The notes beneath the pieces were generated by a model. It saw only the letters and a program-made list of their open reading frames with translations. It was not told the DNA's origin and made no database searches. Shown here piece after piece: positions 1-64,000 of a stretch of DNA of 64,000 nt (position 1 is the stretch's first letter; the number at the start of each line of letters is the position of its first letter). Source of the DNA: Christensenellales bacterium (lineage in GTDB: Bacteria; Bacillota; Clostridia; Christensenellales; UBA1431); NCBI GenBank assembly GCA_040766645.1, contig JAXGQA010000001.1:23506-87505 (forward strand), in the 5' to 3' direction. Position numbers and translations under genes: made by a program.

Positions 1-432
1 ATCGGAATGATGCAGGTGCGCCCGGGATTTGACGACTTTTTGCGATACCTGAAAGAAATCGACGTGCCGCTGGTCGTGCTTTCGGGCGGCCTCGATTACA
101 CGGTGAAGGGCCGGCTCGCGCCGTACAGGGACCTCATCCACGCGATATACAGTGCCGTGCTGGATACCTCCGGGAAATACCTGTCCGTACTTTCCCCCTG
201 CACGGAACCCTATTCTTTTCTGGATAAGTCCTCGGTCCTCGCGCGCCTGAAAGCGGATGTTTTCATCGGCATCGGGGACGGTTTTACCGACCTCACGATA
301 GCGGGAAAATGCGACCATATGTTCGCCCGCGACCAGTTGTACTCCCATATGACCGAAAATCACCTGAAATGCATACCCTGGGAAAACTTCTTTGACGTCA
401 TTGATCATATGCAGAAGCACATCATCCGCTGA
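1..432 (+). CDS. HAD-IB superfamily phosphatase (MtnX/PSPase-like), N-terminus outside window
   Basis: ORF 7..432 stays open to base 1. The late HAD motifs VVLSGG and GIGDGFTD are present, but the N-terminal DxD motif is absent, so the gene starts upstream of the window. Confidence 0.6.
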   Translation: MGMMQVRPGFDDFLRYLKEIDVPLVVLSGGLDYTVKGRLAPYRDLIHAIYSAVLDTSGKYLSVLSPCTEPYSFLDKSSVLARLKADVFIGIGDGFTDLTIAGKCDHMFARDQLYSHMTENHLKCIPWENFFDVIDHMQKHIIR

Positions 433-994
433 CAATCAGCACATTCTCTATCAGGATTTTGACGCCGATGGCGATGAGTATGATGCCGCCGGCCACTTCG
501 GCACGTTTGCCGAACAGCGCGCCGAGTCTCCGCCCCACATACGCGCCGATTATGGTCAGAACGAACGTCACGCTCCCCACCACTATGACGGGCAGCACAG
601 CGTCGGCGCCGATGAAGGAAAGGCTCACGCCCACCGCGAGGGCGTCTATGCTGGTGGCCAAAGCCAGCGTTAAAAGCGTTACAAAGCGCATCCCGTCCGG
701 GCGTGCATCGGGCGCTTCACGGCGTTTCAGCCCGGCGATGACCATGTTGGCGCCTATGGCGGTCAGGATAAGGAGGGCGACCCAGTAGGCCACCGATGTG
801 ACCTGCGTACTCACGGCCCGTCCGAGGAGCGAGCCTGAAAACAGCATCGCACTCTGGAACAGGCCGAACGCGAACGCCATCTTCAGCGCATTGACCACGC
901 GCACGGTCTTGCACACCGCGCCGTTGGTGACGGCGACAGCGAACGCGTCCATGGACAATCCAAACGATATAAGCCCCAGTGAAAGCGGATCCAT
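422..994 (-). CDS. mntP: manganese efflux pump MntP
   Basis: 190 aa polytopic membrane protein with the duplicated MDAFAVAV / IDALAVGV motifs typical of MntP (DUF204). Confidence 0.85.
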   Translation of the reverse strand: MDPLSLGLISFGLSMDAFAVAVTNGAVCKTVRVVNALKMAFAFGLFQSAMLFSGSLLGRAVSTQVTSVAYWVALLILTAIGANMVIAGLKRREAPDARPDGMRFVTLLTLALATSIDALAVGVSLSFIGADAVLPVIVVGSVTFVLTIIGAYVGRRLGALFGKRAEVAGGIILIAIGVKILIENVLIVSG

Positions 995-1014
995 TCAAGC
1001 CCCTCAACTTTTCA

Positions 1015-1757
1015 TTAGATTTGATGCTTCTTCAACCACGCGCACATGGCCTCAAAAACGCGCGCCCCGGTCCCGGCGTTCACGCCACACACATAGGCCC
1101 GGCCGTCACCGTCTTCCCCCAGGCTCAGCGTGATGTCGTCCCCCGCCCTGGCCTCGGAAAGATAGTTTATCTGCAGCGTTTCCACGCGGTATTCCCGGAA
1201 CCGCTCCGGCTCGAACAGGTCGAATACCCACTCGGCGTAGCGCTGGTTGTTCATGTGCCCGTTCAGGTCGATGTCGCTGTACCGCGGCCTGCGGCGGCCC
1301 TTGGGGTGCAGCGCCACGCCGGGGATGAGCTTTCCGGGAATCATCCCGGCCAGCTTGCCGCGCACGCCTGCGTTGGGCACCACCACCGATTCCGGCGCCC
1401 GTATGATGCGGTTTTGCGCACGGTCCATGAGCAGGAACATGGAAGTTCCGCCCCCAGCGTTTCCCCGTTCGGCCGGGAAAAGCTGAAATGCCTCGGGAAG
1501 ATACGGTTCCCGACGTTTTCGGGCCAGGTGCGGACCAGCACCTCCTCTCCCCAGGTAGGATACTCGCGCATCTGCACGCATATGCGCGATACGATCCAAA
1601 ACACGCCGGCTTGCCCAAGCGCCTCGCGGCCTATCCCCAGTACGTTCGCGTGCAGCTCGGCGATCTCCTGCATCTCGTTGAGCGCCGAAGACAGCCGCCA
1701 CGCCCCGGTGAAATCCACCTCATGGTCGGGGATCCGCCGCGTCCTTTCGTATACCAT
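1015..1757 (-). pseudogene. acyl-ACP thioesterase, frameshifted as sequenced
   Basis: The N-terminal half (MVYERTRRIPDHEVDFTG...WPENVGNRIFPRHFSF) starts at ATG 1757 in the frame of ORF 1341..1985. The C-terminal half (MFLLMDRAQNRIIR...DIDLNGHMNNQRYAEW) lies in ORF 1015..1701. The two frames join cleanly if the C5 run at 1451-1455 were C6. Confidence 0.8.
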
Positions 1758-1891
1758 GCAAATAAACAGTCCTTCAACAATGACGTTTAAATGTATATTA
1801 ACATCATCTGGCAGTTCAAAACAAGGAAATACATAATTTTGGCCGATATTCCATATTCTAAGGGCAGACCCGAATACGAAAGGAGACCGAC

Positions 1892-2329
1892 ATGGATACC
1901 GCAAACGACGTGAAGCTCCTGAACGAGATATTCCAAAACGCCCGCATCGGCGTGAACGCCATCGATATAATACTCGGCAAGACACGGGATATGAACCTTC
2001 TTGGCGACCTCACCGAGCAGCGCGAAAAATACCTTGATATCGCGAAGCGGGCCGCCGGGGAGCTTATAGAGCGCGACGCGCTCCCCGAGGACATCTGCCT
2101 GCTGGCAAAGGGCGCGCTCTGGACGTCCCTGCAGGCCGCCACGCTGTTCAATTCCGCGCCCCGTCACCTCGCGCAGCTGGTAATAAACGGGAGCCGCAAC
2201 GGCATAGGCGAGATAGAGGAGCTGCTCAAGGACAGCGGGGAAACGGAGCAGGACGCGCTGGACCTCGCCAACGCGCTTATCGCGCTGGAACGGGACAGCA
2301 TGACGCGAATGGAAAGCTATGTCTCGTGA
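1892..2329 (+). CDS. hypothetical helical protein (145 aa)
   Basis: Clean ORF with AAGGAG 6 nt upstream of ATG 1892. I cannot name a family with confidence. Confidence 0.5.
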   Translation: MDTANDVKLLNEIFQNARIGVNAIDIILGKTRDMNLLGDLTEQREKYLDIAKRAAGELIERDALPEDICLLAKGALWTSLQAATLFNSAPRHLAQLVINGSRNGIGEIEELLKDSGETEQDALDLANALIALERDSMTRMESYVS

Positions 2330-2413
2330 AGGACGCTCATTCAAGGGCAACCCGGTAAAACATTTGGAGCGGACGGCATCCCCTTATGGCTTTGCCGTCC
2401 CGCCGCGTCAACG

Positions 2414-2456
2414 CAAGAAAGCAAGGGGCATGCAACGCATTCCCCTTGCTTTCTTG
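2414..2456 (-). terminator. long perfect hairpin just after the glnA stop, between convergent genes
   Basis: CAAGAAAGCAAGGGG (2414-2428) pairs perfectly with CCCCTTGCTTTCTTG (2442-2456) around a 13-nt loop. It lies 15 nt past the glnA stop. There is no long U tract beyond the stem. Confidence 0.55.
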
Positions 2457-2470
2457 CCAATCGGACCATA

Positions 2471-3886
2471 TCAGACGTCAAAATACAGGAAGAACTCGTA
2501 CGGATGTGGGCGGAGCCTTACCGGGTCGATTTCGGCTGAGCGCTTGTAATCGATCCATACATCGATGACGTCCTGAGTAAAGACGTCGCCCTGCAGCAGG
2601 AACTCGTGGTCGCTTTCCAAAGCGTTGATCGATTCTTCAAGCGAGCCGGGCACGTGCTTGATCTTCTCCGCCTCTTCCGGCGAAAGCTCGAATATGTTTT
2701 TGTCTATCGGATCGCCCGGGTCAATCCTGTTTTTCACGCCGTCCAGTCCCGCCATCAGCATGGCGGAGAAAGCGAGATAGCCGTTGCTGGTCGGGTCAGG
2801 CGGACGGAACTCGATGCGCTTGGAGGCCGGCTTATCGGAATACATGGGGATCCTGACGGCCGCCGAACGGTTCCTGGCCGAATACACGAGGTTGACGGGA
2901 GCCTCGTAGCCGGGGACCAGACGCTTATAGGAGTTGGTGGACGGAGCGCAGAACGCCATCAGCGCCTTGCCGTGCTTCAAAAGGCCGCCGATATAGTATT
3001 TTGCGAATTCGCTGATCTGGCCGTAGCTGTCCTTATCGAAGAACAGGTTCTGTCCGGCTTTCCAGATGGACTGGTGGACGTGCATGCCCGACCCGTTATC
3101 GCCAAACACGGGCTTGGGCATGAACGTCGCGGTATAACCGTATTTCTTTGCGACGTTCTTGACCACATATTTATACAGCAGCATGCTGTCGCCCATCCTG
3201 ACCAGCGTGTTGTACTTCATGTCGATCTCGCACTGCCCCGCGGTGGCGACCTCGTGGTGGTGCACTTCGATGTTGACGCCGCTGTTTATCAGGGTTAGCA
3301 TTATCTCGCTTCTGATGTCCTGCAGCGTGTCGCTGGGCGGTACGGGGAAATAACCTTCCTTGTAACGGATTTTGTTGCCAAGGTTGGGTTTCTCGTCTTT
3401 TCCGGTGTTCCACTCGCCCTCGTTTGAATCGATATAATAATAGGATTCATGCTGGTTGGCGGCAAAGCGGACGTCGTTGAACAGGAAGAACTCGAGTTCC
3501 GGCCCGAAGTACACGGTGTCGCCCAGGCCGCTGTTTTTAAGGTAGCCTTCGGCTTTCTGCGCGATGTATCTGGGGTCCCTGGTGTACGGCTTCCTGGTCA
3601 GCGGATCATAGATGTTGCAGATCAGGCTCAGCGTAGGAATTTTGTTGACGGGGTCGATAACGGCCGTATCGGGGTCTGGGAACAGCAGCATATCGGATTC
3701 CTGTATTTTCTGGAACCCCCTTATCGATGAGCCGTCAAATCCGATTCCTCCCTCGAAGAGTCCCTCGTCGAACTCGCCAAGAGAAATGGTAAAGTGCTGC
3801 CAAAGACCCGGCAAATCGTTAAATTTCAGGTCCACAACCTGTACGTTGTTATTTTTGGCAAATTCAATTACTTCTTTCGGGGTCAT
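2471..3886 (-). CDS. glnA: glutamine synthetase, type I
   Basis: 471 aa. The N-terminus is MTPKEVIEFAKNNNVQVVDLKFNDLPG. GS-I core segments are present (GFDGSSIRGF, NGSGMHVHQS, APSTNSYKRLVPGYEAP). Confidence 0.95.
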   Translation of the reverse strand: MTPKEVIEFAKNNNVQVVDLKFNDLPGLWQHFTISLGEFDEGLFEGGIGFDGSSIRGFQKIQESDMLLFPDPDTAVIDPVNKIPTLSLICNIYDPLTRKPYTRDPRYIAQKAEGYLKNSGLGDTVYFGPELEFFLFNDVRFAANQHESYYYIDSNEGEWNTGKDEKPNLGNKIRYKEGYFPVPPSDTLQDIRSEIMLTLINSGVNIEVHHHEVATAGQCEIDMKYNTLVRMGDSMLLYKYVVKNVAKKYGYTATFMPKPVFGDNGSGMHVHQSIWKAGQNLFFDKDSYGQISEFAKYYIGGLLKHGKALMAFCAPSTNSYKRLVPGYEAPVNLVYSARNRSAAVRIPMYSDKPASKRIEFRPPDPTSNGYLAFSAMLMAGLDGVKNRIDPGDPIDKNIFELSPEEAEKIKHVPGSLEESINALESDHEFLLQGDVFTQDVIDVWIDYKRSAEIDPVRLRPHPYEFFLYFDV

Positions 3887-3911
3887 ATGCTTTTACTCCT
3901 TCACCGATCTA

Positions 3912-3961
3912 TTTTGTAAAAACAAAAGGTGCCCAGCCATATAAATTGGATGGACACCTTT
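3912..3961 (-). terminator. intrinsic-terminator-like hairpin inside the glnA 5' leader (candidate attenuator)
   Basis: The minus-strand RNA reads AAAGGUGUCCAUCCA-AUUUAUA-UGGCUGGGCACCUUU followed by UGUUUUUAC. It sits about 40 nt upstream of the glnA SD (GAAGGAG) and downstream of the predicted promoter. Confidence 0.6.
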
Positions 3962-4029
3962 GTTCATACAATTGCTTTATAATATTCGCGCAGCACGAAA
4001 ACGATTAAACGACGCTGCAATTTTTAATA

Positions 4030-4057
4030 ATTATATATTATATTTGTCTTTTGTCAA
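4030..4057 (-). promoter_or_regulatory. sigma-A type promoter for glnA
   Basis: On the minus strand: TTGACA (4057-4052), a 16-nt spacer, then TATAAT (4035-4030). Confidence 0.6.
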
Positions 4058-4070
4058 GATATTACTTGTT

Positions 4071-4086
4071 TGAAATTCGCAAGGAT
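4071..4086. repeat. left flanking direct repeat (putative target-site duplication) of the IS remnant
   Basis: TGAAATTCGCAAGGAT here versus TTAAATTCGCAAGGAT at 4754-4769 (15 of 16 identical). Each copy abuts an inverted-repeat end of the element. Confidence 0.7.
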
Positions 4087-4753
4087 TGTAGGACTACAAT
4101 ACATATGGGACAACCGCGAGAAAAAAGATGAAGGATGAGCGCAAAACGGTTATTGTTAAGTTGGCAAACAAAACAGTACCGAAAGGAAGTGCTCATCCCT
4201 CATGAACAACATAACACAGGACATGAAGTACAGGCAATCCCTTATGTGCTGCGCACTAAAGTTCGGCGTTGCGCGCGGCGCGCGCAAGTATAACCGCTGC
4301 CGTTCCTACATCTACCGCTGGCTGAAACGCTATGATGGCCCCATAGAATCCCTTGCCTGCCATTCCCGCCGCCCGCATTCCCATCCTAACCAGCATACAC
4401 CTGAAGAACTTTCTCTCATCCGCAACATGCGGAAAAGGAACCCAAAGCTGGGGATTGTGGACCTTTGGTGCCGGCTGCGTTCAAGAGGATATAACCGACG
4501 CATTGAAAGCCTCTACCGCGTACTGCGCAAAATGGACGAGTTACCGAGCCCCCCGAGCCGGCGCCCTACAAACCCAAACCCTATCAACAGAGGACCAGAA
4601 GCGTTGCTACAACACCCACTGTTTTTACTCGTTCGACGACTTTGGTGCACAGCTTGCTGTTCACCACTATCGCAGCAATAACCTCCCCATGCGCCCCCTC
4701 CCCCAAGGAGTTTTTCCGTGCTTACACTGTCCTAAATGTTTGACAATCCTACA
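4087..4753 (+). mobile_element. internally deleted IS481-family-like insertion sequence (about 667 bp)
   Basis: Imperfect terminal inverted repeats: TGTAGGACTACAATACATATGGGACA at 4087 versus the reverse complement of the right end, TGTAGGATTGTCAAACATTTAGGACA (19 of 26 match). The element is flanked by a 16-bp direct repeat. It is too short to be a complete IS and its transposase lacks the catalytic core. Confidence 0.65.
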
Positions 4754-4757
4754 TTAA
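4202..4757 (+). pseudogene. transposase remnant: HTH N-terminus joined out of frame to the extreme C-terminus, DDE core missing
   Basis: ORF 4202..4681 has the N-terminus typical of IS481-type integrase/transposases (KYRQSLM..YIYRWLKRYDG..SRRPHSHPNQHTPEE..GYNRRIESLYRVLRKM). ORF 4353..4757 ends with a C-terminal tail-like segment (FYSFDDFGAQLAVHHYRSNNLPMRPL). No DDE region lies between them. Confidence 0.6.
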
Positions 4758-4769
4758 ATTCGCAAGGAT
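4754..4769. repeat. right flanking direct repeat of the IS remnant
   Basis: TTAAATTCGCAAGGAT, the partner of 4071-4086. Confidence 0.7.
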
Positions 4770-4796
4770 ATTATGTAAAAACCGATACCAGGCGAA

Positions 4797-4831
4797 TATA
4801 AAGGAAAACGCCCCTTTCGGGCGCGTTTTTG
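4797..4831 (-). terminator. intrinsic terminator of the response regulator / kinase / USP operon
   Basis: The minus-strand RNA reads AAAACGCGCCC-GAAA-GGGGCGUUUU followed by CCUUUAUAUU. It lies 15 nt after the stop of ORF 4846..5283. Confidence 0.7.
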
Positions 4832-4845
4832 CCTTGTTGTCCGGT

Positions 4846-5283
4846 TCAGCCTATGGCCTGGCCGGTCTTTTCCCGTCCGGCGCTCAGGAGCTTGAGGTTC
4901 CCGGCTTCGTCCACGATGGATATGGGTATGTCCAGACACTCCGAGCAGATGGTGGTAATGAAATCGCTCTGCAGTATGTCGGGCACGCCCCCGAGAACGA
5001 TATGCGCTATCCTGTTGGCCCGTATGTACAGCACGGCGGCGCGGGCCGGGTCGTCGCGGTAGTACACGGTCATCTCGGCCCCGACCTTCCGGGACGTGGC
5101 GAACAGATACTCGATTTCGCTGACGGAGCTGTTGTTTGCCAACTCCCGCGGCTGTGCGCAGAACACCTTGAGGTCCAATTCCTGCCGGTCGGCAAGCGCC
5201 TTCCCGGCATGTATGAGCCTGTCGCAGCTCAATTGGTTGGTGACGCAGACCAATGCGGCGGGCTTTTGATTCTTTCTCCTCAC
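4846..5283 (-). CDS. universal stress protein-like domain protein (KdpD USP-domain-like)
   Basis: 145 aa beginning ALVCVTNQLSCDRLIHAGKALA, ending with a ...AHIVLG... pattern. It lies immediately downstream of the sensor kinase on the same strand. Confidence 0.55.
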   Translation of the reverse strand: MRRKNQKPAALVCVTNQLSCDRLIHAGKALADRQELDLKVFCAQPRELANNSSVSEIEYLFATSRKVGAEMTVYYRDDPARAAVLYIRANRIAHIVLGGVPDILQSDFITTICSECLDIPISIVDEAGNLKLLSAGREKTGQAIG

Positions 5284-5437
5284 GTCTTAAAAATCCCCTT
5301 TCCAAGGCATGGCCGCCTCGTGTTCAGCCCCCATGATAAACCGAAAATGAGGCCTGAACGTGGCAACACAAAGGAATTGTCGGACACTTCCCAAACTTTG
5401 GCGCATCCCATAATGTCTATGCGCCGTTGGCCTCGCC

Positions 5438-7231
5438 TCATGCATCCCTGTCGTGCGCGTCCTCCCGCAGCAGCGTGAACGTGAACTTCGAGCCTTTCCC
5501 CTCCTCGCTCTCCGCCTTGATGGTCTCCCCCAGCTTGTTGAGCACCTCGCGCGCAATGGACAGGCCAAGGCCGGTGCCGCCGCCGGCGTGCGCCTTGTCC
5601 GATTTGTAGAAGCGGTCGAAAAGATGCGCGAGGTCCTCCTTCCGTATGCCGACGCCCTCGTCCTCCACCGAAACATAGATGCGCTCGTCGTCCCATTCGG
5701 CGCTGACGCGCACGCATCCGCTTTCGGAATACTTCACGGCGTTGTCCAAAAGTATCACGAGCACCTGCTCTATCCTGTCCGCGTTGCTCCACGCGCGCGG
5801 ACAAGCGGCAGAATCGATATCCAGCCGAAACTCCAGACCAACCTCTTCCACCATGTTCCGGTACTTTTCCCCCACTTCCCGGAGCAGCGCGCCGACGTCC
5901 ACCGAGCTGCACCGCACGGCCACCGTCCCGGCCTGCAGGCGCGAAAGCTCCAGCAAATCGTCGATAAGCCGGGACAGGCGCAGGGATTCCCGCAGGATAT
6001 AGCCGTAATACCGCTGTTTATCCTGCTCGGAGCGGACGATGCCGTCGTGCAGCGCCTCGGCCAGCCCGCGCACCCCGGCCACCGGCGTGCGCAGCTCGTG
6101 GGACACGTTGGCCACGTAATCCCGCTGCATCTGCTCCAGCCTCTCGGACTCGGTCACGTCCCTGAACAGGCCGACCGCGCCGACCACGGTCCCGTTTTCG
6201 TCCTCCAGCGGGGAGATGGATACGCGCAGCACGATGCTGCCCTGACTCAGGCTGCGCACCATGGGACATCGCTCCTGAATCGCGAAGTCGAAGTCCTTCC
6301 ATACGGATTCATCGGGTATAAGCTGTTCGCGTTCGGTTATCTGCGCCGCGGCGTTGTGGCCGAAAAGGCGCAGCACCGACGGGTTGGTGTGCGTTATGCT
6401 TCCGGTGTGGTCGACGGCGACGATGCCCTCGTTCAGGCCGTCCAGCGTATTCTTCAGGCGGTTGCGCTCGACCACCAGGGAAGAAATGGTCGCCGAAAGC
6501 TGGGTGGCCAGATAATTGAACGCCAGCGCCAGCTCCCCCACCTCGCCCTTTCTGGTCTCGTCGGCGCGCACCGAATAGTCGCCCCTTGCCATGTGCAGCG
6601 CGACGCCGCGCATCTGGTTAATGGGACGTATCATGCGGCGGGCGGCCAGATACGCGGGTATGAGCATGACGGCAAACGCGATGAGCATGCTGACGAACAG
6701 CGAATTGTTGAGCGTTGTGACCGTGCCCGAAAGGTCCATCAGGGGCTTTGTCAGCAGGACGGCGCCGACGATCTTGTCGTCCTGGGCAATGGGCATGCCG
6801 ACAACGAGATAGTCCCGGCCGGTGGTGCTCGAGTGGACCTGGCTGACTATTCTGTTGCCCTTGACGACGCTGACGATAGATGCCGCGAGGAGCTTCACAT
6901 AGTCCTCCGCCCCATCGGAACCGCTCTCCGTTTCCGGCGACGTGGCTTCGAAATAATATCCGCCCTGCGCGTCGCAGACATGGATGTTCGCGCCCAACAC
7001 CGTCGCGTCGGACACCATGGTCTTGAGGACATCCTTGGGCATGGTCCCTTCGAGGTAGCGGGTCATGAGATTGGAAAAGTATTCCGCGCGCGGCACCAGA
7101 TCGGTGGCCACCATTTCGGCCACGATGCTGCGCGCCGCCACCACGAACAGTATGGTCGTGAACAGTGCGGAAAGCAGTATGGTCGCCGCTATAAGCAAAA
7201 CGATGCGCCTTAAAAACCAGCTTTTTATCAA
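5438..7231 (-). CDS. sensor histidine kinase (TM-sensor-TM, HAMP, PAS, HisKA, HATPase_c)
   Basis: 597 aa with two hydrophobic segments, an H-box (VANVSHELRTPVAGV) and N/G boxes (LLDNAVKYS, DEGVGI, GGTGLGLSIA). Confidence 0.9.
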   Translation of the reverse strand: MIKSWFLRRIVLLIAATILLSALFTTILFVVAARSIVAEMVATDLVPRAEYFSNLMTRYLEGTMPKDVLKTMVSDATVLGANIHVCDAQGGYYFEATSPETESGSDGAEDYVKLLAASIVSVVKGNRIVSQVHSSTTGRDYLVVGMPIAQDDKIVGAVLLTKPLMDLSGTVTTLNNSLFVSMLIAFAVMLIPAYLAARRMIRPINQMRGVALHMARGDYSVRADETRKGEVGELALAFNYLATQLSATISSLVVERNRLKNTLDGLNEGIVAVDHTGSITHTNPSVLRLFGHNAAAQITEREQLIPDESVWKDFDFAIQERCPMVRSLSQGSIVLRVSISPLEDENGTVVGAVGLFRDVTESERLEQMQRDYVANVSHELRTPVAGVRGLAEALHDGIVRSEQDKQRYYGYILRESLRLSRLIDDLLELSRLQAGTVAVRCSSVDVGALLREVGEKYRNMVEEVGLEFRLDIDSAACPRAWSNADRIEQVLVILLDNAVKYSESGCVRVSAEWDDERIYVSVEDEGVGIRKEDLAHLFDRFYKSDKAHAGGGTGLGLSIAREVLNKLGETIKAESEEGKGSKFTFTLLREDAHDRDA

Positions 7232-7926
7232 GAGCTTACCTCAAACTTGTAGCCCACACCGTATATGGTCTTGATGGACCAGGGCACGCCCTCCTGCGGG
7301 AGCTTTTGGCGGATGCGCTTTATCTGCGTGTCTACCGCGCGCGTGTCCCCGAAATAATCGTAGCCCCATACTTTGGAGAGTATCTGCTCACGGTCAAACA
7401 CCTGCCCGGGATGGGAGGCGAGCAGATGAAGTATCTCCACTTCCTTGGGCGTGCAGGGCAGGACGGCCTGGTTGTAGCGGACCTCGTAGTGGTTGATGTT
7501 TATCTCAAGGCCCTCGAAGCGCAGGATGGGCTCGGCTTCCTCCCGCGGCTCGGCGGTGCGCCGGAGCACGGCCTTGATGCGGGCGATAACCTCCCGCGGG
7601 CTGAACGGCTTGACGATGTAATCGTCGGCCCCCAACTCCAGCCCGAGTATCCTGTCTATCTCCTCGCCCTTGGCGGTGAGCATGATGATGGGCACGCTGC
7701 TCGTTTTTCTAAGCTCCCTGCACACCTCCATGCCGGACAGCTTGGGCATCATCAGGTCGAGTATAACGATGTCCGGCTTCTCGTTTTTGGCAAGCTCGAG
7801 CGCCTGCTCGCCGTCGAACGCGGAAACGTAGGTGAACCCTTCCGCGTCGAGATACATGCGGAGGGATTCGTGTATGATGGACTGGTCGTCACAAATCAGC
7901 ACATGGTGTTTTCTGTTCATGGGCAA
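7228..7926 (-). CDS. OmpR/PhoB-family response regulator
   Basis: 232 aa with a receiver domain (VLICDD...ILDLMMPKLSG...LTAKG) and a winged-helix C-terminus (LTPKEVEILHLL...TIYGVGYKF). It overlaps the kinase start by 4 nt. Confidence 0.92.
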   Translation of the reverse strand: MPMNRKHHVLICDDQSIIHESLRMYLDAEGFTYVSAFDGEQALELAKNEKPDIVILDLMMPKLSGMEVCRELRKTSSVPIIMLTAKGEEIDRILGLELGADDYIVKPFSPREVIARIKAVLRRTAEPREEAEPILRFEGLEININHYEVRYNQAVLPCTPKEVEILHLLASHPGQVFDREQILSKVWGYDYFGDTRAVDTQIKRIRQKLPQEGVPWSIKTIYGVGYKFEVSS

Positions 7927-8178
7927 CCCCGATTTATCGTATTTTGTCTATATACCGATTATATAAACCATAACGCTTTGTTGGCAACGTATGCGCCGCA
8001 TCTGTCATAATTGTACACCTTTATGCCAAAATGTTGCCCTCTTGTGTTCACAATGATGCTCTATATTGTGGTAAAAAGAAAAGCCGGACCGGCCCGCACC
8101 AAAAAATATCCTCTCTCAACACCTTCCCATTACGGAAATAACATTTTCGTAGACCCTCGGGTGCGGGCTTTAATAATT

Positions 8179-8210
8179 AAGACTTCTGCCAAATGGCGGA
8201 AGTCTTTTTT
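8179..8210 (-). terminator. hairpin terminator directly after aroQ (looks bidirectional)
   Basis: AAGACTTCTGCC (8179-8190) pairs with GGCGGAAGTCTT (8195-8206) around an AAAT loop. There is a T6 run on the plus side and an A-run on the other side. It starts 4 nt past the aroQ stop. Confidence 0.55.
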
Positions 8211-8213
8211 AAT

Positions 8214-8636
8214 TCACGCCAGCGCCTCCAGCGCGAGCAGGTACCCTTTGGGGCCAAGGCCGCATATCTGCCCCCGACAGACGGCCGCCGTGACCGAGCG
8301 GTGCCTGAACTCTTCGCGCGCGTGGATGTTGGAAAGATGCACCTCTATGACCGGCGTCGAGATGGCCGCGACGGCATCGCGGATGGCGTAGCTGTAATGC
8401 GTGTACGCGCCGGGGTTGAGTATGACGCCCTGCGCGTTCCCGTGCGCTGCGTGGAGCTTGTCGATGATGTCGCCCTCGGAGTTGAACTGGAAGCATTCCG
8501 CCGCTACGCCCAGCTCTCTGGCGCGGGCGCATATCTCGTCCTCGATTGCCGCCAGCGTCTGCGCCCCGTACACGCCCGGCTCCCGTATGCCCAGCATGTT
8601 CAGGTTGGGGCCGTTTATGATCCATATGTTTTTCAT
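8214..8636 (-). CDS. aroQ: 3-dehydroquinate dehydratase, type II
   Basis: Starts at ATG 8636 with MKNIWIINGPNLNMLGIREPGVYG, and carries ...NPGAYTHYSYAIRDA...EVHLSNIHAREEFR. This is a classic AroQ signature. Confidence 0.93.
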   Translation of the reverse strand: MKNIWIINGPNLNMLGIREPGVYGAQTLAAIEDEICARARELGVAAECFQFNSEGDIIDKLHAAHGNAQGVILNPGAYTHYSYAIRDAVAAISTPVIEVHLSNIHAREEFRHRSVTAAVCRGQICGLGPKGYLLALEALA

Positions 8637-8721
8637 TGCCGCATCCTCCGCTTTGGTATTTGATAAACGCATCGCGCACGTGTTAAACTTGTATCGATCC
8701 GGCGAAAAGGAGGCACATCAC

Positions 8722-9599
8722 ATGCGCGTCGAATTCAACCGGGAAACGCAGCGGCTGGCCGTTATCGGCGACCCCATCGCCCACAGCCTGTCTCCCGTCA
8801 TCCACAATGCACTGTACGGGGCAATGGGCATAAACGCCTTTTACCAGCCTTTATTCGTCCCCAAAGGGCGCATAGAAATCATGAACGACGCCATACCCAT
8901 GCTTTCCCTTCGCGGGTTCAACGTCACCATGCCGCACAAACAGGCCGTCTTCGCGCTGCTGGATGAAGTCGGGTCCAGCGCGCAGCGCCATCAGTCGGTG
9001 AACACGGTCTGCGTGCGGGAGGGAAGGCTTATCGGCCATTCCACCGACGCCCAGGGGTTCGCGCTGGCCCTCGCGGCGCGCGGGTTAGGGTTTGAAGGCC
9101 GCGACGTGGTGATACTGGGCGCGGGCGGCGTGTCCGGCGCGCTGGCGCTGGAAGCCGCGACCAACGGCGCCCGGAGCGTATCCATCCTCAACCGTACCCC
9201 CGAACGCGCGGACGCGCTGGCTTCCCGCGTGAGCCAGCTTTCCGGCGCGCGCGTCCAATCGGCCGGATTCACTGCGCGGGAGCTGGAATTGTTCGCCGCC
9301 AGGGCCACCCTTCTGATAAACGCGACGCCACTGGGGATGGAGGGCTGCGGCGATTTTGTCTCCCTCGTCCTTCTGCGAGCGCTTCCCAAGGACGCCGTGG
9401 TGTGCGACCTCATCTACGACCCGCCGGCCACCAGGCTTTTGGAGGAGGCCCGTGCGCTGGGGCACATTGCCATGAACGGCCTGGGGATGCTCATCATCAG
9501 GCGTTCGCGGCATTCGAGCACTTCTTCGGCGTCATGCCCGGCGATAACGAGCTGCGAGCGGTCCAGGCCGCACTCAAGGCCGAGCGGGGCATCGGTTAA
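8722..9599 (+). pseudogene. aroE: shikimate dehydrogenase, frameshifted near the C-terminus as sequenced
   Basis: MRVEFNRETQRLAVIGDPIAHSLSPVIHN...FNVTMPHKQ...ILGAGGVSGA. After ...NGLGML (about 9490) the conserved tail HQAFAAFEHFFGVMPG...ERGIG continues in the frame of ORF 9402..9599. One base appears to be missing. Confidence 0.85.
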
Positions 9600-10096
9600 A
9601 GCCCGAGCGCATCCCGTATCTTCCGGATGACGTCCTCCACGCTCCCCGCGCCGTCGATGATATGGTCGGCCGACGCGCGGTAGGTTCCGATGCGCGACGT
9701 GTAGAGGCCCAGGAGCCTTTGCTTGCCGTCCTTCAGAAGCGGGCGGTGCCCGGTTTCAATGTCCGATAGAATATTTTCAAGCGGCCTGTCGATGAAAACG
9801 ACAACGCCGCTTGTTTTCATGGCCGCGACGTTTTGGGGGCGCAGCACGCTCCCCCCGCCGGTGGCCACCACCCGACCATCCCCGGCGGCCGCCGCACAGA
9901 TAGCGACGGTTTCCATGTCCCTGAACACCGCTTCCCCGTCCTCTTCGAATATACGGCTTATCGTGCGCCCCGCCGTCTTTTCGATTTCCTCGTCGAGGTC
10001 CAGCGCCGTAAGGCCGGCCGCCTCGGCCAGTGCCCGCGCGATGGTGCTCTTGCCACAGCCCGGCATGCCGGTGAGAAAGACGTTCACCCTACGCAC
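9596..10096 (-). CDS. aroK: shikimate kinase
   Basis: 166 aa. The N-terminus VFLTGMPGCGKSTIARALA contains a Walker A motif. Size is typical. Confidence 0.9.
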   Translation of the reverse strand: MRRVNVFLTGMPGCGKSTIARALAEAAGLTALDLDEEIEKTAGRTISRIFEEDGEAVFRDMETVAICAAAAGDGRVVATGGGSVLRPQNVAAMKTSGVVVFIDRPLENILSDIETGHRPLLKDGKQRLLGLYTSRIGTYRASADHIIDGAGSVEDVIRKIRDALGL

Positions 10097-11204
10097 CTCC
10101 CGCGCTCAGATACCGCCCCAGCACCCGGCAGGACTCGCTCTGTTTTTCGAGAACAGAGAGCACTTTTTCTATGCGCGGGTCGTCCCCGGTACCCTGAAAA
10201 TCGATGAAAAACAGGTATTCCCAGTTGGTGTCCGGAGAAGGCCGCGCTTCCAGGCGCAAAAGGTTGATACCCGCCTCGGCCAGCGGCTTCAACGCCGCGT
10301 ACAGCGTCCCGTGCGTGTTTTTCAGCCGCAGGAGTATGCTCACTTTGTCGCTGGGGCCGGTGTGCGGCTGCGCGGCGATCACGATGAACCGCGTGTGGTT
10401 CCGGCCGGAGTCGTGGATGTCCGGGCAGAGGATGCTAAGGCCGTACCGCTCGGCCGCGTGCCGCCCGGCGATGGCGGCCAGCGTCCTGTCCTTCCGTTCA
10501 GCCACCAACCGCGCGCTGACCGCCGTGTTGTAGTAGGGTATCCGCTCCCAGTCCGGGTGCGCGTCCAGGAACCGCGCGCACTGCTGAAGGCCCTGCGTAT
10601 GGGAATACACCTTTTTTATATCGCCGACATTAGCGCCGGGCACACCCAGCAGGCAGTGCTCAATACGCAGGATGACCTCGCCGGTGATATGGCAGCAATG
10701 CCGTGCCAAAAGCTCGTGCACCTCTATGACGGCGCCGGTGGTGGAATTTTCTATCGGCAGAACGCCGTGCCGCGCCCTGCCATCCAACACGGCCTGTATC
10801 ACGTCCTCGAAGCTGTCAAGAGGCATGCGGTTTTCATTTTCCCCGAAATACGCTATCAGCGCCTCCTCGCCGTACGCGCCGGACACGCCCTGATACGCGG
10901 CGCCCCCGCCGGCCGGGACAACGGCAGCGCGCGGCGCGGGTCCTTGCGTGCGGCGCTGTTCGTCCCGGCTCAGGTTTATCAGAGTGCGGAAAAACGCCTC
11001 CGCGCTGCCTGCCAGCGTTCTGTCCTCCAACCGCGCTACCCGCTCGAGCAGCATGGTCTGCTCGCGCCCGGCGTCCAGCACCGGCAGCCCGTGTTCCTCT
11101 TTGTAGCGCGCTATCTCCCGCGCAATGCGCATGCGTTGCTCGAAAAGCCGCAAAAGCTCCGCGTCCACGGCGTCTATTTGCTGTCGCAGTTCCTCCAGAT
11201 TCAC
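10089..11204 (-). CDS. pheA: bifunctional chorismate mutase / prephenate dehydratase (P-protein) with ACT domain
   Basis: The CM domain is NLEELRQQIDAVDAELLRLFEQRMRIAREIARYK. The PDT domain is AYQGVSGAYGEEA...PIENSTTGAV. The ACT tail is SILLRLKNTHGTLY. The likely start is GTG 11204, which overlaps the aroC stop as GTGA. Confidence 0.88.
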   Translation of the reverse strand: MNLEELRQQIDAVDAELLRLFEQRMRIAREIARYKEEHGLPVLDAGREQTMLLERVARLEDRTLAGSAEAFFRTLINLSRDEQRRTQGPAPRAAVVPAGGGAAYQGVSGAYGEEALIAYFGENENRMPLDSFEDVIQAVLDGRARHGVLPIENSTTGAVIEVHELLARHCCHITGEVILRIEHCLLGVPGANVGDIKKVYSHTQGLQQCARFLDAHPDWERIPYYNTAVSARLVAERKDRTLAAIAGRHAAERYGLSILCPDIHDSGRNHTRFIVIAAQPHTGPSDKVSILLRLKNTHGTLYAALKPLAEAGINLLRLEARPSPDTNWEYLFFIDFQGTGDDPRIEKVLSVLEKQSESCRVLGRYLSAGGA

Positions 11205-12286
11205 GGCCTCACCCCGCTTTCCAGCGCCGCGTCGGCAATGGCGACGAGCACCGCGGCCTCCACGACGCACACGGCGCGGGGCACGATGCAGGCGTCGTGC
11301 CGGCCGGCTATCTCGATTTCGGCATCCGTGCCTTTTTGGAGGTCAACCGTCCTTTGCGGCCGCGCTATGGACGGCGTGGGCTTTATGGCGGCACGCACTA
11401 CGAGGGGCATTCCGTTGGTGATGCCGCCCTGTATCCCGCCGTTATGGTTGGTTGCGGTCACCACCCGCCCGTCCTTATACAGATAGCCTCCGTTGGCATC
11501 AGAGGCGCGCATATCGGCTATTTTAAACCCCGCGCCAAACTCCACGCCCTTGACGGCGGGAACGGAAAACACCAGCGACGCAACGCGGCTCTCCAGCGAA
11601 TCGAAGAACGGGTCGCCCCACCCGGCCGGAAGACCCAGCGCAACGCACTCGACCACACCGCCCACCGAATCCTTTTCCTCCAGCGCCTTCTTAATCGCGT
11701 CCTGCATCGCTGCGCCTCGGGCCGCTTCCAGCACGGGAAACGCGCTTTCTCTCAGCGTTTGCAAAAGTGCCGCGTCCGCGTCATTGAGCGGCGCGTCGTC
11801 CACGCCCCCCAGCCGCGCGATGCGCGCGCCGGCCGTGACGCCCATCTGCGCGAGATACCCCCGCGCCAGCGCGCCCGCGAACACCAGCGGCGCGGTCAGC
11901 CGCCCTGAAAAATGTCCGCCGCCGCGCGCGTCGTTAAAGCCTTCGTATTTGACATAACCGGTGTAGTCCGCGTGTCCCGGACGGGGAAGGGAAGCGAGCG
12001 CCGCGTAATCGCCCGAGCGCGCGTCCGCGTTCTCGATGATACCGCATATGGGGGTGCCGGCCGCGCGGCCGTTCAGCACGCCGCTCACGATGCGCACCTT
12101 GTCGGGTTAGCGCCGCGCGGTGGACATCCAGCTCTGGCCGGGGCGCGCCGCGCCATGTCCGCCGCTATCGCCGCCCCGTCCACCGGCGTGCCGGGCGGCA
12201 GGCCGTCCACCACCATGCCGATGGCCGCGCCGTGCGATCTCGCCGAATATCGTCAGCCGAAGCCTTCTACCCCATGTCCCGCTCAA
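11201..12286 (-). pseudogene. aroC: chorismate synthase carrying three lesions in its first 60 codons as sequenced
   Basis: WGRRLRLTIFGE is in one frame (possible TTG start at 12286). SHGAAIGMVVDGLPPGTPVDGAAIAADMARRAPG is in another frame, entered by an extra base near 12238 and left by a missing G near 12138-12139. Then comes QSWMSTARR, an in-frame TAA (12109-12107) where the conserved Glu of RRE-PD is expected, then PDKVRIVSGVLNG... The remaining 298 aa are intact. Confidence 0.85.
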
Positions 12287-13544
12287 ATGCCTGTCCTCCC
12301 AAACTTCTGAATTCGTCCCAGAACGCCGCCGCCGACTTGCTGACGCACTCCCAGCCGTCGATGACCACGTCCTGATCACAGATGGCCGACGCAACGGCCA
12401 GCGACATGGCCATGCGGTGGTCGTTGTGGCTGCCGCAAACGCCGCCCTTCAGGCGCCCCGTGCCCGCGATGGTCAGGCCGTCCGCGTGCTCGGTGATATC
12501 CGCGCCCAGCGCACGCAGCTCACTGGCGACGGCCGATAAACGGTCGCTCTCTTTCAGGCGGAGCCGCGCGGCGTTGACGATGCGCGTTTCCCCGGTGGCC
12601 GCACAGGCGGCGACAGCCAGCGCCGGTATCAGGTCGGGGATCTGCGCCGCGTCTATCTCGGTGCCCGAAAGGTGCCCGCCGGACACATGGACGCCCTCCG
12701 AGTCCTCGGTCACGTGCGCGCCCATGCGCCGCAGTATGTCCATCGCCGCGCGATCCCCTTGCGCCGTGTCCGGCGGCAGTCCGGTCAGCGTGACCTCCCC
12801 GCCGATGGCTCCGGCCACCAGAAAAAAGGCCGCGTGCGAGTAATCGCCCTCTATCCGCACGCTTTGGGGCACGTACTTCTGGTTCCCGGGCACGCGCAGT
12901 ATGGAATCGTGCAAAAAATCCGAGAAAACGCCGAAAAGCGCCTGCATCCGCCGCGTCATCTCCACGTACCCGCGCGATTCCAGCGGCGAGGTCAGCCGTA
13001 TCTCGGAATCGCCATCAAGCACCGGCAGTACGAACAGCAGCCCGGTCAGAAACTGCGAGGAAACGTTCCCCGGCATTCTGAACACGCCCGGCGTCAGCGC
13101 CCCGGACACGGTGATGCTGTTCCCGTCAGCCTTCCAGCCGATGCCGCGGCTCTCGAACAGCGTGCTGTAGACATCCATGGGCCGTCGCATCAGCCGTCCG
13201 CGGCCCACGAATGTCGCGGGGCCGCCCCCGATGAGCGCCATGGGCAGCAGGAACCGAAGGGTGGAGCCGGACTCCATGCAGTCCACGCGCCGCTCTTTTT
13301 CGGGCGGCATCAGGCCTCCGGTGATGCGCAGCCGACCGCTTTCCGCCTGGGCGGAAACGAGACCGAGCGCACGCAGGCCGTCAAGCGTCGCGCGGACGTC
13401 GTCGGACAGCGCGATATTGTCTATCACCGAAACGCCGACGGCCAGCGCGGCGCAACACAGCGCGCGGTGCGCGGCGCTCTTGGAGGGCTGGACATGAAGT
13501 ATCCCCGACAGCTTCTTTGGAGAAACGGTCATCCAGCCCATCAC
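12267..13544 (-). CDS. aroA: 3-phosphoshikimate 1-carboxyvinyltransferase (EPSP synthase)
   Basis: 425 aa with LSGILHVQPSKSAAHRAL... and ...NDHRMAMSLAVA. Its start overlaps the aroB stop (GTGA at 13541-13544). Confidence 0.92.
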   Translation of the reverse strand: MMGWMTVSPKKLSGILHVQPSKSAAHRALCCAALAVGVSVIDNIALSDDVRATLDGLRALGLVSAQAESGRLRITGGLMPPEKERRVDCMESGSTLRFLLPMALIGGGPATFVGRGRLMRRPMDVYSTLFESRGIGWKADGNSITVSGALTPGVFRMPGNVSSQFLTGLLFVLPVLDGDSEIRLTSPLESRGYVEMTRRMQALFGVFSDFLHDSILRVPGNQKYVPQSVRIEGDYSHAAFFLVAGAIGGEVTLTGLPPDTAQGDRAAMDILRRMGAHVTEDSEGVHVSGGHLSGTEIDAAQIPDLIPALAVAACAATGETRIVNAARLRLKESDRLSAVASELRALGADITEHADGLTIAGTGRLKGGVCGSHNDHRMAMSLAVASAICDQDVVIDGWECVSKSAAAFWDEFRSLGGQAFERDMG

Positions 13545-14635
13545 GCCGCACCCCCGCCCATCAGCGCATACAGTTCGTCCTTGGGCATCCGGTGCAGGCA
13601 GGCCTTCCCGATATCGGTGAGCAGCACGAGGTCGATGTAACCCCCCACGCCTTTTTTATCGACCAGCATGGCTTCGGTCACCGGGCGCAGTTCGGCGGCG
13701 GACGCGACGATGGGCAGGTCCAGCGCTTCCAGCAGGCGGCGGATGCGGCTCGCCGTACCCGCCGGCGTAACGCCCAGCCGCTCGCCCCACCTGGCCGCCT
13801 CGACCATCCCGACGCACACCGCCTCGCCGTGCAGAAGCGTGCCGTACCCCAGCGCCTGCTCCAGCGCGTGGCCCAGCGTGTGCCCGAAGTTAAGTTCCTT
13901 GCGGGCGTCGTTGTCAAACGTATCGCGGCGGACGTAATCGGCCTTTATCGCGCAGCACCGGCTGACGATGCCGGGCATCTCAGCATGAAGCGCGTCCCGC
14001 GAACCGGCGCTTTCCAGCGATTCAAAGAGTTCCGCGTCGAAAATGCAGCCGTACTTGACCACCTCGCCCAGCCCCGCGCCAAATTCGCGCGCGCTCAGCG
14101 TTTTGAGCGCGCCGGTGTCGCACAGGACCAGTTTGGGCTGCGCGAAGACGCCGACAAGGTTCTTCCCCTCGGGCAAATTAACCGCGACCTTGCCGCCTAC
14201 GCTGCTGTCTACCTGCGCAAGCAGCGTCGTCGGGACCTGCACCACGTCCACGCCCCGAAGATACGTTGCGGCCGCGTACCCCGCGAGGTCCCCGACCACG
14301 CCGCCGCCCAGGGCGAATACGCAATCGGCGCGGGTCAGGCCCATCCGGATAAACCGGCTGTACAACGAAAGCAGCGTGCCGTGGCCCTTGCTTTCCTCCC
14401 CCGGCTCTATGACGACGGCCCCGGCCGTCACGCCTGCCCGTTTGAGCGCGCCCATAAGCGCGTCCGCGTACAGCGGCGCGACGTTCTCGTCGGTAACCAC
14501 AGCCGCCCTGCGCCCCGCGAATCCGGACAGATACCGGTCGGCGTTCATGATGGCGCCGTCTTCCACGATGATGTCGTACCGGCTCCCGGCCGCCTCCACT
14601 GTCACACGGTCAGTCATGCGTTCCTCCATGCTCAT
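13541..14635 (-). CDS. aroB: 3-dehydroquinate synthase
   Basis: 364 aa with GEESKGHGTL, ALGGGVVGDLAGYAAATYLRGV, PTTLLAQVDSSVGGK and NFGHTLGHA. Confidence 0.93.
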   Translation of the reverse strand: MSMEERMTDRVTVEAAGSRYDIIVEDGAIMNADRYLSGFAGRRAAVVTDENVAPLYADALMGALKRAGVTAGAVVIEPGEESKGHGTLLSLYSRFIRMGLTRADCVFALGGGVVGDLAGYAAATYLRGVDVVQVPTTLLAQVDSSVGGKVAVNLPEGKNLVGVFAQPKLVLCDTGALKTLSAREFGAGLGEVVKYGCIFDAELFESLESAGSRDALHAEMPGIVSRCCAIKADYVRRDTFDNDARKELNFGHTLGHALEQALGYGTLLHGEAVCVGMVEAARWGERLGVTPAGTASRIRRLLEALDLPIVASAAELRPVTEAMLVDKKGVGGYIDLVLLTDIGKACLHRMPKDELYALMGGGAA

Positions 14636-15648
14636 GCTATTTTGCGCCCCACCACCTGCGCCAGTGCCCGAAGCTGAGTCATCAGCCGGTCAAACTGTTC
14701 GGGCGTCAGGGACTGCTGCCCGTCGCACAGCGCGTTGGCCGGGTCGTTATGGACCTCTATCAAAAGCCCGTCCGCGCCGGCTGCCACCGCGGCGGCGGCC
14801 ATCGACGGCACCAGCCACGCCTTGCCGGTCGCATGGGACGGGTCGACGATGACCGGCAGGTGCGTCATGCGCTTGGCTGACGGGATGGAGCTTAAGTCCA
14901 GCGAATTGCGGGTGAAGCTCTCGAATGTCCGGATGCCGCGCTCGCAGAGTATCACGTTCGGGTTGCCCTGCGCCATGATGTACTCGGCCGACATGATCCA
15001 TTCTTCTATGGTAGAGGACATTCCGCGTTTTAGCAAGATGGGCTTGTTCGTTCGCCCTACCTCCTTGAGCAAATCGAAGTTCTGCATGTTGCGCGTTCCA
15101 ATCTGTATGACGTCCACCATCAGTTCGAACGTTTCCACCTGCCGCGGCGCGACGATCTCGCTGACGATGGGCATGTTCACCTCAGCGCGGACCTTATAAA
15201 GCGTGTCGATGCCCTGCTTTTCAAGGCCCTGGAACGCGTAGGGCGAGGTCCGGGGCTTGTAGGCCCCCCCGCGCAGGGCGACGGCCCCCGACGCCTTGAC
15301 CGCGTGGGCGATGCTGGAAAGCTGCTCGAAGCTCTCCACCGAACACGGCCCCGCGATGACGGCCAGCGCGTTCCCGCCGATTTCGACGTCGCCAACCTGC
15401 ACGACGGTGTCCTCCGGATGGAACTTCCGGTTCGCCTTTTTGTAGGGTTCCGATACCTGCATCACCCGATCCACGCCCTCGCGCAGCTCAAGCTTTTCCC
15501 TATCGAGGGACAGTGTATCCCCCAGCACGCCAAGCACGGTACATTCCACCCCCTTGTTGATCTGCACCTGCATCCCCTTGTCATGCAGTTCCTGAACGAT
15601 GGGCTGTATCTCGTTTTCTGTAGCTTCCGGCTTCATGATAACGATCAT
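14632..15648 (-). CDS. aroF: 3-deoxy-7-phosphoheptulonate (DAHP) synthase, type I-beta, with N-terminal ferredoxin-like regulatory domain
   Basis: MIVIMKPEATENEIQ... forms the N-terminal domain. The catalytic core has AGPCSVES, LRGGAYKPRTSPYAFQG and DPSHATG. ATG 15648 lies 10 nt after GAAAGGAG. The stop overlaps the aroB start as ATGA. Confidence 0.92.
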   Translation of the reverse strand: MIVIMKPEATENEIQPIVQELHDKGMQVQINKGVECTVLGVLGDTLSLDREKLELREGVDRVMQVSEPYKKANRKFHPEDTVVQVGDVEIGGNALAVIAGPCSVESFEQLSSIAHAVKASGAVALRGGAYKPRTSPYAFQGLEKQGIDTLYKVRAEVNMPIVSEIVAPRQVETFELMVDVIQIGTRNMQNFDLLKEVGRTNKPILLKRGMSSTIEEWIMSAEYIMAQGNPNVILCERGIRTFESFTRNSLDLSSIPSAKRMTHLPVIVDPSHATGKAWLVPSMAAAAVAAGADGLLIEVHNDPANALCDGQQSLTPEQFDRLMTQLRALAQVVGRKIA

Positions 15649-15671
15649 GGTCACAGCACTCCTTTCATGCA

Positions 15672-15711
15672 AACAAAAAACCGCGAAGCGCTCATCGCTG
15701 AGCCTTCACGG
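15672..15711 (-). terminator. attenuator terminator between the leader ORF and aroF
   Basis: The minus-strand RNA reads CCGUGAAG-GCUCA-GCGA-UGAGC-G-CUUCGCGG, which is 13 bp with one bulge and a GNRA loop (15711-15681). It is followed by UUUUUUGUUU. The aroF SD follows immediately. Confidence 0.8.
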
Positions 15712-15747
15712 TTAGGACCAGATTATAGCTTCCGCTATGCCATCCTT

Positions 15748-15858
15748 TTACCCGCTCAAAGCCAACGATGTTTTCCTGGTAAACCAAAAGTAGCCGTAGC
15801 CGAAATAGCGGCTAAAGCTGTTAAACCAGAAAAACAAGGTTGTGCAGGATTGCGACAT
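15748..15858 (-). CDS. candidate aro-operon leader peptide, 36 aa, Phe/Trp/Tyr-rich
   Basis: AGGAGG (15873-15868) is followed after 9 nt by ATG 15858. I translated it codon by codon as MSQSCTTLFFWFNSFSRYFGYGYFWFTRKTSLALSG, ending at TAA 15750-15748. It contains 7 Phe, 2 Trp and 3 Tyr, all within codons 9-26. It is below the ORF-track length cut-off. Confidence 0.7.
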   Translation of the reverse strand: MSQSCTTLFFWFNSFSRYFGYGYFWFTRKTSLALSG

Positions 15859-15884
15859 ATACGGATTCCTCCTAGGTTAATCTG

Positions 15885-15913
15885 AGTGTATCATTTTGCT
15901 ATTCAAATTGCAA
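15885..15913 (-). promoter_or_regulatory. candidate sigma-A promoter of the aro leader
   Basis: On the minus strand: TTGCAA (15913-15908), a 17-nt spacer ending in TG, then TACACT (15890-15885). This is an extended -10 configuration. Confidence 0.45.
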
Positions 15914-15944
15914 GAGAAAACTTTTTTAAACTAAAAAATATACT

Positions 15945-17282
15945 GGTACCGTCAAGAAAATTTCGCAAATTTAATTGCCGCCTGGTGGGTGGCAGCTAGC
16001 TGATAGCTGAACCGGCCTCTTCTTTCAACATTTCGTCCAGGTGAGTCATGCTCATATATCGCCTGGTGCCCCAGGCCTTGCCGGCAACGTGCCTGAGCCG
16101 GGCACAGACCAGCATTAGTGCGGATTTACCGTCCGGAAAGGTGCTCACAACACGAGTTCTTCGCCGGATTTCTCGGTTGAGGCGTTCGATGACATTGTTG
16201 CTGCGCAGTTTCGACCAGTGGGCGTAGGGGAAATCCACAGGTCAGGTTTCAAGGATGCTGTCTTCGATCTTTTAGCAGCCTCCTTCAGCTTCATCTCCCG
16301 AAGCTTCGCAGCCACTGCCGCTGCCTTCTCTGGCTGCTTCCTTATTCTCCTGGGCATGAATAGCCTGGAGCATTGCGGCCACCTCTTTCATCTTTGACCT
16401 GGGCGTAACGGAAAACACGTTCCTGTAGAAGTGAACCGTGCAGCGCTGGAACCGGGCATCGGGAAAGGTTTCATTAACAGCTTCCAACAGCCCCAGGCAT
16501 TTGTCTCCGATGAATAGCTGCGTGCCTGCAAGCCCCCTCTGCCTGAGGCTTTTCAGAACTCCTGCCAGCTGGTCTTGTCCTCTTTCATTCCTCAGAAGCG
16601 CCAATCACTTCCCGGAATCCCTCCTCATTGACTGCCATAGCAATCAGAATAGCAACGTTCTCGTACGTGCCGCCCCAGTTGCGTTTGAGATAAATTCCGT
16701 CGACGTACACATAAGGGTATTGCCCTGTAATGGCCGGTTCCGCCACGTCTCGATGTGTCCGTAGACCTTCTGATTCAGATGGCTCACCGTACCGGCTGAT
16801 ACCTTCGTTCCCCAAAGCGCTTCCGTGATGTCTTCCACACGGCGTACCGAGACACCGGCCAGATACATCTCGATCAAGGCTTCTTCCACCGAGCTTTCCC
16901 GGCGCCGGTACGTTCACCAGATAGCGGTTTCAAATGCAACTCCCTTGAGCTGGCATTTTCAGCTTTACATCGCCTGAGGTAGTGGTCAGATCGCGTTCAT
17001 AGTGCCCGAGCGGTACCCCTTGTGGTCTTCCGTCCGTTCATACCGGCCTGCATTCGTCACTTGCTGCTTCCTGGTTTAGCAAGTTATTGAGGGTTTCCTC
17101 CACGCTGTGGCGCACAAGCTCTTTCAACTCCTGCTTTATAGCTCCCTGTTCAGGTGTATATTTTATCGGACACGTTCGCAGCCCCTTTCTGGTGAATGGT
17201 GTGACAACTTATTCTACCAAGCGGCTGCGTCCATGTCCCTTTCTTTATGACGCATTTTCTAATTTGCGCAATTTATGATACC
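15945..17282 (-). mobile_element. IS256-family insertion sequence (about 1.34 kb) with a degraded transposase
   Basis: The ends share an imperfect inverted repeat: GGTACCGTCAAGAAAATTTCGCAAATT at 15945 versus the reverse complement of 17282, GGTATCATAAATTGCGCAAATT. Size is typical of IS256. I could not find a convincing target duplication, so the boundaries are approximate. Confidence 0.7.
15996..17173 (-). pseudogene. IS256-family (mutator-type) transposase broken into at least 5 frame segments
   Basis: Segments in order: TPEQGAIKQELKELVRHSVEETLNNLL; EEALIEMYLAGVSVRRVEDITEALWG; YPYVYVDGIYLKRNWGGTYENVAILIAMAV; LFIGDKCLGLLEAVNETFPDARFQRCTVHFYRNV; DFPYAHWSKLRSNNVIERLNREIRRRTRVV. They are spread over ORFs 16585..16917, 16644..16889, 16272..16604, 16145..16357 and 15996..16238. 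Confidence 0.85.
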
Positions 17283-17467
17283 TTATCTATTCTTTTTTTT
17301 ATAGCAGTTAATCTGATTTCAAATGCATTAGATGTTCAGACGGCTAGAAATTTTACTGATGGATGGATAGAAATTAGCTGGACTATATTTTATAATCTGG
17401 TGTTCGGTGTATATCTATCCTATAAGTATTTTTTTCAATTTTTAAGGCAAAAAATGGTACATTAGTT

Positions 17468-17644
17468 GTGATTTGGTATAACCTTTTGCTTTCAGCTATC
17501 TTTCTAATAGTACTTATTCTTGCATTAATGGGAGTTTGGTTTTTGATAAACTACATGAGTTATTGGGCAATATTATTTGGTTTCTTCCTGCCCAGAGCGT
17601 TTGTTCGGAAAAATATGGTCAATCCGGAATCTCATTTTTCCTAG
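17468..17644 (+). CDS. small hydrophobic ORF (58 aa) in an AT-rich islet, possibly a gene fragment
   Basis: GTG 17468 ... TAG 17642-17644 encodes VIWYNLLLSAIFLIVLILALMGVWFLINYMSYWAILFGFFLPRAF.... It follows the similar 72-aa ORF 17247..17465, whose start lies inside the IS256 end. Composition is unlike the rest of the window. Confidence 0.25.
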   Translation: MIWYNLLLSAIFLIVLILALMGVWFLINYMSYWAILFGFFLPRAFVRKNMVNPESHFS

Positions 17645-17785
17645 CCCAACTTTGCTGTCAGTCGATCTTTTGGTCCTTCCCTCCCCAAATAAGCGGCCCC
17701 AAAACAGCCTGAGCCGGCGTCGCCTGCGCGCGCCGGCCCGGACCGTTCTGGCTCTTTGGGAGGGAGTATTATATGGAGGATGGCT

Positions 17786-19000
17786 TTAATTCGCGGCGGC
17801 CAGCGTGACCGTAAGGTTCACCGTCTGCCCGTCCCGAACCACAGTGACGGCTATTTTATCGCCCGCGCTGTGCTTCTGTTTGAGCGCGTTTATCTCGGCC
17901 GTGGTGGTGACGTTCTGCCCGTCGAAGGCCACGATAACATCGCCGGCCTGTATCCCGGCCTTTTCAGCGGCGCTCCCCGGCTCGACCGATACGACGTACA
18001 CGCCGGCGGTACCGTTGCCTAACGCCTGTCCGCTTATATCCTGCGTGGAGATGCCTATCATGGTCCGCCCGGAAACGTAGCCCTGCGCGATGATCTCGTC
18101 GATGACGCTCTTCACGTCGTTTATCGGGATGGCGAACCCAAGGCCCCCGACGCCCACCGCCGACGTTTTCGCGGTGTTGATGCCTATCACTTCACCGTAC
18201 GCGTTAATGAGCGCGCCGCCCGAGTTGCCGGGGTTGATGGCCGCGTCGGTCTGCAGGAGGCTCATGGTCTGGCCGTCTATGGTTATCTCGCGGTCCAGCG
18301 CGCTGATAACGCCCACCGTCACCGTGTTGGCCAGCTCGCCCAGCGGATTGCCGATTGCCACTGCCGTTTCGCCGGTCACCAGCTTTTGGAATCGCCTGAA
18401 GCGTGGCCTGGTCAGTCCGCTCGCGTTTATCTTCAGGATGGCGATGTCGGTCTGCGAGTCTGTCCCGACCACCGTCGCGTCATATTCCTTCGCGTCCTGC
18501 AGCGTGACCTTGATGGACGTGGCGCCCGACACAACGTGCTGATTGGTCACGATGTATCCGTCCGCCCTGACGATGATGCCCGACCCCGCGCCCGACGTTT
18601 CCTCCTCCCTGCTCCCGAACATGCCGCCCGGGACCGCGCTCTGCGCGGTGGTGGTTATGGCCACCACGCTGGGGCCGACCTTTTCGCTTATCTCGGCCAC
18701 GCTCATGGCGTTTTCAGTGGAGGAAACCGTCTGTGTTGACCTCTGCAGCTCGGAGGTTCCGGTCCCGGTGGTCTGGCTGGACTGCGGGATCATCAGTGCC
18801 GCGCCGGCCGCGCCCCCGATGCCGCCCGCCGCCAGGCAGCCGGCGGCAACCAGCGCGATGAAGGCCCCTCTCCGCTTGCGCCGGGGCGGCCCGCCGGCCG
18901 CGTTGGGTCCATAATTGACTGTATCCTGCGTCGTGTATCCACCGCCCGGAGGCGTGCTGTCCATCATGCTCGTTTTCTCCTTTCGGCTTTCATGCTTCAT
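17786..19000 (-). CDS. htrA: HtrA/DegP-family serine protease with one PDZ domain, membrane anchored
   Basis: 404 aa with catalytic-triad contexts TNQHVV, DIAILKI and GNSGGALIN. It has a C-terminal PDZ domain (GVYVVSVEPGSAAEKAGIQAGDVIV) and an N-terminal TM segment. Confidence 0.9.
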   Translation of the reverse strand: MKHESRKEKTSMMDSTPPGGGYTTQDTVNYGPNAAGGPPRRKRRGAFIALVAAGCLAAGGIGGAAGAALMIPQSSQTTGTGTSELQRSTQTVSSTENAMSVAEISEKVGPSVVAITTTAQSAVPGGMFGSREEETSGAGSGIIVRADGYIVTNQHVVSGATSIKVTLQDAKEYDATVVGTDSQTDIAILKINASGLTRPRFRRFQKLVTGETAVAIGNPLGELANTVTVGVISALDREITIDGQTMSLLQTDAAINPGNSGGALINAYGEVIGINTAKTSAVGVGGLGFAIPINDVKSVIDEIIAQGYVSGRTMIGISTQDISGQALGNGTAGVYVVSVEPGSAAEKAGIQAGDVIVAFDGQNVTTTAEINALKQKHSAGDKIAVTVVRDGQTVNLTVTLAAAN

Positions 19001-19087
19001 TTATAACCAATCATTTGGGCATTAAGCCGGTGGAAAAACAAAGCAATTTTGAACAATCATGGAATCATTGTGGCAAAACAGCCGGCC

Positions 19088-19372
19088 TCAGGGAATTACA
19101 GGCTGAATCCTCCGTCTGACTGCACGTTGGCATTGTGCGCGATTTCCCAACGCATAGGGCGTGACGGTGTGGATGGGTATGAGCATGTGGGGGGCCAGCG
19201 CGCGCGATACCCTTTCGATATCCGCGACCGAGGCGTGTCCGCTGGTATGCAGTTGCTTGGATTCAAATCCGCAGGGGTGTGTCATGGCAGGAACGAGCGT
19301 TTCGGCGCCTTGGAAAATGATCTCACGAAAAATGGCCCACGCAACGGCCATTTCGGATTTGCCGGCAGGCAA
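19088..19372 (-). pseudogene. C-terminal fragment of an MBL-fold metallo-hydrolase
   Basis: Only 94 aa. It ends with the typical MBL C-terminal pattern LHTSGHASVADIERVSRALAPHMLIPIHT. No upstream HxHxDH region is present in any frame. Confidence 0.4.
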
Positions 19373-19448
19373 GGCGACCTCTCATCCCATGAATTATCCG
19401 CGCTTCATTATGGGCGCAGATATTGTACATAAAATAGAACGTTTATGC

Positions 19449-19556
19449 TCAGACGATGGCAGGAACGATGGCAAGGGACGTACAGTACACGAAAAACAAA
19501 ACGGCGACGACAGCGGCGTATATCTTCCCGCCGCCCCTTTGGACACGCGCTCTCAT
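19449..19556 (-). CDS. possible 35-aa single-TM peptide
   Basis: ATG 19556 ... TGA 19451-19449 encodes MRARVQRGGGKIYAAVVAVLFFVYCTSLAIVPAIV. GTGAGG lies 9 nt upstream. There is no other support. Confidence 0.2.
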   Translation of the reverse strand: MRARVQRGGGKIYAAVVAVLFFVYCTSLAIVPAIV

Positions 19557-19741
19557 GGCAAACGCCTCACTCAGCATGATTTCTACTTAAATAATCAACA
19601 TGCTGCCAGCGCGTTAAACCAAAAAACAAAAATTATTGGTCAACAATTTCCCACAGGCTTTACACTGCCGGAACAGGGTCAAGAAAACGGCCGTCCGTTA
19701 TCCCGGAGCATGAACGCGATGTCCGACCCGCCGGCTCCGGC

Positions 19742-19981
19742 TCACCACTCGTCCCGCGTCTTCCCCTTGGGTATGTACAGCACGGCATCCTTATCGACGC
19801 GGTCGATTTTGTTTATTTTATAATCCCACTGCTCCTGCGGTATCTCCATGATGGAAACGCTCATCAGCTCGTCGGTCACGTCGTCTATGGTATCCACAAC
19901 GGCCCTGGCGACCGCCGCCGCGCAGGCCCTCTTCTGTGCCTCGGTCCGCCCCGGCCACATTTTCACGATAACGTGCGGCAT
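19742..19981 (-). CDS. tautomerase-family protein (4-oxalocrotonate tautomerase-like)
   Basis: Starts at ATG 19981 with MPHVIVKMWPGRTEAQKRA. The Pro-1 after Met and the GRT.EQK pattern are characteristic. Confidence 0.7.
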   Translation of the reverse strand: MPHVIVKMWPGRTEAQKRACAAAVARAVVDTIDDVTDELMSVSIMEIPQEQWDYKINKIDRVDKDAVLYIPKGKTRDEW

Positions 19982-20106
19982 ATCCACACCCTCTTTCTCG
20001 TTTTTGTTCATTATACAGCGCCTCCGCCATTTTGAAAATATTGGTTGACGAGACGCCTGTACGCGGCTATAATTACTGTATCATATGGGACATTTTGAGG
20101 CGGGTT

Positions 20107-20790
20107 ATGGCACGTTTGGATAAGAGTTTCATACGGGGACTCGGCGCGATCGCCCTCTTTGCCGGCATGGACGAAACGACGCTTTCCGAGATGGTGAGCG
20201 ACGCCCGCGCGGAAAGGGTCGTGTTCAGCCCCGGCCAAACGATATACACCCCCGACCTGTACCGCAAAAGCCTTGCCGTGCTTTTGAACGGACGGGCCGA
20301 GGTGCGCAAGACCAGCGCGGGCCATACGGTCATACTCAACCGCCTGACGGCGCCGGCGCTTTTCGGCGCGGCCATACTCTTTCAGGACGGCGCTCGCTAC
20401 GTTTCCGAGATAACGGCGCTGACCGCATGCACCATACTCTTTCTGCCGCAGGAGCTTTTGACGGACTATATGCGCAGGGACTTTACGCTGGTGGAAAACT
20501 ATCTGCGGTTCCTGTCCGAGCGCATCCGTTTTCTCAACCGCAAGATCGACGGGTTCACGCAGGCCAGCGCGGAAGGACGGCTTGCGTGGTATCTGCTGGA
20601 CCTCGCCGGGCAGGAGGCGGGCGAGGTCTGCCTGCCCGTAAGCCTGCAGAAGTTGGCCAGCGTTTTAAACCTGGGCCGGGCGTCGCTCTACCGCGCGCTG
20701 GATTCGCTGATAGAATCCAGGCTGATAGAGCGCGACGGCAGGCTGGTGAAAATAATCGATAAGAACGGATTGCAGGCGCTGTGCCAGTAA
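20107..20790 (+). CDS. Crp/Fnr-family transcriptional regulator
   Basis: Starts at ATG 20107. It has a cNMP-binding-like N-terminal domain (LFAGMDETTLSEMV...GQTIYTP) and a C-terminal HTH (LQKLASVLNLGRASLYRALDSL). Confidence 0.85.
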   Translation: MARLDKSFIRGLGAIALFAGMDETTLSEMVSDARAERVVFSPGQTIYTPDLYRKSLAVLLNGRAEVRKTSAGHTVILNRLTAPALFGAAILFQDGARYVSEITALTACTILFLPQELLTDYMRRDFTLVENYLRFLSERIRFLNRKIDGFTQASAEGRLAWYLLDLAGQEAGEVCLPVSLQKLASVLNLGRASLYRALDSLIESRLIERDGRLVKIIDKNGLQALCQ

Positions 20791-20823
20791 ATATCCGAAC
20801 TGTATAAGGAAGGTGGCTTTTCC

Positions 20824-21807
20824 ATGAAAAAACGTATTTTGACCCTCGCAGCAGCAGTATTGCTGGTCATCGGCCTCACAGCGGGCTGTTCCACGCCCGC
20901 CCCCGCGGCCAAGACCGACGTGCGCGTTGCCGCGCTGATGGGGCCGACCGGCATGGGGCTGGCCAGGCTCATGGACGAACAGGACGCCGGGACCACGCAG
21001 AACAACTATACCTTCACGCTGGCCGGCGCTCCCGACGATATTGTGGGCAAAATCACCTCGGGTGAGGTGGACATCGCGGCCGTGCCCTCCAACCTCGCGG
21101 CTTCCCTGTATAACAAGACCAACGGCAACGTGCAGCTGCTTGCCATTAACACGCTGGGCATACTCTATGTCGTCGAGGACGGCAAGACCATCCAGTCGAT
21201 AGCCGACCTCAAGGGCAAGACCGTCTATGCCTCCGGTCAGGGCTCCACCGCCGAATACTCCCTCAACCACATCCTGACCGAGAACGGCATCGACCCGAAA
21301 AAAGACGTCACCATCGAATACAAATCCGAGCACTCGGAGCTGGCCACGCTGGTCACCTCCGGCGAAGTAAAGCTGGCCGTGCTCCCCGAACCCTTCGTCA
21401 CCACCGTCAAACAGAAGAACAAGAACGTGCGCGTGGCGCTGGACCTGACCGACGAATGGTCCAAGACAGAGAAGGACAGCCAGCTCGCGATGGGCGTCAT
21501 GATCGTGCGCAAGGAGTTCGCGGCGGAGAACCCCGAAGCGGTACAGACCTTCCTCAACGAGTACAAGGCCTCGACCGAATACGTGAACGCCAACCCGGAC
21601 GCGGCCGGCACCCTCATTGAAAAATACGGGATACTGGCCTCAGCGGCCATCGCCAGGCAGGCCATCCCCAACTGCAACATCGTGCTGGTGGACGGCGCGG
21701 AAATGAAGGCGCAGATAGCGCCCCTGTACCAGATACTCTTTGACGCCAACCCGAAATCCATAGGAGGCAAACTCCCCGATGACGCGTTCTACTACGGCGC
21801 TCAATAG
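20824..21807 (+). CDS. ABC transporter substrate-binding lipoprotein (NitT/TauT, NMT1-like family)
   Basis: Lipobox LTAGCS, 327 aa. The fold-family pattern is VRVAALMGPTGMGLARL...VDIAAVPSNLAA. Confidence 0.8.
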   Translation: MKKRILTLAAAVLLVIGLTAGCSTPAPAAKTDVRVAALMGPTGMGLARLMDEQDAGTTQNNYTFTLAGAPDDIVGKITSGEVDIAAVPSNLAASLYNKTNGNVQLLAINTLGILYVVEDGKTIQSIADLKGKTVYASGQGSTAEYSLNHILTENGIDPKKDVTIEYKSEHSELATLVTSGEVKLAVLPEPFVTTVKQKNKNVRVALDLTDEWSKTEKDSQLAMGVMIVRKEFAAENPEAVQTFLNEYKASTEYVNANPDAAGTLIEKYGILASAAIARQAIPNCNIVLVDGAEMKAQIAPLYQILFDANPKSIGGKLPDDAFYYGAQ

Positions 21808-22567
21808 CGCGTCCTCGTGGCGGCGCATTCTGCGCAAAACGGCAGTCGCGGCCATATGGCTGATGGTGTGGTACACGCTGTACATAATCGTGAAACAGGA
21901 GATACTCATCGTATCTCCTGTTCGGGTATTGACGCGCCTTTTTGAGCTGATGGGCGAAGGCGGGTTCTGGCTGTCCATGGGCACCTCCCTCCTGCGCATT
22001 GTGGCAGGGTTTTTGGCCGCCGTTACCGCCGGCACCGTTATTGCGATACTGTCCGCCCTTTCTTCCTTTGTACGCGACCTGTTTCTGCCCGTCATACGCA
22101 TCGTGCGCGCAATGCCGGTGGCGTCGTTTATCATACTTGCGCTGATATGGCTTAACACCGGCGGTGTACCCGTGTTCACGGCTTTTCTGATGGTCTTCCC
22201 GGTGGTCTGGGGAAACATTTACGAAGGCATCCGGAACACGGACCATAAGCTTCTGGAAATGGCGAAGGTCTTTCGCTTCCCCAGGCGCAAGGTGTTTTCG
22301 CGCATCTATGTCCCGTCGGTGATGCCGTATTTTATTGCGGCGTGCAACAACGGCATCGGCCTAGCGTGGAAGGCGGGCATCGCGGCCGAGGTGCTGGGCG
22401 TGCCCAAAAACTCCATCGGCACCGCCCTGTACAGCGCAAAGATATACCTTGAAACCGCCGACGTTTTTGCGTGGACCGCCGTGGTCATCCTGTTAAGCTT
22501 CATGCTGGAAAAGGGTTTTACCCTGCTTTTGAAGAGGGCAGGGCAGAAATACAACGTGCGCGACTGA
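21779..22567 (+). CDS. ABC transporter permease (NitT/TauT family)
   Basis: 262 aa with 6 hydrophobic segments and an EAA-like loop (KLLEMAKVFRFPRRKVFSRIYVPSVMPY). Confidence 0.85.
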   Translation: MTRSTTALNSASSWRRILRKTAVAAIWLMVWYTLYIIVKQEILIVSPVRVLTRLFELMGEGGFWLSMGTSLLRIVAGFLAAVTAGTVIAILSALSSFVRDLFLPVIRIVRAMPVASFIILALIWLNTGGVPVFTAFLMVFPVVWGNIYEGIRNTDHKLLEMAKVFRFPRRKVFSRIYVPSVMPYFIAACNNGIGLAWKAGIAAEVLGVPKNSIGTALYSAKIYLETADVFAWTAVVILLSFMLEKGFTLLLKRAGQKYNVRD

Positions 22568-22588
22568 CGCGCCTTTACGGGAGGCTTC

Positions 22589-23287
22589 ATGCCTGTACAT
22601 CTGAAAAACATTATAAAAGCGTTTGGGCCGGAGGTCATTTTTTCGGATTTTTCCATCGATCTGCCAGATAAAGGCTGCGCGTGCTTCTTTGGGCCGTCGG
22701 GCAGCGGCAAGACCACGCTTTTCAACCTGCTGGCCGGGATTTTACGGCCGGATTCAGGCACCATAGAGTTTTCGGGCGGGGAAAAGGTGTCCTTCGTATT
22801 CCAGGAGGACCGGCTCCTGCCCTGGAGCACCGCGGCCGATAACATCGCGCAGGTGCTGGACCCCAAAACGGCGCGCCCACAGGCGCTCGAATGGCTGCGG
22901 CGGGTAGGCCTTGAGCAGGCGGCGGATAAGCTGCCCGGCGCGCTGTCCGGCGGCATGCGCCAGCGCGTGGCCATCGCGCGGGCGCTGGCCTATGGCGGGA
23001 ACATACTGCTTCTGGACGAGCCGTTTCAGGGCATCGACGCGCAGAACAAGGATACCGTATTCTCGCTCATATCCGCCGAAAAGGAAAAGCATCTGGTCGT
23101 GCTGGTCACACACTATGCCGAGGAGGCGCTGCGGCTTTCGGACGTCATATACGCTATATCCGGGCCCCCCGTGAAAATCCAGGACACCATAGATATCTCC
23201 GAAGCCCTGCGCTTCGACCCCGTCTTCCGGGAAGAAGTGCTCACAAGGCTGGGAGTGCACGCACACTCCCCATTGCCGGCAGGATAA
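22589..23287 (+). CDS. ABC transporter ATP-binding protein
   Basis: Walker A GPSGSGKTT, signature LSGGMRQR, Walker B LLLDEPF. Confidence 0.92.
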   Translation: MPVHLKNIIKAFGPEVIFSDFSIDLPDKGCACFFGPSGSGKTTLFNLLAGILRPDSGTIEFSGGEKVSFVFQEDRLLPWSTAADNIAQVLDPKTARPQALEWLRRVGLEQAADKLPGALSGGMRQRVAIARALAYGGNILLLDEPFQGIDAQNKDTVFSLISAEKEKHLVVLVTHYAEEALRLSDVIYAISGPPVKIQDTIDISEALRFDPVFREEVLTRLGVHAHSPLPAG

Positions 23288-23366
23288 GCCGCTTAAAAAA
23301 ACTTGCGTCTTTTTTCAGGAACCTTCGTCTTAAAAAATGTACGACATTATCAGGGAGAGGGTTCAA

Positions 23367-23915
23367 ATGACAAACGTTCATGATACAAGTTGCTGTTCAG
23401 GTAGCACAGGGTGCTGTTCATGTGAAACGGGATACTGTGGTCCCGAAGTTCCCAAAAAGGAAATCATTATTGATTTCCTGTATCTGGATTTGAGCGTATG
23501 CACCCGCTGTCAGGGCACGGGAGACAGTCTGGAAGAAGCCGTCGCTGAAGTTGCGAAGGTGCTCGAAGCCGCAAATATGGAAGTTCTGGTCAACAAAGTG
23601 GAAATTGCTGATGCGGAAACGGCCATCCGGCATAAGTTCGTCAGTTCCCCTACCATCCGCATCAACGGGCAGGACATTCAGCTTGATGTGAAAGAAAGCT
23701 TGTGTGAATCTTGCGGCGATCTTTGCGGCACGGATGTGGACTGCCGTGTATGGGTCTATCAGGGAAAGGAATACAGCGTTCCGCCGAAAGCATTGATAAT
23801 CGAAGCGATCCTCAGGGCAATATATGGCGGGAGTCCAAACGCGCCTGTCCGGGACGAAGAATATGTCCTTCCGCAAAACCTTAAAAAATTTTTTTGCTGC
23901 AAAAGAAAAAAGTGA
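23367..23915 (+). CDS. Cys-rich DUF2703-like (thioredoxin-fold-like) protein
   Basis: ATG 23367 follows GGAGAGGG. The N-terminus is CCSGSTGCCSCETGYC, followed by YLDLSVCTRCQGT, CESCGDLC..DC and a C-terminal FFCCKRKK. The family assignment is from memory of the YLDL..C.RC motif. Confidence 0.5.
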   Translation: MTNVHDTSCCSGSTGCCSCETGYCGPEVPKKEIIIDFLYLDLSVCTRCQGTGDSLEEAVAEVAKVLEAANMEVLVNKVEIADAETAIRHKFVSSPTIRINGQDIQLDVKESLCESCGDLCGTDVDCRVWVYQGKEYSVPPKALIIEAILRAIYGGSPNAPVRDEEYVLPQNLKKFFCCKRKK

Positions 23916-23931
23916 AAATTTTTCCGCAAAA

Positions 23932-23959
23932 AAGGAAGCCGGCAGGGCTTCCTTTTTTT
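23932..23959 (+). terminator. intrinsic terminator after the DUF2703-like gene
   Basis: AAGGAAGCC-GGCAG-GGCTTCCTT followed by T7. Confidence 0.8.
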
Positions 23960-24015
23960 AATTTTTCCCGTATAATTTTAACAGGCCTGCGAAACAAGGC
24001 GTGGAGTTGATTTGA

Positions 24016-24573
24016 ATGGACCTGGATTTCACAAGTATATGGGCGGATTTCCGCGTGCCGATAAAAGGCTTCATAAGCCGACGGATAGCAAACGAAAGCG
24101 ATGTTGAGGACGTCCTGCAGGATGTATTTGAAAAGATCTATAAGAATCTGGATGATTTGAACGACGCGGAAAAAATCACGCCCTGGGTTTACAGAATCGC
24201 GCGCAATTCGGTGATCGATCATTATCGTAAGCACAATAAAGCAGAGAAAGCCTTGCAAATTCCGAAAGATTTGATTGCAGAACAGCCCGACGACAAATCC
24301 GCCAATGCGGAGATAGCCTCCTGTTTAACGGCTATGATAAGCTGTTTGCCCGAAAAATACAGGGAGGCAATACTGCTTACCGAATTCGAAAATTACACAC
24401 TGAAAGAGCTGAGCGAAAAAATCGGGTTATCCCTATCCGGGGCAAAATCCAGAGTTCAGCGGGCCAGAACGCAGCTTAAAGAAATGCTCGTAAACTGCTG
24501 CCAAATGGATTTTGATCATTTGGGAAATATCGTTGACTACAAACACAAAACCGACAACTGCAAATTCTGCTGA
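24016..24573 (+). CDS. sigZ: ECF sigma-70 factor with C-terminal Cys-rich extension (SigZ/CorE-like)
   Basis: Sigma-2 region: DVEDVLQDVFEKIY...PWVYRIARNSVIDHYRK. Sigma-4 region: LPEKYREAILLTEFENYTLKELSEKIGLSLSGAKSRVQRAR. The tail is NCCQMDFDHLGNIVDYKHKTDNCKFC. A TATAAT lies at 23971-23976. No anti-sigma gene is adjacent. Confidence 0.75.
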   Translation: MDLDFTSIWADFRVPIKGFISRRIANESDVEDVLQDVFEKIYKNLDDLNDAEKITPWVYRIARNSVIDHYRKHNKAEKALQIPKDLIAEQPDDKSANAEIASCLTAMISCLPEKYREAILLTEFENYTLKELSEKIGLSLSGAKSRVQRARTQLKEMLVNCCQMDFDHLGNIVDYKHKTDNCKFC

Positions 24574-24615
24574 GCATGGGTCCCGAACTTATGGGTTGCT
24601 TGAAGGATAACGAAA

Positions 24616-24643
24616 GGGAGGCCGCACACCTCCCGTTTTTGTT
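24616..24643 (+). terminator. intrinsic terminator after sigZ
   Basis: GGGAGG-CCGCACA-CCTCCC followed by GTTTTTGTT. Confidence 0.8.
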
Positions 24644-24755
24644 ACCCATCGTTCGGATTTCGCTTTTCGCCGTAATCCGGACGGACCGTACTTGGCGCTG
24701 CGCCCTCTTTATCTGCTGCCGCAGCGCGTCGCGTATGTTCTTATCCCGCATTGCC

Positions 24756-24918
24756 GTCACCCCTCACTCGCCGGAGCAAACTGCGCTCCACTCATCAATC
24801 CCTCATCAGCTGTGCGATACCGGGATTTATTCGCCTCGCTACGTCGCTCCTCTTCCCGGTAAAGCTTTGGCTTTGCCGGGGACCCGGTATCTGTTTAGTT
24901 TAGTTTGCGCACGGATGC
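24756..24918 (-). repeat. GC-rich structured intergenic element, copy A (shares colinear words with 58273-58386)
   Basis: Read on the minus strand: GCATCCG ... CCGGG..CCCCGGCAAAGCCAAAGC ... GGGAAGAGGAGCGACG.AGCG ... GGGGTGAC. It contains a 9-bp long-range pair (GATACCGGG / CCCGGTATC) and the hairpin CCCGGCAAAGC-CAAA-GCTTTACCGGG. Confidence 0.35.
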
Positions 24919-24939
24919 GGTCCTATACACGCTTTGGAT

Positions 24940-25422
24940 TCAGAGGCTTTTTTCCTGTTTTTGCTCCGCGCGCCTATTTTGGAAAAAATCCCGCAAAAGC
25001 GCGGCGCACTCCTCCTCGAGGACGCCCCCCGTGGCTTCAGGATGGTGGTTGAACTTTCTTTCGCCGGGCAGGTCGTACAGCGTGCCGCAGCACCCGGCCT
25101 TGGGGTCGTACGCCCCGAAGCACACCCTGTCCACCCGCCCGTTGATGACGGCGCCGATGCACATGGGACACGGCTCCAGCGTCACGTACAGCGTGCAGCC
25201 TATAAGCCGCCAGTGTCCGATACACCGCGCCGCCTCGCGTAGCGCGATGATCTCGGCGTGTGCGGTCGGGTCCCCCGTCGTTTCCCGGAGGTTGTGCCCG
25301 CGCCCAATTATTCGGTCCTCGAACACCACCACCGCGCCGATGGGTATCTCCCCCTTTGCCCCGGCTTTTTCCGCTTCAGCGAGCGCCTCGCGCATGAATT
25401 TAACGTCTGTATTTGCCTTCAT
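24940..25422 (-). CDS. tadA: tRNA adenosine(34) deaminase
   Basis: 160 aa with HAEIIALREA and LEPCPMCIGAV zinc-binding motifs. Confidence 0.93.
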   Translation of the reverse strand: MKANTDVKFMREALAEAEKAGAKGEIPIGAVVVFEDRIIGRGHNLRETTGDPTAHAEIIALREAARCIGHWRLIGCTLYVTLEPCPMCIGAVINGRVDRVCFGAYDPKAGCCGTLYDLPGERKFNHHPEATGGVLEEECAALLRDFFQNRRAEQKQEKSL

Positions 25423-25943
25423 TCGCCTAAACCTTTCACAAGCTCCGTTTTATCCAGCGCCTTTTTGAGAAGCCCGGTCACCAGCCCGACGAACAGGCCC
25501 GCAGGCACGGCCATGGCCGTCATTATGGGAAGGTATCCGAACACATACCCGCTCTGCAGTATGAGCGCCGCGACGCACAGCTGACCGACGTTGTGGAAAA
25601 ACGCGCCGCCCACGCTGACGCCATACAGACTCAGCCGCCCGCGGCCCAGCTTGAGCATGCCCCACATGATGAGCGTGCTCAGCATGCCGCCCGCGAGACT
25701 GTACGCAAGGCTTATCGGCTGCCCCCACAGCGCCCCAGCCAGCAGGCAGCGGAGCACGACCACCGCAAATCCGCTCCCCGCCCCCAGAGAAACGAGGGCG
25801 AAAAGCGAGAAAACGTTGGCCAGACCCGGCTTTATTCCGGGCAGGCCGGGTATCAGCACCGGGAAAAACCCTTCAATATAGTTCACCGCCGCCGCCATCG
25901 CGACCAGCAGCGCTATAAGCACCATGCGCCTCGTCCTGTTCAT
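25419..25943 (-). CDS. Gx transporter family protein (heptaprenyl diphosphate synthase component I-like)
   Basis: 174 aa, 5 TM. The N-terminus is ALLVAMAAAVNYIEGFFPV..PGIKPGLANV. It lies in the conserved neighbourhood with NusG_II and ApbE. Confidence 0.7.
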   Translation of the reverse strand: MNRTRRMVLIALLVAMAAAVNYIEGFFPVLIPGLPGIKPGLANVFSLFALVSLGAGSGFAVVVLRCLLAGALWGQPISLAYSLAGGMLSTLIMWGMLKLGRGRLSLYGVSVGGAFFHNVGQLCVAALILQSGYVFGYLPIMTAMAVPAGLFVGLVTGLLKKALDKTELVKGLGE

Positions 25944-25953
25944 GCCCGCCCCC

Positions 25954-26307
25954 CTAATACGTCATGCCGTCCAGGCCCGCGTCCTCGGCTTCCAGCCGAA
26001 CCATCACCCGGTTGGGCAGACAGGTTATCTGCTGTCCCGCCTCGCGGATGCTCCCGGCGTGCACGCAGATCTGATTCTTGCAGTCTGACCATTCCATGCG
26101 CACCACGCCGTCCTTTATAACGACGCGGTTGTGCCCGTCGTCCCACACGGTGTCGAGGCCTTCGAGTGGTTCGCGCAGCGCCTCCTGTCCGTCCTTTATG
26201 ACGACGACATAGACTTCACCGCCGCCGCTGCCGGAGGAAAACGCCCACCAGCCCAAAAGGGCGATGAGCAGTATGCCGGCGATTATCGCAAGGTCGGCTT
26301 TCTTCAT
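25954..26307 (-). CDS. NusG domain II-containing protein (DUF1312)
   Basis: 117 aa with an N-terminal TM segment and the motif DCKNQICVHAGSIREAGQQITCLPNRV. Confidence 0.7.
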   Translation of the reverse strand: MKKADLAIIAGILLIALLGWWAFSSGSGGGEVYVVVIKDGQEALREPLEGLDTVWDDGHNRVVIKDGVVRMEWSDCKNQICVHAGSIREAGQQITCLPNRVMVRLEAEDAGLDGMTY

Positions 26308-27329
26308 TGAAGCGCGTACTCCCCGGAAACGATTTCGACGGCGTCCTTCAGGCCGTTGGTCGCATAGACCTTCCTATCGCTCGTTACGATAAGCGCGTCC
26401 ACGCCGTCCATAGCGTTGATCAGCGCCAGCCCTTTCTCCACGCCCAGCACAAACACGGCGGTGGACAGCCCGTCGGCTAACGTCGAATCGTCCGCAACGA
26501 TGGTCGCGCTTATCACGCCGCTCTCTGACGGATAGCCCGTTGCGGGGTCGAAGATGTGGTGGTACCGCTTGCCGTTTTTGATGAAATAACGCTCGTAGTC
26601 GCCGGAGGTGACCACCGCCCTGTCGGTCACATTCAATACGGCGTAATAGGTTCCTTCCCCCTCGCGCGGGTCGCGTATGCCGATGCGCCACGCGCCCCCG
26701 CCCGGGCGCTCGCCCAGAGCCACGATGTTGCCGCCCAGGTCCAGCAAAGCGTTTTTGACGCCCTGCTCCCTGAAGATGCGCCGCGCCTCGTCGGCCGCGT
26801 AGCCCTTCGCGATGCCGCCGAGGTCGATGCCCATGCCCCTGGGCAGCGTGGCCTTCCGGCTTTTATCATCCAATCCCACTTTTTTATAGTCCACCAGCGC
26901 GCGTGCCTTTTCAATTTTATCGGGGGCTGGAACCGCCTGCTTCACGCCGTCCGTGTCGAACCCCCATAGAAGGGCCAGCGGCAGCACGGTCGGGTCGAAG
27001 GCGCCGTCGGACCTTTGGGCGATATCCACTGCTTTTTTGACCAGCTCGTACACGTCCTTGCTCAGCGTGTTCCCGCCATTTTTGTTGAGCACCGCAATCT
27101 CGCTGTCCGCAATGCGCACGCTCATCTCGTTCTCGATCTGCTGTATGCGCAAAAACGCGCTTTCGACGGCGTCGCTCGCGCCGGCGCCGTACCCGGTCAG
27201 CGTAATCACCGTCCCCAGCGCAAAGCGCGTTTGGCTGGTCTTGTCCTGTGCCGCGCTCCCGCAGCCGGCCAAAACGGCGGCGGCCAGCATGGCGGCCAGA
27301 CTCCCGGCAACTCTTTTTGTCATCCTCAT
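26304..27329 (-). CDS. apbE: FAD:protein FMN transferase (ApbE family) lipoprotein
   Basis: Starts at ATG 27329 with MRMTKRVAGSLAAMLAAAVLAGCGS (lipobox). It has the ApbE core (FDPTV..., GGIAKGYAADE, HHIFDPATGYP). The start overlaps the rmuC stop as ATGA. Confidence 0.88.
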   Translation of the reverse strand: MRMTKRVAGSLAAMLAAAVLAGCGSAAQDKTSQTRFALGTVITLTGYGAGASDAVESAFLRIQQIENEMSVRIADSEIAVLNKNGGNTLSKDVYELVKKAVDIAQRSDGAFDPTVLPLALLWGFDTDGVKQAVPAPDKIEKARALVDYKKVGLDDKSRKATLPRGMGIDLGGIAKGYAADEARRIFREQGVKNALLDLGGNIVALGERPGGGAWRIGIRDPREGEGTYYAVLNVTDRAVVTSGDYERYFIKNGKRYHHIFDPATGYPSESGVISATIVADDSTLADGLSTAVFVLGVEKGLALINAMDGVDALIVTSDRKVYATNGLKDAVEIVSGEYALQ

Positions 27330-28597
27330 GCCTCTATATCCCCTCCGCCCGCGCCTTCCGTTTCCGGCAGCGGCGCGTCGGTCTGCACGGCCCGCAGCTT
27401 TCTGTCTATGGTGCGCGTCTTTCGCTCGGTGTTCTCCATGGAAGTGACCGCCTGCTGCAGCTTTTCTCTGGTTTTCCCCAACAAATCGGAAAAAATCAGG
27501 AATTCCTTCTTGAATTCGCCCAGAAGCTGCCACACCTCGCTGGAGCGCTTCTCGACGGCCAGCGTCTTGAAGCCCATCTGAAGGCTGCTCAACAGGGCCG
27601 TCAGCGTGGACGGCCCGGCCACATTGACGCGGAACTCCCGCTGCAGCCCCTCTATAAGCCCGTCCCTGCGCGCGACCTCGGCGTACAGCCCTTCGGTCGG
27701 GAGATACATTACCGCGAAATCGGTGGTGTGCGGCGGATGGATGTATTTCTCCATGATGCGCCTGGCCTCGGTCTTTATCGCCCTTTCAAACAGCTTGACC
27801 TCCGCGTCCGCGGCTGCCGCGTTCCCCGCCCTGGCCGCCTCGGCGAGGCGCAGGTACGCCTCCCGGGGGAACTTGGCGTCGATGGGCAAAAGCACGGCCC
27901 CGTCGTCCCTGCCGGGCAGACGTATGGCGTATTCCACGCGCTCATGAGCCCCCGGCCGGACGGTGGTGTTGCACGCATACTGCGACGGCGCCAGCATCTG
28001 CTCGAGCAGCGCGCCCAGCTGTATCTCCCCCCATGTGCCGCGCGTTTTAACGTTGGAAAGCACGCGCTTGAGGTCGCCCACGTCCCCGGCCAGCGCCTGC
28101 ATCTCCCCCAGGCCTTTATGGACCTGCTCCAGCCGCGTGCTCACCAGCTCGAAGGACTGGTTCAGCCGCTTCTCCAGCGTGGCGTGGAGCTGCTCGTCCA
28201 CCGTCTTCCGTATCTCGTCCAGGCGCTTTGCGTTCTCGTCGGACACCGCCCTGAGGCTTTTTTCCAGCGTCGCGCGCATCTCGTCCAGGCGGGCCTGGTT
28301 CAGGCGAACCATCTCGACCAGTTGGGTGCTCATCCCCTTCAGGCTGCTCTGCTGCATCTCGCTCATCCGTCCGACATCCGCCGAAAGTATCTGCACCATG
28401 CGCGCCGTCTGCGCGTTCATCTCCTCGCGCTGGAGCGCGAACTGCGTCTTCAAATCCTGCTGGAGCCTCGCCATTATCGCCTGCTCCATTTCACCGGTAC
28501 GCCCGACGCTGCCGCCTGCCCGGCGCCACAGCATGAAGACCAGCGCGCAGAGCACCAGCACCAGCCCGCATAAAAAAAAGATCGCAACAGTATCCAT
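27326..28597 (-). CDS. rmuC: DNA recombination protein RmuC
   Basis: 423 aa with an N-terminal TM segment, a long coiled-coil region and the RmuC C-terminal domain (RPGAHERVEYAIRLPG...FAVMYLPTEGLYAE). Confidence 0.85.
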   Translation of the reverse strand: MDTVAIFFLCGLVLVLCALVFMLWRRAGGSVGRTGEMEQAIMARLQQDLKTQFALQREEMNAQTARMVQILSADVGRMSEMQQSSLKGMSTQLVEMVRLNQARLDEMRATLEKSLRAVSDENAKRLDEIRKTVDEQLHATLEKRLNQSFELVSTRLEQVHKGLGEMQALAGDVGDLKRVLSNVKTRGTWGEIQLGALLEQMLAPSQYACNTTVRPGAHERVEYAIRLPGRDDGAVLLPIDAKFPREAYLRLAEAARAGNAAAADAEVKLFERAIKTEARRIMEKYIHPPHTTDFAVMYLPTEGLYAEVARRDGLIEGLQREFRVNVAGPSTLTALLSSLQMGFKTLAVEKRSSEVWQLLGEFKKEFLIFSDLLGKTREKLQQAVTSMENTERKTRTIDRKLRAVQTDAPLPETEGAGGGDIEA

Positions 28598-28622
28598 ACC
28601 ATACCTCCCGCTGTCAACCGCC

Positions 28623-29006
28623 TCAGCCCGCGCGTTTTTGCGTGTAAAGATACAGCACCCCGAATGTCCCCGCCCATGCGAAGAACAGGGGCATCACGAT
28701 GCGCAGCATGTCTTTATCCAGCGTTTGGGCCGATATCCCAGTCAGGAACAGGAACAAAAGACCGAGGGCGCAACCCGTGAACCCGGCGGCCACCCCGAGG
28801 CGCACCGCGTTTTTTCTTTTCCGCGCCAGCAATACGATGCCGGCGGCGGCGAGCACAAGGAGCGAAACGCCCATCCAGAAATCGCCGCCTATGGGCAGGC
28901 CCAGCAACTGGATAAACGACGCGGCGCCCGAAGGCCCGTGCAGCGCGGGCAAAAAGACTGTGATGACTATCGCCCCCGCAAAGCATGCGATCGCGCCAAC
29001 GACCAT
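28623..29006 (-). CDS. hypothetical 4-TM membrane protein
   Basis: 127 aa hydrophobic ORF on the same strand as its neighbours. No family recognised. Confidence 0.5.
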   Translation of the reverse strand: MVVGAIACFAGAIVITVFLPALHGPSGAASFIQLLGLPIGGDFWMGVSLLVLAAAGIVLLARKRKNAVRLGVAAGFTGCALGLLFLFLTGISAQTLDKDMLRIVMPLFFAWAGTFGVLYLYTQKRAG

Positions 29007-29024
29007 ACGCTCATCCCCGTTGTT

Positions 29025-29756
29025 TCAGATTTCGTTAAAGCGCACCAGCCGGATGCCGTTCCGCTCTATAAAGGGCTTTAAAGCCGGGTCGGTAAGCACC
29101 GCGTGCTCCCGCACGCGGTGCATGGCGTACCGGCTGGACGCCAAAAGCGCGGCATCCGCGAATCCCGGGTGCGCCATGATCTCGAGGGCGTCTGCCCCGC
29201 AGGCGGCAAGATAGCTGATCAACCAGTCGGTCCGCGCGTTCTCTGCGTGGAAACCGATGCACAGCGGCACCGGGCCGCGCGCCGCGCCGTCCCGCAGCGC
29301 GTGCGCGTCGCGTACCGGCACCCCCAGCCTGCCGGCAACGCGCAACACCGCCGGTTCCACGGCCGGCAGTGCGTGGACGTGGTGGTGGCTGTCTATGTGG
29401 TCCGGCGTGCATCCGCTTTTCAGCATGGCCTCAAGCTGCGCCTCAAGTTCCTCTGCGACGTCCTGGAGGTCGGGTTCCTCCCCGGCGCCGAACAGATGCT
29501 CCCGGCCCCGGAACGCGCCGTTTTCATCGGTCAGCGTCGATATCTTCCCGGTGACGGGGCGGCCGGTCGTGATGTTGAAGTGCAGGCCGACCCCAAGCGT
29601 CGGGACCTGCCGCGCAAGCTCCATGGCGTGCGCGAAGGCGGGCATATTCACCATGGCGGTGGCCGACGTGACCGCGCCCCGAAGGTGCGCGTCCACGATG
29701 CCGTAATTGACGCCCGGCGTATACCCGAAATCGTCCGCGTTCACGATAAGACGCAT
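29025..29756 (-). CDS. ChbG/HpnK (YdjC-like) carbohydrate deacetylase family protein
   Basis: Starts at ATG 29756 with MRLIVNADDFGYTPGVNYGIVDAH...LGVGLHFN...IDSHHHVH. Confidence 0.85.
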   Translation of the reverse strand: MRLIVNADDFGYTPGVNYGIVDAHLRGAVTSATAMVNMPAFAHAMELARQVPTLGVGLHFNITTGRPVTGKISTLTDENGAFRGREHLFGAGEEPDLQDVAEELEAQLEAMLKSGCTPDHIDSHHHVHALPAVEPAVLRVAGRLGVPVRDAHALRDGAARGPVPLCIGFHAENARTDWLISYLAACGADALEIMAHPGFADAALLASSRYAMHRVREHAVLTDPALKPFIERNGIRLVRFNEI

Positions 29757-30010
29757 GTCCGATACCTCCCGCCGTCCTATTATACCTCTTTTGCGCACGC
29801 ATGCCCAGCCGGAAGGATGCAATTGCGAAAAGCGCAGGCAGATTTCCTTTCATCTCTTATGGAATCCGTACCCGTCCTGTGATAAAATAGATGCGCAGAC
29901 CATAATAAATGAACATCAAGGACGTATCCGTGCAAGGGAGCACATGCACGCAAAGGTGTTGGGACTCGGCAGTTTCAGCTTGCAGCGCTTCCGGAATAGA
30001 CTGACCGCCG

Positions 30011-30039
30011 GTCCCGCTTGGAAGAGCGGGACTTTTTTA
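30011..30039 (+). terminator. orphan intrinsic terminator immediately upstream of the GNAT gene
   Basis: GTCCCGCT-TGGAAG-AGCGGGAC (8 bp perfect) followed by TTTTTTAT. The GNAT SD AAAGGAG starts 2 nt later. There is no upstream plus-strand gene. Confidence 0.7.
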
Positions 30040-30056
30040 TAAAGGAGTGACAGGCC

Positions 30057-30506
30057 ATGGCGATCAAAATCGTTCGCAACGGACTTGCAGCCGGAGATTA
30101 TCTCGCCCTTCGCAAAGCGGTCGGGTTTGCCGAGTTAAGCCCGCATATGGCCGATGCGTCCCTCAACGGGAGCCTGTACGTCGTCCATATCGAGGCGGAC
30201 GGCAAAGCGGCCGGGATGGCGCGCGTCATCGGGGACGACGCACAGGTGTTCATCGTTCAGGAGATCATCGTCGCCCCGGCATATCAGGGCCGCGGCTTCG
30301 GCCGCATGCTGGCGCAGGAGGTAACAGACTTCATCGAATCGCGCTCGAGCTACGCGGGGCGCGTGCTGGTCGGTCTCTTTTGCTTCGAGGGCAACGAGGG
30401 GTTCTATAAAAAACTCGGCTTGCTCAAACCATCCGACCAAACGACAGCTCCGGGGACCATCCACTTTATCGAGCTTCCGCGCGGCGTAAACGGAGGCTTA
30501 CCATGA
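30057..30506 (+). CDS. GNAT-family N-acetyltransferase
   Basis: 149 aa with acetyl-CoA binding motif A (IIVAPAYQGRGFGRMLAQEV). Confidence 0.85.
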   Translation: MAIKIVRNGLAAGDYLALRKAVGFAELSPHMADASLNGSLYVVHIEADGKAAGMARVIGDDAQVFIVQEIIVAPAYQGRGFGRMLAQEVTDFIESRSSYAGRVLVGLFCFEGNEGFYKKLGLLKPSDQTTAPGTIHFIELPRGVNGGLP

Positions 30507-30681
30507 GCGAAGCAATCCCAGGCTACGCCAGCCCCCTTTTTCTGCCTGCCATCGAACAAGGAAGTTTTCAAACCCGTCACCCAGAATCAATACAGAGATG
30601 AACCACGCCTGTAAAAACGGGAATGGAGCCGTTTTCTTCCGGCTACATTCCTGTTTTTTATCCTGACGGTGTATCGTACTC

Positions 30682-31278
30682 TTATTTGAACACTTTGGAG
30701 CGCGTTTCCACCGGCTGCATTTCCTTTTTGTCCGGCGGCGCCGTCACGTTGCCTATGGGCATCTGCGCGATGAGCTTCCAGCTTTGCGGCAGCGACCACT
30801 CCTGTCGAACCGCGTCGTCGATAACAGGGTTGTAATGCTGGAGCGAAACGCCCGCGCCTTCGGCTTCCAGCGCAGTCCACAGGATGAACTGGAGCATGCC
30901 GCTGGCCTGCTGGGACCAATTCGGGAAATTCTGTGCGTAGGTGGGATATTTCTTTTGCAGCCCCTCCACCACCTCCATGTCCTCGAAATACAGTATGGTC
31001 GCGTAGCCCGCCTTGAAAGCGTCCAGCTTTTTCTGCGTGGACGCAAACTTCTCGGGCGGAACCAGTTTTTTCAGCGTTTCGGCCACGATGTCCCACAGGC
31101 GGTCGTGGTGGCGGCCCAACAGCAGCACGACCCGCGCGGACTGCGAGTTCATGGCCGAGGGCGCGTAGTTGAGCGCGTGTGCGATAAGCTCCCGGATGCG
31201 GTTCTCGGGCACCACGGATTGTTTCCCGATGCTGTATATGGAACGCCTGTCCTTCACTGCCGTTAAAAAATCCTTCAT
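30682..31278 (-). CDS. nitroreductase-family protein
   Basis: 198 aa beginning AVKDRRSIYSIGK...APSAMNSQSARVVLL. Size and pattern fit the nitroreductase fold. Confidence 0.8.
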   Translation of the reverse strand: MKDFLTAVKDRRSIYSIGKQSVVPENRIRELIAHALNYAPSAMNSQSARVVLLLGRHHDRLWDIVAETLKKLVPPEKFASTQKKLDAFKAGYATILYFEDMEVVEGLQKKYPTYAQNFPNWSQQASGMLQFILWTALEAEGAGVSLQHYNPVIDDAVRQEWSLPQSWKLIAQMPIGNVTAPPDKKEMQPVETRSKVFK

Positions 31279-31315
31279 CTCAAAATCTCCTTTTGCTCCG
31301 TATGGACAGATTGCT

Positions 31316-32596
31316 TTATTTTCGAGCCGCTGACTCTGTATTCCCCGCCGGGACCCCGTTTCCCTGCCCTGCGGCGGCTTCTTCCCAGATAAGCTTCGCG
31401 AGCGGGAACGGCTCCAGCACCCGCCCGAGTATCCCCTGCACGCAGGCGATCAGGACGCCGTAGTTGACCACTGGCACATGAAGCTCCCGGGCGGTGTCCA
31501 GCCGGTGCATCATCTCGCTCCGGTTTATCATGCACGCGCCACAGTGGACGATAAGCGCGTATTTTGTGATGTCCTCGCCAAAAGAGCTCCCTGAAACAAA
31601 GTCGAATTGCAGTTCCTTGCCGGTCATCTGCCGTATCCAGCGCGGTATCTTGACGCGGCCGATGTCGTCGGACTGCGCGTGGTGCGTGCAGGCCTCGGCC
31701 ACCAGTATGCGGTCGCCGTCCTTCAGCCGGGCCACGGCTGCCGCGCCCTTGACCAGCTCCGTAAGGTCCCCCTTGTAGCGCGCGAACAGGATGGAGAAGG
31801 AGGTGAGCATTACGTCGGGCGGCGTGTCGGCAGACACCTTTAAAAACGCCTGCGAATCGGTTATGACCAGCCGGGGCTTAACTTTAAGCGCGTCCAGCGT
31901 CTGTCGAAGCTCGTGCTCCTTGGTGATTATGGCGATGGCGTCGCTCTCCAGCACGTCGCGTATCACCTGCTGCTGCGGCAGAATAAGCCTGCCCTTGGGC
32001 GCGGCCTTGTCGATGGGCGTGACCAGCACGACCACGTCCCCCGCCCGCACCAGGTCCCCCACGATCATGAACTTGTCCTCCTCGGCCGGGACCGACTTGG
32101 ATATGGCCGATATGAGCGCCTTGACGCCCGCCCCGGTCAGCGCGGAGACCGCGTGGACCCTGGCCCCGTACCGCCGGGCCAGCGCGCCGGTGTCGACGGA
32201 TGCCATATCCGACTTGTTGACGGCGATGATGAGCGGCAGCTTTTTTGCCCGTATCCTGTCGATTGTCTCCTCGTCCTTTTCATCCATCGGGACGGCGGAG
32301 TCCGCGACGTATACGGCCACGTCGGCCTTATTGAGCACGTCCATGGTCTTTTTCACACGCAGTTGGCCCAGCGCGCCCTCGTCATCAAGCCCGGCCGTGT
32401 CGATGAGCACGCAGGGGCCAATGGGGAGTATCTCCATGGATTTATACACCGGGTCGGTGGTCGTGCCCTTCACCTCGGACACGATGGCCGAGGACTGCCC
32501 GGTAATGGCGTTTATCAGGCTGGATTTGCCGGCATTCCGCTTGCCAAAAAAGGCGATATGCACCCGGACGGCGCGGGGCGTTTGGTTGAGTTGCAT
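31316..32596 (-). CDS. hydF: [FeFe]-hydrogenase H-cluster maturation GTPase HydF
   Basis: 426 aa with GTPase motifs GKRNAGKSS, DTAG and NKSD. The C-terminal cluster-binding cysteines are EACTHH and HCGAC. Confidence 0.88.
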   Translation of the reverse strand: MQLNQTPRAVRVHIAFFGKRNAGKSSLINAITGQSSAIVSEVKGTTTDPVYKSMEILPIGPCVLIDTAGLDDEGALGQLRVKKTMDVLNKADVAVYVADSAVPMDEKDEETIDRIRAKKLPLIIAVNKSDMASVDTGALARRYGARVHAVSALTGAGVKALISAISKSVPAEEDKFMIVGDLVRAGDVVVLVTPIDKAAPKGRLILPQQQVIRDVLESDAIAIITKEHELRQTLDALKVKPRLVITDSQAFLKVSADTPPDVMLTSFSILFARYKGDLTELVKGAAAVARLKDGDRILVAEACTHHAQSDDIGRVKIPRWIRQMTGKELQFDFVSGSSFGEDITKYALIVHCGACMINRSEMMHRLDTARELHVPVVNYGVLIACVQGILGRVLEPFPLAKLIWEEAAAGQGNGVPAGNTESAARK

Positions 32597-32608
32597 GGCG
32601 TTTTTCCT

Positions 32609-33995
32609 CTAGTTGCCGGGGACGCCCGGCTTGGTGGTCGTGTCCAGATTAAATATTTCCTCGATGCGCTCAGGCGGCAAAACGCCTTCTTCCGGCGCCG
32701 CTTCCACAGGCGTTTGCCGCTTGCCTGCGCGCGCTGGCAAGCCCGCCCCGGTCGTACCCGATGTGGGTATCGTGCTGCGCCAGCGCCAGGACTTCTCAGG
32801 TTGGCGCGGCAGCGTTCCCGTCAAAGCGCAGGCCCGAGACGCACTTGTCCATGAAGATGCGCACAGCGCCCTCCAGCAGCTCCAGCGATTCGAGCAGGCT
32901 CTCAGCGATAAGCGGCAAAAAGGCGTTCAGCTCCAGCTGCCCCATCGACGCCGCCATGGACACTGCCTGGTCGTTGGCCATGACGCGCATGCAAACCTGC
33001 GCCACCATCTCGGGGATGACGGGGTTTACCTTGCCCGGCATGATGGTCGAGCCGGCCTGCATCGGTGGCAGAACGGCCTCCCCGAGACCTCCGGATGGCC
33101 CGGACGCCAGCAGCCGGAGGTCACCCGATATTTTCATCAGGTTGACCGCGCAGGCCTTCAGAAGCCCGGACACCTCCGCAAACACGTCCGCGTTCTGCGT
33201 GATGTCCATGGGCGATTCAGCCCTTGACAGTCCGAACCCGGTCATCCGCTGAAGGTTCTCGGTGACAATGAAGATGTACATGGGCAGCGCGTTCAGCCCC
33301 GTGCCGATGGCGGTCCCGCCGATGTTTATCAGGCGGAGGCGTTCCTCGGCCTTGTAGATGCGCCAGCGGTCCCGCGCGACGGCCTGCGCCCACGCGCCCA
33401 CGCCCTGCCCGGCGCGCATGGGCAGCGCGTCCATCAGCTGCGTGCGCCCCAGCCGGGGCACGCGGCTGAACTCCTCTTCCTTCCGCTGCAAAATGTCCTG
33501 CAGCCCGGCCAGCGCGTCGGCAAGGCTGCGCACCAGCCGTATGGCGGCGATGCGCAGGGCCGTTGGGAACACGTCGTTGGTGGACTGGGACATGTTCACG
33601 TCGTCCAGCGGATGCACCATGCCGTAGTCCCCCTTCCGCCCGCCAAGAAGCTCGATGGCGCGGTTGGCGACCACCTCGTTGACGTTTATGTTGGCCGAGG
33701 TCCCCGCGCCGCCCTGCAGGCAGCATACCGGGAACTCGCCGTCAAAATCGCCGCGCATCACCTCGTCGCAGGCCTGCATGATGGCGCGGGCCTTTTCCTG
33801 CGAAAGCTGGCCGGTGCGCAGGTTGGCGTCCGCCGCCGCTTTTTTTATGAGCGCGATATCGCGCATCAGCCGGAGGTCCATCGGACGCGCGGGCAGAGCG
33901 AAATTCTCCAGCGCGCGCGCCGTATTGATGCCGTAATACCGGGATTCGTCTATTTTGTATTCCCCCAAAAGGTCCTTTTCGGTGCGAAAACCCAT
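32609..33995 (-). pseudogene. aspartate ammonia-lyase / class II fumarase-family homolog, C-terminal 60 codons scrambled as sequenced
   Basis: 399 aa are intact (GINTARALENF..., GGAGTSANINVNEV, GSTIMPGKVNP). After ...CVSGLRFD the conserved C-terminal segments appear in different frames: ERCRANL, then EKS, then LALAQHDTHIGYDR, then ...GKRQTPVEAAPEEGVLPPERIEEIFNLD, with the stop at 32609. Confidence 0.8.
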
Positions 33996-33997
33996 GT

Positions 33998-34257
33998 TCA
34001 GCTCTCCTGTATCTCCCTTTTCGCTATGGAGGTTTTTACGTTCACACAGGGTATCCTGCCCAGCTTGCCGGTCAGCGCGTTTATTTCGTCCAGCTCCCGG
34101 TCACCACGATGGACACGACCGCCATGCCTTCCTCGGGCATGGGTATCCCCATCCGCCCCCGCACACAGCCCTTGAACGCGGACACGAGCGCGTTGAACTC
34201 GGCCTGCGCCTGGCCGGGGTTTTCCAATATGGCGCTGATAACCGCGATGCGCTTCAT
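33998..34257 (-). pseudogene. TM1266-like putative iron-only hydrogenase system regulator, frameshifted as sequenced
   Basis: MKRIAVISAILENPGQAQAEFNALVSAFKGCVRGRMGIPMPEEGMAVVSIVVTG, then the tail ELDEINALTGKLGRIPCVNVKTSIAKREIQES in the next frame. The frames join if the C3 run at 34096-34098 were C4. The stop lies 2 nt before the aspartase-homolog ATG. Confidence 0.7.
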
Positions 34258-34460
34258 GCTTTTATCCTCCGTTTCAATAAAAAAGCTTTCCCGGAAGGAA
34301 AGCATAGTAAAGCGCGAACTGCGCGGCTTACTCCCGGATCAGAAACGGCTTCTCCGTAAGGACGGTTGTTCTGAATCAGCCGGATAAAGGGTGAAGGCTC
34401 TGTCCGGCTGGTCTTTACAATAAAAGCATAACAAACCCGTATTGTAATTGTCAATATTTG

Positions 34461-35801
34461 TTATGGCGCAGGCTTTGCGTCCGCCCTCCGCCACCGCCGC
34501 ATCATTGCCAGCGCGACGGCCAGCGTAAGCGTTTCCGCAAAGGGTATGGCCAGCCAGATGCCGGTCAGCCCCATAAACAGGGGCAGCACGTACACAAGGG
34601 CGACGCTGAGGGCGAAACCGCGCAAAAGCGTCACAAGAAATGCCGCCTTGGCCCTTAAAACGGACTGGAACCAGGTATTCAAAAAGATGTTGCCGGCCAT
34701 AGCGGTGAAGGAGAGAAAGTACAGCGTTATGGCCGGTCCGGCCAGAGCGTATATCTCCCGGGTGGGAATCAAAAAGATTTCCGTGATAAACGCCGGGAAC
34801 AGCACGCCCGCGAGGCAGATCGCAGCCCCCAGCGTGAGGGCGATGAGCATGCCTGTCCGCGCCGTAGCGCGGACCCGGTCCGGCCTGCACGCGCCGTAGT
34901 TGTAGGACAGTATGGGCTGGGCGGCCTGCGCGATGCCGTTGCACAGCGAAATGACAATTATCGCGACGTTGGCAAGTATCCCGTACACGGTCACGCCTAC
35001 ATCGCCGACATACCGCAGGAGCTGCAGGTTGAACACGAACACGACCATCCCCCACGATATCTCTATCAAAAACAGCGAGAGGCCATTCTTGCAAATGGCG
35101 GGTATCAGGCGCGGCGCCATATCGGCCCTGCGCAGGCGGAGGGTGCAGCCTTTGGTCAAAAAGTGCGCGGACATCACGGCCACGGTGGCCGCGTTGGCGA
35201 TGACCGTGGCCCAACTCGCGCCTACTATTCCCCATTTTAAGACGAAGATGAAGAGGTAATCGAGGATGATGTTCAGCACGCCGCCGGCCACCACGCCGAC
35301 CATGGCCAGCTTCTGCGCCCTGTCGTTTTTCAGAAACACCTGCAGGAACGCGGAAAACATGTAGAACGGGGTGCCCAGCAGCATGACGCGCCCGTATTCA
35401 TGGATAAACCCGGCGGTGGTCGGGGTCGCGCCCAGCAATTGGATGACCGGCTCGAAAAGCGCGTTGAAAAATATGAGGAGCAAAACGGCGGAGGCCGCGT
35501 TGGCCGCGGCGGCGGTGGCGTAGTACCGGCCCGCGCCGGCGACGTCCCCCCGCCCGAGGGATACCGACATCAGGACCGAGCCGCCCATCCCGAACAGAAA
35601 CCCGAGGCCGAAAAAAAGCGCATATAGCGGGAGTACGATGTTGAGCGCCGCGACAGCGTCCCCGCCCACGCCCTTGCCTATCATGATGACGTCCACCAGT
35701 ATGTAAACGGACGTCACCATGCTCCCGCCGACCGACGGGAACAGATACCTGAAAAACAGGCTGCGGACGTCATCGTTCAAAAGATCGGGCTTTGCTTTCA
35801 T
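34461..35801 (-). CDS. MATE-family efflux transporter
   Basis: Starts at ATG 35801 with MKAKPDLLNDDVRSLFFRYLFPSVGGSMV. 447 aa with 12 hydrophobic segments. Confidence 0.85.
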   Translation of the reverse strand: MKAKPDLLNDDVRSLFFRYLFPSVGGSMVTSVYILVDVIMIGKGVGGDAVAALNIVLPLYALFFGLGFLFGMGGSVLMSVSLGRGDVAGAGRYYATAAAANAASAVLLLIFFNALFEPVIQLLGATPTTAGFIHEYGRVMLLGTPFYMFSAFLQVFLKNDRAQKLAMVGVVAGGVLNIILDYLFIFVLKWGIVGASWATVIANAATVAVMSAHFLTKGCTLRLRRADMAPRLIPAICKNGLSLFLIEISWGMVVFVFNLQLLRYVGDVGVTVYGILANVAIIVISLCNGIAQAAQPILSYNYGACRPDRVRATARTGMLIALTLGAAICLAGVLFPAFITEIFLIPTREIYALAGPAITLYFLSFTAMAGNIFLNTWFQSVLRAKAAFLVTLLRGFALSVALVYVLPLFMGLTGIWLAIPFAETLTLAVALAMMRRWRRADAKPAP

Positions 35802-35903
35802 GGATATCCTTCCCCGCGGCGCCTGCGCCGCTCCCACCATTATAAACCGCTGGGCCGAGGGAAGGTCAAGCCTTATCTGTGCGGGTTGTAATATGGCGGC
35901 ACA

Positions 35904-35936
35904 GGAAAAGCCCCCGTATCCAAGCGATACGGGGGC
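35904..35936 (-). terminator. intrinsic terminator after the 35951..36526 gene
   Basis: The minus-strand RNA reads GCCCCCGUAUC-GCUUG-GAUACGGGGGC (11 bp perfect) followed by UUUUCC. Confidence 0.8.
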
Positions 35937-35950
35937 TGGACGGGGCGCGG

Positions 35951-36526
35951 CTACTGCGGCGGCTTGAAGCCGGTGTAAGGGTACAGGCCTTCGTCGATTT
36001 GTATCTTGGTTATGCGCCAATACTTCCCGTCCTTTTGGACGGTAAGCTGCGCGCTGTAGTCCCCCGCCGGACCGGTGGAGGCCAAAGTGGAAACGCGGAG
36101 CGTGTACCGGCAGACGGTATCGCTCAGCTTTTCGGTCTTTGTTATTTCGTAGCTTTCCACCCACGGACTGGACACGCCGGTCACCCAGTTGGGGGCGCTT
36201 TGTTCGAGCTGCCGGGCGTATTCTTCTTTCAGCGGCGCGTCCATGACCGCGTACTGCATCGCCGCGCTCCTCAGTTCCAAGCCTTTTGCCCAGACATCGA
36301 TAGCATCCGCCCCGCTGCACGCGCCCACGTAGTCCGTCGCCTCCATCAGGAGCCTGCTGCGCACCTCATATTTGTCATTCTGCGCAAGCGCCCCGACCGC
36401 GGCGGTCTCGCCGGCTGACGCGGCGTAAAAGCAGCTCTTTATGATGAGCACCTCGGCCAGTATGATAAGGATGCAGGCCGCCGCGATGATGAGCCTGTTC
36501 AGCTTTAGCGTGGTAATGACTTTCAT
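35951..36526 (-). CDS. hypothetical membrane-anchored protein
   Basis: Starts with MKVITTLKLNRLIIAAACILIILAEVLII (signal anchor) followed by a soluble domain of about 150 aa. No family recognised. Confidence 0.55.
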   Translation of the reverse strand: MKVITTLKLNRLIIAAACILIILAEVLIIKSCFYAASAGETAAVGALAQNDKYEVRSRLLMEATDYVGACSGADAIDVWAKGLELRSAAMQYAVMDAPLKEEYARQLEQSAPNWVTGVSSPWVESYEITKTEKLSDTVCRYTLRVSTLASTGPAGDYSAQLTVQKDGKYWRITKIQIDEGLYPYTGFKPPQ

Positions 36527-36600
36527 GCCCCGGCCCCCAATGTGTTTTTGGTACATTGTATGGCCAAGGGGTGGCGGTTCATGTCGATATGCTGAAAATT

Positions 36601-36765
36601 AAGGCAATACCGCACATAAAGAAGTGTCGCCGGAATCGCGAGAGATTTTTGTGCGGAACAAGGACAAAAGCACAGGAATAGCGGCGCTATTCCGCGCATT
36701 TTAGACGCCGTTTACGCGCAAAAGATCCGCGAGGACGGTGCGCACGACTTGTGCGGTGTTGCCTT
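36601..36765. repeat. 165-bp nested imperfect palindrome (MITE-like or structured RNA)
   Basis: Outer arms: AAGGCAATACCGCACA (36601-36616) versus TGTGCGGTGTTGCCTT (36750-36765), 15 of 16 complementary. Middle arms: TCGCGAGAGATTTTTGTGCG versus CGCGCAAAAGATCCGCGA. Inner hairpin: GGAATAGCG-G-CGCTATTCC. Confidence 0.55.
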
Positions 36766-36816
36766 AGTGCCCGTATAAACGCTTTTCTCTTGGGTTGGAC
36801 TTTGTCAGCAGCCTGA

Positions 36817-36849
36817 GGGGAAACGCCGCATGGCGTTTCCCCTTTTTTT
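36817..36849 (+). terminator. very strong orphan intrinsic terminator upstream of the hemerythrin gene
   Basis: GGGGAAACGCC-GCAT-GGCGTTTCCCC (11 bp perfect) followed by T7. No plus-strand gene lies upstream. The hemerythrin ATG is 94 nt downstream. Confidence 0.8.
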
Positions 36850-36942
36850 GTACGCTCCGTTAAAAAACCGGGAAGGCGTTAAGACCAATAAGGATTCATC
36901 CGATAAAACCAATACAGTAAATCATCATCTGAGGTGAATCCT

Positions 36943-37353
36943 ATGGAGTGGACCAACGACCTGTCTGTCGGCGTGAGCAAGATCGACTACCAGCACAAGG
37001 AACTCATCCGGAGGGTCAACGCCTTTCTGGATTCGGGTAAATCCAACGCGGGCAACACAGAGGTGCTGAATATGCTGTCCTTCCTTGAGATGTACGTGCG
37101 CACGCATTTCAGGGACGAGGAAGAACTGCAGCTGAAGTCCGGGTATCCGCATTACGCGGAACACAAAAAGATGCACGATAAATTCATCAGGACCGTGCAG
37201 GGCATCAAGCAGGACATCCAGAAAAACGGCTTCACCCCCGTGACCCGCTCGCTGGTCGGCTCGACCATGATCAACTGGCTGGTCACCCATATCAGCAGCG
37301 CGGATAAAAAGCTGGGCGCGCATATCCTTTCCCAGGCCAACCAGGCCGTCTGA
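36943..37353 (+). CDS. bacteriohemerythrin (hemerythrin-like metal-binding protein)
   Basis: ATG 36943 follows GAGGTG. It begins MEWTNDLSVGVSKIDYQHKELI and carries the iron ligand motifs THFRDEE, HKKMHDKF and WLVTHISSADKK. Confidence 0.88.
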   Translation: MEWTNDLSVGVSKIDYQHKELIRRVNAFLDSGKSNAGNTEVLNMLSFLEMYVRTHFRDEEELQLKSGYPHYAEHKKMHDKFIRTVQGIKQDIQKNGFTPVTRSLVGSTMINWLVTHISSADKKLGAHILSQANQAV

Positions 37354-37363
37354 CCGCAGGCGG

Positions 37364-37733
37364 CCGTTACTCCTCGCGCCGCTCCACCAGTTGCACCCGG
37401 ATGCCGTCCGGGTCGTCGATAAAGCAGAACCGCACCCCGGGCACCGGGAACTTACCGGCACCCGGCCGCTATGGGCACGCCCATTTGCTGTACGCGGGCC
37501 ATGGCGTCGTCCAGCGCGTCCACCAGCATGCCTATGGAGAATCCCGCGTCGCGTTGGGTGCGGTTTTTGCCGTCGCAGACAAGCTCCACCATGGCGCCCT
37601 CGCCCAGCATCGCGATCTCGGTGCCCGGCGCGGGGCTGAACCTCCGCGTCACCGGCAGCCCCAGCACCCGGTTATAAAATTTCAGCGCGCGCTCCATGTC
37701 GCTGACATGCAGCGTTATCCAGCACAGTTCCAT
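37364..37733 (-). pseudogene. VOC (glyoxalase/bleomycin-resistance) family protein, frameshifted as sequenced
   Basis: MELCWITLHVSDMERALKFYNRVLGLPV... runs up to ...GVPIAAG. The typical C-terminus GKFPVPGVRFCFIDDPDGIRVQLVERREE then continues in another frame, with the shift at about 37455-37463. Confidence 0.75.
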
Positions 37734-37745
37734 ATCGATTCCCCC

Positions 37746-38159
37746 TTATCCTTTCGAAAAAACGTATCCTCGCGCGCGCAGCGCTTCCTCCGCCCGCGCG
37801 GCGTTTTCGGCCTTTACCAGCACATAGTCGGTATCGTAGGTGGACACAGCGAACAGCCCCACGCCGGCCTCGGCCAGCGCGCCGGATATCCCGGACAGTA
37901 TGCCTACCAGCGAAAGGTCCAGCGCCCCCTGTACCCGGAACGCCCGCCAGCCGTGCTCCGCGGCCGTACGGTTCCCGGGCACGCTCTGGGGGCGGCACAC
38001 CACCGAGCACTCGCCGTCGGTCCGCGCGAAGAAGCAGAACTCGTCCGAAAACCGTACATCCGAGGCGTCGGGCATCCTGCATATCGAAAAAAGCCCGTCT
38101 ATCCATTCCAGCCGCAAAAGCCCGTCCTCCAGTCTGTTTTTCCCATGATTATACTGCAT
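37746..38159 (-). CDS. ACT-domain protein (ACT_7/CASTOR-like)
   Basis: Starts at ATG 38159. It contains WRAFRVQGALDLSLVGILSGISGALAEAGVGLFAVSTYDTDYVLVK, which looks like an ACT fold. Confidence 0.55.
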   Translation of the reverse strand: MQYNHGKNRLEDGLLRLEWIDGLFSICRMPDASDVRFSDEFCFFARTDGECSVVCRPQSVPGNRTAAEHGWRAFRVQGALDLSLVGILSGISGALAEAGVGLFAVSTYDTDYVLVKAENAARAEEALRARGYVFSKG

Positions 38160-38265
38160 CCTCCCGCGCGCGGCAAACCACAGCGGCGAAAAGGGCTCAT
38201 GAACCGCCGCCAAACCAGCAATACTAATCCTGGAAAAAGCATCGCCGAGGAGGTATCGGATTGAA

Positions 38266-40629
38266 ATGAAACAGGATGAACTCGAAAAAATAAACGCGTA
38301 CTGGATGGCCTGCAACTACCTGGCCGCCGGCATGATCTATCTGAGGGACAACCCGCTGCTGCGGGAGCCATTGAAGCCCGAGCACGTGAAAAACCGCCTG
38401 CTGGGCCACTGGGGAACCAGCCCGGGCCTGTCCTTCGTGTATGTCCACCTCAACCGCGTCATTAAGCGCTACAACCTGAACATGATATTCATCGCCGGGC
38501 CGGGGCACGGCGCACCCGGCGTCATCGCGCCCACGTATCTCGAAGGCACCTATTCGGAAGTGTATCCCATGGTGTCCGAGGATGCGGAGGGCATGCGCCG
38601 GCTGTTCAAACATTTTTCCTTCCCCGGTGGCACAGGCAGCCACTGCACGCCCGAGCTGCCCGGCTCCATCCACGAGGGCGGCGAGCTGGGGTACAGCCTG
38701 TCCCACGCGTTCGGTGCGGCATTCGACCACCCCGACCTCATTGTGGCGGCAGTTGTGGGGGACGGCGAGGCGGAGACTGGGCCTCTGGCCACGGCGTGGC
38801 ACTCCAACAAGTTTCTGAACCCCGCGCGCGACGGCGCGGTGCTGCCTATCCTTCACCTCAACGGCTACAAGATCGCCAACCCCACCATCCTGGCACGCAT
38901 CAGCCGGGAGGAGTTATACAGCCTGTTCACCGGGTACGGATACAAGCCATATTTTGTGGAGGGCGACGACCCGATGGCCATGCATCAGGAGATGGCCAAA
39001 ACGCTGGATAGAACCGTTCGCGACATACGCAGCATACAGTCCGCGGCCCGAAGCGGTCCAAAGGCCGACCGCCCCATCTGGCCTATGATCATACTGCGAT
39101 CCCCCAAGGGCTGGACCGGCCCCAGGGAGGTGGACGGCCTGAAAATAGAGGGCTTCTGGCGCTCGCATCAGGTGCCGGTCACCGGCGTGCACCACGACCC
39201 CGCCCGCCTGAGGGTGCTGGAGGACTGGCTGAGAAGCTACGCGCCCGAGCGCCTCTTCGACGAGAACGGCACACTGCGCCCCGAGCTGAAGGCGCTGGTC
39301 CCGACCGGCGCGCGGCGGATGAGCGCCAACCCCGTGACCAGCGGGCTGACCAGGCGCCGGCTCCGGCTGCCCGACTTCCGGGACTATGCCGTGGCGGTGG
39401 ACAGCCCGGGACGCACCGCGGCCGAGAACACGCGGCCCATGGGCGCCTTTCTTCGGGATGTGCTGCTGAAAAACAAGGATAATTTCCGGGTATTCGGGCC
39501 GGACGAAACGGCGTCCAACCGGCTGGACGCGGTCTACGAGGCCAGCAAAAAGATGTGGATGGCCGAAATGCTGCCCGAGGACGCGGGCGGGAGCGAACTC
39601 GCGCGCGACGGCAGGGTGATGGAGATGCTCAGCGAGCACACTTTATTGGGATGGCTGGAGGGGTACATACTCACCGGCCGGCACGGGCTTTTCCACACCT
39701 ACGAGGCGTTTTCGCACGTTATCGCCTCCATGTTCAACCAGCATGCCAAGTGGCTGGATGCCAGCAAGACCGAGGCCAAGTGGCGCGCGCCCATCGCGTC
39801 CGAGAACATACTGCTTTCCTCCACGGTGTGGCGGCAGGATCACAACGGCTTTTCACATCAGGAGCCGGGTTTTCTGGATGTGGTGACCAACAAAAGCCCG
39901 GAGATCGTGCGCATTTACCTCCCGCCCGACGCCAACTGCCTGCTCTCTACCATCGACCACTGCCTGCGGAGCGCCGACTATGTGAACGTCATCGTGGCCG
40001 ACAAACAAAAGCACCTGCAGTACCTGGACATGGACGCGGCCATAAAACACTGCACCAAGGGCATCGGGATATGGGACTGGGCCAGCAGCGACGACCGGGG
40101 CGAAGCCTCGGGCGAGCCGGACATTGTGCTGGCCTGCTGCGGCGACGTGCCTACCCGCGAGGCGCTGGCCGCGGCGGCCATACTGCGGGAGGAATTCCCG
40201 TCGCTCAAGGTCCGCTTTATCAACGTGGTGGACCTCACCCGCCTGATGCCGGCCGCCGACCACCCCCACGGGCTGACCGATCGGGAGTTCAACGCGCTGT
40301 TCACGCCCGACAAGCCGGTGGTGTTCAATTTCCACGGCTATCCGTGGCTGATTCACAAGCTGACCTACAAGCGCACGCGTCAGGAGCGGATACACGTGCG
40401 CGGGTACAAGGAGAAGGGGAACATCAACACGCCGCTGGAGTTGACCATCCGCAACCAGGCCGACCGCTTCAATCTGGTCATCGACGTGATAGACCGCATT
40501 CCCGAGCTCGGCTCCAACGGCGCGCACTGCCGCGATCACATGAAAAACCGCATCATTGAGAACATACAGTACGCCCATGAGCACGGCATCGACAAGGAGG
40601 AGATAACCAACTGGGAATGGCCGTATTAA
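38266..40629 (+). CDS. xfp: phosphoketolase (xylulose-5-P/fructose-6-P)
   Basis: 787 aa with [22 protein letters not shown] and [11 protein letters not shown]; full length is typical of Xfp. Confidence 0.93.
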
Positions 40630-40710
40630 CGCGCGGCTCCGCGCTTATACTAATATATAGAGATTTCGTTGCGCCTGCCCTTAGCCTGCACGATAGAAGG
40701 AGGCATCGCG

Positions 40711-41778
40711 ATGAAAAAAATGGCGACAGCGCTCATACTGCTCCTCGCGCTGCTCACGGCCTGTTCGCCGGGCAATGTGACGCCCGCCACGCCGCCGCCG
40801 TCCGCCCGGCAAAGCCTGTCTCACGCGCAGCGCTCGGCCGCAGATTATTTTGCGTTCGCCGTGGACACGTATATGGAATACGGCGGGGCCGGCAACGAAT
40901 ACGCCGCCTACGCGCAGTATGTGGATTACCGTAAGGACGGCATCGCCCAGGTACGGCAGATAACGGGCGGAACCACCACGGTGCGCGTGTACCGGCTCTC
41001 GGATGACCGGATAAGCGAGGTGTTCTCCCGGGGCGAAACGTATTACCGCTACGACTATACGGACAAGCGCGGGCGCGAGAACGTGCTCCTCAAGAACCCC
41101 ATAACCGAAGGCAACAGTTGGACGCTGGAGGGCGGGGACACGCGGTCCATAACTGCCGTGGACACCAAGGTCAAAACCGGCGCCGGAAACTATAAGGCGG
41201 TGGAGGTGACCACTCGCGGAAAGGCCTACACCCAAAAGGACTATTACGCCGAGGGCGTGGGCCTTATCAAGAGCGTTTATCAGCCCTTTGGCGACGAAAC
41301 GGCCATCGAGACCACGCTGGAGCGCATAGCGCCCGAAACGTCCCTGCAGACCGACGTCCGCCTGTTCTTCGTCCACCCGGACAAAGACAGGACGGTGTAT
41401 GAGGACAGGAGCGTCTCGGTGGACACCAATCAGGAAATGGCGTTTGTAATCGATGCGGAGATTAAGTCGCCTCCGCCCGCCAGCGGCCTGATACCGCCGC
41501 TGTATTCCTTCGTGCACGTGCTGGGCGTCAAGCTGGACGCCGATGGCGGCATCGTCACGGTGGACCTGACCCCGTCCTTTATCGCCGGGCCGGAGGAGGA
41601 AGCGAGGATCGAGGACCTGCGCCTGCAGGCGGTGGCCAACACCTTCGGGCGCTATTATCAGGTCCCCAAAGCCATAATCACTATCGAAGGCGCGCCGTAC
41701 AAATCCACGCGCCGCAGCTTTGCTGCCGGGGAATACATCACGGTGGACGAGGAAAACGCCGTGGAGTATGCGCACTGA
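40711..41778 (+). CDS. lipoprotein with C-terminal GerMN domain
   Basis: ATG 40711 follows GAAGGAGG. It has the lipobox LLTACS. The C-terminal region (VRLFFVHPDKD...VTVDLTPSF...LQAVANTFGRYYQVPKAIITIEG) resembles GerMN. Confidence 0.65.
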   Translation: MKKMATALILLLALLTACSPGNVTPATPPPSARQSLSHAQRSAADYFAFAVDTYMEYGGAGNEYAAYAQYVDYRKDGIAQVRQITGGTTTVRVYRLSDDRISEVFSRGETYYRYDYTDKRGRENVLLKNPITEGNSWTLEGGDTRSITAVDTKVKTGAGNYKAVEVTTRGKAYTQKDYYAEGVGLIKSVYQPFGDETAIETTLERIAPETSLQTDVRLFFVHPDKDRTVYEDRSVSVDTNQEMAFVIDAEIKSPPPASGLIPPLYSFVHVLGVKLDADGGIVTVDLTPSFIAGPEEEARIEDLRLQAVANTFGRYYQVPKAIITIEGAPYKSTRRSFAAGEYITVDEENAVEYAH

Positions 41779-42008
41779 CCGTATAAAACAATTTCTTAGC
41801 GAGGCTGCCGCTGAAAAACCATTTCGGACAAAAGACAGACAACCGCTTCTGCGCAATTCTTCGGAAGTGGTTTCCTTATATCGAGTATTGATATGAAAAG
41901 CTTTGCTAAATAGTATCGTTGATTATGTTTTAAGCATAATTGTTCTGACAGAAAAGCCTCCTTGAGAAGGAGACGTGGAAGACGGCTACCGCAAAGGCTC
42001 TGCGGGCC

Positions 42009-42088
42009 CCGTCATTGCAAGCCGCAGCGAAGCAATCCAGCGTTTCCTTTCTGGTTTGCCATGGGGCTGAAGCCCCTCGCAATGACGG
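42009..42088. repeat. 80-bp GC-rich palindromic element
   Basis: CCGTCATTGCAAG (42009-42021) versus CTCGCAATGACGG (42076-42088). Inner pairs are CAATCCAG/CTGGTTTG and GGGGCT-GA-AGCCCC. Confidence 0.5.
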
Positions 42089-42261
42089 CTTATCCCCCGG
42101 TCAGGCCGCGCCTGCCAGCTTTTTGGGGCAAAAGGCCAGACTGGCCGTAGCTGACATTGAACAAGGGAAGTTTTTAGACCAATCACAGAAAATCAGTACA
42201 AGTTTAAAAATTCTCCCCGGTCAGTTTAAATAAAATACCCGTTTCAACCGCATGCCCGCTT

Positions 42262-42305
42262 TTAAAAAAGGCAGAGAAAATATTTCCTCTGCCTTTCCTT
42301 TTTGA
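42262..42305 (-). terminator. bidirectional intrinsic terminator at the end of the V-ATPase operon
   Basis: AGGCAGAG (42269-42276) pairs with CTCTGCCT (42287-42294). It is flanked by A6 on one side and TTTCCTTTTT on the other. Confidence 0.75.
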
Positions 42306-42347
42306 AGCTATGTTTCTGTGACATCCACTCTCGGTGCTTTTTGTTGA

Positions 42348-42995
42348 TTATGCCTCGCGGCTGGCCAGCATATCCTTCATCTTCATCAGCCGGGTGAGGC
42401 TCCCGCGTTCGTTCTCCTCCAGCTTCATGGTGATGGTGCGGATGGTCTCCTCAAACTGCGGGATCATAACGTACTCCAGCGCGTTGACGCGGCGGCGGGT
42501 CTTTTCGATTTCGTCGGCCAGCCGGTTGCAGGTCTTCTCGATCTCCGCAAGCTCGATGAGCTTGGGCAGCAGCCGCACCAGCGTCGCGATAGCCTCGTCC
42601 AGCTCGCCGGACGTGGTGGCGAAGCTGTACGGATACAGGCTCCCGGACGCGCTGTCCGCCGTTTCCTTGATTTTTATGACTGGAACGTCCACGCTCATGA
42701 TGTTGCGCTTCCCCAGCTCCAGCTCCACCTCGCGGGCGGGATACTGCACCGCTTCCACGGCCACCTGATCGCTCATCACCGCACGGGCCAGCACGAAGTT
42801 TTTAAGCGCACGGGTAAGCTCGGCTTCCACCTCGTCGCGCAGCTCCTTGTTCCGGCGTATCAGCATGATGAAGCGGCGTACCATCTCATCGCGCTTGTCT
42901 TTTAAAAGCTTGTGCCCGCGCACCGCCACCGTACGGCTCTTTTTGGTGCGGGTCAGCTCCATGCGCGTGGGATTGACTTGCTTGGCCATGGTCAT
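42348..42995 (-). CDS. ntpD: V-type ATP synthase subunit D
   Basis: 215 aa beginning [30 protein letters not shown]. Confidence 0.92.
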
Positions 42996-44377
42996 TCATC
43001 CCATTCGGCCGCAGGCAGGTATTTCTCGATGTATTCGTCGCGGATACGCTTGAGTTCGGCCTTAGGCAGTATCGAAAGCAGCTTCCAGCCAAGGTCCAGC
43101 GTTTCCTCGATAGTGCGGTTGGTTTCAAAGCCCTGCGAAACGTACTCCGCCTCGAAAGCGTCCGAGAACTTCGCGTACAGCTTGTCGGCGTCGGACAGGG
43201 CCGCCTCGCCCAGTATGACCGAAAGCTCCTTAGCTTCCTTGCCGCGCGCGTACGCCGCGAAAAGCTGGTTCATCGGGTCGGCGTGGTCCTCGCGGGTCTT
43301 GCCCCTGCCGATGCCCTTGTCCTTGAGGCGGGACAGGGAGGGCAGCACGTCGATGGGCGGCGTGATCGCCTTCCGGTGCAGCTCGCGGGACAGTATGATC
43401 TGCCCTTCGGTGATGTACCCGGTCAGGTCGGGGATGGGGTGGGTCTTGTCGTCCTCGGGCATGGTCAGTATGGGTATCTGGGTGATGGAGCCCACCGAGC
43501 CCTTTATCCTTCCGGCGCGCTCGTACATGGTCGCCAAGTCTGTGTAGAGGTAGCCCGGATACCCGCGGCGGCCGGGGACCTCCTTGCGCGCGGCCGAGAC
43601 CTCGCGCAGCGCTTCGGCGTAGTTTGTAAGGTCGGTGATGATGACCAGCACGTGCATGCCCTTTTCATACGCGAGATACTCGGCTGCGGTGAGGGCCATG
43701 CGCGGCGTGGCGATACGCTCGACCGCCGGCTCGTTGGCCAGGTTCATGAACAGCACGGTGCGCTCGATGGCGCCCGTACGCCTGAAGTCGGTGATGAAGA
43801 AGTCCGCTTCCTCGAACGTGATGCCCACGGCGGCGAACACGACAGCGAATTTCTCGTCCGACCCCAGCACCTTTGCCTGGCGCGCAATCTGCGCGGCCAG
43901 CTGCGCGTGCGGCAGGCCCGATCCGGAGAACACCGGGAGCTTCTGCCCGCGGACCAGCGTGTTCAGGCCGTCGATGGCCGAAACGCCGGTCTGGATGAAC
44001 TCGGACGGATAGTCGCGCGCGGCGGGGTTGATGGGCGCGCCGTTGATGTCCAGGCGCTTTTCGGGGATGATGGGAGAACCGCCGTCGCGCGGCTCGCCCA
44101 TGCCGTTGAAGACGCGGCCCAGCATGTCCGGGGATACCGCCAGCTCCTGGCTTTTGCCCAGGAAGCGCGCCTTGGAGGTGCTTATCTGCAGGCCCTGCGC
44201 GCTCTGGAAGAGCTGCACCAGCGCCTTGTCGCCGGATATCTCCAGCACGCGGCCCAGCCGGACCTCTCCGTTTTGCTGCTCGATCTCCACCAGCTCGTTG
44301 TATTTTACGCCTTCCACCTGCTCCACAAGCATGAGCGGTCCGACGCTTTCCTTGATGGTACGGTATTCCTTAAGCAT
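42992..44377 (-). CDS. ntpB: V-type ATP synthase subunit B
   Basis: 461 aa beginning [19 protein letters not shown], with ...SGSGLPH... and [14 protein letters not shown]. Confidence 0.95.
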
Positions 44378-46146
44378 TAGTCCAACCCTCCTTGCGCCAT
44401 CAGCGAGCTTATCTCGCTGTCCATCTGCCTTGCCACCTCTTCATAACGGGCGGCCATGGCGTCCTCGGGCGTATATTTGATGCGGCCTATCGCCTCGCGC
44501 ACCGGCAGGTTGATTATTTTGGAATACTCCGCGCCGTTCTCCAGCGCCTGCTGTCCTTTGTTGTTGAAGCTCAGTATCAGCTTGAGCATCATGCGCTGCT
44601 TGGCCGGGGAAGTGTACGTGTCCACCTCATGGAACGCGTTCTGGTGCAAATAGTCCTCGCGGATGGAGCGGGCGGCTTCCAGCGTCAGCCTGTCCTTGAA
44701 GCTCAGCGCGTCCTGGCCGACCAGGCGCACGATCTCCTCCAGCTCGGATTCCTCCTGCAGTATGGCCATGGTCTGGGCGCGCATCTCGTTCCATTCTTCC
44801 GAAACGTTGTCGGCGAACCAGTCGGCCAGCCTGTCCGAGTACAGCGAGTAGCTCTGGAGCCAGTCGATGGCCGGGAAGTGGCGCCGGTAAGCCAGCGAAG
44901 CGCTCAGCCCCCAGAACACCTTGACGATACGCAACGTGGCCTGTGAAACCGGCTCGGAGATGTCGCCGCCAGGCGGGGAGACCGCGCCGATGGCCGATAT
45001 GGCGCCCTGGCGGTCGTCGTTGCCCGCGCAGACCACCCAGCCCGCACGCTCGTAGAAGTCGGCCATGCGGCTGGCCAGGTACGCGGGATAGCCTTCCTCG
45101 CCGGGCATCTCCTCGAGGCGCCCGGACATCTCGCGCAGAGCCTCGGCCCAGCGGGAGGTGGAGTCGGCCATGATGGCGACCTTGTAGCCCATGTCCCTGA
45201 AATATTCCGCTATGGTGATGCCGGTATAGATGGACGCCTCACGCGCGGCCACCGGCATGTCGGACGTGTTGGCGATGAGCACCGTTCTCTTCATCAGCGG
45301 CTGGCCCGTGCGCGGGTCGCTCAGCTCGGGGAACTCCATCAGCACGTCGGTCATCTCGTTGCCGCGCTCGCCGCAGCCCACGTATACGATGATGTCCGCA
45401 TCGGCCCATTTGGCAAGCTGGTGCTGCACGACCGTCTTGCCCGAGCCGAACGGCCCGGGGACCGCGGCCACGCCGCCCTTTGCCACCGGAAACAGCGTGT
45501 CGATGACGCGCTGGCCTGTGAGCATGGGCTCGGTCGGCGCCAGCTTTTCCTTATACGGCCGCGCAATACGCACCGGCCAGCGCTGGAGCATGGCGATATC
45601 TATCTCCTCGCCGGCCGCGCTGACTACCTTGGCCACAGGCTCGTCGATGGTGGCCTCGCCGGACAGTATCCAAGTCAGGCGGCCGGATACCCCGGGCGGC
45701 ACCATTATCCTGTGCTCGACCACGATGGTCTCCTGCACCGTGCCCAGTATGTCGCCGCCGGTCACTTCGGCACCGATGCTGGCAACGGGCGTGAACTCCC
45801 ACTTCTTCTGATGGTCCAGCGCGCTTATCTCCACGCCGCGGGTGATGCGGTCGCCCACGGAGTCGCGGATCTTGTCCAGCGGGCGCTGGATGCCGTCGAA
45901 AATCGATTCGATGAGGCCGGGAGCAAGCTCCACCGACAGCGGCATGCCCGTCGTTTCGACCGGTTCGCCCGGCCCGAGGCCCGCCGTCTCCTCATACACC
46001 TGTATGGAGGCCATGTCGCCCCGCAATTCTATTATTTCGCCGATAAGGCGCTTGTCGCTTACCCTGACCACGTCGTAGATCTTGCTGTCTTTCATGCCGC
46101 TCGCAACGATCAGTGGCCCGGATACTTTGACAATCGTACCCTGCAT
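44377..46146 (-). CDS. ntpA: V-type ATP synthase catalytic subunit A
   Basis: 589 aa with Walker A GPFGSGKT and the segments GCGERGNEM and [27 protein letters not shown]. Confidence 0.95.
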
Positions 46147-46206
46147 GAACTATCTACCTCATTTCTTGCTCAAACTTGTTGACCGTTCCGCACGGCTCGG
46201 GCGCGG

Positions 46207-46527
46207 TCAGTCTCCGCCGAAGAGTATGTCGGCACCGATGGCCTTCTCCACGTTCGCGCGGACGCCCCGGAGCCCGAAGCCCGTCGTCCCCGCGTTGTTG
46301 GGGATGGGGATGATGGCCGGGAACGGAGAGGTCTTGTATCTTTCGAGGGTCTCGGAAACCCGCTCCGCTATCTGCTCGGTGATGAATATGACCGAATACG
46401 ACTCCTTTACCAGCCGGTGTATCACGCCGACCGCCTGTTCCGGTTCGTTGACGGGGTACACCGAAAGGCCGATTGCCTTGAAGCCCAGTATGGAGTCCTT
46501 GTCGCCTATTACAGCTATCTTAGACAT
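46207..46527 (-). CDS. V-type ATP synthase subunit F
   Basis: Starts at ATG 46527 with MSKIAVIGDKDSILGFKAIGLSVYPV. Confidence 0.85.
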   Translation of the reverse strand: MSKIAVIGDKDSILGFKAIGLSVYPVNEPEQAVGVIHRLVKESYSVIFITEQIAERVSETLERYKTSPFPAIIPIPNNAGTTGFGLRGVRANVEKAIGADILFGGD

Positions 46528-47539
46528 ACAGCTCACGCAACCTTTCCCGCACCACGTCGCCGGCGATCCCGTTCAGCTTGGCGGTCATGACCAGCCGCAC
46601 CGCCCTGGCCTCCTGTTCCCGGGCCAGCAGGTAGCCGATGATAGGCTCAATGCCGAAGTTGTTGTGCTTGTGTGCCCGCACGAGGCCCAGCAGGAAATCG
46701 TCGCGCATGCGCTCCATCTGCACGGTGGACCCGGTCTTCTGGTATTCGTCGACGCCCCGTGCAATAGCGCTTGCAGCCGGACCCTCGGCGATAAGCCGGG
46801 CAACGGAGTCCAACTGCTGGTCGAACGCTTCGAGCAGCTTCCCCCGCGGAATGTTGGCCTGCGGCATCAGCAGCGCGGCGAACTCTTCGCGCGACAGCTT
46901 TGCGCTGCGCGCGCGCAGGAGCGTTATGACGTTTGCAAAGTCGCTCTGCGCCTCGAAATAGTCCCTGAGGAACGGCACCCTCTTGAGCCTTTTCGCAAAT
47001 TCGGGTGTGCGCAGCACCCCGAAAATATATTGGAACATGGCCTGGTCCACAAAGGTGTCCAACGCCTGAGGATTGATGCGCCCGGTCAGCTTCTGGTCCA
47101 ACGCTTCCAGCGTTTCGGCCAGGTGCTCGGGGAGCGACCGGTAATCCCGGTCACGCACCGCCGCCTTGATTTTTTCAATGGGCTCGGCGCCCACCATAAA
47201 CAGCTGCCCATCGTCGTCCACTCCCAACAGGCGGTTTTTGACGAGCGCCTTGATGTTGTGGTAATCAAACTGCACGAGGAAAAGGTCGGTCAGCTCCTTG
47301 TCCGGCGTGATCTCGTATACGAATTCGTACGCCTTCCTGAGCTCCTCGTCTATAAGCTGCTGAAAATCAAACGCGCTATGGACTTCCTTGTTTCCGCCAT
47401 ATCCCACTTCCAGCAAGGCTTTAAGCGCCTCGTCCGCAGTCTTCGCTTCGTCTATCCGGCCGATGCGTTCCATGGTCAGCAGCTTGGTCTGCACCACGCC
47501 CAGACGCGCGTTGGCATAGATATAGCTGGGTTGTGGCAT
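46520..47539 (-). CDS. ntpC: V-type ATP synthase subunit C (d-type)
   Basis: 339 aa. The position between E and F and the N-terminus YIYANARLGVVQTKLL fit the family. Confidence 0.85.
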   Translation of the reverse strand: MPQPSYIYANARLGVVQTKLLTMERIGRIDEAKTADEALKALLEVGYGGNKEVHSAFDFQQLIDEELRKAYEFVYEITPDKELTDLFLVQFDYHNIKALVKNRLLGVDDDGQLFMVGAEPIEKIKAAVRDRDYRSLPEHLAETLEALDQKLTGRINPQALDTFVDQAMFQYIFGVLRTPEFAKRLKRVPFLRDYFEAQSDFANVITLLRARSAKLSREEFAALLMPQANIPRGKLLEAFDQQLDSVARLIAEGPAASAIARGVDEYQKTGSTVQMERMRDDFLLGLVRAHKHNNFGIEPIIGYLLAREQEARAVRLVMTAKLNGIAGDVVRERLRELYV

Positions 47540-47554
47540 AGGATAACCTCCATC

Positions 47555-48160
47555 TTATTGAAAGAGTATGGCGGCCACCTGGGGCTCCGCCTCCTCCCGC
47601 ACCATGCGCAGCAGCGCCTCGAAGGAGCAGTTGCGCTCCATCGTCGCGCTGCGCAGCACGAACCCGCCGGTGATGCCGACGCGTTCGGCGCCAAGGCGAA
47701 CGCCGCCCTTTCCCGCCTGTGCGAGCTTTTGGTTCACGCCGGCGATGAATTCCTCGGAAAACACCGCCTCATCCTTCTGCGCAAACAGGACTTCGTCGCC
47801 ATCCTGCGCGTTTTCCAGCAGCAGCCGCTCGACCAGCGCCCTGTACGGCCCGATCTCCAGCGCGCGAAGCGCCTCTCCCGCCGAAGCGAACGCCTCCTCT
47901 ATAACCTGCTGTTTGCAGGACAGGATATGCTTGCGGCCGTCCAGTTCGGCGACCGACATCATGCGGCGTTTGATTTCGCCGGCTTCCTTTTCGCTTTTCT
48001 CGAGCAGGGCAGCCGCTTCCTTTTCGGCGCTGATCACGGCCTGCGCTATAAGCGCCTCCGCTTCGGCCTGCGCTTTCGCGGCGGTCTCGTCCGCCGCTTT
48101 GCGGGCATCGTCCAGAATCTTTTCGATTATCTTGTCGGCTCCGCTCATACTATTACGCAC
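47555..48160 (-). CDS. ntpE: V-type ATP synthase subunit E
   Basis: About 197-201 aa with an Ala/Glu/Lys-rich helical N-terminus (KIIEKILDDARKAADETAAKAQAEAEALI). Confidence 0.85.
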   Translation of the reverse strand: MRNSMSGADKIIEKILDDARKAADETAAKAQAEAEALIAQAVISAEKEAAALLEKSEKEAGEIKRRMMSVAELDGRKHILSCKQQVIEEAFASAGEALRALEIGPYRALVERLLLENAQDGDEVLFAQKDEAVFSEEFIAGVNQKLAQAGKGGVRLGAERVGITGGFVLRSATMERNCSFEALLRMVREEAEPQVAAILFQ

Positions 48161-48179
48161 TCCATTTATTTTTTTCGCT

Positions 48180-48659
<480 letters not shown>

Positions 48660-48690
48660 TTAGTCCTCCTTGGTAATAATAATGAATAAG

Positions 48691-50625
48691 TTATACCTTA
48701 ACCTTTTCGCCTACCCGCAGGTAGCGGGTACTGCATCCCAGAGGTTTGAACTTCCTGCCGCCGCTCTCGTAGAATTTGCCGAAGTATTCGATGTACTGGA
48801 GGCGGCACGAGTGTACGAACGCGCCCAGCGTGTTGATGCCCATGTTGAACACATGCCCCACCAGCAGCACGACGACCATGAACACATATCCGACAATGGT
48901 GCCGGCCAGCATCCCGCCGAGGGTGTTGAACACCAGCGCGATAACGCTGGTCGCAAGGCCCAGCGCGAACAGACGCGCGTAGGACAGCACGTCCGAGAAA
49001 TAAGAGGTTATGCCGTAGAGCGCACCCAGACCACTCGTGAGCTTTTTGAGTATGTTCTTCTTGTGGCGTCCGGCGGTTAAAAGGATGCCTGCTGCGCCCA
49101 CCAGCGACATAATGGTCCCGACCGTGGACGTCGCGGGCAAAAGCAGCATGGGCAACCCCACAATAAGGACGATCCAGAGGACCTGGTCGCAGATGGCGTC
49201 AACGTATTGCTTCCGTTTAATATCGATATAAACCTTGACCAGCATGCCGGTGATGATATGGATAAAACCAAGCCCAAAGCACAGGCCCAGCATCAGCAGG
49301 GGTTCCTCCATGGGGTTGAACAGCACGGCCTTCACATCAAGCCCCAGCACGCCGCCCAGCAACACGCCCCAGATGGCGGTGAACAATCCGCCCCAGGCAA
49401 GTATCCTGAGCATCTTTCCCATCGTGCCCGCAGGCTTGCGCCAGCGGTATATCAAAATGCTGATAATGGACAGCATTACGCCGTATACCGCGTCGCCGAT
49501 CATCATCCCAAAATACAACACGAAGAAAAAGCCCATCAGCGGCGAGGGATCAACCACGCCGGTGGGGGACGGGGGCGAATACATGTCGGTGACGGCCTCG
49601 AACGGCTCAAACAGCTTCTTGTTGCGCACGGCCGAAGGGATAACGTCGCCCTCCTCCGGGTCCGCGAACTGTATAAAATAATTGTTGGTGATTTCAGAAA
49701 GCTCTTTTTCCAGTATTTCGGTGTGGTCGGCCATGACCCAGCCGTTCAGCGCGAATGTCGAACCCGTCCGGGCCAGCTGCCCGTTCACCGCCAGGCGGTC
49801 CAGCACGGAGGCGTAGTAGTCGCGCGCGTGCTGGAGCGTATGCAGCCCCTTGCTGAGCTCGGTTGCTTCTTCCGCAGTGGTTTCGGTTTTGTGGTCCAGC
49901 TCCTTTTCTTCCTGCTCGTACGCAGCCAGAATGCCCGCCGGATAGCCGGTCAGTCCCTCGAGGCCCGCCTCGCTCCATCCGGCTTCCTTGAGTATATCCA
50001 GCGTTTCCGCAAGGGAATCCTTATGCACAAGGATGGCCAGCGCGATCTTCTCCTTGTCCTCGGAAACCTTATCTATCGCCGCAAAACAGCCCAATTCCTC
50101 CAGACGCGCGTATATGTCCGGCCCTTCGGAGCTGTTGGCCACCAGCCCGAGCGCCATATACGCGTGCCGCGTTTCTTGGACTTCTTCCAGCCGCGCCTTC
50201 AGGCCGACCCATGGCTGTATCTGCGCCTTGAGGTTCTGCAGGCGAATACGCCGCGAACGTATCTCCACCAGCCTGTTCTCCAGCTCTTTTGCGCTCTTGC
50301 TGATTTTTTCGGCCGGCTCGAGCTCGGACTGCATCTCGATTAGCTCCTGATAGGTGAAAACGGGCTTTTGCTCCAAAAACCCTTTCTTTTCGGTGGAATA
50401 CGCCGAAAGGAATCTGATGGAGGCGTCCATCTCGGCCAGCCTCGCTTCCAGCCTGCTCTGGGATTCGTCCGGGTTCATCGGCACCAACAGATTGAGCGCT
50501 TCTTCGTCCGCCGGCTCAGCGTCCCGTATCTCCACCATGCTCAGGCGCTGAAGCTTTTGCAGTATGGCTTCCCTGTCTTCGAGCAGGGCAAGCAGATGGA
50601 CTTTTTTCATCGGTACAAGCGCCAT
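48691..50625 (-). CDS. ntpI: V-type ATP synthase subunit I (a-type)
   Basis: 644 aa with a soluble N-terminal half and a polytopic C-terminal half containing SYARLFALGLAT. Confidence 0.92.
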   Translation of the reverse strand: MALVPMKKVHLLALLEDREAILQKLQRLSMVEIRDAEPADEEALNLLVPMNPDESQSRLEARLAEMDASIRFLSAYSTEKKGFLEQKPVFTYQELIEMQSELEPAEKISKSAKELENRLVEIRSRRIRLQNLKAQIQPWVGLKARLEEVQETRHAYMALGLVANSSEGPDIYARLEELGCFAAIDKVSEDKEKIALAILVHKDSLAETLDILKEAGWSEAGLEGLTGYPAGILAAYEQEEKELDHKTETTAEEATELSKGLHTLQHARDYYASVLDRLAVNGQLARTGSTFALNGWVMADHTEILEKELSEITNNYFIQFADPEEGDVIPSAVRNKKLFEPFEAVTDMYSPPSPTGVVDPSPLMGFFFVLYFGMMIGDAVYGVMLSIISILIYRWRKPAGTMGKMLRILAWGGLFTAIWGVLLGGVLGLDVKAVLFNPMEEPLLMLGLCFGLGFIHIITGMLVKVYIDIKRKQYVDAICDQVLWIVLIVGLPMLLLPATSTVGTIMSLVGAAGILLTAGRHKKNILKKLTSGLGALYGITSYFSDVLSYARLFALGLATSVIALVFNTLGGMLAGTIVGYVFMVVVLLVGHVFNMGINTLGAFVHSCRLQYIEYFGKFYESGGRKFKPLGCSTRYLRVGEKVKV

Positions 50626-50626
50626 A

Positions 50627-50938
50627 CTATTTCACGATCCTTCCGATGATGTAATCCCGCGCCTCGTTAAGATGCAGCCTTGCGGCTGCTTTCAGCGCCT
50701 CGCCCTCCGAGCGGTTGGATTCCATGAACCCGGCGACCTCGGCCGCGGCCTCGGCGCGCGCCGTCTCCAGCCTTGCCTGGATTTTTTCACGGGTCCGGGC
50801 GTGTTCGGCGGCCGCAGCGGCTTCCGCCTTTGCCTGCGCTTCCGCGGCGATCTCTTTTGCACGCAGGCGTGCGTTTCTGAGAAGCTCGTCGGCGCTTTGT
50901 TCGGCGTCGCGCACTGCTTTGATAACTTCGCTGTTCAA
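50627..50938 (-). CDS. V-type ATP synthase subunit G/H-like peripheral stalk protein
   Basis: 103 aa. It is the first gene of the operon and is an Ala/Glu-rich helix (AVRDAEQSADELLRNARLRAKEIAAEAQAKAEAA). Confidence 0.7.
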   Translation of the reverse strand: MNSEVIKAVRDAEQSADELLRNARLRAKEIAAEAQAKAEAAAAAEHARTREKIQARLETARAEAAAEVAGFMESNRSEGEALKAAARLHLNEARDYIIGRIVK

Positions 50939-51104
50939 ACTTGCTCTCCCTCCTTACACACGCTTTAATATTTTGAATTTATATTAATTCTTACCCATCC
51001 GCCCCAATAAAAAAGCATAAAGCAACACTATTGCTGCAGGCAGCACCGCCTGCGGCTTTCCGTCGATGCTGATATTTTTCCGGGCGGAAAACCTAAAGAC
51101 CTTT

Positions 51105-51542
51105 TCAGTCTTCAATCGCCATCATTTTATTTATGCGGGTCTGGTGCCTGCCGCCCTCGAACGACGCGCCCAGGAAGGCGTCGACAATATCCAGCGCAAG
51201 CCCCGGGCCCACGACCCGGCCGCCCAGGGCCAGTATATTGGCGTCGTTATGCTCGCGCGTCGCATGGGCGGAGAAGGTGTCCGAGCAGAGCGCGCAGCGG
51301 ATCCCCTTGACCTTGTTCGCGGAGATGGAGATGCCGATACCCGTGCCGCATATCAGGATGCCGTAATCGAACTCGTCGCTCAGCACGGCTTTGGCTACGG
51401 GAAGCGCAACGTCGGGATAATCCACGGAGTCCATGCTGTAACAGCCGAAATCCTTATAATCAATGTTCTTGCTTTCCAGATGCTTCATTACGCTTTGCTT
51501 CAGTTCATACCCGCCGTGGTCGCTCCCAATCGCTATGCGCAT
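51105..51542 (-). CDS. rpiB: ribose-5-phosphate isomerase B
   Basis: Starts at ATG 51542 with MRIAIGSDHGGYELKQ...ILICGTGIGISISANK...REHNDANILALG. Confidence 0.93.
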   Translation of the reverse strand: MRIAIGSDHGGYELKQSVMKHLESKNIDYKDFGCYSMDSVDYPDVALPVAKAVLSDEFDYGILICGTGIGISISANKVKGIRCALCSDTFSAHATREHNDANILALGGRVVGPGLALDIVDAFLGASFEGGRHQTRINKMMAIED

Positions 51543-51691
51543 GCTTATCCCCTTTCGACGGAAGATGCCAGTCTCCCCCATTTTTCTTATTCTTTATTAT
51601 AAACCATTTTATACGTTTTGCAATGCGGAATTTTTAACAAAATGAATTATTCCTGATATGGATAAGTCCGGTTTTTCTCGCCAGGCAGGCG

Positions 51692-52198
51692 TTATCTGCC
51701 CGAAGGGCCGCCTTTTGGGTCCAACTCGGCGCAGAGCCGCGGGAGCGACGCCGCCAAAAGCGCCTGTAGCTCGGTCGCGCAGTCCATGTACTCCTCCTGC
51801 GTGCCGCCGTACGGGTCGCGTACGTCAAGGTCCGCACCGGAAGATTTGGGGCTCCCGGCAGCGTAACCTTTGAGCGTGTGTATCTTTTTTCTGTCCGCAA
51901 GCCCGCGCGCGACGGCCTCTTCGACATGCCGGGCCTCCATGGCCAGGATAAGGTCCGCCTCCGCGCAAAGTTCCCGGGTCAGCGCGGTCGCCCGGTGGCC
52001 CTCCAGCGAAAGCCCGAATTTGCGCATGGCCGCGCGGCTGTGGGGGGACGCCTCCATCCCGTCCAGCGCGCGTATCCCCGCCGAGCGGACGCGGATGTCC
52101 TCCCTGCCCGCGTCCTCGAGCAGCTTTTTCAGGATCGCTTCAGCCATTGGGCTGCGGCACGTGTTGCCCGTGCAGATCAGGCACACTGTTCTTTGCAT
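51692..52198 (-). CDS. low-molecular-weight protein phosphatase (YwlE-like arginine/tyrosine phosphatase)
   Basis: Starts at ATG 52198. It has the P-loop CTGNTCRSPMAE and the DP loop DVRDPYGG. Confidence 0.85.
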   Translation of the reverse strand: MQRTVCLICTGNTCRSPMAEAILKKLLEDAGREDIRVRSAGIRALDGMEASPHSRAAMRKFGLSLEGHRATALTRELCAEADLILAMEARHVEEAVARGLADRKKIHTLKGYAAGSPKSSGADLDVRDPYGGTQEEYMDCATELQALLAASLPRLCAELDPKGGPSGR

Positions 52199-52212
52199 TT
52201 TCAGACCTCCCA

Positions 52213-53223
52213 TTAAAGGCCGTCCACGTTTTCCACGGCAAAGCCGGCCGCGCGCAGCGCCCGGTCCAACAGCGCGAGGCACAATCCCCGGTCGTCAAAT
52301 CCCAGAAGCAGTATGTGCGTGCGGTCGCGCTCGCTGTCCAGCAGGATGGAGTAAAACCGCGCGGCAAAGTCGTCCGCGTCCCTGACCCTCTGGGCGTCCA
52401 TACCCTTGAATTCCCCGGTACCCACCAGCAGCGGCCTGTGCCCGGCGGCGCGGAGCCTCGCGTAGTCTTGCGCCATGCGCGCGTGCACCGCCGGCTCGCC
52501 GCCGCGGTACACGATGACACGGCTTTCGGGCGCGTAATGCCGATGCAGAAGGCCGGGCGACGCGGCTTTTGCGCCCTCGGGCAGCGGCGCCATCACCCCC
52601 GGCGATACCCGCACCCCGCCCGCCGCCGCCGTTATCGCCTCCGGCGTGACGTGCCCGGGCCGCAATAGGACCGGCACCTCGCCGGTGACGTCCAGCACTG
52701 TGGACTCCAGCCCCTTTTTGCAGGGGCCGCCGTCCAGCACCAGTGGTATCCGGCCGTCCAGGTCGCGGGCCACATGCCCGGCGCGGGTAGGGCTTGGCCG
52801 CCCCGAACGGTTGGCGCTGGGCGCGGCAATGGGTCCCGCCCCCGCGATGAGGCCCAGCGCGCACGGATGCGCGGGCATGCGCAGCGCGACGGTGTTAAGC
52901 CCCGTGGTCACGGCATCTGGGACCGCCGGCGCACGCCGGACCACCAGCGTGAGCGGTCCGGGCCAGAACATTTTCGCGAGCGCGTCGGCCAGCGGCGTCC
53001 AGTCCCCGGCCAGCGCCCGCGCGGCGCCGATGCTGTCCACGTGGACGATAAGCGGGTTGTCGGCCGGGCGGCCCTTTGCCTCGAATATGCGCCGCACGGC
53101 CGGCTCGGAATCGTATCGCGCGCCCAGCCCGTACACCGTTTCGGTCGGGAAGGCCACCGTTTCCCCGCCCCGGATTCGCCGCACGGCTTCCTCCAGCGCG
53201 CCCGCCGCGTCCCACTTGAGCAC
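52213..53223 (-). CDS. tsaC: L-threonylcarbamoyladenylate synthase (Sua5/YwlC long form)
   Basis: The YrdC domain has VAFPTETVYGLGA and KGRPADNPLIVHV. A C-terminal Sua5 domain follows. Confidence 0.9.
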   Translation of the reverse strand: MLKWDAAGALEEAVRRIRGGETVAFPTETVYGLGARYDSEPAVRRIFEAKGRPADNPLIVHVDSIGAARALAGDWTPLADALAKMFWPGPLTLVVRRAPAVPDAVTTGLNTVALRMPAHPCALGLIAGAGPIAAPSANRSGRPSPTRAGHVARDLDGRIPLVLDGGPCKKGLESTVLDVTGEVPVLLRPGHVTPEAITAAAGGVRVSPGVMAPLPEGAKAASPGLLHRHYAPESRVIVYRGGEPAVHARMAQDYARLRAAGHRPLLVGTGEFKGMDAQRVRDADDFAARFYSILLDSERDRTHILLLGFDDRGLCLALLDRALRAAGFAVENVDGL

Positions 53224-53268
53224 GCGCGTCTTTATCTCTTTCAGCGTAAACGTTCTCCTCTCGCCAAT

Positions 53269-54009
53269 CTACACCGCGACGATGACGGTCAGCGCCAGCG
53301 CCAGTCCAGCCGCGAACGCCGGCACCATCACCCGCAGCCGCCCGTCCAGCGCGCAGGCGACGGGCAGAAGCTCCAGCGCGGTGATGAGCAGCATGGCGCC
53401 GCCCGCAAAGGCGATGCTCCCCTCCATAAAGGTCTCGGATATCTCCCCGATCCAGTAGCCGGCGGCCGCGCCCAGCCCGGTAGGCAGGCCCACCGCCACG
53501 CACGCGCCGATGCCCTTCCATGCGCTCAGCTCCCCGGCGCGAAAGCCCACCCCCGCGGCCATGCCCTCCGGAATGTCGTGCAGGAGCATGAGCAGAATAA
53601 GAGTCACGGTATAGTCCGAGGCCACCGACATGCCGGTGCCGATGGCAAGCCCTTCGGGCAGGTTGTGCATCGCGATGGCGCTTATCACCATCAGGGACGT
53701 GCGGTGGAGCCTGACGCTGATGTCCTCCGCCCGCGCAGCGCGCGGGGAGCGCAGGGTCCGGGACAGTAGCCACACGAACAAGCCGCTGAATAAAAGTCCC
53801 AGCATGCCGGGTCCCGGCGTCGGCCCCGAAAACGCCTCGGGCAGCATGCTTAGCAGCACCATACCCGTCATGACGCCGCCCGAGAACATCATTATGCCCG
53901 ACTGCATCGCCCTTTTCATGCCGGGCATGGCGTAGCAAATCGCCCCGCCCAGCCCCGTGCCGGCCGCGCCCAGCAGCGTCCCCGCCGCGATGGACGTCAT
54001 CATCCCCAT
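53269..54009 (-). CDS. ZIP-family metal transporter
   Basis: 246 aa, polytopic, with HNLPEGLAIG and HDIPEGMAAG motifs. Confidence 0.88.
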   Translation of the reverse strand: MGMMTSIAAGTLLGAAGTGLGGAICYAMPGMKRAMQSGIMMFSGGVMTGMVLLSMLPEAFSGPTPGPGMLGLLFSGLFVWLLSRTLRSPRAARAEDISVRLHRTSLMVISAIAMHNLPEGLAIGTGMSVASDYTVTLILLMLLHDIPEGMAAGVGFRAGELSAWKGIGACVAVGLPTGLGAAAGYWIGEISETFMEGSIAFAGGAMLLITALELLPVACALDGRLRVMVPAFAAGLALALTVIVAV

Positions 54010-54075
54010 CCCGTCACCGTCCCGCCGGCCCCTGCCGTTTTACACAACATATGCCGACGGGACGGGATTCATCCG

Positions 54076-55143
54076 TCAGGCATCCGCATTGGCCAGCAGC
54101 CGCGCGCGCTCCTCAAGTATCAGGGCGTCCACCATCTCATCCAAATCGCCCTGCATGAAAGCGTCCAGCTTATAGAGCGTCAGCCCTATCCTGTGGTCGG
54201 TCACGCGCCCCTGGGGGAAGTTGTAGGTGCGTATGCGCTCAGAGCGGTCCCCCGACCCCACCTGGCTCCTGCGCTCCTGCGCCAGCTCGCTGTCCTGCTG
54301 CGATCGCATCAGTTCCAGAAGCCGGCTCTTCAACACGCGCATGGCCTTTTCCTTGTTTTTCAGCTGGGATTTTTCGTCCTGGCAGGTTACCACCAGCCCG
54401 GTGGGCAGGTGGGTGATGCGCACGGCCGAGTCGGTGGTGTTCACGCTCTGCCCGCCGTGACCGCCGCTGCGGTACACGTCCACGCGTAAATCGTTGGGGC
54501 CGATGTCCACCTCCACGTCCTCGGCCTCGGGCAGCACGGCCACCGTGGCTGCCGACGTGTGCACGCGCCCCTGCGACTCGGTCTCAGGCACGCGCTGGAC
54601 GCGGTGTACGCCGCTCTCGAACTTGAACCGCAAAAAGGCTCCGGCCCCGGTGACGCTCATCACCACTTCCTTCACGCCGCCGATGTCGGTCAGCGACGTG
54701 GAGAGCATCTCGGTCTTGTAGCCCCTGCGCTCGGCGTAGCGCATATACATGCGCATCAGATCCGCGCCGAACAGCGCCGCCTCGTCGCCGCCGGTGCCCG
54801 CGCGTATCTCCAGTATCACGTTTTTGTCGTCCCTCGGGTCCCGGGGCACCAGCAGGAGCCTGAGCGCCTGTTCGGACGCCTCCAGTGCGCGCTGCACTTC
54901 GGGTAGTTCCTCAGCCGCGATGCCCTTGAGCTCCTCGTCCCCACCCTCCAGGATGGATATGAGTTCCTGCGCCTGCTGAAAAAGGCTTTGGTAGTTTTCG
55001 TATTCGCTGACGATCTCTCCCAAAGCCGCGTGTTTTTTCAATGTTTCGGTGTAGCGCGCCATGTCCCCGACCACCGCGGGGTCGGCGAGGCTCTCGCTCA
55101 GCTCGTCGTATCGCGCCTTGATGCCTTCCAGTTTCTCCCGCAT
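54076..55143 (-). CDS. prfA: peptide chain release factor 1
   Basis: Starts at ATG 55143. It has [17 protein letters not shown] and the GGQ motif [20 protein letters not shown]. Confidence 0.95.
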
Positions 55144-55154
55144 ATCCTGTCCTT

Positions 55155-56017
55155 TCACACAGCTCTGTACCGGCCGCTGACCACGCGGGGCCGCCCGCCG
55201 GAGTCGCACGCCACGCAGACCGTATTAAATCCGTTGCGCATCATCATTTCGGCCACGTCGCCGGTCTGGTCCCAGCCCGTTTCCAACACCAGTGCGCCAT
55301 CGGGATTCAGGTGCCTCCCCGCCTCCGCGACGATGCGGCGGTAATAGAAAAGCCCGTCCTTCCCGCCGCGCAGCGCCAGCGCTGGCTCAAAGTCCTTTAC
55401 GTCGCGGGGCAGCGCGTCCATCGCGGCGTCGCTTATATAGGGCGGGTTGCTCACGATAGCGTCGAACCGCCGGCCCGCGACGGGGTTGAACAGGTCCCCG
55501 CATACGCAGCGCACGCGCTCATGCACCCTGTTATGGGCCGCGTTTTGCGGGTCACCTCCAGGCAGCAGGGCGATATGTCCACCGCGGTTATCTCCGCTTC
55601 GGGCTTGAGATGCGCGATGGCGATGCCCACGGCGCCCGAGCCGCAGCACAGGTCCAGCACGCTGCAGCGCTTCTGCCGGACAAGGCAGGCAAGCGCCTCC
55701 TGAACCAGCGTTTCGGTGTCCTGCCGCGGCATCAGGACGTTTTCGTCCACCGCGAACCACAGCCCCATGAAACACTCTTTCCCCAGTATATACGCAAGCG
55801 GCTTGCCCGCCGCGCGTTCCTCTATCCGCTGCCAGAAGAGCCGGAGCTCGTCCGGCGCCATATCTTCTGTGCCGTCCCGCAACAGCCCGGCCATATCCGT
55901 GCCCAGCACGTCCAGCAGTATGAATCGCGCCTCGTTCCGCGCGTTATGAATCCCCTTTTCTTCCAGCCATTGCCCTGCCCTGGACAGGGCGCCGAGAGGC
56001 GTTATGGTATCCGTCAC
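55155..56017 (-). pseudogene. prmC: release-factor glutamine methyltransferase PrmC, frameshifted as sequenced
   Basis: GTG 56017 overlaps the upstream stop as GTGA. The sequence runs ...VLDLCCGSGAVGIAIA...ITAVDISP..LEVTRK, then NAAHNRV...DAIVSNPPYI... in the next frame. The frames join if the T4 run at 55543-55546 (A4 on the coding strand) were 5. Confidence 0.85.
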
Positions 56018-56886
56018 TTCTCTTCCTCCCCGGCCCGCATGCTCCTGTTGAAAGCCGCGAGCGCCACCTCCAGCATTTCCGGGTCGGGTTCGCGCGTGGT
56101 CAGACGCTGCAGCTGGGTCCCCGGAAAACGCATCGCCCGCCAGAAGGCGGACTCGTGCCGCGCGGCCAGCCGGAGCATCTCGTACGCGAGGCCCATGACC
56201 ACCGGCAGCATCAGGAGCCTTATGCCGGTCCGCGCGTACCACGCGCCGCTCCATCCGAAGACCGCGAACACAAGAATACTCAGCACCACCACCAGCAGGA
56301 GGTATCCTGTGCCGCAACGCGGGTGCAGCCGCGGGCAGGCCGCCGCGTTCTCGGCGGTGAGGGCCAGCCCCCGCTCGTAACAGTGCACGACCTTGTGCTC
56401 CGCGCCGTGGTACATGAACACGCGCCGTATGTCCCGCATGCGGGAGACGGCGATAAGATAAAAAAGGAACAGCGCCAGCCGCAGCAGTCCTTCCGCCAGG
56501 TTCAAAAGCAGCGGGTCGGGTATGAACGCGGCCATATAGCCCGCAGCGACGGTAGGGAGGGCCACGAAGACCGCGAGCGCTATCACGATGGCCAGCAGGG
56601 CGGCGAACGTCCCGCTCTCCTCCCCGATATCGTCCGGGTAGGCCAGCCGCGCCGAGCGGTTGATGGCGCGCATGCCCACGGACAGCATCTGGCCCATCCG
56701 CCATATGCCCCGGACGAACGGCCAGTTGCGCCAGTTGCGCGAAGAGAGCGCCGGCGGGTGGCTGAAATCCTCCACGTGGATGGAGCCGTCGGGCACGCGC
56801 ACGGCCAGCGCCGTCACCGTGGGCGACTGCATAAGCACGCCTTCTATTACCGCCTGACCCCCGATGTATACTTTTTCCAATGCCAT
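56014..56886 (-). CDS. DUF1385 (YqhQ-like) membrane protein
   Basis: 290 aa beginning YIGGQAVIEGVLMQSP, with ...YHGAEHKVVHCYE. It occupies the usual slot between rpmE and prmC. Confidence 0.85.
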   Translation of the reverse strand: MALEKVYIGGQAVIEGVLMQSPTVTALAVRVPDGSIHVEDFSHPPALSSRNWRNWPFVRGIWRMGQMLSVGMRAINRSARLAYPDDIGEESGTFAALLAIVIALAVFVALPTVAAGYMAAFIPDPLLLNLAEGLLRLALFLFYLIAVSRMRDIRRVFMYHGAEHKVVHCYERGLALTAENAAACPRLHPRCGTGYLLLVVVLSILVFAVFGWSGAWYARTGIRLLMLPVVMGLAYEMLRLAARHESAFWRAMRFPGTQLQRLTTREPDPEMLEVALAAFNRSMRAGEEEK

Positions 56887-56982
56887 TCTCCCATATTACA
56901 GCAATAACACTATGCCCGCCGCGCGCCGCGCAAACGGGAATAGTGTTATATCCTGATGCAGCCCAGGGTGTCTGCGGGCAAA

Positions 56983-57180
56983 TTACAGGCTGTACCTGCG
57001 CTTGAAACGGTCAACGCGCCCGCCCGTATCCACCAGCTTCTGCTTGCCCGTAAAGAACGGGTGGCACTTGGAGCATATCTCCACGCGAATCTCCTTTTTG
57101 GTGGACCCTGTTTCAAACGTCTCGCCGCATGCGCAGCGGACCGTACATTTCTGATATTCGGGATGGATTCCCTCTTTCAT
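56983..57180 (-). CDS. rpmE: 50S ribosomal protein L31 (Cys-containing zinc-ribbon form)
   Basis: Starts at ATG 57180 with [27 protein letters not shown]...[13 protein letters not shown]. Confidence 0.95.
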
Positions 57181-57354
57181 CGGTTTCAACTCCCAGTCGC
57201 TTCGTTAACAGACTATATTATACCATACCCTTTTTATAAATCAAGGAAAAAACATCCCGTCCCCGAAAAAGGATAAATCCCCAAAAAGGCCGCGGAACCG
57301 GCGTCCGGATCGCTGGTCCCGCAGCAGGGTGTGGATGTAGCCGTAAATCAGGGA

Positions 57355-58074
57355 TCAGCCCTTGTAGGCAGGAACCAGCCCGATGGAGCGCATCTGGTCC
57401 AGCGCGTCTATTATCTCGGGCGCGGCACGCGTGCCGATGAGGTCGGCGCCGGCCAGCAGGAAGGTATAGGCGTTCTGCGGGCGCGGATATTTAACGCCGG
57501 ACACCTTGAGCTTGACGCCCGTGCCTTCAAGCGTTTCCTTCATCTTCAAAAACTGGTTCATGTCCAGGCCATCGAACTGGCCCGTGCCCGTCTTGGCGTA
57601 GTCGATACCCGCTTCTGCAATGAGCTTGCATGCGATCTCGATTTCCTCAAGGGTGGCGAAGCAGAACTCGATGATGGCCTTGGTCAGGTTCCCCTGCGCC
57701 GCCGCCTTGAAGTCCTTGAGCTCCTGCAGCACGACGTCGTACATCCTGGAGCGCAGCGCGCTCATGTTGATGGAGATGTCCAGCGACTGACAGCCGGCCT
57801 TGACCGCCTGCTCGGTCTCGAACGCCTTGACCACGCTGGGCGACGTTCCCCACGGAAAGTCGATGCCCACCGCTATCAGCACATCCGAGCCGGCAAGCTC
57901 CTCCCTGGCGACGGGCGTCCAGAAATACGAGTTGGTATAGTATGCGGCGCAGTTGTACTTCACGGCGTCCCGCGCGCCCTTGCGCACGTCGTCCTCGGTG
58001 ATGTTCTTGGGCAAAAGAGCCAGGTCGAACAGCTTACCGATCGACTTTTTATCATACGTCGACAGATCTACCAT
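57355..58074 (-). CDS. DeoC/LacD-type class I aldolase (deoxyribose-phosphate aldolase family)
   Basis: 239 aa TIM-barrel-like protein with the lysine contexts LTKAIIE and DYAKTGTG. Confidence 0.6.
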   Translation of the reverse strand: MVDLSTYDKKSIGKLFDLALLPKNITEDDVRKGARDAVKYNCAAYYTNSYFWTPVAREELAGSDVLIAVGIDFPWGTSPSVVKAFETEQAVKAGCQSLDISINMSALRSRMYDVVLQELKDFKAAAQGNLTKAIIEFCFATLEEIEIACKLIAEAGIDYAKTGTGQFDGLDMNQFLKMKETLEGTGVKLKVSGVKYPRPQNAYTFLLAGADLIGTRAAPEIIDALDQMRSIGLVPAYKG

Positions 58075-58159
58075 GGGTTTCCCATCCTTTCGATTGTTCT
58101 ACCGTACCTATCATATACTATATAAACGCCTTGCGTCAACATGTATATGCATGTCAGGC

Positions 58160-58186
58160 CAAGAAAAAGGGCCGCGCGGAGCGGCC
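58160..58186 (-). terminator. intrinsic terminator about 255 nt downstream of the rho stop
   Basis: The minus-strand RNA reads GGGCCGC-UCCGC-GCGGCCC followed by UUUUUCUU. Confidence 0.7.
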
Positions 58187-58272
58187 CGGTCAAGTGCCGG
58201 TTCTTCCTCCCCCTGTTCTGAGCAGGGTTTTTTCGCAGAGCAAGGAACGCATCTTCGCGAAACGGAGCACAC

Positions 58273-58386
58273 GCATCCGGGAACCCGCAAAGCCAAAGGC
58301 CTTGAGGGAAGAAGCCATGACGCAGCGCCTAAGACTTGCCGCAAGCGGCAAGTCGAAAAATACGAAGTCCATGGCGACGGGGTGAC
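58273..58386 (+). repeat. GC-rich structured intergenic element, copy B (shares colinear words with 24756-24918)
   Basis: Read on the plus strand: GCATCCGGGAACCCGCAAAGCCAAAGGCC..GGGAAGAAGCC..GACGCAGCG ... GGGGTGAC. The exact 12-mer GCAAAGCCAAAG (58287-58298) equals the reverse complement of 24865-24876. GGGGTGAC occurs at 58379-58386 and at 24763-24756. Confidence 0.35.
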
Positions 58387-58440
58387 TGCGGCGCGCACGA
58401 AGCGCTCTGGCGTCAGGGGCGAAAAAGACGCCCCCGCGTG

Positions 58441-60047
58441 TCAGCGGCCCAGCTTGTAGCCTTCCTTCTCCCAAATGGTCAGCCACTCGCGCAGGCGCTG
58501 TAGGAATTCCTCGTTGGAATCGGTGCGCACCAGCATGCTGATAAGCTGCTCGGTCACCTCGGCGGTGGACCCGGTGCTCAGTACCCGGCGCATGGCCCAT
58601 ATGCCCTCAAACTCCTGCTGATTCAAAAGGAGATCTTCGCGGCGCGTGCCCGACTTGTTGAGGTCGATGGCCGGGAATATGCGCTTCTCGCTCAGGCGGC
58701 GATCCAGATGTATCTCCATGTTGCCTGTGCCCTTGAACTCCTCGTAGATGATCTCGTCCATGCGGCTGCCCGTTTCCACCAGCGCCGTCGCGATGATGGT
58801 CAGGCTCCCGCCGTCCTCGATGTTTCGGGCCGCGCCGAAAAACGCTTGGGCTTGTGCAGCGCGCCGGGGTCGAGGCCGCCGGACAGCGTGCGGCCGGTGG
58901 GCGGTATGGTCAGGTTGTAGGCCCGGGCCAGCCGCGTGATGGAATCGAGCAGCACCACCACGTCCTTGCCGTGTTCGACCAGCCGCTGCGCGCGCTCCAA
59001 TACCATCTCGGCCACCCTGGTGTGGTGCTCGGGCAGCTCGTCGAAGGTCGAGTATATGACCTCGCCCTTTATGGAGCGCTGCATGTCGGTGACTTCCTCG
59101 GGCCGCTCGTCTATAAGAAGAACGATGAGCTCGACCTCAGGGTAGTTCAAAGAGATGCTGTTGGCTATCTTTTTCAAAAGGATGGTCTTGCCGGCCTTGG
59201 GCGGGGCGACGATCATGCCGCGCTGGCCCTTGCCGATAGGTGCGATGAGATCGATGATGCGGATGGCCAGGTCGCGCGAGAACTTCGGGTTCTCCAGCGT
59301 GAGGCGTTCGTTCGGATAGATGGGTATGAGAGTGTCGAAAGGCTTCCGGGCGATGGCTTTGTCCACGTCCTCGCCGTTAATGGCAGTGATGTACAAAAGG
59401 GCCAGCAGCTTTTCGCCTTCCTTGGTGGGGCGGGTCTTGCCGGTCACCTTGTCGCCGGTCTTGAGGTTGAAGCGACGTATCTGCGCGATGGAAACGTATA
59501 CGTCCCGGTTGCCGGGGAGATAGTTCACGCTCCGCAAAAAGCCGTAGCCGTCGGGGTGTACCTCCAGCACGCCCTCCGCGTCCCCGCAGTCCCCCGTGCT
59601 CAGAAGCTCGGGCACGGCGGGGTTGGATGTGCCGTATTCCTTATTGTAATAGCCTTCCTTGCGCGGGCGGTAGTTCCCCTGCGCGCCGTTGTTGTGCCGG
59701 GGACGGGAGGAAGCGGTGCGGTATGCGGGCACCGGGGCGGCGACGTTCTCGTCCCCGCGCTGCTCCTCCGTCTGGCGGGGCGCATAGCCTTCGGCCTGCG
59801 AGGCGTCCTCCGGCGCTTCCTCCTGCTTGGGCCTTCGGCCGCGCCTTGCGGGCGGCTTCCCGCTGTCTGCGGTTTCCGCCTGCGGCGGTGCGACGGAATC
59901 GTTCCCCGACGCGCGCAAAGCCGCTATCAGCGCATCTATGAGTTCGGCTTTCCTGTATTTTGCGATGGATTTGATGCCCGCCGCTTTTGCCAGCTCCCTC
60001 CGCTCGGCCAGTGATTTTTGCCGGAATTCCGAGGCTTCCAAGTGCAT
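58441..60047 (-). pseudogene. rho: transcription termination factor Rho with a long low-complexity N-terminal insertion, frameshifted as sequenced
   Basis: ATG 60047 follows AAGGAGG. It has a Rho_N domain, then about 110 aa of R/P/E/A/G-rich insertion, then the RNA-binding domain ([15 protein letters not shown]), P-loop APPKAGKT and ...GALHKPKRF. After that, [29 protein letters not shown]... continues in the frame of ORF 58441..58779. The frames join if the A5 run at 58838-58842 (T5 on the coding strand) were 6. Confidence 0.9.
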
Positions 60048-60269
60048 GTACCTCCTTGCGCCGCGCCTGAAAATGATTATGCGGTGCTTGCGGGCGAAAC
60101 TTTGCAAAGCCGGTCTGCACGTTTCGCCCAAGCAGCTGCCTTCGGCGCTGGCTGTTTATGATTCAATATGGATAAACTTTTTAATGCAGTTTTTTCAAAG
60201 GTCGGGGAAAAATGAAATGGCGATTCAAACGAAAAGTTTTTTCTTTAAAACGCTCGGACCTTTGGATTT

Positions 60270-60299
60270 ATTATAGCATCTTCCCCATGACCGCGTCAA
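60270..60299 (-). promoter_or_regulatory. candidate sigma-A promoter of rho (gives a 5' UTR of about 215 nt)
   Basis: On the minus strand: TTGACG (60299-60294), an 18-nt spacer ending in TGC, then TATAAT (60275-60270). This is an extended -10. Confidence 0.5.
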
Positions 60300-60390
60300 T
60301 AATATCGACAAACAGGTTTGCCTATATTATACCCGCGGACGCGGGGGCTAAACGTCTTTTATCCCGCGGGACCCAAAGGGCGGCGCCCCG

Positions 60391-60840
60391 TCAGCCCGGC
60401 GGGACGCTGCTGTTTTTCGAGCGGAAGCTGACCAGCAGTTGGTTGCTGGTGCGCAGCCCCTCCACGGACATCTCGTACTCGATGTCCACCTTGCCCTTCA
60501 GTGCGTCCGCGTCCATGTCGATGCCGAAATCGGTCGCGAACAGCTCCATGTTGATCTCGCCGAAGGGGGTCATGTACCGGCCGCGGTACGTTTTCCATTT
60601 TTCGAAGACGAAGTGCGCATTGTACGTACCGCTCCGTTCCAGCCTCATGCTCCTGTCGTTGAGCGTTATGCGCGTTGTCGTCCCTTCCATGCCCGAAAGC
60701 TCGCTTTCCTGATACTCCAATATATAGGACTGGTCGTCCTTATAAAAGCTCCCCTCGGTCACGAGTTCGAGCGTTCCTTCCTGTCCGTCCGGCATAAGCT
60801 GGTTGCCAACGATGGAGACGATGACATTGTTTTCATGCAT
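60391..60840 (-). CDS. DUF1934 (YwiB-like) beta-barrel protein
   Basis: ATG 60840 follows GAGGAGTGAGG. It contains LELVTEGSFYKDDQSYILEYQESE...TRITL.... Its usual position is upstream of rho. Confidence 0.75.
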   Translation of the reverse strand: MHENNVIVSIVGNQLMPDGQEGTLELVTEGSFYKDDQSYILEYQESELSGMEGTTTRITLNDRSMRLERSGTYNAHFVFEKWKTYRGRYMTPFGEINMELFATDFGIDMDADALKGKVDIEYEMSVEGLRTSNQLLVSFRSKNSSVPPG

Positions 60841-61001
60841 GCGCCTCACTCCTCAAGAGGGTATTATACACATTATAACATTTTATATTCTGCCCGCAAC
60901 AGCGGAAAACTCCGCCTGGGTTTCCGGGAATTGTATTCCGGCGCAGGGAATGATACACTTATTTATATACAATTGTCAAAAACGTGAAGGGGGGATTCGT
61001 C

Positions 61002-61412
61002 ATGTCATACGGCCATCCCAGATGGGCCGCCGTCAGGACGGCAAAAAAGCGCAACCTGCTCTGGACAGTGCTCGCAACGCTGTTTTTCCTGCTGGGCCTC
61101 GGGTTTTTGGCTGTCTTTGTCATCAACTACATCGGCGGACTGCAGCAGGGGGGCCACTACCTGGTTCTTATCATCTCGGGCAGCGCCTCGCCGTTCCTGA
61201 CGCTGTCCATTTTCAGCATGCTGTTGGGCGCGCTGCTCAAGGCGTGCGGCTATCTGGCTTCGCTGTCCTACGTCAAACTCAACGAACAACTGATACGTCC
61301 GGTCGCCGACGAGCACCAGCCGGCCGCGCCAGCCGTGGAAACACCGGCCTCATTAGGTGTGGACGAGGAGGACGACGAGGACGACGAAGAGGCCGCGCCC
61401 CCTGCGCTTTAG
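61002..61412 (+). CDS. hypothetical 3-TM membrane protein with acidic C-terminal tail
   Basis: ATG 61002 follows GAAGGGGGG. It has three hydrophobic segments and a tail reading VDEEDDEDDEE. Confidence 0.5.
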   Translation: MSYGHPRWAAVRTAKKRNLLWTVLATLFFLLGLGFLAVFVINYIGGLQQGGHYLVLIISGSASPFLTLSIFSMLLGALLKACGYLASLSYVKLNEQLIRPVADEHQPAAPAVETPASLGVDEEDDEDDEEAAPPAL

Positions 61413-61569
61413 CGTTTTTCAAAAACGGTGTATGCGCGTCCGCGCCGTTTTATGACGGCTCCGCGGGCGCAAAAGGCGCCGCAAAAGCGGCGCCTGTTGC
61501 TTTGTTGTTGGGAGGTATGTGTTGTATGGGTACACGCGCCGCCAAGGCGGCACGTGACGGGGCTTTACA

Positions 61570-62929
61570 TCACGAGGCTTCCCTCGTTGGTGATAACTGG
61601 AGTATTTCGGCTTCCTCGCCGTTCAGCGCGTCGATATACACCAGGAAATCCGTGCCGTCCTTCCTTATCGCGAACTCGTAGCACACCCGCTCGGTAAGAT
61701 CGTCCTTGGGGATGAGCGCCAGCCGCACGTTCCGGATGTCCAGCTCGGTGTTGAGGACGGCCTCCGCCTCCTCAGGCGAGAGGTTGACGTCCCTGAGCGT
61801 CCGCTCCTGATGGGCCATGATATAGTTGCGCGCATCCACGCCGGTGATCATGGAATCCTTTATCCGCACGCTGACCTTTATAAGGTCGGGATAGAGCAGT
61901 ACGCCGTCCTGCGTTGCCGCGAAGTTGATGACCGCGAGGCCGTCGTAATACTGGCTGTACGTCGCTACCATCCTTTGAAGCCGCGGTCGGCAAGATACTT
62001 CTGACCGGCCTTTTCCAGCTTGTCAAGCGTCTTGTCGTCGGGCACCACCGTTTCCCGGCGGGGGTATCCTGCGACATCATCAGGATTTTTCCGCCCTTCT
62101 TGGTCACGTAGACGTATATGTCCCCGCTTTCGTCCATCAGCTCCCCCTTGAATCCGTAACACTCGATGACGCCGCCCAAATCATTGATGCGGTCCAGCCT
62201 TTCGGTCTTGTCCTTTCCAATGTAGTCCAGGGCGTTTTGAGACGCGGTCTTTTCATTCACCGTCTTAAGTCCCTCGAGGCTCTTGGGCTTCATTTCGTCG
62301 CGGCTCTCCGAATACGGCCCGTCATAGATGAGGTGCGGATATTCGGTGTTGCCCTGCGCAAGCTTGGCCAGGGCGACGTCTCCCTCCTCCGGCATCCTGG
62401 TGTAGCCCTCGGTGGTCAGCCGTGCGAACTTCCCGCGGTTCTTTTCAAACTCCTCTTTCAGGGTGCCGCGCACCTTCACGCACATCTCCTGCAGGTCCTT
62501 GAGCTGTTTGAGGTCCTTGCTCTCCACCGGCGAGCCGGACGTCACCTTCTGCCCGAGCATGTAGCAGTAGTCCCCAAGGCGGGTGATGAAGGCCGAAAGA
62601 TCGCCCATGATCACCTGGGAAACGGGCAGCGTTTCCAGCGCAGCCTTAGTTTCCCCGGATTGCCGCCAAATATCCATCAATTGCAGCGTATATTGCCTGG
62701 ACGTGGATGTGACCTGCAGCTTCGCGAGCGAGGTCTCCAGATTCTCCAGGTCGTTCAGAAGCTCATTGTAGCCGCGGTCGTACCCGCTGTTGATCTGCTG
62801 GTCAAGGCTTTGGGCCGACACGGTGGTCACGCCAGCCCATATGATGGCCGCGATAAGGGCGGCGCCCATCACGACCACGACGATGCGTTCCCTGTGGTTT
62901 TTAAAGTCAAGCCGCTTGATAAGACCCAT
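61570..62929 (-). pseudogene. ypeB: germination protein YpeB, two frameshifts as sequenced
   Basis: The N-terminal 290 aa are in ORF 61772..62929 (...YVYVTKKGGKILMMSQDTPAG). Next comes ETVVPDDKTLDKLEKAGQKYLADRGFKG in ORF 61965..62162, then MVATYSQYYDGLAVINFAATQDGVLLYPD... in ORF 61570..61971. The shifts are at the C3 run 62054-62056 and at about 61971-61973. Confidence 0.8.
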
Positions 62930-62943
62930 ATTTTAACCTCCTC

Positions 62944-63651
62944 CTAACGGCAGAAGTTGTGTTCGCCTATCACCAGCAGCACAGGTTTGCTCAGCATGTA
63001 TTTGTTGCTGGTCTTGGCCGGGTTGTAATAGAACAGGCTCCCGTTGGAAGGATCCCAGCCGTTAAGTGCATCCCGGGCGGCGCGCAGGGCGTTCTGGTCC
63101 GGCGCAAGGTTGATCTGGCCGTCGCTGACGGCCGTAAAGGCGCCGGGCTGGTATATGACCCCCGCGATGGAATTGGGGAACTGCGCGCTGTCCACGCGGT
63201 TCAGGACCACCGCTGCGACCGCCACCTGTCCGATATACGGTTCGCCGCGCGCCTCGCCGTGCACCAGCTGCGCCAGCAGATAGACGTTGTTCGAACCGGT
63301 GCTGGAACTCCCGCCGGAAGTGCCCGAGGAAGCCCTGTTCAGGTTGACGCCCAGCTTGGCGGCCGTGGCCGGGCCGACCACGCCGTCAGGGGTGAGACCG
63401 TGCTTTTTCTGGAAATCCTGCACGGCATACATGGTCCGGTTGCCGAAAATGCCGTCTACGCTTCCCTTATAGTAGCCCCAGTCCTTGAGCTTTTGCTGTA
63501 TCTCCCTGACGAGGCTCCCGGTGCTGCCCGGCCGCAGCGACGCCGCTTCGATGCTCTGGTCGCTCTGTGTGGCCACGATGAACACGCAGATGAACAGCGT
63601 AGCCACGATGACGGCGATTATCTTATCCCTTTCGCGCAGGACCCGTTTCAT
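62944..63651 (-). CDS. sleB: spore cortex-lytic enzyme SleB
   Basis: It has a signal anchor and a PG-binding domain (VREIQQKLKDWGYYKGSVDGIFGNRTMYAVQDFQKKHGLTPDG). The hydrolase_2 domain follows (LLAQLVHGEARGEPYIGQVAVAAVVLNRV...QPGAFTAV). Confidence 0.9.
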   Translation of the reverse strand: MKRVLRERDKIIAVIVATLFICVFIVATQSDQSIEAASLRPGSTGSLVREIQQKLKDWGYYKGSVDGIFGNRTMYAVQDFQKKHGLTPDGVVGPATAAKLGVNLNRASSGTSGGSSSTGSNNVYLLAQLVHGEARGEPYIGQVAVAAVVLNRVDSAQFPNSIAGVIYQPGAFTAVSDGQINLAPDQNALRAARDALNGWDPSNGSLFYYNPAKTSNKYMLSKPVLLVIGEHNFCR

Positions 63652-63665
63652 TCTCGGTACCCCTC

Positions 63666-64000
63666 CTAATTAAACAGCCATTCCCACAGGATGGATGAAA
63701 AATGTATCCCGTTGACGTCGATCCCTCCGCTGCCGGCGGTATCCGGCGACGGGGATGGCGACGGCGAAGTTCCGGGCGTTCCTGCCGGCTGCGGCGTCTG
63801 TACAGCCGCGGCAGGCGCCGCGGTGATCCCGAGGTCTGACAGGCACAGCGGCGGGAATATCACGCACCACCAGTTGTGGCCGGACGCTTCGCCCAAAGAG
63901 ATCCTGAGCGCGTCGTACCTGCCTGCCGGGTATGTCTTGTCCCCGTAGACTTTGGCCGGGAAATCGTAAATCCCCATCCGGGCGGCGGCGCGGTATTGCG
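63666..64000 (-). CDS. spoIIR: stage II sporulation protein R, N-terminus outside window
   Basis: It contains YPAGRYDALRISLGEASGHNWWCVIFPPLC. The frame stays open through base 64000 (..QYRAAARMGIYDF..). Confidence 0.85.
   Translation of the reverse strand, partial: QYRAAARMGIYDFPAKVYGDKTYPAGRYDALRISLGEASGHNWWCVIFPPLCLSDLGITAAPAAAVQTPQPAGTPGTSPSPSPSPDTAGSGGIDVNGIHFSSILWEWLFN

Follow-up and report, generated by a model that had tools for sequence, protein, structure and literature searches.

The results indicate that the operon aroF-aroB-aroA-aroC-pheA-aroK is very probably controlled by a ribosome-mediated (leader-peptide) transcription attenuator of the trp/phe type, which most likely turns the operon on when charged aromatic tRNAs are short. 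In the analysed stretch of DNA (64 kb, hereafter the window), all elements of this leader lie on the minus strand in the order promoter, Shine-Dalgarno (SD) sequence, aromatic upstream ORF (uORF), antiterminator overlapping the terminator 5' arm, intrinsic terminator and aroF. An earlier note had proposed the promoter, an AGGAGG motif, a 36-codon ORF, the terminator and the SD and ATG of aroF, and had called the whole a trp/phe/his-type layout; reading of the sequence confirmed the place of each of these elements, and the layout holds both in the window and across related loci.

The candidate sigma-70-type promoter (15885..15913) consists of a -35 box TTGCAA (15913-15908), a 17-nt spacer, a TG extension (15893-15892) and a -10 box TACACT (15890-15885). 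In promoter scoring, this TTGCAA/TACACT site fell under the threshold of the consensus scanner. In most related loci, a conserved cTTGCAA-17-TATAAT promoter occupies the corresponding place and ends about 29-33 nt upstream of the uORF ATG; the distance here is 26 nt. The leader SD, AGGAGG (15868..15873), is separated by 9 nt from the ATG at 15858, and most related loci likewise have an SD-like site ahead of the uORF. The uORF (15748..15858) comprises 36 codons and a TAA stop (15750-15748), and its translated product is MSQSCTTLFFWFNSFSRYFGYGYFWFTRKTSLALSG. The same ORF was found in three other assemblies (L001-L003), in two of which it is annotated as a 36-aa gene. Translation also bore out the reported density of aromatic codons in the putative regulatory run, codons 9-26 (15781..15834), where 7 Phe (5 UUU and 2 UUC), 3 Tyr and 2 Trp account for 12 of 18 codons.

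Several RNA segments overlap or follow this run. Segment 1, the 5' strand of a long hairpin in the minimum-free-energy (MFE) folds, runs from CAAC to UGUUUUUCUGGU in codons 6-12 (15825..15842); segment 2, its 3' strand, runs from ACCAGGAAAACA to GUUG in codons 27-32 (15763..15780), and its 3' end is shared with the antiterminator strand. The long hairpin formed by segments 1 and 2 thus encloses the aromatic run in the MFE folds. Within it lies a central hairpin (15792..15819; AGCU-U-UAGCCG, loop CUAUUU, CGGCUA-C-GGCU), identified by folding, shuffles and covariation and followed immediately on its 3' side by a U-rich run, ACUUUUGGUUU, which encodes Tyr-Phe-Trp-Phe (15781..15791). The predicted antiterminator 5' strand, AUCGUUGGCUUUGAGCGGG (15751..15769), covers codons 30-36, and its predicted partner is the 5' arm plus loop of the intrinsic terminator. 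The terminator hairpin, AACCGUGAAGGCUCA-GCGA-UGAGCGCUUCGCGGUU (15679..15713), has its 5' arm at 15713-15699, its loop at 15698-15695 and its 3' arm at 15694-15679; it is 35 nt long, contains one bulge and has a predicted free energy of -22.7 kcal/mol. The hairpin and its GNRA-type loop had been recognised earlier, but the span given for it (15711-15681) was too short by 2 nt on each side. A U tract, UUUUUUGUUU (U6GU3; 15671..15680), follows, and its first two U residues double as stem bases.

The regulated operon begins with aroF, encoding DAHP synthase (14632..15665 with its SD at 15665-15659, ATG at 15648 and stop at 14632; NCBIfam NF006421, E = 5e-152). The genes after it, which together occupy 9596..14635, are aroB (14635-13541), aroA (13544-12267), aroC (about 12286-11201), pheA for a chorismate mutase/prephenate dehydratase (CM/PDT; 11270-10089) and aroK (10096-9596), all on the minus strand. 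NCBIfam matches supported each of these assignments and hence the operon identity proposed earlier. Compared with GCA_030153585.1, the aroC gene in the window carries two 1-nt indels, which split it. A supposed frameshifted aroE between aroK and aroQ was rejected, since the aroE gene proved to be intact and to lie on the plus strand.

Immediately upstream of the leader is a degenerate IS256-family transposase. Given such a neighbour, the uORF might be a chance ORF beside an ordinary terminator belonging to the IS256 remnant or to an adjacent gene. However, the edge of the remnant lies at about 15944, and from this position downstream the sequence returns to near-identity with the sister assemblies L001/L002, so that the promoter is native and lies outside the remnant; promoter, leader and terminator are likewise common to assemblies without the IS256 insertion. 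The chance reading is also refuted by a window-wide test for aromatic outliers and by the conservation statistics given below, and we assign it practically no probability. Among 88,812 windows of 18 codons in six frames of the 64 kb, all of those with at least 10 aromatic residues were inside the leader ORF, and the binomial probability of the leader run was 5e-12 at a rate of 5% aromatic residues, taken from the aro proteins.

Conservation was assessed in 80 species-level aroF loci, 79 of which had enough upstream sequence for the SD-uORF test. An aromatic uORF followed by a terminator was present in 56 of the 80 loci. An SD-preceded uORF with at least 6 of 18 aromatic codons was detected in 46 of 79 loci, compared with 0/79 reverse-complement and 0/79 intragenic controls. 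A DNA profile built from the uORFs of the other loci had its sole match in the 64-kb window at 15844-15782 (E = 3.5e-8), and the same profile without the five nearest relatives still matched the leader (E = 2.8e-6). When whole groups were left out of the DNA profile in turn, the leaders of the Acholeplasmataceae, those of Christensenella and the Tyr-rich ones stayed unconnected to the others. Profile similarity between lineages may partly stem from shared U-rich aromatic codons instead of common descent. At the protein level, the uORF peptides of lineages ranging from Christensenellales to Clostridium could be aligned as a single family. Both the uORF and its bias towards aromatic residues are thus kept in homologous loci, a check that the earlier note had asked for. 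Its further statement that such an attenuator would be unusual in Firmicutes did not hold for this part of the phylum: an aromatic uORF with a terminator is the majority arrangement among the Clostridia aroF loci retrieved, and precedents have been published for C. glutamicum aroR-aroF (as summarised in PMC11802643) and for Acholeplasma uORFC-13-1 (PMC8632094).

The family alignment revealed F/Y/W exchanges in the aromatic columns, 86 of 154 non-majority residues being aromatic themselves. One aromatic column was 100% F or Y, and another held W in 31, F in 12 and Y in 6 sequences, where a W-to-F change takes two base changes. As judged from this alignment, selection acts on codon meaning in the aromatic columns. 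Leaders with more Tyr than Phe preceded aroF-tyrA operons in 5 of 5 cases, compared with 1 of 49 other leaders (Fisher P = 1.9e-6). Across these loci, leader composition appears to follow operon content, with Tyr-rich leaders preceding tyrA.

The leader element is not covered by any Rfam, NCBIfam or Pfam family. Rfam searches of 15400-16200 returned no leader family at gathering threshold or at E<=10, the only match being a spurious mir-492 inside aroF, and a search of the related leaders at gathering thresholds found no family for uORF leaders. Five members of the leader family had no NCBIfam match at E<=10. Homologues of the leader peptide in protein databases carry no Pfam domain and are at best named 'hypothetical protein'. 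Their presence there as genes would suit a hydrophobic micro-protein, and re-initiation after leader ORFs has been proposed as a means of raising downstream translation (PMC4833913), which would make the uORF a booster of aroF translation through coupling or re-initiation; in either case it would have no role in termination. Both uses are contradicted by the strong terminator that always lies between the uORF and aroF. Further points against them are the 99 nt that separate the uORF stop from the aroF start here, the SD that aroF has of its own, and the free variation of peptide length and termini, the aromatic core and the RNA pairings alone being kept. We consider this explanation highly improbable.

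The evidence for an attenuator also includes the RNA pairings. A terminator follows the uORF in all 56 leader-bearing loci. In an alignment of 28 Oscillospiraceae-type leaders, compensatory changes were found in 8 of the 17 pairs of the predicted consensus structure (13 of the 17 lying in the terminator stem), and GCUCA is retained in the terminator 5' arm. In the window, the antiterminator duplex between 15769-15751 and 15713-15695 reaches -19.4 kcal/mol, a value that ranks first among the 56 partners for this terminator arm. The pairing of codons 30-32 with the terminator apex, seen by eye in the earlier note, forms part of this predicted antiterminator. In 43 of 56 loci (20.3 expected), a ribosome standing on the stop codon would cover the best partner of the terminator arm, and none of 200,000 simulations reached 43. 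In permutation tests, which ignore phylogenetic relatedness, duplexes formed from the strands of one locus were more stable than cross-locus duplexes, both for segments 1:2 (-19.5 vs -12.9 kcal/mol, P<=1e-4) and for segments 2:3 (-14.4 vs -11.5, P<=1e-4). Single antiterminator duplexes were modestly better than shuffles (mean z = -1.25), relatedness again being ignored.

Fold switching was modelled with ribosome positions as masks. With the full terminator present, equilibrium folding gave about 95% terminator at every ribosome position. Because equilibrium folding always favours the terminator, the choice of fold would be kinetic, and because the masked equilibrium folds were undiscriminating, transcripts cut upstream of the terminator 3' arm were used. 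In these truncated transcripts, the antiterminator helix is predicted to form as long as no ribosome has reached codon 29. Sequestering the 5' arm had a free energy of -12.7 kcal/mol with the ribosome on the aromatic codons and -5.7 kcal/mol with the ribosome at the stop codon (means over 56 loci, -8.8 and -4.7, respectively), a gap that is partly a length effect, since an upstream ribosome leaves more downstream RNA free. Terminator and antiterminator are predicted to exclude each other, and a ribosome at the leader end would cover the 5' strand of the antiterminator. The untranslated truncated leader is also predicted to form the antiterminator in this window, and the classical branch in which no translation gives termination is therefore unsupported here. 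Here the long hairpin shares no more than GUUG with the antiterminator strand. Alternative terminator and antiterminator folds had been anticipated and are indeed predicted, but the pairing details differ from those first sketched: the complementarity between codons 14-18 and the spacer after the stop codon is present in the sequence, yet the predicted folds make no use of it.

Two candidate pairings were rejected. The pairing of codons 14-18 with AUAGCGGAAGCU was dismissed as a conserved part of the switch, being absent from the predicted folds; at the same place in the closest relative, L004, the spacer is 14 nt long and unrelated. The central conserved block CUCGAUUUAUGGGCGCC was considered as a general antiterminator strand but ranks as best partner in no loci other than L057, L071 and L074; by inspection, lineages with the terminator GCUCAUGGA are unable to use this block.

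The structures that recur in the family are a covarying hairpin inside the uORF, pairing between the ends of the uORF and an antiterminator strand at the stop codon. From MAFFT alignments of 28 and of 13 leaders, RNAalifold returned just two elements, the terminator and the central hairpin; it missed the 1:2 and 2:3 helices, which indels misalign. The own-versus-cross duplex permutation described above and, for the central hairpin, an ungapped codon-anchored alignment were used in its place. The central hairpin has a predicted free energy of -13.6 kcal/mol (z = -4.3 vs shuffles; mean z over 56 loci, -3.2). In the ungapped alignment (A5), 78% of cells were paired compared with 70% in shuffles, and cells with double changes numbered 55 compared with 25, a value that 0 of 500 shuffles equalled; compensatory changes occurred in 7 of 11 pairs. 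These shuffle comparisons likewise leave relatedness aside. The columns corresponding to the U-rich run hold T in at least 90% of sequences of the family, and this run after the central hairpin is a possible RNA polymerase pause element.

Such strong nucleotide conservation, which includes third codon positions, together with the conserved hairpins, could instead point to an RNA-only or protein-bound leader (an unrecognised riboswitch, or a T-box-like or TRAP-like element) in which the ORF is incidental and the apparent peptide conservation is RNA conservation; Rfam could simply lack such a family. Searches with Rfam nevertheless gave no match at E<=10 for this leader and none at gathering thresholds in its relatives, so that no Rfam model, T-box included, fits the leader RNA. 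Start codon, SD and open frame are kept in 56 loci despite wide nucleotide divergence, F/Y/W swaps at fixed columns need non-conservative base changes, and the stop codon stands in a fixed relation to the antiterminator strand. For a TRAP-like element, the 260 nt contain 7 scattered (G/U)AG triplets with no regular spacing, and an array of the Bacillus trp type (about 9-11 (G/U)AG triplets spaced 2-3 nt and overlapping the antiterminator) is absent from the leader. An RNA-only or protein-bound leader is thus improbable in our assessment.

Slightly less probable still is a nascent-peptide arrest sensor of the TnaC/SecM type, which would act in the exit tunnel and possibly sense free aromatic amino acids, not tRNA charging. 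The peptides do form one alignable family with a conserved core, S-F-x-F ... [GS]-W-x-R-F-x-G-x-G-Y-F ... K, in which non-aromatic positions are kept too (Gly 50/56, Lys 35/51, Arg 36/53). However, the conserved non-aromatic codons are kept as nucleotides (CGA 33/36, GGC 43/50, AAA 34/35), and those for Arg and Gly are located within the covarying hairpin, in its stem or loop, so that RNA-level constraint explains at least those two positions. In other lineages, Phe or Tyr stands in the place of Arg, whose codon is CGC here. Given this geometry, a stall caused by an abundant amino acid would give read-through, the wrong sign for a biosynthetic operon, and the shift to Tyr before tyrA operons speaks for codon counting and against a fixed arrest motif.

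For the attenuator, we infer the following course. Transcription would start about 20 nt upstream of AGGAGG, and a ribosome would read the 36-codon leader while RNA polymerase heads to the terminator, translation and transcription being coupled. When charged tRNA-Phe, tRNA-Tyr or tRNA-Trp is scarce, the ribosome would stall somewhere in codons 9-26, keep the long hairpin open and leave codons 30-36 (AUCGUUGGCUUUGAGCGGG) free. These codons could then pair with the terminator 5' arm (AAGGCUCAGCGAU) once it is made, so that no terminator would form and the operon would be transcribed. When aromatic tRNAs are charged, the ribosome would reach codons 29-37 and the stop and mask the antiterminator strand; the 35-nt hairpin and the U tract would then form, and transcription would stop before aroF. 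The conserved hairpin and U run inside the uORF may serve as a polymerase pause that synchronises ribosome and polymerase.

This arrangement resembles E. coli pheL-pheA, trpL-trpEDCBA and pheM-pheST (Rfam Phe_leader and Trp_leader), which likewise have a short leader with codons for the end product, an intrinsic terminator, an upstream hairpin overlapping the regulatory codons and an antiterminator overlapping the terminator 5' arm, ribosome position deciding the fold as proposed for the present leader. In contrast to the E. coli leaders, the present one has a Clostridia-type Firmicute host, mixes Phe, Tyr and Trp codons in one leader, spreads them over 18 codons around an internal hairpin with no tight tandem run, targets a common-pathway operon headed by DAHP synthase and does not clearly terminate in the predicted untranslated state. 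There is no sequence or covariance-model similarity either: Phe_leader, Trp_leader, leu/phe-leader and other proteobacterial and lactococcal leaders of Rfam gave no match in 15400-16200 at E<=10.

A second parallel is the attenuation of aroF by the leader peptide aroR in C. glutamicum (Neshat et al. 2014, as summarised in PMC11802643). According to that summary, aroR carries a Phe-Tyr-Phe motif, read-through rises under Phe limitation and Tyr is reportedly without effect (PMC11802643). First gene (DAHP synthase) and proposed mechanism are the same as here, but the host belongs to the Actinobacteria and the aromatic motif has three codons only; the two leaders are likened by description, and homology is not expected.

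The candidate uORFC-13-1 (Brewer et al. 2021), found exclusively upstream of aroF and proposed to act by attenuation, was described with -35 and -10 boxes, an RBS, a start codon, a Phe-coding U run, an adjacent terminator stem and 'another base-paired substructure' (PMC8632094). The 24 representatives reported are confined to Acholeplasma and to environmental sequences left unassigned, and Phe is the sole amino acid discussed (PMC8632094). The present leader matches that description in its location upstream of aroF, its uORF, its Phe-coding U run and its adjacent terminator; uORFC-13-1 has no entry in Rfam 15. The one Acholeplasmataceae leader in our set (L048) has a peptide that aligns with the family and a central hairpin, but it was missed by the DNA profile of the other lineages, and uORFC-13-1 and the present leader are accordingly likened by description only.

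T-box leaders (RF00230) of Firmicutes aromatic genes are found in the same position and serve the same purpose, linking tRNA charging to terminator control. Unlike a leader-peptide attenuator, a T-box works without translation and by direct binding of uncharged tRNA. The window contains no match to RF00230, whether the gathering threshold or E<=10 is applied, and the same search found T-boxes before aroF of L027 and L061, where they take the place of the uORF. In Clostridioides difficile, a premature transcription termination event was mapped in the aroF 5' UTR and no known riboregulator was assigned to it (Fuchs et al. 2021, PMC8237595); this is likewise a short terminated transcript upstream of aroF in Clostridia, likened to the present leader by position, not by sequence.

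The mechanism is classical, and the leader family is common in Clostridia-type bacteria and barely described. It is conceivable, and we put it forward only tentatively, that a large uncurated family of aroF leaders is the main aromatic-pathway control in Clostridia-type bacteria, with product-tuned codons and two-checkpoint attenuation. If so, the family would span many gut Oscillospiraceae, Christensenellaceae and Clostridium. It would go beyond the textbook in having Phe/Trp-rich leaders before common-pathway or pheA operons and Tyr-rich ones before aroF-tyrA, and in a covarying hairpin plus U run within the ORF that would act as a ribosome-releasable polymerase pause or mini-terminator.

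In textbooks, ribosome-mediated attenuation is mainly proteobacterial and actinobacterial, and T-boxes or TRAP are expected in Firmicutes. The present results suggest that classical ribosome-mediated attenuation may be a common Clostridia solution for the first step of aromatic amino-acid synthesis. For annotation, a leader-peptide label could replace dozens of 'hypothetical protein' calls, and for engineering, these leaders may offer compact natural switches responsive to Phe, Tyr and Trp. The Tyr-rich leaders before tyrA provide a neat natural demonstration of attenuation logic, and the family as a whole gives a regulatory model, specific enough to be tested, for a pathway of importance in gut anaerobes, in which many metabolites active on the host derive from aromatic amino acids.

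The minus-strand elements proposed in the earlier note were all found in the sequence: a Shine-Dalgarno AGGAGG (15873-15868) lies 9 bases before ATG 15858, the upstream open reading frame (uORF, read as MSQSCTTLFFWFNSFSRYFGYGYFWFTRKTSLALSG) runs to TAA 15750-15748, and a terminator hairpin (AACCGUGAAGGCUCA-GCGA-UGAGCGCUUCGCGGUU, 15713-15679, −22.7 kcal/mol, one bulge) begins 34 bases past the stop, followed by a U tract, the aroF Shine-Dalgarno and ATG 15648. A recount returned the same 12 aromatic codons among codons 9-26 (7 Phe, 3 Tyr, 2 Trp). When 88,812 stop-free 18-codon windows in six frames of the 64-kb window were surveyed, all those with at least 10 aromatic codons fell in this uORF, and against the 5% aromatic content of the aro proteins the run had a binomial P of ~5 × 10−12. 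NCBIfam matches bore out the proposed operon content, with DAHP synthase, dehydroquinate synthase, EPSP synthase, chorismate synthase, chorismate mutase/prephenate dehydratase and shikimate kinase forming one minus-strand string. Five of the seven Phe codons in the run are UUU, whereas the aro operon genes favour UUC (31 UUC vs 14 UUU); leaders of GC-rich relatives are also dominated by UUU and UAU. In this small sample, the preference may reflect slow wobble decoding or a need for U runs. Only one other ORF reached 9 aromatic residues per 18 codons: a 72-aa plus-strand ORF (17247-17465) with the stretch FYNLVFGVYLSYKYFFQF (9/18), which had no Pfam match and probably either encodes a small membrane protein or is spurious.

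An identical AroF protein with the same leader occurs in three other assemblies, and the 36-aa ORF is annotated by two gene callers. We then scanned one genome per species, obtaining 80 aroF loci (AroF 59-79% identical). In 56 of the 80, aroF was preceded by, in order, a short ORF rich in aromatic codons, a hairpin and a U tract, demonstrating that the uORF and its aromatic bias, whose conservation the earlier note had marked for checking, are retained in homologous loci. Within 300 nt upstream of aroF, a Shine-Dalgarno-preceded ORF with at least 6 aromatic codons per 18 was present at 46 of the 79 loci whose upstream sequence was long enough, and in none of 79 reverse complements or 79 equal-sized pieces inside aroF. 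The hosts include Christensenellaceae, Oscillospiraceae (Flavonifractor, Lawsonibacter, Intestinimonas, others), Clostridium, Phascolarctobacterium bins, an Acholeplasmataceae bin and others. An alignment of the peptides yields one shared pattern, approximately S-F-x-F-x-phi-[GS]-W-x-[R/F/Y]-F-x-G-x-G-[Y/F]-F-x-x-[E/K]-K, to which the window peptide conforms. When the codon alignment of the other loci was turned into a DNA profile, the profile matched the 64-kb window at a single place (15844-15782, minus strand; E = 3.5 × 10−8), and further omitting the five most similar leaders left a match at E = 2.8 × 10−6. Most aroF loci carry a strong promoter, cTTGCAA-17-TATAAT, with its −10 ending ~29-33 nt before the uORF ATG, and TTGCAA-17-TGaTACACT in the window (15885-15913, minus strand) occupies the homologous position. 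The conserved cTTGCAAtt-17-TATAAT often has an A run just before it (for example at loci L033, L036, L046 and L057).

In mostly aromatic columns of the uORF alignment, 86 of 154 non-majority residues were themselves aromatic (F/Y/W exchanges), while of the codons one base away from a Phe codon only about 1 in 8 is aromatic. One column held 38 F and 18 Y with no other residue, and another held 31 W, 12 F and 6 Y, W-to-F requiring two base changes. The start codon, Shine-Dalgarno and open frame were kept despite widely different nucleotide sequences. Together, these comparisons point to selection on codon meaning. Nucleotides are constrained as well: conserved residues showed codon bias (Arg CGA 33/36, Gly GGC 43/50, Lys AAA 34/35), and CGAUUU was invariant in all 28 aligned Oscillospiraceae-type leaders (e.g. 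L023:2297-2395, L033:2299-2394). RNA structure accounts for at least part of this constraint, a central hairpin inside the uORF only partly.

That central hairpin (15819-15792, minus strand; −13.6 kcal/mol, z = −4.3) had a mean z of −3.2 over 56 loci, with z < −1.5 in 50. In an ungapped, codon-anchored alignment of 48 sequences, 78% of cells paired, compared with 70% after shuffling and 27-53% when the partner was slid by 1-3 columns; two-sided changes occurred in 55 cells (25 expected), none of 500 shuffles reached the observed values, and 7 of 11 pairs had compensatory changes. Directly 3' lies a U run read as Tyr-Phe (UAUUUUGG in most loci, ACUUUUGGUUU in the window). This covarying 11-bp hairpin with its U-rich loop and U run, at 15781-15819 (minus strand) in the window and across the 48 aligned loci, resembles a hairpin-dependent polymerase pause or weak terminator and is a candidate for either. 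The terminator was found in 56 of 56 leaders; in the Oscillospiraceae-type leaders (n = 28), compensatory changes affected 8 of 17 predicted consensus pairs, 13 of the 17 being terminator stem, and the 5' arm retained GCUCA. An outer helix joins the N-terminal codons of the uORF to its last codons (in the window UUGUUUUUCUGGU with ACCAGGAAAACA, plus CAAC with GUUG), and its duplexes were stronger between a locus's own segments (mean −19.5 kcal/mol) than across loci (−12.9 kcal/mol; permutation P ≤ 10−4).

Transcripts cut before the terminator 3' arm were predicted to form the alternative to the terminator that the earlier note had suggested looking for: codons 30-36 of the window uORF (AUCGUUGGCUUUGAGCGGG) pair with the 5' arm and loop. 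This antiterminator duplex reached −19.4 kcal/mol, and the same arm paired more weakly with each of the other 55 leaders; family-wide, own pairs averaged −14.4 and cross pairs −11.5 kcal/mol (P ≤ 10−4). In 43 of 56 loci (20.3 expected; 0 of 200,000 simulations reached 43), the arm's best partner lay where a ribosome at the stop codon would cover it. With the full terminator present, equilibrium folding left it ~95% populated at every ribosome position, so the decision must be kinetic, as in classical systems. In truncated window transcripts, the energy sequestering the 5' arm averaged −12.7 kcal/mol with the A site on an aromatic codon and −5.7 kcal/mol on the stop (means over 56 loci −8.8 and −4.7, more than 2 kcal/mol apart in 43), a gap that is partly a length effect, so the positional and permutation tests of the antiterminator weigh more. 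Masked folds of the full RNA kept the antiterminator for an A site up to codon 27-28 and lost it from codon 29 through the stop; the last aromatic codon is 26, so the run stops just before the ribosome would start covering the antiterminator strand. Ribosome position on the aromatic uORF would, kinetically, select antiterminator or terminator. In contrast to E. coli trp, prediction for the untranslated window leader gave the outer hairpin core together with the antiterminator. Sequence elements, conservation and predicted folds thus support the earlier proposal of leader-peptide attenuation, and the leader before aroF is likely to work in this way, the steps beyond those three lines being what we infer from them.

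The gene content downstream of the leaders was compared with their codon composition. All five leaders in which Tyr outnumbers Phe (L010, L024, L048, L064 and L068, about three independent lineages) preceded aroF-tyrA (prephenate dehydrogenase) operons, compared with only 1 of 49 other leaders (Fisher P = 1.9 × 10−6). These Tyr-rich uORFs stand ~100-280 nt upstream of aroF; Phe/Trp-rich leaders, in contrast, precede aroF-aroB-aroA. Lawsonibacter faecis NSJ-52 has two aroF paralogues with one leader of each type, a Phe/Trp-type before aroF-aroB (L016) and MCRNFGYGYGYYRYYFSGYFACP before aroF-tyrA (L024). In the window, where the operon includes pheA, Phe dominates the leader (7 F, 3 Y, 2 W). An Rfam search placed a T-box (124 bits), which is also a sensor of tRNA charging, at the uORF's place directly before aroF in an Erysipelotrichaceae-labelled bin (L027:2232-2465) and Massilimicrobiota timonensis (L061:2206-2454). 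L061 has a second T-box farther upstream (813-1060). The product-matched leaders, T-box replacement and homologous promoter support the attenuator reading independently.

Just past the operon end lie aroQ (type II dehydroquinase, 8214-8672, minus strand) and aroE (shikimate dehydrogenase, ~8760-9630, plus strand), divergent from each other; aroE converges on aroK, placing both outside the attenuated transcript. Relative to GCA_030153585.1, the aroC 5' region has two single-base indels (~12239 and ~12143, minus strand), one in a C run, which divide aroC into two ORFs. Directly upstream of the aroF promoter lies a degenerate IS256/Mutator-family transposase in three frames (15944-17283; minus-strand ORF fragments 15996-16238, 16272-16604 and 16585-16917). 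Both the split aroC and the fragmented transposase may be homopolymer assembly errors or real decay. Of the other assemblies with the same uORF, L001 and L002 carry a different 960-nt segment at the transposase site and L003 apparently yet another sequence, showing that this spot is strain-variable.

Searches of Rfam 15, at E ≤ 10 for the window and at gathering thresholds for 20 relatives, found no family that matches the leader, and no NCBIfam model matched the uORF peptides; a family-profile database search returned 75 clusters, none with a Pfam domain, the best name being 'hypothetical protein'. Related systems have been described. In C. glutamicum, the aroR leader with its Phe-Tyr-Phe motif controls the aroF operon by attenuation (Neshat 2014, as summarised in PMC11802643); target and proposed mechanism are those of the present case. 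The uORFC-13-1 motif (24 representatives, Acholeplasma and environmental DNA), proposed to act through Phe-dependent ribosome speed, occurs exclusively before aroF (PMC8632094), the same place as our leaders. This motif may belong to the same family: our Acholeplasmataceae leader (L048) has the shared peptide pattern and central hairpin, but escapes detection by a DNA profile made from the other lineages. Transcription that ends prematurely in the C. difficile aroF 5' UTR has been reported and left unexplained (PMC8237595), and 'regular' leader peptides were essentially unknown in Firmicutes in 2010 (Naville and Gautheret 2010, PMC2965389). There are thus precedents for the mechanism and even for the target gene. 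We found no literature description of how broad the family is in Clostridia, of its mix of three amino acids, of the product-matched variants or of the intra-uORF hairpin, and the leader is best classed as an uncurated addition to a known system type. Its mechanism would be no surprise to a specialist; its distribution and product-matched codon composition merit the attention of comparative genomics.
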